NCBI GenBank assembly: GCA_964525635.1
Contig: CAZGJX010000064.1
Coordinates: 1 to 25,315 of the forward strand
From: an uncultured archaeon
Lineage (GTDB): Archaea; Asgardarchaeota; Lokiarchaeia; Sigyniarchaeales; SOKP01
Direction of reading: 5' to 3'
Length of the DNA: 25,315 bases
The translations under genes were made by a program, and so were the position numbers. The notes beneath the pieces are model-generated. The model was not told the origin of the DNA and made no database searches. It saw nothing but the letters and a program-made list of their open reading frames with translations. Positions within the stretch are counted from its first letter, which is position 1. Each line of letters opens with the position of its first letter. Positions 1-25,315 of the stretch are shown piece after piece.

Positions 1-1
1 A

Positions 2-238
2 AATCCTGAAGGTAATACCGAAATTCAAGAGATGACTCCAGGGATTTCAGTATATGTTCCACCGAAATATGCCCATAGAACTATAAATATCTCTGATAAA
101 GAACCACTAATAAGCTTTTTTGCTTTCAGGGCAGATGCGGGTCACGATTACAAAACTATTGAAACTAAAGGATTTCGAAAGATTATAATTGAAAATAATG
201 GAAGTCCGATAATTATGGATAATCCAAAATGGAAATAG
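2..238 (+). CDS. pgiA: Cupin-type (archaeal) glucose-6-phosphate isomerase, C-terminal part (gene begins before the window)
   Basis: The frame is open from base 2 (NPEGNTEIQEMTPG...). YVPPKYAHRTIN, ADAGHDY and terminal DNPKWK match the C-terminal motifs of Pyrococcus-type cupin PGI. Confidence 0.9.
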   Translation, partial: NPEGNTEIQEMTPGISVYVPPKYAHRTINISDKEPLISFFAFRADAGHDYKTIETKGFRKIIIENNGSPIIMDNPKWK

Positions 239-241
239 CAT

Positions 242-2188
242 CTAATCATAATATTTGTAAAGCAAATTATCTATTTTTTCTTTATTCAATTTAAATAATT
301 TAAAGAATAAATCATCGATAATCTCTTGAATTAAATCTTTTTTTTCAAGATCCAATGCAATTCCAACATTATCTAATATTTTATTTATCTTTAAATAAGA
401 AAAGCAATTAAGTCGATAAAATTCCTCATCAAATATTAGATGTTTATATGTTTCATTTTTTGTTGTTATTTTAATCATATAGGAAGATAAAATTCTTATG
501 ATTGAAAGTAGAATCATATCATTCTCAGTTCGAAAATAATTCATATATGGAATTATGAGTTGATTTTCTAATTTTGTTTTGCTTCGCTTTATCTTAATAT
601 TCTTTGCTTTAAATAGAAAATAGACAATTTTAGAATTTAAATACGCTATAAAAAATAAATAATCTAATTCTTTTTCAGTCAATTTGGGCCATAAAAAATA
701 TGTATCTGATGTAGCATAGTATTGTGAAATTGAATAACCAAAAAAATTCTTATTTGAAATATATTTAAAGAAGATTTTTTTTCCAGAATCATAACAATTC
801 TCCAAGTTAATGAGTTTCTTATAATTTTTCTTTAATTTATGTATGAAAGCCCCTCTACGTGGAAAAAATATATCTTTTGGATCTTCTTTTGCATTTCTTA
901 ATGTCTCCTTTAATTCTTTTTTGTGTTCTTTAATATATGCGGAGATATTTGGGTATTTCTGTTCTATGATTTTATTTCTTGTTAATTTATCTTTATTTTG
1001 TATTTCTTTTTTATTAAAAAAGATCCCATATCCAATGTAATCATTATTTAGATACCCATATCTCTTAATAGATTTACTTTTAAATATTTTTTTTAATCTT
1101 TTTTTTTCTATTTCTGTTAATTTCTTAAAACTACCATTAACATTAATATAAAAATCTTTATTCTCTATTTTTAGATTCTTATCCTTTTGCAGAATAAAGA
1201 TATCATCTTTGATAAATATAATTCCATTACGAATGATAAAATAATCCTTTAATAAGTTTAATTTTCCTCTATATTTGCAATAATTCTCTAACTCATCAAC
1301 TATTTCTCTTACTTCTTTTGGATATAGAAGGTTCCAATTCGTATCTATCTTTAATTCATTATTAGTTAAAGCTGATTTATAATTTCTTATTATATTAGAA
1401 GGTTTATTATAAATCAGTTTGTTAAATGTTGATTTGATTATTTCTTTATCTACAATCTTATGATTATTGATTTTTTTAATATGTAATACATCAATTTTTT
1501 TTTTAGCTTTTTGACTTTTTTCTTCAATAGTTTTCTTTTTAAGAACAAATATACAATTATGTTGTCCTTTTGCTTTATTAAATAATACCAAATTAGAAAG
1601 ATCGAAATATTGAAGCAGGAAGCATTCATTTAGAATATGAGGTTTTAAGAATTTTATTCCTGTCTTTTTAGATTTATTGATCCAATAGCTAGTTGTAATG
1701 AAGGTTAATATCCCCCCAGGATTAAGTTTTTCAATGCCTAAATGAATGAAATAATAGAATAAATCCATATTACCTACAAAATATTTCTTACAGATTGGAA
1801 ATTTCTTCACATATTCTTGAAAAATTAGAGCATTATAATTCTGACCTAAATATGGAGGATTACCTATAATAATATCAAATTTTTCATCAAGTGGTGAACC
1901 TAAAACATTTTCAAATCTAAAAATAACCCTAGGATATTCTTTCCTAAGATATTCTTCTAAACTATTATCTATTTCATATGCTATAATATTTTCATACTGA
2001 TATTTTTGTAAATTCTTTAAAAAAACCCCCATTCCTACTGATGGTTCTAAAATTGTTAGTTCTTTTTTATATTTATTGATCGTATTTTTTAAAATATTAT
2101 CGATGTTCTTGACCATAAATTTTGCAATATAATTTGGAGTAAATATCTGGCCTATATTTTGATATTTGTCAACTTGATTCAAAAACAT
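242..2188 (-). CDS. N6-adenine DNA methyltransferase, gamma class (M.TaqI/Eco57I-like) with C-terminal target-recognition domain; orphan
   Basis: GQIFTP (motif X), LEPSVGMGVF (motif I), IIGNPPY (motif IV), DLFYYF, LNPGG, and TaqI-C-like YLNSK. No endonuclease domain or gene recognised in the window. Confidence 0.88.
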   Translation of the reverse strand: MFLNQVDKYQNIGQIFTPNYIAKFMVKNIDNILKNTINKYKKELTILEPSVGMGVFLKNLQKYQYENIIAYEIDNSLEEYLRKEYPRVIFRFENVLGSPLDEKFDIIIGNPPYLGQNYNALIFQEYVKKFPICKKYFVGNMDLFYYFIHLGIEKLNPGGILTFITTSYWINKSKKTGIKFLKPHILNECFLLQYFDLSNLVLFNKAKGQHNCIFVLKKKTIEEKSQKAKKKIDVLHIKKINNHKIVDKEIIKSTFNKLIYNKPSNIIRNYKSALTNNELKIDTNWNLLYPKEVREIVDELENYCKYRGKLNLLKDYFIIRNGIIFIKDDIFILQKDKNLKIENKDFYINVNGSFKKLTEIEKKRLKKIFKSKSIKRYGYLNNDYIGYGIFFNKKEIQNKDKLTRNKIIEQKYPNISAYIKEHKKELKETLRNAKEDPKDIFFPRRGAFIHKLKKNYKKLINLENCYDSGKKIFFKYISNKNFFGYSISQYYATSDTYFLWPKLTEKELDYLFFIAYLNSKIVYFLFKAKNIKIKRSKTKLENQLIIPYMNYFRTENDMILLSIIRILSSYMIKITTKNETYKHLIFDEEFYRLNCFSYLKINKILDNVGIALDLEKKDLIQEIIDDLFFKLFKLNKEKIDNLLYKYYD

Positions 2189-2244
2189 CTTTAATTTAAA
2201 GTAATTTTAACTTTCTAAATAATTGATTATTTTTTAGCTAATAA

Positions 2245-5200
2245 TCAAAGTGCCTTAGGAATCAAAATTATAAAGTTACTTCCCTTAGTATGATCTCCTT
2301 TGATTCTATCTTCAACCATTATTTCTCCGTGATAAGTTTGGATTATTTTTTTCACTAATGATAATCCTAAACCCATTCCACCTCTCCTTTTTCCTTCCAA
2401 TTTCTTTTCAAAAATTTTTTTTTTTTGATCATCAGATATACCAAAACCATTATCAATAAATTCTAATTTTAAAATTGAATTATCCTCCTCATATTTAGAA
2501 ATCTTTATTATTATTTCAATTAAATTATTAAAATTATATGTCACAGCATTAAATAGAATATTTTCAAAGACATCCAATAAAAAATCATTTGTCATAATCA
2601 TTATATTTTCGTCAAAAATTTCTATTCTAATTTTGAGGTTTTTAGTACGATAGCTATGTCTAACAAATTCAATTGCCTTCTCTAGATAGTTTTTTAAATT
2701 TATTTTTTCCATTTGATAATTCATACTTTCTTCTATCTTAAACAATTTAATAACATTAGAGACTAAATTTGTTCCTCTGACAATTTGATCTTGAATGATA
2801 CCAAAAAATTCCAAAACTTTTTTCCTTTCTTTTGGTTTATCTATATATAAATAACTTAATTCAATTGAAGATTTGATGTTCTGTAATATGTTATTAATAT
2901 CATGAGCAAATAAATCCTCATAAAGATTTCCCCTTTTATATGCCTCTCGATATTTTAGTTCTGATTTAATTAGATTTTCTTGATTTTTCTTTCGAGAGGT
3001 AATATCTCTTCCTATTAAGATCCCTTTTTTAACACCATTTGAATTAATATATGTTTTTCCTTTTATTTCTAACCAACTATACCTTCCATCTTTATGTTTT
3101 ACTCGTAATTCTGCAACTGCGCTACCGTTTTTCCACCCCTCTTTAAATAATTTAATTGCTGTTTCTATATCATCAGGATGAAGAATATTTAATGCTGTTT
3201 TTCCAACTATATCATTATATTCAAAACCTAATAAATCATGATATATTTTTCTATTAACATACTCAAGAATAATTTTTTCATTGATAATTGCTATTAAATC
3301 ATTTACATTTTCTGTAATAAGACGATAATTCTCCTCAGACTCTTTTAGTTTAAGCTCAGTATTTTTCTTTTCAGTGATATCTAAAACAGCAATATAAATA
3401 TAGAGTTCATTTTGAAGTTTAATAGGATTTACTGTTGAAAGTAAGCATATGTTAGAACCGTCCTTTTTCTTTACTAAGATTTCATAAGGTTCAATTTTCT
3501 TTCCAGAGATTATAAGTTCTAAATCTTCTTTTATATTTTGAAGATCTTTTTGATTAAAAACCCCTATTTCTAAAATATTTCTTCCAATTAGTCCCTCTTT
3601 TTTAAAATTAGAAAATTTTTCAACATTAGAGTTAAATTCTACAATAGTCCCATTTTTATTAATTAATGCAACTGCGGATGGTGAATTTTCAAATAAAAAT
3701 CGATATTTTTCCTCTGATTCTTTTATTTTAAGTTCTGCTATCTTTTTCTCTGTAATATCATATATTACTCCCTGCACTTTATATGGTTTGTTATTTTTAT
3801 CACTAATATTTTGAAGCATTTCATAAATCCATTTAATCTTATTGTCCTTTGTTCTAATACGATATTCTCTATCAAATTTCGAATTTGGAGTTTCATGAAG
3901 ATTAATAATAGAATTCATAATCTTTTTTTTATCTTCTGGGAGTATGATATCATCCCATCGAGGTTTAGAATTAATAAAATCTTCTTCTTTATATCCTGTA
4001 ATTTTTTCAATTTCTCCATGAATGAAGATAGGTTTAAAACCTATATTTCCTTGAAATGCAATCCCCTGAAAATTTTCTATGAAACCTCTATATTTTTCCT
4101 CAGATTCTATTAATTGTTGTTGTGTTTTCTTTTTTTCAGTAATATCTAAAGCTACAATATATAGGTAGATTTCATCTCTAAGATTTATAGGATTTACGTA
4201 AGACAGTAACCATATTTTAGAACCATCTTTTCTCTTTACTAAAAGTTCATTAGGTTCAAGTTTTTCTCCTAAAGAGAAACGCTTTATTCGTTCTTTTACT
4301 TTCAAGAGTTCTTCTTGATTATATATTCCTAGATTTAAAATGTTTTTTCCTATTAATTCCTCTTTCTTAAAATTAGACATTTTTTCAACATTAGAGTTAA
4401 CTTCTAGAATAATCCCATTTTTATTAATTAATGCAACTGCAACTGGTGAATTTTCAAATAAAAATCGAAATTTTTCCTCTGAATCTTTTAATAAATTCTC
4501 ATTTTTTATACGTTCAGTTATATCTCTGCCAATCATTAAATACTTTTTTTTCTTATTATTATCTGTAAATATATTTACTTTAATCTCAGTACATATATAT
4601 TGTCCTTCTTTATTTCTAATTCTTAATTTTAATGATCCCTTACCTTTATTAATGAGTTCATCCATATGGGTTAATATAACCTTTTGATCATCTGGATGGA
4701 TTAGTTCCATACCATTTAAACCAATAAGATCCTCTTTTTTATAGCCTAATTTTTCATTATGCACATATTCATTTATATATTCTATTTCAAATTCGCTATT
4801 AAAGACCGCAATCATATCATTTGCATTCTCAGATATTAATCTATAATTTTCTTCAGATTCCCTTAATCTCAATTCCATTTGTTTACGTTCGGTTATATCT
4901 TGTGCTATTATTTGATATATGATTCTCTCTTTAATTTTTAATTTAGAACTTTGCCAATGTACCCAGTATTCGCTTCCATCTTTCCTTATTAATTTAAATT
5001 CAATCGGATTTAATTCTTTTCCCAATTTTCTTTCATCAAATCTTTTTTTAAATAAGACAGCAAGCTCTTTGAAATTTTTAAATAATTGTAAAATTTCTAG
5101 AAAATTTTTTCCAATACTTTGACTTGAAGAGATCCCAGAAAAAGAATTTATTGCCTTAGTATTTCCATCGATTAAATTTCCATTCTCATCGAATATGAAA

Positions 5201-5685
5201 ATCCCTAGAGGAGAATTATAGAATAAATGTTTATATTTTTTCTCAGATTCTTTTAATTTTTGTTCTGCTTCCTTTTTCTCTGTTATTTCATGCCCAAAAA
5301 CTTGTATTAAATACTGATTTCTTAATTTAATTAAAACTATTTGTGAATGAACCCAAATTAATTTTCGATCTTTTCTATAAATTTGTAATTCATCAGGTCC
5401 ATATAAAATACCTTCAAAAAGTTTTTCATATTTTTTCTCAAATTTTTTATATGTTTCAATAGGAAGAATTGAGGAGTCTTTAAAATCCTTACCGACCACA
5501 TCACTTTTTATATATCCCAAAATTTTTTCTGTTGCAGGATTACAGTCAAGAATCTTCCCCTCTTGGTTGATTAAAAAGATATAATAGGGGCTAGAATTAA
5601 ATAAATTTCTAAATTTTATTTCTTCTTTACCTAAATTATTTTCACTATACCCTGAATCAATAGAATTATTGGGATTATTAGACAA
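2245..5685 (-). CDS. Cytoplasmic sensor histidine kinase with seven PAS/PAC domains
   Basis: Seven (E/D)SEEKYR...DITE(R/K)K-type units; H-box FAHDINNILQ; N-box VFENILFNAV; G1 DNGFGI; G2 GMGLGLSLVKKII. No TM helix and no receiver domain. TTG start. Confidence 0.93.
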   Translation of the reverse strand: MSNNPNNSIDSGYSENNLGKEEIKFRNLFNSSPYYIFLINQEGKILDCNPATEKILGYIKSDVVGKDFKDSSILPIETYKKFEKKYEKLFEGILYGPDELQIYRKDRKLIWVHSQIVLIKLRNQYLIQVFGHEITEKKEAEQKLKESEKKYKHLFYNSPLGIFIFDENGNLIDGNTKAINSFSGISSSQSIGKNFLEILQLFKNFKELAVLFKKRFDERKLGKELNPIEFKLIRKDGSEYWVHWQSSKLKIKERIIYQIIAQDITERKQMELRLRESEENYRLISENANDMIAVFNSEFEIEYINEYVHNEKLGYKKEDLIGLNGMELIHPDDQKVILTHMDELINKGKGSLKLRIRNKEGQYICTEIKVNIFTDNNKKKKYLMIGRDITERIKNENLLKDSEEKFRFLFENSPVAVALINKNGIILEVNSNVEKMSNFKKEELIGKNILNLGIYNQEELLKVKERIKRFSLGEKLEPNELLVKRKDGSKIWLLSYVNPINLRDEIYLYIVALDITEKKKTQQQLIESEEKYRGFIENFQGIAFQGNIGFKPIFIHGEIEKITGYKEEDFINSKPRWDDIILPEDKKKIMNSIINLHETPNSKFDREYRIRTKDNKIKWIYEMLQNISDKNNKPYKVQGVIYDITEKKIAELKIKESEEKYRFLFENSPSAVALINKNGTIVEFNSNVEKFSNFKKEGLIGRNILEIGVFNQKDLQNIKEDLELIISGKKIEPYEILVKKKDGSNICLLSTVNPIKLQNELYIYIAVLDITEKKNTELKLKESEENYRLITENVNDLIAIINEKIILEYVNRKIYHDLLGFEYNDIVGKTALNILHPDDIETAIKLFKEGWKNGSAVAELRVKHKDGRYSWLEIKGKTYINSNGVKKGILIGRDITSRKKNQENLIKSELKYREAYKRGNLYEDLFAHDINNILQNIKSSIELSYLYIDKPKERKKVLEFFGIIQDQIVRGTNLVSNVIKLFKIEESMNYQMEKINLKNYLEKAIEFVRHSYRTKNLKIRIEIFDENIMIMTNDFLLDVFENILFNAVTYNFNNLIEIIIKISKYEEDNSILKLEFIDNGFGISDDQKKKIFEKKLEGKRRGGMGLGLSLVKKIIQTYHGEIMVEDRIKGDHTKGSNFIILIPKAL
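3362..4487 (-). repeat. Intragenic duplication: PAS4 (about 4127-4487) and PAS6 (about 3362-3722)
   Basis: Shared DNA blocks such as CCCATTTTTATTAATTAATGCAACTGC and TGGTGAATTTTCAAATAAAAATCGA lie 765 bp apart. Both units read RFLFENSPxAVALINKNG...NSNVEKxSNFKKE. Confidence 0.85.
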
Positions 5686-5889
5686 AATTAATCATTTCTA
5701 TTTTATATAATAATTATAATGCACTAATTTTATTTAAAAAATTAGCTGAAAAAAATATATTTGTCTTATATATATTAATAAAATAACCTTGGGATAATAT
5801 AAAATTTAAGTATAAACTAAAACAAAAAGAATAATAAAAATAATGGCTTTTTCTTTATGTTCAAAAAATAGATAAATTATTTATAATGA

Positions 5890-6327
5890 TTAAAGGAATA
5901 ATACTACAAAATTACTACCTTTTGTATATTCTCCACTTACTCTATCTTTAACCCATATTTTTCCCTTAACTATATTAATTATTTTTTTTACTAATGATAA
6001 TCCTATTCCCATTCTCATTGTTCCTTTATTTTTTCTTTCGAAAATATTAATTTTTTGAGAATCCTCAATTCCTATTCCATTATCAATGAATTCTATCTTT
6101 ATATACCTTTTATCATTAATTCTTTCTTTAGTTAGATCTATACTGATTTCTATATTTTGGTTAACATTATAGCTTACTGAATTAAATAAAAGATTTTTAA
6201 ATACATATAGTAAAAGGCTATTTGCTTAAACTTTTAATTTCTTATAATTTTGCCTAAAATTTTGATGAATCTTGAATTTTTTATCTTTTTTATAAATTTT
6301 TTTTTTCACAGATTTTATATCTAAATA
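5890..6327 (-). pseudogene. Histidine-kinase ATPase (HATPase_c) relic
   Basis: Hand translation of 6225-5890 gives ANSLLLYVFKNLLFNSVSYN...IEFIDNGIGIEDSQKINIFER...RMGIGLSLVKKIINIVKGKIWVKDRVSGEYTKGSNFVVLFL*. There is an in-frame TAA at 6226-6228 (KLKV*ANSLL), and no H-box or sensor domain. Confidence 0.88.
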
Positions 6328-6360
6328 TTAGCAAAAAATACCAAATAATAATTATTTCAT

Positions 6361-7296
6361 TTAATTGGTACTTTTAATAATTTTTGCTAAATAGGGGAAA
6401 AACCTCGTGTAAGACACGGCCATACAATGAATTCCTGCTATGAGTTTATTTTTTCTCAACTCTGTAATAAAAGGTTTAAAAAATTCATAATTTGCATTAT
6501 CATAAGCTTCTTTCTGATCTTTTTTATCTGAAATATCTACCTTTATTTTTTTCCATTTATCTAAAATATCTTTTGGTACATTTACACCAGGAACAAATTC
6601 ATCAAATCCTTTAGCGATTGAATAACTTTTCATAGGAAATATTCCAAGTAGGACAGTTATATTATAATTTTTCATTTCTTTAAGAAATTCAATCGTTCTT
6701 TCAAGATCATAGACTACTTGTGTTTGCAAAAATTCTACACCTGCCTCTATCTTTCTTCCAATCTTTAAGATCTCGGCCTCCATTGGATCAGCATTTGGAT
6801 TGGCAGCAGCACCAACATGCAAAGTTGGAGGACTTTCAATATTATGTCCATTAATTGATCCTTTATCAACCATCTCTCGAACTAAAGAAATCAGTGTTGT
6901 AGAATCTAGATCGAAAACAGGTTTTGTTTCAGGAATATCTCCCAGCTTTGGGTGATCTCCCGTTAGGGCCAGAATATTTCTTAATCCTAAAGCATGAGCC
7001 CCCATTATCATTCCAATCATACCAAGTTTATTGACATCTCTTGTTGTTAATTGCCAAATAACCTCTAAATCCGTTTCTTTTTGGATGAGATGAGAAGCAG
7101 CCATTGAATTAATTGTTACAATCCCCAACGGACTATCGGTAACATTCGCAGCTATAACATAAGAAGCCATTTCTTTTGCTTCTTCAATAGTTTTACTTAA
7201 ATCACATGTTTTCTCTGGTTCAAGTTCTCCTGTTAATATAAATGTTCCATCGGAGAGTGCTTTACCTAATTTTGAATAATAATTTTTGTTAGTAAT
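6361..7296 (-). CDS. metF: 5,10-methylenetetrahydrofolate reductase (MetF, acetogen/MetV-associated type); start extended 42 codons beyond the ORF-track ATG
   Basis: ANVTDSP, QLTTRDVN, NILALTGDHP, KIEAGVEFLQTQ, GIHCMAV. The upstream frame is open and encodes the conserved N-terminus YSKLGKALSDGTFILTGELEPEK. Candidate ATT start at 7296 with AAAGGTG 7 nt upstream. Confidence 0.9.
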   Translation of the reverse strand: MTNKNYYSKLGKALSDGTFILTGELEPEKTCDLSKTIEEAKEMASYVIAANVTDSPLGIVTINSMAASHLIQKETDLEVIWQLTTRDVNKLGMIGMIMGAHALGLRNILALTGDHPKLGDIPETKPVFDLDSTTLISLVREMVDKGSINGHNIESPPTLHVGAAANPNADPMEAEILKIGRKIEAGVEFLQTQVVYDLERTIEFLKEMKNYNITVLLGIFPMKSYSIAKGFDEFVPGVNVPKDILDKWKKIKVDISDKKDQKEAYDNANYEFFKPFITELRKNKLIAGIHCMAVSYTRFFPYLAKIIKSTN

Positions 7297-7631
7297 ATTA
7301 AAACACCTTTTTTAAATAAAAAAGATCAGAATAAATCTTTAATATGTTATAAGAATTGATGAATTTATATTTTTTAATATTGTTTTTTAAAATTATATCA
7401 AACATTAAAATTTATTCATTGAATATAAAATAGATTCTAACAATATTATTCATTAAATTGATAAAAAAATTTTAATGTTCTTAGATTTTCTCTTGAATAA
7501 AATATTCTCTTAAATAATAAAAATATATTTATAATCTTTTGATATAATTGAATATATCGATAGATAAAATCTAAATTCTGTTTAAATAAGGTTTAAATCT
7601 CACTTGAATTTTCGAATTTATTATATACGCT

Positions 7632-8303
7632 TTATCGCCAAATAACTTCTCTCTGGTGTCCGGATTCACTCCAATCCAATGGTTCCCTTAATTTTTTAAA
7701 CAGATCAAGTCTACCTATTTCTTTTAATCTATTAAAAATTAAAATCCAACCACAATCATTTTGATAATCTCCAACTTCACATTTACCATCCACCATCCCT
7801 CCACATGGACCATTCATAAGACTTTTTGCACAAGTTGTAATTGGACAAATTCCTCCAGTTTCGTTTAAAAGACATTCACCACACCCACGACATCGCATAT
7901 AAAAACGCCCAATACGTTCGGTCATTCCTATGAACTCTGTGTTATTAGTAACTATAACTGGTTTATTAGGGTGGTTTTTTTGCAAAACATTAATAATTGA
8001 CTGAACTCCAACACCACAACTTAAAGTGATAATTAAATCTGATTTACTAATATCATTATCAATCCTACGAAGATCTTTTTTCATTACTCTATTATCACAT
8101 ACGTCTTCCGAAACTATTCCCGTTATAACCTGAATTCCTTTCTCTTCAAGCTTTTTTGTCCATTCTTCTAAACCTTGTGTACCTCCTGTTTGACAAAGTG
8201 CTGCACATGTACCACATGATACGATAATGACTTTTTTTGTATTATATCTTTCAAGAGTATCAAAAATTTCCTCGTCTGGTTTTTTTGTTGTAATTACAAC
8301 CAT
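7632..8303 (-). CDS. metV: MetV-like Fe-S/Zn subunit of methylene-THF reductase (MTHFR_C domain)
   Basis: CGTCAALCQTGG, SCGVGVQ, CRGCGECLLNETGGICPITTCAKSLMNGPCGG and CGW motifs; lies directly upstream of metF on the same strand. Confidence 0.9.
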   Translation of the reverse strand: MVVITTKKPDEEIFDTLERYNTKKVIIVSCGTCAALCQTGGTQGLEEWTKKLEEKGIQVITGIVSEDVCDNRVMKKDLRRIDNDISKSDLIITLSCGVGVQSIINVLQKNHPNKPVIVTNNTEFIGMTERIGRFYMRCRGCGECLLNETGGICPITTCAKSLMNGPCGGMVDGKCEVGDYQNDCGWILIFNRLKEIGRLDLFKKLREPLDWSESGHQREVIWR

Positions 8304-8453
8304 TTTTAGTATCTCATTTATATTTAGATAAATAATATATGTTAATTATTTGAGAAATTATATCATAAAAAAGAAATTAATAAATACATTAAAGGTTAAT
8401 TATTACCTTTTATATGTTCTATATCAAATTCTTATTAAACAAGATTCAATATT

Positions 8454-8897
8454 ATGGATAATAACCGATATGAAAATGAAAAAAGATATGAATGTAAAAT
8501 ATGTAGTAAAATAGCTAACAAACCCATCACACTCAAATGTGCTTATTGTAAAAAGAAATTATGTAAGAAATGTCATTATAGAGGATATTGTAAAATTCAC
8601 TATGATAAGATTTCTCATGATTATAAGAAAAAGCTTAAGATGATTGTGAGAAAAAGGACATTTTCAAATGGAGTAAAAATATTTGGAATAATTCTATTTT
8701 TTGTTAGTGCTATATATTTATTTGGAATATCATTTGATTTTGCATATATATTAAATGAGATTGTTCTCAGATCAAAAATAGGATTTTCTATGAGAGAATT
8801 TTTTTTTGCTCTTAGTGTATTAGGATTATCCATATTAATTTTATATCTAGGATTTAAATTAACTATATATGACGCAGTTAATAATCACTCATTCTAA
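8454..8897 (+). CDS. Basic double-zinc-finger protein with two C-terminal transmembrane helices
   Basis: C-x2-C-x11-C-x2-C-x4-C-x2-C-x5-C-x2-H pattern, then hydrophobic segments IFGIILFFVSAIYLFGI and FFFALSVLGLSILILYLGF. Confidence 0.65.
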   Translation: MDNNRYENEKRYECKICSKIANKPITLKCAYCKKKLCKKCHYRGYCKIHYDKISHDYKKKLKMIVRKRTFSNGVKIFGIILFFVSAIYLFGISFDFAYILNEIVLRSKIGFSMREFFFALSVLGLSILILYLGFKLTIYDAVNNHSF

Positions 8898-9104
8898 TCA
8901 TTTTTATCTCATTAATACAACCAATTAAATAAGTGAGAAATTGTTGTTATGATTAAATATTTAATGCGTTATAAATAGTTCTTATGAATATAAACAAAAA
9001 ATATTTAATAAAGAGATAAACCAGCAAATACGAAAGAATGCAAAATGAATTTAAAACATCTAATATTTAAATGAAAAAAAAAAGAAATAAAAAAAACTAT
9101 TTAT

Positions 9105-10610
9105 TTATGAAGCCAGTACTCTACCAACAGTAACGGCCACACCACCAACAAGTGACCCAAGGGAAGATATTTTTTTTAAATAATCTTTAATATTCCGTGT
9201 AACTTTTACATTTCGTGTTTTACCTTCTATAATCGTTCCATCTTCTGTTTCTAAATATATTTGTATTGTTTGTTCTCCTGTTTGTCTTGGTTCTAAAGTT
9301 AACCATGCTGTATCTCCATTTTCTAGCATAACTGATAGAATTTCTGTAATGTCTATCCCTTCATCTGAAGTTAAAGGAATAGGTTCGTTTGGGATTGTAA
9401 AATTACCACGCCCCTCTACTTTAATATTAAGCATTGTGTTTCTTGGCTCAAAACCGGGGGCAGAGATTCTTAATCTATATTTTTTTGGATCAGGGTTATT
9501 ATTATAGAGAAAAACCATTATATTCAACTCACTATTTAGATATACAACCTCTTGAGCTGCTGAATCCATATATATAGGATCATTTGAAATTCTTGAAATG
9601 TTATCAGCAAGTTCTAATTGAAGGCGATCAATTATTTTAAAGAATCCAGGATTGAATTTTTGTATAAAATTGAATAATTTATAAATATCTTTGGATGAAA
9701 AATACCAATCTCCTTCCATAAAGAGCCCTTTTTCTATATCAAATTGTTCTGCTTCAATATTTATAACTTCTTTAAATTCTTGAACTAATTGTTCATATGA
9801 AAGCACTTCTTGATATTGTAAATAGTATAGAAATAAGATTTTTTCCAGAGCAAATGTAATTGGTAATTCATCTTTTTCTTGAGATTTAATCTTTTCTACA
9901 AATTTAGGATTAAGTATATCATTTAATCCCATGACAAATTCATCCCATTTTAGAAAAGTAATTGGATCTAAATGATTAGATAGAATTTCGGCAAAAAAAT
10001 TGTCTAAAAATATTTGATGTGTTGTTGGTTTAAAAAAATCTTGTAATCCATTTACATCATGTATATTAAGGTTTAAACTTCTTATAAGTAGGGCTAATCC
10101 TAATCCCACTAATGCTGTACTCATCGCAGCATATCCTAATGTTAAATTACTAAATCTTAGCATTATAAGAAATAAAATGACGGAAGTAATGCATATAAGT
10201 GCAATAATCTTAAGTAGATTTACAACACTTGTCACATTATTTGATAATGTTTTAAATCCATCAAGGCTGTCAATTGGTCTTCCTCGCTTTCTTTCAAATT
10301 TCAACCTCTTTGAAAGTGATTGGTTTGTTTTAAATGCTCCTAGAAGTAAAATAATTGAATTTAAAAAATACAAAGCTAAAACAACTAAATATGATACCAT
10401 TAATATTTGATAATCTATATTTTCTTCCCAAAAATTAATTTCTGGTTCTTCTAAAGTTATTATTGTTGCATATACAGTGATTATTACAAGTATCAATGGA
10501 AATATAAAAAGTAACCATTTACCAACTTTTACAATATAGTTTGTTAGTCTTGCTTGGGTTTTTTCTGTTTTGATAATTTTTTTAAGTTCCTTTTCTATAG
10601 ATTTATTCAT
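9105..10610 (-). CDS. Hypothetical membrane protein: four N-terminal TM helices, helical middle, beta-rich (Ig-like) C-terminal domain, hydrophobic tail
   Basis: 501-aa ORF with four hydrophobic segments in the first ~180 aa. Alternating beta strands (LNIMVFLYN, YRLRISAPG, AWLTLEP, QTIQIYLET) and terminal SLGSLVGGVAVTVGRVLAS. Confidence 0.7.
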   Translation of the reverse strand: MNKSIEKELKKIIKTEKTQARLTNYIVKVGKWLLFIFPLILVIITVYATIITLEEPEINFWEENIDYQILMVSYLVVLALYFLNSIILLLGAFKTNQSLSKRLKFERKRGRPIDSLDGFKTLSNNVTSVVNLLKIIALICITSVILFLIMLRFSNLTLGYAAMSTALVGLGLALLIRSLNLNIHDVNGLQDFFKPTTHQIFLDNFFAEILSNHLDPITFLKWDEFVMGLNDILNPKFVEKIKSQEKDELPITFALEKILFLYYLQYQEVLSYEQLVQEFKEVINIEAEQFDIEKGLFMEGDWYFSSKDIYKLFNFIQKFNPGFFKIIDRLQLELADNISRISNDPIYMDSAAQEVVYLNSELNIMVFLYNNNPDPKKYRLRISAPGFEPRNTMLNIKVEGRGNFTIPNEPIPLTSDEGIDITEILSVMLENGDTAWLTLEPRQTGEQTIQIYLETEDGTIIEGKTRNVKVTRNIKDYLKKISSLGSLVGGVAVTVGRVLAS

Positions 10611-10976
10611 AGATTTATCATCATTTGAAAATGCTAAATTAAATTTGATAAATTAATAAAAATTGTACATATATATAAGATTGATCCATTAAAAAAAACC
10701 AACTAATTATGTTCATTTTTATAATTTATCCATTTTTAAAAAAATATATTAAAGATACCATTTAATATATTCAATTTATAACCAACTGTAGTTCCTTTTC
10801 TTTATTATAAATTAAAATCTTAAATTTAGAAGATTTTAAACCATCTTTTTTGTAATTGCTTAATAAGTCATTTTTATTTCTTGATTTTAATTTTTATTTC
10901 TATTTCAAAAAATACATTATGTTCATAAACAGAAATAATTTAATTTAGAAATTTTTATAATTAATTGAAGATCAAA

Positions 10977-11264
10977 ATGAGTAAAGATGATAAAATAAGT
11001 CAGGCATGGGAAGCATATGAAAAAATCAAAAGTGCGCTCGACGGATTATATGAAATTTTAAATATGAGTTTTGATAATGATAATATTTTTTATCAATGTG
11101 GAGTAGATAATTTAGAAGAATTAAAAGAAACAATAATTGATATTCTCACTCATGAGTATAATAATATAGAAATAAAAGAAAGATTAAGAGAACTTGAGTT
11201 TGATGTAAAAAAGCGTCTTTTTTTTGAAGGAAAACAAAATAAAGGAAAAAATAATAAAATTTAA
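10977..11264 (+). CDS. Small acidic all-helical hypothetical protein
   Basis: ATG at 10977 (MSKDDKISQAWEAYEKIKSALDGLYEIL...). Amphipathic helical pattern; no recognised motif. Confidence 0.6.
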   Translation: MSKDDKISQAWEAYEKIKSALDGLYEILNMSFDNDNIFYQCGVDNLEELKETIIDILTHEYNNIEIKERLRELEFDVKKRLFFEGKQNKGKNNKI

Positions 11265-11328
11265 AAAAAATCTTAATTCATTTAAAGGTTTCTGAAATTG
11301 AAATTTTACTCTTGTTAAAGTTAAGAAT

Positions 11329-11560
11329 CTAAAAAGAAAAATAATTTATGTATTCCTTTTTTGAACGAGATTTAATAGGTTTTAAAACTACATAAACTCT
11401 TTCAACACTTTTTACTTCATTTCTTGCTTGGAATAATTCAATTTAAGCGTCAAGTTCATTAATATCAACCAGTGTAACTTTAATTAAAACCCCACATTGT
11501 CCAGCCAGAAAATAAACTTCCTCACATTTTGGTACAACTTAAGTTTCTCTTAATAATATA
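11329..11560 (-). pseudogene. Lrp/AsnC-family regulator relic (ligand-binding RAM domain)
   Basis: Hand translation gives LLRET*VVPKCEEVYFLAGQCGVLIKVTLVDINELDA*IELFQARNEVKSVERVYVVLKPIKSRSKKEYINYFSF*. It matches the RAM pattern P.v.evy..tG..d..ikv...d..eL. In-frame TAA at 11539-11541 and 11443-11445; HTH not recoverable. Confidence 0.8.
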
Positions 11561-11792
11561 TATATTATAAATGAATTATTACTTCATAAAAGTGGTAAAA
11601 TCTGCAAAATATACATTTTTTTTTACATTTTTTCTATCTATCGGATTTTTTTTAACGCCTTATTATAACGTTCAATAAAAAATAATTAGAAAAATTATAA
11701 AAAATTGGAATATTAATATTTATTAATTATTATATTCAATATTTTAATATAAAAAATAGTCTTATTCTCTATTCTGCGAAGGTATAAAAATC

Positions 11793-12464
11793 ATGAAAAT
11801 ATTAATAACTGGACCTGTTCAATGTGGTAAATCAAGTTTTATTCAATCTTTTGATCCAAATGCACTTAATATACAAGCAAAAGGAGCAGATGATAAATTT
11901 TATACAGTAGGAATGGATTTAGGATCAATAATTATTAATGGTTTTCGTGTTTATCTATTTGGAACTCCTGGGCTCACACGGTTCTCTATAATAAGGGAAA
12001 TACTATCGGGAGGTTCTGAGGGATTAGTTTTTATTTTTGATTCAAGTAATCCAGAAAAAGATGCTGAAGCTATTGAGATGTTAAATGCAATTAAAAAGAA
12101 TCTAGGGGATGACTTACCAATTGTATATTTGGCGAACAAACAAGATTTAGAGAATGCTAGATCACCTGAAGAGATCATAAGTCAAAATAATTTGCCTGAT
12201 AATATTAAAATCTTTCCAACAAGTACAATAACAGGATTAAATCTAAAAAAATCATTAAAATTTATATTTGGAAAAATATATGAAAAATATCGAGATCTTA
12301 TAGAAATTCTTAAGTCTTATGAAAACGATATTAAAGGTCTTGCCGAAAAATTAAATAAAGATAAAATTGAGATGAAAGATTTCTTAAATAAATTAGAAAT
12401 CAGAAAACTTATTGAAATAGACAGAATGAATAAAACCTACAAAGTCAAAAATGTTATAAAATAA
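11793..12464 (+). CDS. Small Ras-superfamily GTPase (MglA/CvnD/Arf-related) with C-terminal winged-helix-like extension
   Basis: G1 GPVQCGKSS, G2 YTVGMDLG, G3 LFGTPGLTRF, G4 NKQD, G5 TSTITG. About 60 extra residues (IKGLAEKLNKDKIEMKDFLNKLEIRKLIEIDRMNKTYKV) have an HTH-plus-wing pattern. Confidence 0.88.
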   Translation: MKILITGPVQCGKSSFIQSFDPNALNIQAKGADDKFYTVGMDLGSIIINGFRVYLFGTPGLTRFSIIREILSGGSEGLVFIFDSSNPEKDAEAIEMLNAIKKNLGDDLPIVYLANKQDLENARSPEEIISQNNLPDNIKIFPTSTITGLNLKKSLKFIFGKIYEKYRDLIEILKSYENDIKGLAEKLNKDKIEMKDFLNKLEIRKLIEIDRMNKTYKVKNVIK

Positions 12465-12598
12465 TTATTTTCTTTTTAAATATCATAAATTAAGTCTTTT
12501 TCTTTCAATTTCTTAAATATATAAGGAGCATAAATTTATATTTCAAAATATTTTTTAGATTTTTAAATATATCAAATGTTTTTCTTAAAGTGAAAACC

Positions 12599-14254
12599 AT
12601 GTTTAGAAGAAATTTCAATAAATTTTTAAAAAATCCCCCAGTAGAACCAGAATTATATCCATATCTTTACTCTATTAACTTTAAGAAGCTTTCAGAGGCA
12701 AAGGAAAAAATTAATATTGAGCCAATACAATGTAGTCAATGTGGAGCCATTCTGACAAATCTTAAAGATATTAAAGATGATCCAAATATAGGAATATATT
12801 ATGAATGTATATATTGTGGAACAATTAATATGGTCAGTAAAGAAGGACTTCCGGATTCTTTAGAAAATGATTTAGACTTCATAATTGAAGATATAAAACC
12901 AAAAAAATTAAAAGATGAAAAGATCACAGGAACAGGAGCAATAGAAAGTGATTTATACATTTCGGTAATTGATATTTCAGGAAGCATGAGAGGTGCTAAA
13001 ATAGAAGCTGTGAAAAGTTCACTTATTCAAACCTTAAATGATTTTAAAATTAATGCTCCTTTAACTAAATACATCCTTATTGCATTTGAGAGTATAGTAT
13101 ATTATTATTTAAGGTCTGACGAAAAACCAATTCATTTTAAAGGAAATACCTTATTTTCTTTAGAGTCAATGAAATTTGAACTAAAGAAACAAGTTAATAA
13201 AAATGATTTTTTAGGTTCTCTTGGTGAATTTGCAGATGGATGGATTGCTGTTGTAAAAAATCTTCGTGATAAGAATATGACCGCATTAGGTCCTGCTCTT
13301 TATCTTGCTATTACATCATTTGAGATTTTTGGTTTTTCCGCAGGAAGAATTACATTATTAACTGATGGGCTTGCAAATCAAGGAGTTGGAAATCTTTCAG
13401 GCACAAATATAGGAGCAGACCGATTATATGAGGATTTAGCTGATATATGTAATATAAATAACCTTATAGTTGATATTGTAGGTGTTTCAGCACCTGGAGA
13501 TAACAATGAAATGGGACTTCAAACCTTAGGAAAGATAACAGATAGTACTGGTGGAATGCTTTATATGATTTCTAGCGAGGAAATGGAGGTTATATTTTCA
13601 GAATTAAGAAAAATTAACTATATTGGAAAAGATGTAATGATTAAAATTATAACACCTAAGAATCTTTCAATTAAAAATATTACGGGAGCTTTTAGCTCTA
13701 AAGCTGTAAATGGCTCAGAAGTAAAGCTAGGAGTAGTAACTGATAATCGAGAATTATTTGTTGAATTTGACGGAAATAAAATAAAAGATGCCAAAATGGA
13801 TAAAATTCCAATACAACTTCAAGTAGCTTACAAAGATTTAGAAGGACGTAAGAGAATTAGAGTTATAAGTGACCAAGTGAAGATAACTGAAGATGAAAGA
13901 GATTTTAAATCAAATTATGATCAAAAACTAAATGCAATGATGAATATTCAAAAATCTGGAGCAGAATATTATAAAGGAGATATAAATGGGTCTAAAAAAA
14001 GATTAAATTCTTTAAAACAAAATATAGCAAAGGAGTTAGGTGTCTTAAATAAAGAAAATATAGCATTTAAAAAAAAAAGCTTTTCAGAAGGAATCAATTT
14101 TTTAGATGATGAATTGGATGAAATGGCACAGGAATCAAAACAAATGCAAAAAGCTCCTGTTAAAAGTTTTATGGCAGTAGCAGGACAAGCAAGATTAAGA
14201 TCTTCTCAAGAAGATATATTAAAAAGGCTAGCAAAAAAGAAAAAGCAAAAATAG
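12599..14254 (+). CDS. Sec23/Sec24-like protein: Zn finger, vWA trunk, beta-sandwich, partial helical domain (also resembles the non-Ras part of CPRas1)
   Basis: PIQCSQCGAIL...YECIYCGTIN zinc finger; VIDISGSM, TALGPAL and LLTDGLANQGVG vWA motifs; STGG; PIQLQVAYKDLEGRKRIRVIS beta-sandwich; YDQ helical start. ATG at 12599, alternative GTG at 12590. Confidence 0.82.
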   Translation: MFRRNFNKFLKNPPVEPELYPYLYSINFKKLSEAKEKINIEPIQCSQCGAILTNLKDIKDDPNIGIYYECIYCGTINMVSKEGLPDSLENDLDFIIEDIKPKKLKDEKITGTGAIESDLYISVIDISGSMRGAKIEAVKSSLIQTLNDFKINAPLTKYILIAFESIVYYYLRSDEKPIHFKGNTLFSLESMKFELKKQVNKNDFLGSLGEFADGWIAVVKNLRDKNMTALGPALYLAITSFEIFGFSAGRITLLTDGLANQGVGNLSGTNIGADRLYEDLADICNINNLIVDIVGVSAPGDNNEMGLQTLGKITDSTGGMLYMISSEEMEVIFSELRKINYIGKDVMIKIITPKNLSIKNITGAFSSKAVNGSEVKLGVVTDNRELFVEFDGNKIKDAKMDKIPIQLQVAYKDLEGRKRIRVISDQVKITEDERDFKSNYDQKLNAMMNIQKSGAEYYKGDINGSKKRLNSLKQNIAKELGVLNKENIAFKKKSFSEGINFLDDELDEMAQESKQMQKAPVKSFMAVAGQARLRSSQEDILKRLAKKKKQK

Positions 14255-14352
14255 ATAATAATTTTATCTAAAAGTTATTTATTTTTTAATTGTAATTCTA
14301 AATTAACAATAAAAATAAATTTAAAAAAAAAAGATTTTTATTTAAAAATCTC

Positions 14353-14859
14353 TTATTTAATCTGAACTTTTGGTTTGATTGGAGAGGCTCCACCCATATT
14401 GGTAATAATTGGACAGTGTGTGAAAACTTTATCCATTAACTCATTAATTTTCTCCTCAGAAGCATCTGCCTTAATCCTTACAACAGGTTCAAGCTTATCA
14501 TACCCAGCTAATTTAGAATCATCTATTCCAAAGATAGCTCCAAGATTAATATGTCCACGGGAAAAAACTTTTAATTCCTCAATTTTTATATCCATAATTA
14601 TTGCCCAAAACTTTGTTACGGCAATTATGCATGCACCAATGGAAGATAAGATTACTAATAAGGGTGATGGTCCTTTATTTGTACCACCTAATCCTCCTGG
14701 AGCGTCAATTAATAATTTAAATGGGTCTCCTGCGGGATTCCCCATTGTACACTCCACTTGCATACCTTCTGGTAACATTTCGCATTCAATATTAAAATTC
14801 TTCTCTCCTGCATTCCAATCTGCTTTAATATTTTCGTATGTTTCTTTAAAACTTGGCAT
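14353..14859 (-). CDS. OsmC/Ohr-family protein
   Basis: IDAPGGLGGTNKGPSP, IGAC and HCPI supply the two conserved cysteines. Confidence 0.88.
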   Translation of the reverse strand: MPSFKETYENIKADWNAGEKNFNIECEMLPEGMQVECTMGNPAGDPFKLLIDAPGGLGGTNKGPSPLLVILSSIGACIIAVTKFWAIIMDIKIEELKVFSRGHINLGAIFGIDDSKLAGYDKLEPVVRIKADASEEKINELMDKVFTHCPIITNMGGASPIKPKVQIK

Positions 14860-14990
14860 AACAATCTCATTATTTTAAGTAATTTATTATTAATTAATTG
14901 AATAAATATCCATTTTAATTTAGTATCTATTCAATATAAATATAATGAAAAAAGAGGTATTAATACTAATTTAAAAATAACTAAAGGATT

Positions 14991-15113
14991 CTAATTTGCA
15001 AAATTTATTAATTCTTCCAATTCTAAATATCTTTTCTTAATAGACGTTTTTCTATACTCTCTCAACATATCCCATTGTTTCCTACTAACTATTAGATCTT
15101 GTCTTTTTTTCAT
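14991..15113 (-). CDS. Putative 40-aa basic microprotein (not in ORF track)
   Basis: MKKRQDLIVSRKQWDMLREYRKTSIKKRYLELEELINFAN*, preceded by a strong SD-like AAGGGTGA at 15122-15129. Confidence 0.55.
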   Translation of the reverse strand: MKKRQDLIVSRKQWDMLREYRKTSIKKRYLELEELINFAN

Positions 15114-15162
15114 TTTTTAATTCACCCTTATATTGTTAATTAATATACAATCTACACTATTA

Positions 15163-15196
15163 ATAAAATAATTTAGACTGATTTTTTACAATTAAA
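15163..15196 (+). repeat. Direct repeat copy 1 (34 bp, 17-bp identical core TAATTTAGACTGATTTT at 15169-15185)
   Basis: Matches 17400-17433 with 4 mismatches. Confidence 0.6.
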
Positions 15197-15321
15197 AATT
15201 TCATTAAAAATAAAAAATCCTTATTTTTTATCATCAAGTATTTTTTTATATTTTTTTGAGGTATGATCTCTATAAGAATTATCATAAAACAAAAATTATC
15301 AGAAAAAAATCCAATAAAAAA

Positions 15322-16062
15322 TTAGCGTAAATTAAGAATTAGAACTATTGTACCGATTCCGGCTAATATTAATAGAATTTGCCTAACACTTGCAATCGCA
15401 CTCGATCTATTATGTAAACCAGGTGTTAAATCCGATAATGCAATATAAAGGAAGCTAGCTGCAGAAATAGCTAAAAATAATGGTATTATAGAATTTACTT
15501 TCTCTAATATATAATAACCCATAATAGCAGCTGGTATTGTTGTTAAACTAGATGAAAGATTATATAAAAATGCCTTTTTTTTTGAATATCCACTATCTAG
15601 TAATATTGCAAAATCACCTACTTCCTGAGGTATTTCATGTGCAATAACTGAAAGACCTACAACTATACCGGTTTGAATAGAGATCAAAAAACCAGCAGCA
15701 ATAACAACTCCATCAATAAAATTATGAACTGCATCTCCTATAAGTAATATTGTTCCTGCCGTTCCATGAACTTTACAATCTTTATGATGACAATGACGCC
15801 AAATTATCGTTTTTTCAAGAAGAAAAAACAATACAATTCCACCTAAGACAAATGATAATATTTTGATTGGATCACTTTTTGATATGGCTTGTGCTATCAT
15901 TCCTAGCAATGCTGCAGCAAGAAGGGTTCCTGTTGCATAGGAAATTAAACAAGGGATAAGTTTTTTTTGTGTCTCTTCTTTAATTTTTAGAAAAATACTC
16001 GCTGTAATTATCGCTCCCACACTCCCTAAAATACTAAATAAAACAATTAAAACTATAAGCAT
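15322..16062 (-). CDS. ZIP-family divalent metal (Zn/Fe) transporter
   Basis: His-rich loop WRHCHHKDCKVH, TM4 DAVHNFIDG, TM5 HEIPQEVGDF, SFLYIALSDL. Likely ATG at 16062 with GATGTGA upstream (ORF track uses TTG at 16098). Confidence 0.92.
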   Translation of the reverse strand: MLIVLIVLFSILGSVGAIITASIFLKIKEETQKKLIPCLISYATGTLLAAALLGMIAQAISKSDPIKILSFVLGGIVLFFLLEKTIIWRHCHHKDCKVHGTAGTILLIGDAVHNFIDGVVIAAGFLISIQTGIVVGLSVIAHEIPQEVGDFAILLDSGYSKKKAFLYNLSSSLTTIPAAIMGYYILEKVNSIIPLFLAISAASFLYIALSDLTPGLHNRSSAIASVRQILLILAGIGTIVLILNLR

Positions 16063-16162
16063 ATAAATCACATCTTTTTGAAATATATTGTTTACCAAGA
16101 TCTTTTTTTGATGAAATTATCAAGAATTGGTCTAATTGAAAACCTCAGAAAAGAATTTAAAA

Positions 16163-16333
16163 TTATCTGTTCCTTGATCTTCGATTACTTCTACTTTTAT
16201 CATTATTTCTTCCTAATCTACCTCTTTTAGAACCTTTCTTAAATCCAGGATCAGAATTTCCTGTACAATAACCTAGTCCTCTTCCTGTTCGAGATCCTTT
16301 TCCATCAGGTCCTGTTCCATCTCCTGCGGGCAT
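16163..16333 (-). CDS. DUF5320-family Gly/Arg-rich small protein, 56 aa (not in ORF track)
   Basis: MPAGDGTGPDGKGSRTGRGLGYCTGNSDPGFKKGSKRGRLGRNNDKSRSNRRSRNR* carries the MP.GDGTGP.G.G..TGRG.G.C signature. Confidence 0.82.
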   Translation of the reverse strand: MPAGDGTGPDGKGSRTGRGLGYCTGNSDPGFKKGSKRGRLGRNNDKSRSNRRSRNR

Positions 16334-16402
16334 ATTTGATTATCAACTCTTTTTTTAATTTTTATATTTTTCTAAGATAATAATGAAATATTTCTATTTA
16401 AT

Positions 16403-16524
16403 TATTATGGATAATTATTCAGAATAACTTTTTTTTTAATTTTCTTAGATATAGCTTATCTTTTCTTCTATATTCAAACTCTAAAAAAAAAAAATATTTA
16501 GATAATGGATAATTATTCATAATA
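16403..16524. promoter_or_regulatory. Two copies of palindromic operator-like ATGGATAATTATTCA(G/T)AATA (16407-16426, 16505-16524)
   Basis: 20-bp direct repeat with one mismatch. Each copy is an imperfect palindrome (ATGRATAATTATYCAT), lying between divergent genes. Confidence 0.7.
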
Positions 16525-16561
16525 TGCCCTCAAGAAAATATTACTTTTTAGTGGTGAGAAT

Positions 16562-16906
16562 ATGAAAATAGAAGATTTAAAAAAGTTTGGAATCAATGCC
16601 CCCAATGAAGGTAAATTGATAATAGATTTTTCTTCTGAATGGTGTGGACCTTGTAAATTCATTTCTCCTATCTTAGAAAAATTCAGAAATAAGGGACTAA
16701 TAAGCTTAATACAGATTGATATTGATGAAAATCGTGAATTAGCACTAGAAATGAATATCAATGTAGTACCAACTTTATTTTTCTTTAAGGATGGAAAACT
16801 CATAGAAAATCATATTAAGGTAAAGGGAGAAATTGTCGTTAATAATGGAATAATGTTTGGAGCTGTTGGTGAATTAATTTTAGAAAAAATAATTATGAAA
16901 ATGTAA
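16562..16906 (+). CDS. trxA: Thioredoxin
   Basis: IDFSSEWCGPCK active site, cis-Pro VVPT, FKDGK; GGTGAG SD upstream. Confidence 0.9.
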   Translation: MKIEDLKKFGINAPNEGKLIIDFSSEWCGPCKFISPILEKFRNKGLISLIQIDIDENRELALEMNINVVPTLFFFKDGKLIENHIKVKGEIVVNNGIMFGAVGELILEKIIMKM

Positions 16907-16988
16907 ATACTCTTCATATTGAAAAATAATTTTCAATTTGAGAATATATTTTTAAATGATCATAAGACAAAATTAGTAATTAAAGAAT

Positions 16989-17408
16989 ATGAAAGAAGAG
17001 AAATTATTTCCAATAACTATAAACTCAAATCTTTGTATTAGATGTCAAAAATGTACATATAGTTGCCCTCAAAAAGCGATCTTCTTTATGAATTCAATGC
17101 GTTATGTGAATTTTAATAAATGTGGGGGGTGTTTAAAATGTGTTGATGTTTGCGAACACGGAGCTATTGAAGTTATTTCCGTTGAGAAAGGAAAATTGAA
17201 TGGATTCTTTATTGATGAAGAGAAATGCAACCTTTGTAAAATATGTTTAAAGAATCAATTTTGTTTTAAAAATCTTTTTAGGCTAAAAAAAGAGAAAAAT
17301 GGAGACGAAAAAATAAAATTCCAAAAAGGAAGATTTTCAGAATGTTATAAATGTTTGATATGTTTAAAGAACTGTCCTAACAATGCAATTTATGCAGAGA
17401 TAAATTAA
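16989..17408 (+). CDS. Polyferredoxin with four [4Fe-4S] motifs
   Basis: CIRCQKCTYSCP, CGGCLKCVDVCE, CNLCKICLKNQFC, CYKCLICLKNCP. Confidence 0.88.
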   Translation: MKEEKLFPITINSNLCIRCQKCTYSCPQKAIFFMNSMRYVNFNKCGGCLKCVDVCEHGAIEVISVEKGKLNGFFIDEEKCNLCKICLKNQFCFKNLFRLKKEKNGDEKIKFQKGRFSECYKCLICLKNCPNNAIYAEIN

Positions 17409-17433
17409 TTTAGACTGATTTTCTATAATTTAA
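17400..17433 (+). repeat. Direct repeat copy 2 (core TAATTTAGACTGATTTT at 17406-17422, includes the ferredoxin stop codon)
   Basis: Matches 15163-15196 with 4 mismatches. A degenerate inverted copy (14/16) lies at 17540-17555. Confidence 0.6.
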
Positions 17434-17574
17434 TATATCTCAAAAAATGAAGAATTATTATTTTTTGATATAATTAGTTTTTTATATCTTTTTAAGTTAA
17501 GATTTCTACAATAGTTAATATAAAATAAAAATAGACAAAAAAATCAATTTAAATTTATAAAATTGTAATTTGAA

Positions 17575-19485
17575 TTATTTTTCAAATTCAAAAGGAGAAA
17601 TATCCTCCTTCCCAAACTCAACTTTTAATGTTCTAAGACTGTTTCGTTTTTGATTTAAGATATTCCAAAAGAATTGAGGTGTAGTCTCTTCTTTTTGATA
17701 CATTTTTTCGATCCTATCAAGCTTTTCTAATAATCCATTAGTTCGAATCGTGAATTGTTTCTCGTAATCTTCTTTTGAATAGTCTTTATCAAGGTATTCT
17801 CTGAAAAGTGTTTGTAAGTCTTGGTGTGTCGGAATAAAACCAATAGGAGTTTCAATTGCATCAACTTCATTATTAGCTCGTAATTCTGACCACATAACCC
17901 AGATAAGTTTATCCAACATACCATTTAGATATTTTCCATTTTTATCTTTTAGGAAGTAATTTGTAGCAAAAATCTTTGGTGGGTGTTCCAAACTTTCCCC
18001 GAACTTCTTATGGTTTTTAAGATATGTTCCTAATGGTACAACAACAAAATCCAAGTTTGCCATTGGACTTGCTTTTCTGACTCCCTCCTGTCCAAGAGTT
18101 GCGGAAGTCGTTTCGGACTCTAAGGATGCTCCGAAAAAAACACCATTTACCCAATCTAAGCTTTCAACTATTGGTGGCATTGTATCACTATCTCTACCAC
18201 CATAGAAAATTATTTTTACTGGAACTCCATCAGGATTGTGTAGGTTCTCATCAGCATTGCCTAATTCCTCAATCCGGATAGTATAGCGAGCATTAGGGTG
18301 AGCATGGGGAATATATCTACCATTTCCATCCTTTTTTCCTTTAGTCCAATTTCCTGAAAAATTGAGACCCCCTTCAGGAATTTCTCTTCCGTCTCCAATC
18401 CAATATGGTGTATCATCCTTTACTAGAACATTTGAAAAAATTGTTTCTCTTGGTGTTGTTATAGCATTCCAAATGACCGGATCATCATCAGGATTCACAT
18501 CCTTTATAATACCGAATATACCCTGCTCGATATTAACCGCATGAGCATATCCATCTTCCCAAGGCCGTAAATAGGCAATATCATCACCGACGATAGTTTG
18601 TCCCGGTAACATCGCAGTACTTGTTTTTCCACAAGCACTTGGATATCCACCACATGCGTAGGATACTCGATCTTTTCCTTTTGGATGAAGGGTCATTAAG
18701 AAATAATGCTCGGCTAACCAATCTTCTTTATTAGATTTATCAATTGCTAATCTAAGAGCGAGCTTCTTTAAGCCCAGCGAGTTCCCAGCATAGGTATTAT
18801 TTATAGAAAGTACACGGCTCTCTTGTAAATCTACGTAGATTCTACGTTTATCGAGATTCTTTGTCACAGGGGGTTTTCCCATCAATTCTCCAGATGAATG
18901 TACGAAATAAAAGAATTTATTAGAACCATTTAATTTTTTAAATTCTTCATAACCTGATCTATAAAGAATATCTTCAGAATGACAAACATATAAACTATCA
19001 GTAAGTTGAAGTGCGAGTAGTGAAAATTTGGAGTTTTTTGGACCTAAACAAAAGAATCTAACAATGCATTCATGATCTTTCATGCATCCATCCATGATAT
19101 CTAATATTTCTGAGAGTCCTTTTTCTCTTTCAATTGTATTAATCCAAGGACTTGCATATTCTCCTTCTGGAACCAAAACACGAGTATTAGATTTATCTCT
19201 TGCCTGATCATGATTTCCCATATTAATAAATGCATCATAATGGACAGTATGTCCTTCCAATTCAAGTTTAGATTCTTCCCCAAGTTCTATAGCCTTATAT
19301 CTTACATAATCAATATCTTCTTTTAGATCACTTATGACAGTTACTTTACTAGGTTTACATAAGGCAAGAAATTCATTGATTATCTTCAAAACATGTTGGT
19401 TATCTAATGCCTCCAATTTACGAATGCTTTCTTCATCAATTATATTCATTTCTAATATATCCTTAAGATAATTTTTAGAATCCAT
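17575..19485 (-). CDS. pckG: Phosphoenolpyruvate carboxykinase (GTP)
   Basis: YAGNSLGLKKLALR, WLAEH, PSACGKTSTAM, VGDDIAY, HPNARY, YGGRD. Likely ATG at 19485 after GGAGAAGG (ORF track uses TTG at 19533). Confidence 0.96.
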   Translation of the reverse strand: MDSKNYLKDILEMNIIDEESIRKLEALDNQHVLKIINEFLALCKPSKVTVISDLKEDIDYVRYKAIELGEESKLELEGHTVHYDAFINMGNHDQARDKSNTRVLVPEGEYASPWINTIEREKGLSEILDIMDGCMKDHECIVRFFCLGPKNSKFSLLALQLTDSLYVCHSEDILYRSGYEEFKKLNGSNKFFYFVHSSGELMGKPPVTKNLDKRRIYVDLQESRVLSINNTYAGNSLGLKKLALRLAIDKSNKEDWLAEHYFLMTLHPKGKDRVSYACGGYPSACGKTSTAMLPGQTIVGDDIAYLRPWEDGYAHAVNIEQGIFGIIKDVNPDDDPVIWNAITTPRETIFSNVLVKDDTPYWIGDGREIPEGGLNFSGNWTKGKKDGNGRYIPHAHPNARYTIRIEELGNADENLHNPDGVPVKIIFYGGRDSDTMPPIVESLDWVNGVFFGASLESETTSATLGQEGVRKASPMANLDFVVVPLGTYLKNHKKFGESLEHPPKIFATNYFLKDKNGKYLNGMLDKLIWVMWSELRANNEVDAIETPIGFIPTHQDLQTLFREYLDKDYSKEDYEKQFTIRTNGLLEKLDRIEKMYQKEETTPQFFWNILNQKRNSLRTLKVEFGKEDISPFEFEK

Positions 19486-20059
19486 ATTCCTTCTCCATAT
19501 TGATATTAAAACACTTTTTATTTTTTTTAACAAGATTAATGAATTTATTCATTTAAAGTTGGGGTTTATTGAAAATATTTTAGAATAATTAAAGATACTT
19601 CGCAAATTTTTAATATTTATAATGATATTATTTAAAATTTATGCCGAGAATTGAAATTTTTTTAGATATTATTTTACTTTTATCAGTTAAGAATGAGAAA
19701 GAAAGAGTTAAGGGGTTTTACTGATAAAACAATTAAGATATATGAAAATTTTTATTAGAATATATCACTTTAATAGAGTAGCAATAGAAAATCTCCTGAG
19801 ATTCTTTTGCATTATTCATTGTAAATATTCGGTTGATAGTATATTTGCTAAGAATGGGAACTTCAATAATTATGTCAATAGGGATAAATGATTCAAACTG
19901 AAAAATATAGAATAATATATATAAAAGATTAGATTAGGATTATTTTTATAACCATTTACAATAAATCTGGCATTTATTCAATTATCTCCTTTATTATAAA
20001 TAAGGCTTTTTTTTTCACTATAAATTTATCAAGATGAGGATGAGTGGAATAAAATTCAG

Positions 20060-20671
20060 TTATTTTTTAAAGCCTTTATATGTATTAAAAGCAAGCAAAC
20101 CAGCAAGACCTAATGCTGAAAATACAGTTATCCATTCTAGAATTGGCTCTTGACTTAGAATAAAGAAAGAATTAATTGCTGCTACAGTCCATCCATAAAT
20201 CGCAATTGTTTTATAAAATTTTTCATGATTTAAAAGAGTAATTCCTATTAAAATAAATACAATTAGATTAAGGAAAAAAAAAGCTCCTGCCCAGAATTCA
20301 TGAATTTCATCAGTTTCAACAGGAAATATACCAAGCATTATTAATGTGAATCCAGAAAGGCATCCTATAATTTGAACACAAATTAAGAGATTTTTATTTC
20401 TTCTGCTATCTATCCCATCAAACCATAGAGATAATCCAAAATAGAATGGTAATAAGATGAAACCAGTAATAATTACTCCTAAATTAAAGAAAATTGCTCC
20501 ATCTGGATTGAAATCAAGGTTTGCATTTCCAAAATCACTCAATCGTATACTAAAAGGAGTCCAAGGCTTATTATAATGAAATATTGAGATATATGTAAAA
20601 CCAAAATAAATAATGACGATAGAAATCCCGGTTATAAATGTCAATGGATATTTTAATTGATGATATCTCAT
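20060..20671 (-). CDS. DUF998-like multi-pass membrane protein, paralog 2
   Basis: About six TM segments; LSDFG...NPDGAIFFNLG.IITG, intramembrane H, ILEW. Confidence 0.72.
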   Translation of the reverse strand: MRYHQLKYPLTFITGISIVIIYFGFTYISIFHYNKPWTPFSIRLSDFGNANLDFNPDGAIFFNLGVIITGFILLPFYFGLSLWFDGIDSRRNKNLLICVQIIGCLSGFTLIMLGIFPVETDEIHEFWAGAFFFLNLIVFILIGITLLNHEKFYKTIAIYGWTVAAINSFFILSQEPILEWITVFSALGLAGLLAFNTYKGFKK

Positions 20672-20697
20672 GATTCTAATAAATTAAATAATATAAT

Positions 20698-21306
20698 TTA
20701 GACTTTAAATGCTTTATATGAATTATAAGCAAGTAATCCTGCTAATCCTAGTGCGGTAAAAACTGTAAACCATTCTAACAGAGGTGTATGAAAAAATAAA
20801 AATGATAGATTAATTGTTGCGATTATCCATCCATAAACCGCAATTATTTTTATAAATTTTTTATTTAAAAATAGCGCAATTCCACTAAAAATAAGAACAA
20901 TTAGATTTAGCATGAAAAATATTTCAGACCATAGTCTATGAAGTTCTATGAAATCTTCTGAATAAACTCCAATCATTATTAAGGCAAATCCAGAACAACA
21001 TCCTGCAATCTGAGTAATTAATAAGAATATTTTTATCCATTTTAGTTTTATTCCATTATACCACTTGTATAAACCTATATAAAAAGGAAATAATGCACCA
21101 CCAGTAATAATGCAACCAATATTATAAAAAATAGCCCCATCAGGATTTTTATCAAGACTAGAACCAAAATCACTTAGCCAATTTTCTAAAGGAGACCAAG
21201 GAATAGGATATAACAATGCTGAAATAACCGTGAACAAACAAAAGATTATAATAACCAATAATCCAAAAAGAAATGTGATTGGTAATTTTATTCTTTTAAC
21301 ATTCAT
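20698..21306 (-). CDS. DUF998-like multi-pass membrane protein, paralog 1
   Basis: LSDFG...NPDGAIFYNIG.IITG and LLEWFTVFTALGLAGLLAYN; collinear with the 20060-20671 protein. Confidence 0.72.
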   Translation of the reverse strand: MNVKRIKLPITFLFGLLVIIIFCLFTVISALLYPIPWSPLENWLSDFGSSLDKNPDGAIFYNIGCIITGGALFPFYIGLYKWYNGIKLKWIKIFLLITQIAGCCSGFALIMIGVYSEDFIELHRLWSEIFFMLNLIVLIFSGIALFLNKKFIKIIAVYGWIIATINLSFLFFHTPLLEWFTVFTALGLAGLLAYNSYKAFKV

Positions 21307-21359
21307 AATAATAAATAAATTTACGAATTAATAAAAATTAATCTTAAATATTTAACAAA

Positions 21360-22244
21360 TTATTTGTTAATCCCTTCAATCTTTATTATGATTTTAATAA
21401 TTTCTTCCAGTTGAACTTCACTCCAAATAAAAAACATCTTATTTTGAATAGGTATAATCACAGAATCACTTTCTAATATACATTCATCATTTTCCTTCTT
21501 TTTAAATCTAATAAGTAATGATGGAAATATCTTCCCAAAGAACTCCTTTTTATTATCAACTATTTCTATATATTCCTCAAGTGACTCATGAATCTTTATT
21601 AAAATTCTTTTTAACTGCTTTATATAAAAATTAAATGATAAATCATCATTTTCAATATCATAATCAAATAAAAGTAATATAAATCCTGCTTTATCATAGA
21701 TCTCTCTTTTTATACTTGGAATTCTTAGTCGATAATCATAGAATTTAAATCCAAATATTTCAATATCTTTCTTAACATTCTTATGTATTATTTTCCAACC
21801 ATTTTTAATTAGAGGAATGAAATAAGGTTTCATTTCTTTTTCTATTTGACTTATTGAATATTCAAAACCTTCATTGAATATTCTATCCAATTCAAAAAGT
21901 ATTTCTTTTTTGATCTTTTTTATTTTAGATAATTCCCTTTCTTTCTTGAGAATTGTTTTATTAAAGAATTCATCTGGTCGTAAAGCATAAAAAATTTTTA
22001 CTTTGGTACTCTCTTGGCGTTCTTTTTCATATACACATCCATAATCAATTAACCTTTTTAAAATTGAATAAATTGTTGTTCTCTCTATTTCAGGGATTTC
22101 TTCATTCAATTCTCTTGCCATAGAACCATTATTTCCATGTTTTATTAATTTAAAGTAAATTTTAGCTTCCTCATAGCTCAAATTTAAATTCTCAATTCCC
22201 ATTATGTATTTTTTTTCTACATCATCAAAAAAATCTGCACACAT
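21360..22244 (-). CDS. TrmB-like wHTH transcription regulator with uncharacterised C-terminal domain, copy 1
   Basis: LNLSYEEAKIYFKLIKHG...IERTTIYSILKRLIDYGCV...FYALRP, followed by a coiled coil. Confidence 0.82.
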   Translation of the reverse strand: MCADFFDDVEKKYIMGIENLNLSYEEAKIYFKLIKHGNNGSMARELNEEIPEIERTTIYSILKRLIDYGCVYEKERQESTKVKIFYALRPDEFFNKTILKKERELSKIKKIKKEILFELDRIFNEGFEYSISQIEKEMKPYFIPLIKNGWKIIHKNVKKDIEIFGFKFYDYRLRIPSIKREIYDKAGFILLLFDYDIENDDLSFNFYIKQLKRILIKIHESLEEYIEIVDNKKEFFGKIFPSLLIRFKKKENDECILESDSVIIPIQNKMFFIWSEVQLEEIIKIIIKIEGINK

Positions 22245-22280
22245 TAATTAAAATATTTGTTCATTTTATTTAAGAATTAT

Positions 22281-22343
22281 GTTATTGTGTCATGACCAAA
22301 AAACTTACATATGCTTGACTATTTGTTATAACATAATAACAAA
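22281..22343. promoter_or_regulatory. Two operator-like palindromes GTYAT-N6-ATRAC (22281-22296, 22325-22340)
   Basis: GTTAT-TGTGTC-ATGAC and TTTGTTAT-AACATA-ATAACAAA. The two 16-mers match 13/16 in inverted orientation. Confidence 0.62.
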
Positions 22344-22401
22344 GCAAAAACCACATTATATGGCTTTTAACTATAAAAAATATTAAAAAGGGGTGATATA
22401 A

Positions 22402-23160
22402 TTGAAAGAAGATAGACTTGAATATGGATGGTATCATAAGAAATTAACAATATATCTTTCTCTCATTGGATTAGTTGGCCTTAGTTTCTTTATTTTAGGA
22501 ATATTACTAGGTAATTTTATAACCTATTTTTTGATACCAATAGGGATCATAATAATGGTAGTTTTTCTGTGGCCTGCTTTAGGATTAATAACTATAAATT
22601 TAATAGTAAAGAATGAGGATTATGAAACATATCAAATTGTAGATAAAATACAAAGAATAAAAGAACCAAAATTGTTAGATATTGGTTGTGGGACTGGAAG
22701 AGCTACAATAAGTATAGCTAAAAGACTCAAGAATGGCGGTAGAATATATGGAATAGACATTTATGATTCTAGTATTATAAGTGGTAATTCTTTAGAGACT
22801 GTAAAACATAATGCTAAAATTGAAAAAGTAGAAAAAAAAACAGAATTTCTTTATGGATCTGCTTTAGATATACCATTTGGAGATGATGAATTTCACTTGG
22901 TAAATAGTGCGTTTGTATTACATGAATTTCATGATAAGAAAAAAGCTTTAAATGAAATAAAAAGAATTTTAAAATCAAATGGCATCTTTTGTCTAACTGA
23001 ATTTAACCGTTATTCAATTCAATCCATTCTTATTAATGGTATCTTTTCAGTTTTCTTTAAAAGTAATAATTATTGGCAAAAAGTATTGAAAGATAATGGT
23101 TTTAAAGATATTGAATTCTATAAAAAAGGGCCATTTGGGCGGTATTTTACAAAAAAATAA
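22402..23160 (+). CDS. Membrane-anchored class I SAM-dependent methyltransferase, copy 1
   Basis: Two N-terminal TM helices; LDIGCGTG, GIDIY, SGNSL...NAKIE, IPFGDDEF, VLHE. TTG start with GGGGTGA SD. Confidence 0.88.
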   Translation: MKEDRLEYGWYHKKLTIYLSLIGLVGLSFFILGILLGNFITYFLIPIGIIIMVVFLWPALGLITINLIVKNEDYETYQIVDKIQRIKEPKLLDIGCGTGRATISIAKRLKNGGRIYGIDIYDSSIISGNSLETVKHNAKIEKVEKKTEFLYGSALDIPFGDDEFHLVNSAFVLHEFHDKKKALNEIKRILKSNGIFCLTEFNRYSIQSILINGIFSVFFKSNNYWQKVLKDNGFKDIEFYKKGPFGRYFTKK

Positions 23161-23161
23161 A

Positions 23162-23176
23162 TTTTTTTTTTTTTTT
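23162..23176 (+). terminator. Oligo-T archaeal terminator between convergent genes
   Basis: Run of 15 T immediately after the methyltransferase stop codon. Confidence 0.55.
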
Positions 23177-23192
23177 AGATTTATAATTAGAA

Positions 23193-24146
23193 TTAATCTG
23201 ATATTTTAGAAATTTGATTCACTTTAAAAATTATATCTATACATTGTTTTAGTATCTCTTTTGATTCTCCCCATAGAACAAACATTTGATCCTTTATAGT
23301 TATCATAACAGATATTCCTATAGAATAAGTTTTCATTGTTTTTAGATTTGGATTTTTATTAATTAATTCACCTAAGAATGAGAAATCTTTAGATTTAGAA
23401 ATTAAATTCAAATCAATATCCATAAGAAATGCTGGAAACTCTATCCCATAATAATGTACTTTCGTTTCGATTAATTTAATATCCTCCAAATCGGTATTAA
23501 ATAAAATTTCTTCTTTTCCCTTTCTCTTAAGTAATCTCATAAAATATTTTTGAGCTATTTCATCGTTTTCAATACTATAATCAAATTTAAACCACAGAAA
23601 TCCTACATGACCAAAAAATTTACTATGGGGTGCTTTTAATTTACAATCAAAAGTATCATGTTCTACTGTTGTAGTTTTAAATTCAGCAATATAAGAGATA
23701 ATTTTCCAATCATTTTCTAATAATGGCCTAAAATATGGCTTTAAGTCTTCATGAATATCATCTAGATTATATTCAATGCCTTTATGATATATTTCTTCTA
23801 AACGATCAGAGTACATAAGACTTAATTCTTCTAATTCCTCTAATTCTTTTTTTTTCTTTGATATAATTAAGTTAAAGAATTTAAGAGGGCGTATTGCAAC
23901 AAAAATAGTAGCTCCTTTTGATTGACTTGAATTACCAATTTCTTTTACAAATCCTTTTTTTTCAAATTTTTTTATTATGGAATATAATGTAGTTCTTTTT
24001 ATATTTAAGGTATCTGATAAAATCTTTACTATAGTACCTTTTGGACCAGATTTAATTAATTCATAAAATACTATAGATTCATTCTTTTTTAATCCAGCCA
24101 ATTTAAGTGTTTTGATTATACTTTGTTCCTTCTTGCCATTCATCAT
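23193..24146 (-). CDS. TrmB-like wHTH transcription regulator with uncharacterised C-terminal domain, copy 2
   Basis: GLKKNESIVFYELIKSG...IKRTTLYSIIKKFEKKGFV...FVAIRP. Shares KPYF.PL..N.WKII and FDY.IEND with copy 1. ATG at 24146 fits the length of copy 1 (ORF track uses GTG at 24200). Confidence 0.82.
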   Translation of the reverse strand: MMNGKKEQSIIKTLKLAGLKKNESIVFYELIKSGPKGTIVKILSDTLNIKRTTLYSIIKKFEKKGFVKEIGNSSQSKGATIFVAIRPLKFFNLIISKKKKELEELEELSLMYSDRLEEIYHKGIEYNLDDIHEDLKPYFRPLLENDWKIISYIAEFKTTTVEHDTFDCKLKAPHSKFFGHVGFLWFKFDYSIENDEIAQKYFMRLLKRKGKEEILFNTDLEDIKLIETKVHYYGIEFPAFLMDIDLNLISKSKDFSFLGELINKNPNLKTMKTYSIGISVMITIKDQMFVLWGESKEILKQCIDIIFKVNQISKISD

Positions 24147-24281
24147 TATTTTATATAATGATCTTTTCATATTTAAGATTTGTTGATCTGTTTTCGACAC
24201 AATAAACTTTATATTTAGTGGTCTTTTATAGTCATATAATAAGAATGAAATGTTAGAAATGTGAGATGAAATAAAGGAATA

Positions 24282-24301
24282 TATTCATTATATCATGAAT
24301 A
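24282..24301. promoter_or_regulatory. Operator-like palindrome TATTCAT-TATATC-ATGAATA
   Basis: Perfect 7-6-7 inverted repeat with the same geometry and a similar spacer as the sites at 22281-22343. Confidence 0.5.
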
Positions 24302-24474
24302 GCTTAAATAAACATCTAATAGGTATTATTAATTCTATGGATGATATGTTAATTATGTCTAAATAACTAGGAAAACATTACCTTAATTCTAAAATAGAGT
24401 TGATCTAGGAAAGACTAAAATACTTTTATTTCATTTTTAATTTTTAATTTTTTCAAAAAAGGAGGTAAAAAAAT

Positions 24475-25251
24475 ATGGAAGATGAGAAACCTAAATATGG
24501 ATGGTATGTAAGAGATTTAATAATATATTTTTATTTAATTGGATTTGTTGGTTTAATATCCCTAAGTTTTGGATTATTCTTTATGAATTTATTGGGAGTA
24601 GTATTAATAATCATAGGAATACCCTTGATTTTAATATTTATTTGGCCCGCAATTGGATTATCTTTAATGCAACTTATTCTTCTTAAAAAATTAAATGTTG
24701 TTGACACAATTGGAAAGTCAAAAGTAATTAGTGAAATCAAAGAGCCTGTATGTTTAGATATTGGATGTGGAACTGGAAGAGCAGCTATAAAAATAGCAAA
24801 AGAACTTAAAAATGGAGGTCATTTATATGGGATTGACATCTATGAAAAATTCGCCATTTCTGGAAATGCATTACACACAGTCCAGAACAATGCAAGAATT
24901 GAAGATGTTCAAGATAAAACGACTTTTCAATATGGTTCCGCTACTGAAATTCCTTTTGAAGATAATAAATTTGATATTATTAATATTTCTTCTGTACTTC
25001 ATGAAATTCATAGTTCAGAGGGAAAAGAAAAAGCAATGCAAGAAATATATCGAGTTTTAAAACCAGGAGGATATGCATATATTAGTGAATGGAATCGGAA
25101 CTCATTTGGATTAATTTCAACACTAGGATTACTTTGTTTTGTTTTTAAAAATAAGAATTATTGGCGTAATTTAATTGAAAAATACCAACTTGAAATTCTT
25201 TCTTATGAAAATTATTATGGATTTGGACTTTTTATCATAAAAAAAAAATAA
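24475..25251 (+). CDS. Membrane-anchored class I SAM-dependent methyltransferase, copy 2
   Basis: YGWY start, two TM helices, WPAIGL, LDIGCGTG, GIDIY, SGNAL...NARIE, VLHE, LKPGG; GGAGGT SD at 24461-24466. Confidence 0.9.
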   Translation: MEDEKPKYGWYVRDLIIYFYLIGFVGLISLSFGLFFMNLLGVVLIIIGIPLILIFIWPAIGLSLMQLILLKKLNVVDTIGKSKVISEIKEPVCLDIGCGTGRAAIKIAKELKNGGHLYGIDIYEKFAISGNALHTVQNNARIEDVQDKTTFQYGSATEIPFEDNKFDIINISSVLHEIHSSEGKEKAMQEIYRVLKPGGYAYISEWNRNSFGLISTLGLLCFVFKNKNYWRNLIEKYQLEILSYENYYGFGLFIIKKK

Positions 25252-25315
25252 TTCTTTTTATGGGTATTTTTATAAATGAATGAAGAATAATATACTTTTT
25301 CAACTCTCTTCGTTT

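Follow-up and report, generated by a model that had tools for sequence, protein, structure and literature searches.

How COPII and GTPase-controlled membrane coats arose is an open question of eukaryogenesis. In COPII, Sec23 acts as a GAP through a key catalytic residue provided by its gelsolin domain. Homologues of Sec23/24 are already known in Asgard archaea as a published family (PMC11914678), as the first-pass annotation of the present locus had noted, and all Asgard Sec23-like proteins are reported there to lack the gelsolin domain. Published work presents these proteins without GTPase partner, and a conserved gene pair would have given one. ArnB is another archaeal orthologue of the Sec23/24 core, equipped with a MIDAS site (PMC12852372), while the architecture of eukaryotic cpRAS proteins, which unites a permuted Ras-like domain, a Zn finger and a vWA/Sec23 trunk, had also been given correctly (PMC2430557).

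The window, i.e. the whole stretch of 25,315 nucleotides analysed here, carries a small GTPase gene followed by a Sec23/24-like gene (hereafter Sec23L), and both open reading frames lie where they had been placed initially (Table 1). According to the family alignment, Sec23L starts at the ATG in 12599 and not at the GTG in 12590, which fixes the length of the spacer between the two genes.

Table 1. Features of the GTPase-Sec23L region, in coordinates of the window
Feature	Position	Strand	Size or residues	Basis or remark
Small Ras-superfamily GTPase with fused C-terminal winged helix	11793..12464	+	223 aa	Pfam Arf/Ras, NCBIfam small_GTP
Atypical G3/switch II motif LFGTPGL	11955..11975	+	GTPase residues 55-61	
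C-terminal winged-helix-like domain of the GTPase	12318..12449	+	residues about 176-219	
AT-rich spacer between GTPase and Sec23L	12465..12598	+	134 bp	
Asgard Sec23/24-like protein (Sec23L)	12599..14254	+	551 aa	Pfam, fold matches
CxxC...CxxC zinc finger	12731..12817	+	C45, C48, C70, C73	
vWA trunk with complete MIDAS	12953..13609	+	D125-I-S127-G-S129, T228, D256	
Beta-sandwich domain, contains QVAY..GRKRIRV	13619..13888	+	residues 341-430 (model strands)	Pfam Sec23_BS
C-terminal helical domain and basic tail	13895..14248	+	residues 433-550	five helices
OsmC-like gene	14353..14859	-		Pfam OsmC; marks far edge of insertion

Sec23L is a genuine Sec23/24 homologue and not a generic bacterial vWA protein, as had been proposed. 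The Pfam models Sec23_trunk (PF04811, 37.8 bits for a cut-off of 27) and Sec23_BS (PF08033, 36.7 bits for a cut-off of 33.5) both recognize it, generic VWA models remaining under their cut-offs, and the best matches of a PDB sequence search are Sec24 proteins (Sec24A, Sec24C, Sec24D and yeast Sec24). With the structural model (pLDDT 83, pTM 0.84), the top 46 Foldseek matches are all Sec23 or Sec24, with E values down to 7e-30. Its entire length (1-551) aligns by VIA-align with residues 16-639 of human Sec23A (Z 26.7 across 497 residues), and also with residues 11-645 of yeast Sec23. The relatives of this protein, which is encoded by a single-copy gene in its own genome (one match in a genome search), are found in Asgard archaea; it is thus one more member of the family already published.

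The domain order announced from the sequence (finger, vWA, beta-sandwich, helical domain) is borne out by the Pfam matches, the invariant cysteines and the fold matches. Although Pfam zf-Sec23_Sec24 gives no match to the zinc finger of Sec23L, the four cysteines are invariant across 16 homologues (34-100% identity) and this region lies inside the fold alignment with Sec23. The five MIDAS residues are equally invariant in 16 homologues and would constitute a candidate metal site, whereas human Sec24A displays degenerate residues (DVSHN / S / Q-T-Q) at the aligned positions. Near the C-terminus, a GQxRxRxS motif is conserved, with R534 invariant and S536 at least 90% conserved. The N-terminal MFxRxFxKFL was considered as a membrane-binding amphipathic helix and dropped, since the model places barrel beta strands there. 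No sequence extends past the helical domain, hence no gelsolin domain in Sec23L, and Sec23 itself, with its 765-768 residues, is matched in the fold alignment only up to about residue 640. Consequently, Sec23L cannot activate a GTPase in the manner of Sec23. The invariant MIDAS and zinc finger suggest instead that it may be a metal-dependent protein-binding adaptor. MIDAS-bearing vWA domains generally bind acidic or phosphorylated residues, and Sec23L would capture such a residue of its partner. Judged from the residues alone, the complete MIDAS of Asgard Sec23L speaks for a role as ligand-binding adaptor, which would have been lost at the aligned positions of Sec24A.

The upstream gene encodes a small GTPase with scores above the Pfam cut-offs for both Arf (35.3 bits) and Ras (33.4 bits), and with 43.5 bits for NCBIfam small_GTP. 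It had been described as having a complete set of G1 to G5 motifs. This stands for G1 (GPVQCGKS, residues 7-14), G2 (T38) and G4 (NKQD, 115-118), but G3, FGTPGL, is not fully canonical: Thr replaces the usual Walker B Asp and Leu the catalytic Gln. All six residues of this motif (F56, G57, T58, P59, G60, L61) are invariant among 14 orthologues (41-100% identity). The motifs follow each other in the canonical, unpermuted order G1, G2, G3 (55-61), G4. A Thr in place of the G3 Asp is an MglA-like trait, and Leu at the position of the catalytic Gln would imply slow or externally assisted GTP hydrolysis.

In the AlphaFold model of the GTPase (pLDDT 91), the chain opens directly at strand beta-1 and shows no N-terminal amphipathic helix, in agreement with the caveat that the helix of Sar1 is missing. 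Residues about 176-219 form three helices and a hairpin, i.e. a winged helix (including helices 180-187 and 191-203, then a beta hairpin 207-218), for which HMM matches are weak (Csa3 HTH, E 3.6e-4; HVO_A0114, E 0.05). The top PDB sequence match is the Asgard HodArfR1 (8ouk, E 1e-15), while Rab, Arl8 and MglA reach about 50 bits. Since neither hallmark of the Arf family looked for, the amphipathic N-terminal helix and the catalytic Gln of DxGGQ, is present, the match to HodArfR1 reflects only a shared fold and a general relationship. This protein could be a nucleotide-dependent regulator acting through its winged helix.

Do these two genes form a functional pair? The first-pass annotation had proposed a GTPase-effector pair, in which the GTPase would be a Sar1-like switch and Sec23L its dedicated effector and GAP, or in which the two would be the unfused halves of a cpRAS protein. 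Such a reading draws on the same orientation of the genes, 134 bp apart, on the Sec23/24 fold of the second product and on the fusion of Ras-like to vWA domains in eukaryotic proteins. However, their distribution in 131 genomes of the family and at 31 Asgard Sec23L loci points in another direction. A full-length single-copy orthologue of the GTPase is found in 115 of the 131 genomes and Sec23L in 21 (about 16%); by our own count from two tables, the GTPase is present in 17 of the 21 Sec23L genomes, not above its overall rate. Sec23L is undetected in all three congeners (89-99% complete), which retain the GTPase. In none of the 19 other genomes with both genes are they adjacent, being located on separate contigs or far apart, and at none of the 31 loci (0/31) does an orthologue of the window GTPase occur in the roughly 6 kb around Sec23L. 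Conservation of the adjacency in related genomes, whose absence had been named beforehand as refuting the pair, was therefore not found, and the synteny largely refutes the proposal.

The proteins themselves agree with this outcome: Sec23L has no gelsolin domain (fold alignment; PMC11914678), and the GTPase lacks an amphipathic N-terminus, has a non-Arf G3 and carries an added winged helix. As for the cpRAS version, the GTPase motifs occur in canonical and not permuted order, and a weak search found no fused GTPase-Sec23L protein among the longer Sec23L homologues. A prediction of the complex between Sec23L and the GTPase domain (1-165) with GTP and Mg gave a score of 0.00, which, obtained without controls, speaks neither for nor against. 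We thus consider a primitive Sar1-Sec23 pair or split cpRAS highly improbable.

The adjacency is unique to the genome of the window and the pair is probably an incidental juxtaposition. Because the genes were brought together only in this genome, they probably do not represent a primitive Sar1-Sec23 pair and, as the pair is not conserved, references to it as a proto-COPII module would be unwarranted. In a congener (G046), the order PEPCK-OsmC-GTPase-TM501-MTHFR is the same as in the window, but Sec23L, ZIP, Trx and Fer4 are missing, and only 43 bp separate the stops of GTPase and OsmC. In more than 20 genomes of the family, the 3′ end of the GTPase gene abuts that of PEPCK; its native site would thus be tail-to-tail with the PEPCK gene. 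No conserved partner gene is found upstream of the GTPase, this region being variable between genomes. Neither terminal repeats nor a mobile-element signature were detected by a repeat search over 11200-15400, which yielded only low-complexity AT-rich matches, and the GC content of Sec23L (0.29, neighbours 0.27-0.35) bears no foreign mark. The genome of the window contains 97 ORFs with a GTPase domain, and such an ORF precedes about 1.2% of the remaining genes in the same orientation, at a distance of 300 bp or less. Uncommon as this arrangement is, chance alone should produce it for a few dozen genes in each genome.

The explanation that we favour, and hold to be probable, is that of two independent genes having become neighbours by relocation or acquisition in this lineage, although their co-orientation and the short distance of 134 bp count against an incidental pairing. 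Sec23L would be an accessory gene, often lost. Concerning its expression, the caution that the spacer is T-rich and TATA-like was justified: T-runs follow immediately the GTPase stop (TTATTTTCTTTTT, 12466-12477), a TATA-like TTTTTAAATATAT is located at 12560-12572 and a GTGA 6-9 nt ahead of the Sec23L ATG. Ahead of the ATG of other Sec23L genes, in unrelated contexts, there are comparable T/A-rich blocks and an element resembling GTGAAA, but in a genome of 25% GC these terminator- or promoter-like signals are weak readings and not proof. In several other lineages, Sec23L stands alone between genes of the opposite strand (L002, L014-L017), from which we infer that it works as a stand-alone unit and probably has a promoter of its own, being transcribed separately from the GTPase.

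A more general link with GTPases is conceivable since, in other lineages, Sec23L lies near other small GTPases (neighbouring GTPases were scored by an HMM built from those of the window's own genome). According to this alternative, to which we give tentative consideration, Asgard Sec23-like proteins would serve small-GTPase switches as accessory effectors or scaffolds and, after its relocation, Sec23L would work under or with the winged-helix GTPase. The ancestral arrangement of the family would then be a Rab-like GTPase gene divergent from Sec23L-(DUF362)-Roadblock. At loci L125, L131, L132, L133, L134 and L135, a divergent Rab-like GTPase gene is indeed present upstream of Sec23L and often a Roadblock/LC7 gene downstream; as the Sec23L proteins of these loci have diverged (54-73% identical) and are scattered across the Sec23L tree, this suggests an ancestral state. 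In a second clade, a different Rab-like gene lies two genes upstream of Sec23L, at 0.8-1.3 kb and in the same orientation. Eukaryotic cpRAS (PMC2430557), in which Ras-like, Zn-finger and vWA/Sec23-trunk domains are fused, goes in the same direction. A small GTPase is encountered within 1.5 kb in about 3 of 12 distinct contexts, compared to a background of 8%, but this enrichment is marginal (roughly p 0.02-0.1, varying with criteria that were picked with the data already known), and the contexts are not cleanly independent. An Arf/Gtr1-like gene is also located 2.7 kb upstream of Sec23L in one contig. The 686-aa neighbour flagged by the HMM at L115 is not a small GTPase but the iron transporter FeoB, and was taken out of the tally.

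Several observations weaken this general link. Equally deep synteny can exist without obvious functional meaning, as that of the window GTPase with PEPCK, and at least seven other Sec23L contexts have no GTPase nearby. Moreover, both Rab-like neighbourhoods survive intact without Sec23L. The Rab-like/DUF362/Roadblock locus of two genomes (G078 and G027) is devoid of it, G078 keeping just a 41-codon remnant. The genome of the window itself retains both neighbourhoods, from which Sec23L is absent; its probably ancestral locus is represented by DUF362 and Rab-like GTPase genes on one contig (C114, where the Rab-like gene occupies 1212-1763) and a Roadblock gene on another (C19, 45076-45465). The more specific proposal that Sec23L is an optional effector or scaffold of GTPase/Roadblock switches, moved behind the winged-helix GTPase as maybe its new switch, seems to us rather unlikely. 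If true, the partners absent from the published binding tests would be these native neighbours, and a link between GTPase and coat older than COPII would become directly testable. Sec23L is a volatile accessory gene, one relative still bearing the remnant of its deletion, and the other lineages provide candidate partners for it, the adjoining Rab-like GTPase and the Roadblock/LC7 protein.

Compared with known systems, the GTPase of the window has the Ras-superfamily fold in common with MglA/MglB-type and Asgard ArfR GTPases, MglA (26% identity) being among its best fold matches. It differs from these by the Leu at the position of the catalytic Gln, by its fused C-terminal winged helix, by having no adjoining Roadblock/MglB partner in the window and by the lack of the Arf-type N-terminal helix. 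The cpRAS-VWA proteins (CPRas1; PMC2430557) bring together the same components as the window, a Ras-like GTPase, a four-Cys zinc finger and a vWA/Sec23 trunk. However, they are single chains in which a circularly permuted GTPase (G3-G4-G5-G1-G2) is joined to the vWA domain, whereas the window GTPase is canonical, separate and not a conserved neighbour.

Sec23L has the fold and domain order of COPII Sec23/Sec24 (Z 24-27, about 500 aligned residues), but without the gelsolin domain and with an intact MIDAS, degenerate in Sec24A. One Sec23L gene per genome stands in place of the Sec23/Sec24 pair, and the neighbouring GTPase, unlike Sar1, is not Sar1/Arf-like, having neither the amphipathic helix nor a WDxGGQ-type G3. 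The nearest archaeal fold relative is ArnB of Sulfolobus (PDB 8s05; Z 23.7, rmsd 3.8, 360 residues). ArnA/ArnB share with Sec23L a MIDAS-bearing vWA domain (occupied in ArnB), a beta-sandwich, a C-terminal helical bundle and a zinc-finger module, and form a phosphorylation-controlled regulatory complex, not a coat. Their zinc finger is carried by a separate FHA protein, ArnA, whereas that of Sec23L is fused in cis, and the window shows no linked gene for an FHA protein or a kinase. Finally, the Asgard Sec23/24-like family (Nat Commun 2025, PMC11914678) shares with Sec23L the Zn finger, trunk, beta-sandwich and helical domains in the Sec23 arrangement, the lack of a gelsolin domain, Foldseek matches to eukaryotic Sec23 and a patchy Asgard distribution, and on these features there is no essential difference. 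Our analysis lays stress on the intact MIDAS, the conserved RxRxS/poly-Lys tail, the volatility of the gene and its changing neighbours.

The small GTPase gene of the window and the gene that follows it, Sec23/24-like and hereafter Sec23L, had been proposed to form a GTPase-effector pair, either a proto-COPII (Sar1-Sec23-like) or a split CPRas module, but their adjacency turned out not to be conserved. Both proteins were searched in 150 genomes of the same order, 131 of them in the same family; within these 131, which are samples, so that a gene not found is not necessarily absent, the GTPase orthologue is single and full-length in 115, while Sec23L was found in 21. None of the three congeners (89-99% complete) yielded Sec23L. 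In each of the 19 other genomes with both genes, these are distant from each other or on separate contigs, and tblastn across 31 Asgard Sec23L loci, including flanks of up to 6 kb, detected no orthologue of the GTPase. The congener G046 displays the order of the window (Eco57I, PAS kinase, MTHFR, TM501, GTPase, OsmC, PEPCK, DUF998, TrmB) with 43 bp between OsmC and the GTPase stop, and Sec23L, ZIP, Trx and Fer4 are all missing there. By parsimony, Sec23L was inserted at this site within the lineage of the window's own genome; a repeat search around the insertion revealed no repeat or mobile-element signature, and Sec23L GC content is unremarkable.

In more than 20 family genomes (loci L085-L108), the 3' end of this GTPase-winged-helix gene abuts, tail-to-tail, that of the GTP-dependent PEPCK gene. 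In the genus of the window OsmC is inserted between them, and in this genome genes for Sec23L, ZIP, thioredoxin and a Fer4 protein have been added as well. This stretch has the appearance of a hot spot for insertions. Upstream of the GTPase gene lies a 99-aa ORF, for which no family match was found; a homologue in one congener (L080) is 81% identical to it, and another, lying 2.7 kb upstream of Sec23L in the genome G150, is 38% identical.

A different setting recurs on the metagenome contigs L125 and L131-L135, where Sec23L and the gene for a 175-184-aa Rab-like GTPase are divergent, at times separated by a Fer4 gene, and where Sec23L in most cases has a Roadblock/LC7 protein (128-140 aa, one member above the Pfam cut-off) downstream. 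A DUF362 gene precedes Roadblock in L131 and L132, which are near-duplicates and not distinct contexts, and L135 has neither of the two. Between distinct contexts the Rab-like GTPases are 51-64% identical and the Roadblock proteins 31-44%. The Sec23L copies of these contigs, 54-73% identical, are scattered over a Sec23L tree whose deep support is weak, and one of them groups weakly with the window copy as its sister (support 0.57). This arrangement, often with Roadblock, is probably the ancestral one of the family.

Positions of the genes, loci and sequence elements discussed
Feature	Sequence	Position	Remark
GTPase gene	window	11793-12464 (+)	223 aa
Sec23L	window	12599-14254 (+)	551 aa
PEPCK gene	window	17575-19533
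99-aa ORF	window	10965-11264
99-aa ORF homologue	L008 (G150)	2013-2252
GQxRxRxS and poly-Lys end	window	14180-14254	Sec23L residues ~528-551
Rab-like/Sec23L(/Roadblock) neighbourhood	L131	3232-7318
Same	L132
Same	L133	3263-6048
Same	L134	1916-6124
Same	L125	1668-7154
Same	L135	2031-5659
DUF362 part	G000 C114	29-991	with Rab-like gene, contig start
DUF362 other end	G000 C19	46934-47215	with Roadblock, contig end
Sec23L remnant	L138 (G078:C27)	4809-4931	41 codons
GC-rich hairpin	L001, L004, L006, L007, L010, L012	~5881-5925
Rce1-like/CPBP gene	L004	3426-4067
Same	L133	7691-8425
Same	L136	5873-6715
Same	P0040 contig

The genome of the window (G000) keeps the Rab-like/Roadblock locus without Sec23L, over two contigs, C114 and C19, which are probably adjacent because one DUF362 gene is split across both contig ends. 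In G078, a near relative of the L131 source (flanking proteins 87-93% identical), a C-terminal Sec23L remnant persists between the Rab-like GTPase and DUF362 genes and shares 68% identity with residues 508-548 of the L131 copy (E 4e-11). This remnant is a deletion scar and shows that a close relative of the L131 organism lost Sec23L recently; the same locus in the genome G027 contains no detectable remnant. Sec23L-less loci and the G078 scar thus make Sec23L a volatile accessory gene, repeatedly lost and occasionally relocated.

Sec23L could nevertheless be tied to small GTPases in general. Besides the divergent arrangement, a Sec23L clade with at least 74% identity has another Rab-like paralogue 0.8-1.3 kb upstream of the gene; the block runs 426-aa protein, CPBP protease, Rab-like gene, AhpC-like protein and Sec23L, and it also exists without Sec23L in the window's genome; on one contig an Arf/Gtr1-like gene lies 2.7 kb upstream. 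On the other hand, no GTPase is nearby in at least seven other Sec23L contexts (L002, L008, L011, L117, L128, L129, L130, L136 and all distant Asgard lineages). As background, the window's genome holds 97 GTPase-domain ORFs, and about 8.2% of its genes have such an ORF at a distance of up to 1.5 kb. Counting only ORFs upstream on the same strand, the share is 2.2% for 1.5 kb and 1.2% for 300 bp. The excess near Sec23L reaches a nominal p of only ~0.02-0.1, with criteria partly post hoc and contexts not cleanly independent, and equally deep synteny devoid of evident functional meaning exists, for example that of the window-type GTPase gene with PEPCK. The general link is therefore possible, unproven and in our estimation rather doubtful; that the window pair itself is a Sar1-Sec23-like unit appears highly improbable.

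Two further elements recur around Sec23L. A conserved GC-rich hairpin (e.g. CCTCGCAAGGG ... GGGAT), 3' of an AhpC/TSA-like gene and followed by a T-run, stands just upstream of Sec23L and could represent an archaeal SECIS element with a terminator. Rce1-like/CPBP intramembrane protease genes are found near Sec23L and Rab-like GTPase genes in several settings that are otherwise dissimilar; eukaryotic Rce1 processes prenylated small GTPases, yet this recurrence may be coincidence, CPBP genes being common.

Both ORFs of the strongly AT-rich window (GC ~25%) sit where the first-pass annotation had placed them. The GTPase matches Pfam Arf, Pfam Ras and NCBIfam small_GTP. Its G1-G5 set had been described as complete: across 14 aligned orthologues, 41-100% identical, G1, G2 and G4 are indeed normal, but G3 is an atypical, invariant LFGTPGL, with Thr for the Walker B Asp and Leu for the catalytic Gln. 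As strand beta-1 is the protein start, the Arf/Sar1-type N-terminal helix is missing, in line with the earlier description. A confident model (pLDDT 91) shows residues ~176-219 as a winged helix, an assignment backed by weak HTH profile matches. The nearest solved structure by sequence is Asgard HodArfR1 (E 1e-15), followed by Rab, Arl8 and MglA at ~50 bits, and the fold is that of a generic Ras-superfamily domain. The protein would be a stand-alone switch, in which the Leu suggests slow or assisted GTP hydrolysis and the winged helix an output via DNA or protein binding.

Family alignment sets the Sec23L start at ATG 12599, hence a spacer of 134 bp. The suspicion that this spacer is T-rich and TATA-like was borne out: T-runs directly follow the GTPase stop, a GTGA element and TATA-like boxes stand ahead of the Sec23L ATG, and similar elements occur before Sec23L in unrelated contexts. 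Judged from these motifs, the two genes are likely transcribed separately.

Sec23L exceeds the Pfam cut-offs of Sec23_trunk and Sec23_BS but not those of the generic VWA models, and a 16-homologue profile run against all PDB sequences best retrieved Sec24A/C/D and yeast Sec24 (E 2e-10). With its AlphaFold model (pLDDT 83, pTM 0.84), the top 46 Foldseek matches are Sec23/Sec24 chains (E down to 7e-30, TM 0.67-0.69). VIA-align aligned 497 residues at Z 26.7; the model, from residue 1 to 551, matches residues 16-639 of human Sec23A and 11-645 of yeast Sec23, and the alignment thus ends before the gelsolin domain. The protein therefore groups with Sec23/24 and not with generic bacterial vWA proteins, as first proposed. 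Its nearest relatives are Asgard (Promethearchaeota, Lokiarchaeota, Thor-, Hermod- and Hodarchaeota); bacterial ones attain only ~21-30% identity in most alignments, and these span parts of the trunk and sandwich region. Near the C-terminus, a conserved GQxRxRxS (R534 invariant, S536 at least 90%) precedes a poly-Lys end; speculatively, this could be a regulatory/phosphorylation or membrane-contact site.

Sec23L would be a soluble adaptor resembling Sec23/24 and ArnB; as it lacks the gelsolin domain, it cannot act as a Sec23-type GAP. The four zinc-finger Cys and a complete MIDAS (D125, S127, S129, T228, D256) are invariant among the 16 homologues, whereas human Sec24A has lost part of the MIDAS at the aligned positions; the MIDAS metal probably binds an acidic or phosphorylated partner residue. 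Sulfolobus ArnAB, which its depositors call an archaeal Sec23/24-core orthologue, matches the fold nearly as well as Sec23/24 do (VIA-align Z 23.7), and the ArnB MIDAS is occupied (PMC12852372). Asgard Sec23-like proteins are known from a published study, according to which they have every Sec23 domain except gelsolin, lack the Sar1-contact residues and bind an Asgard Arf only weakly, regardless of nucleotide (PMC11914678); the window Sec23L is a further member of this family.
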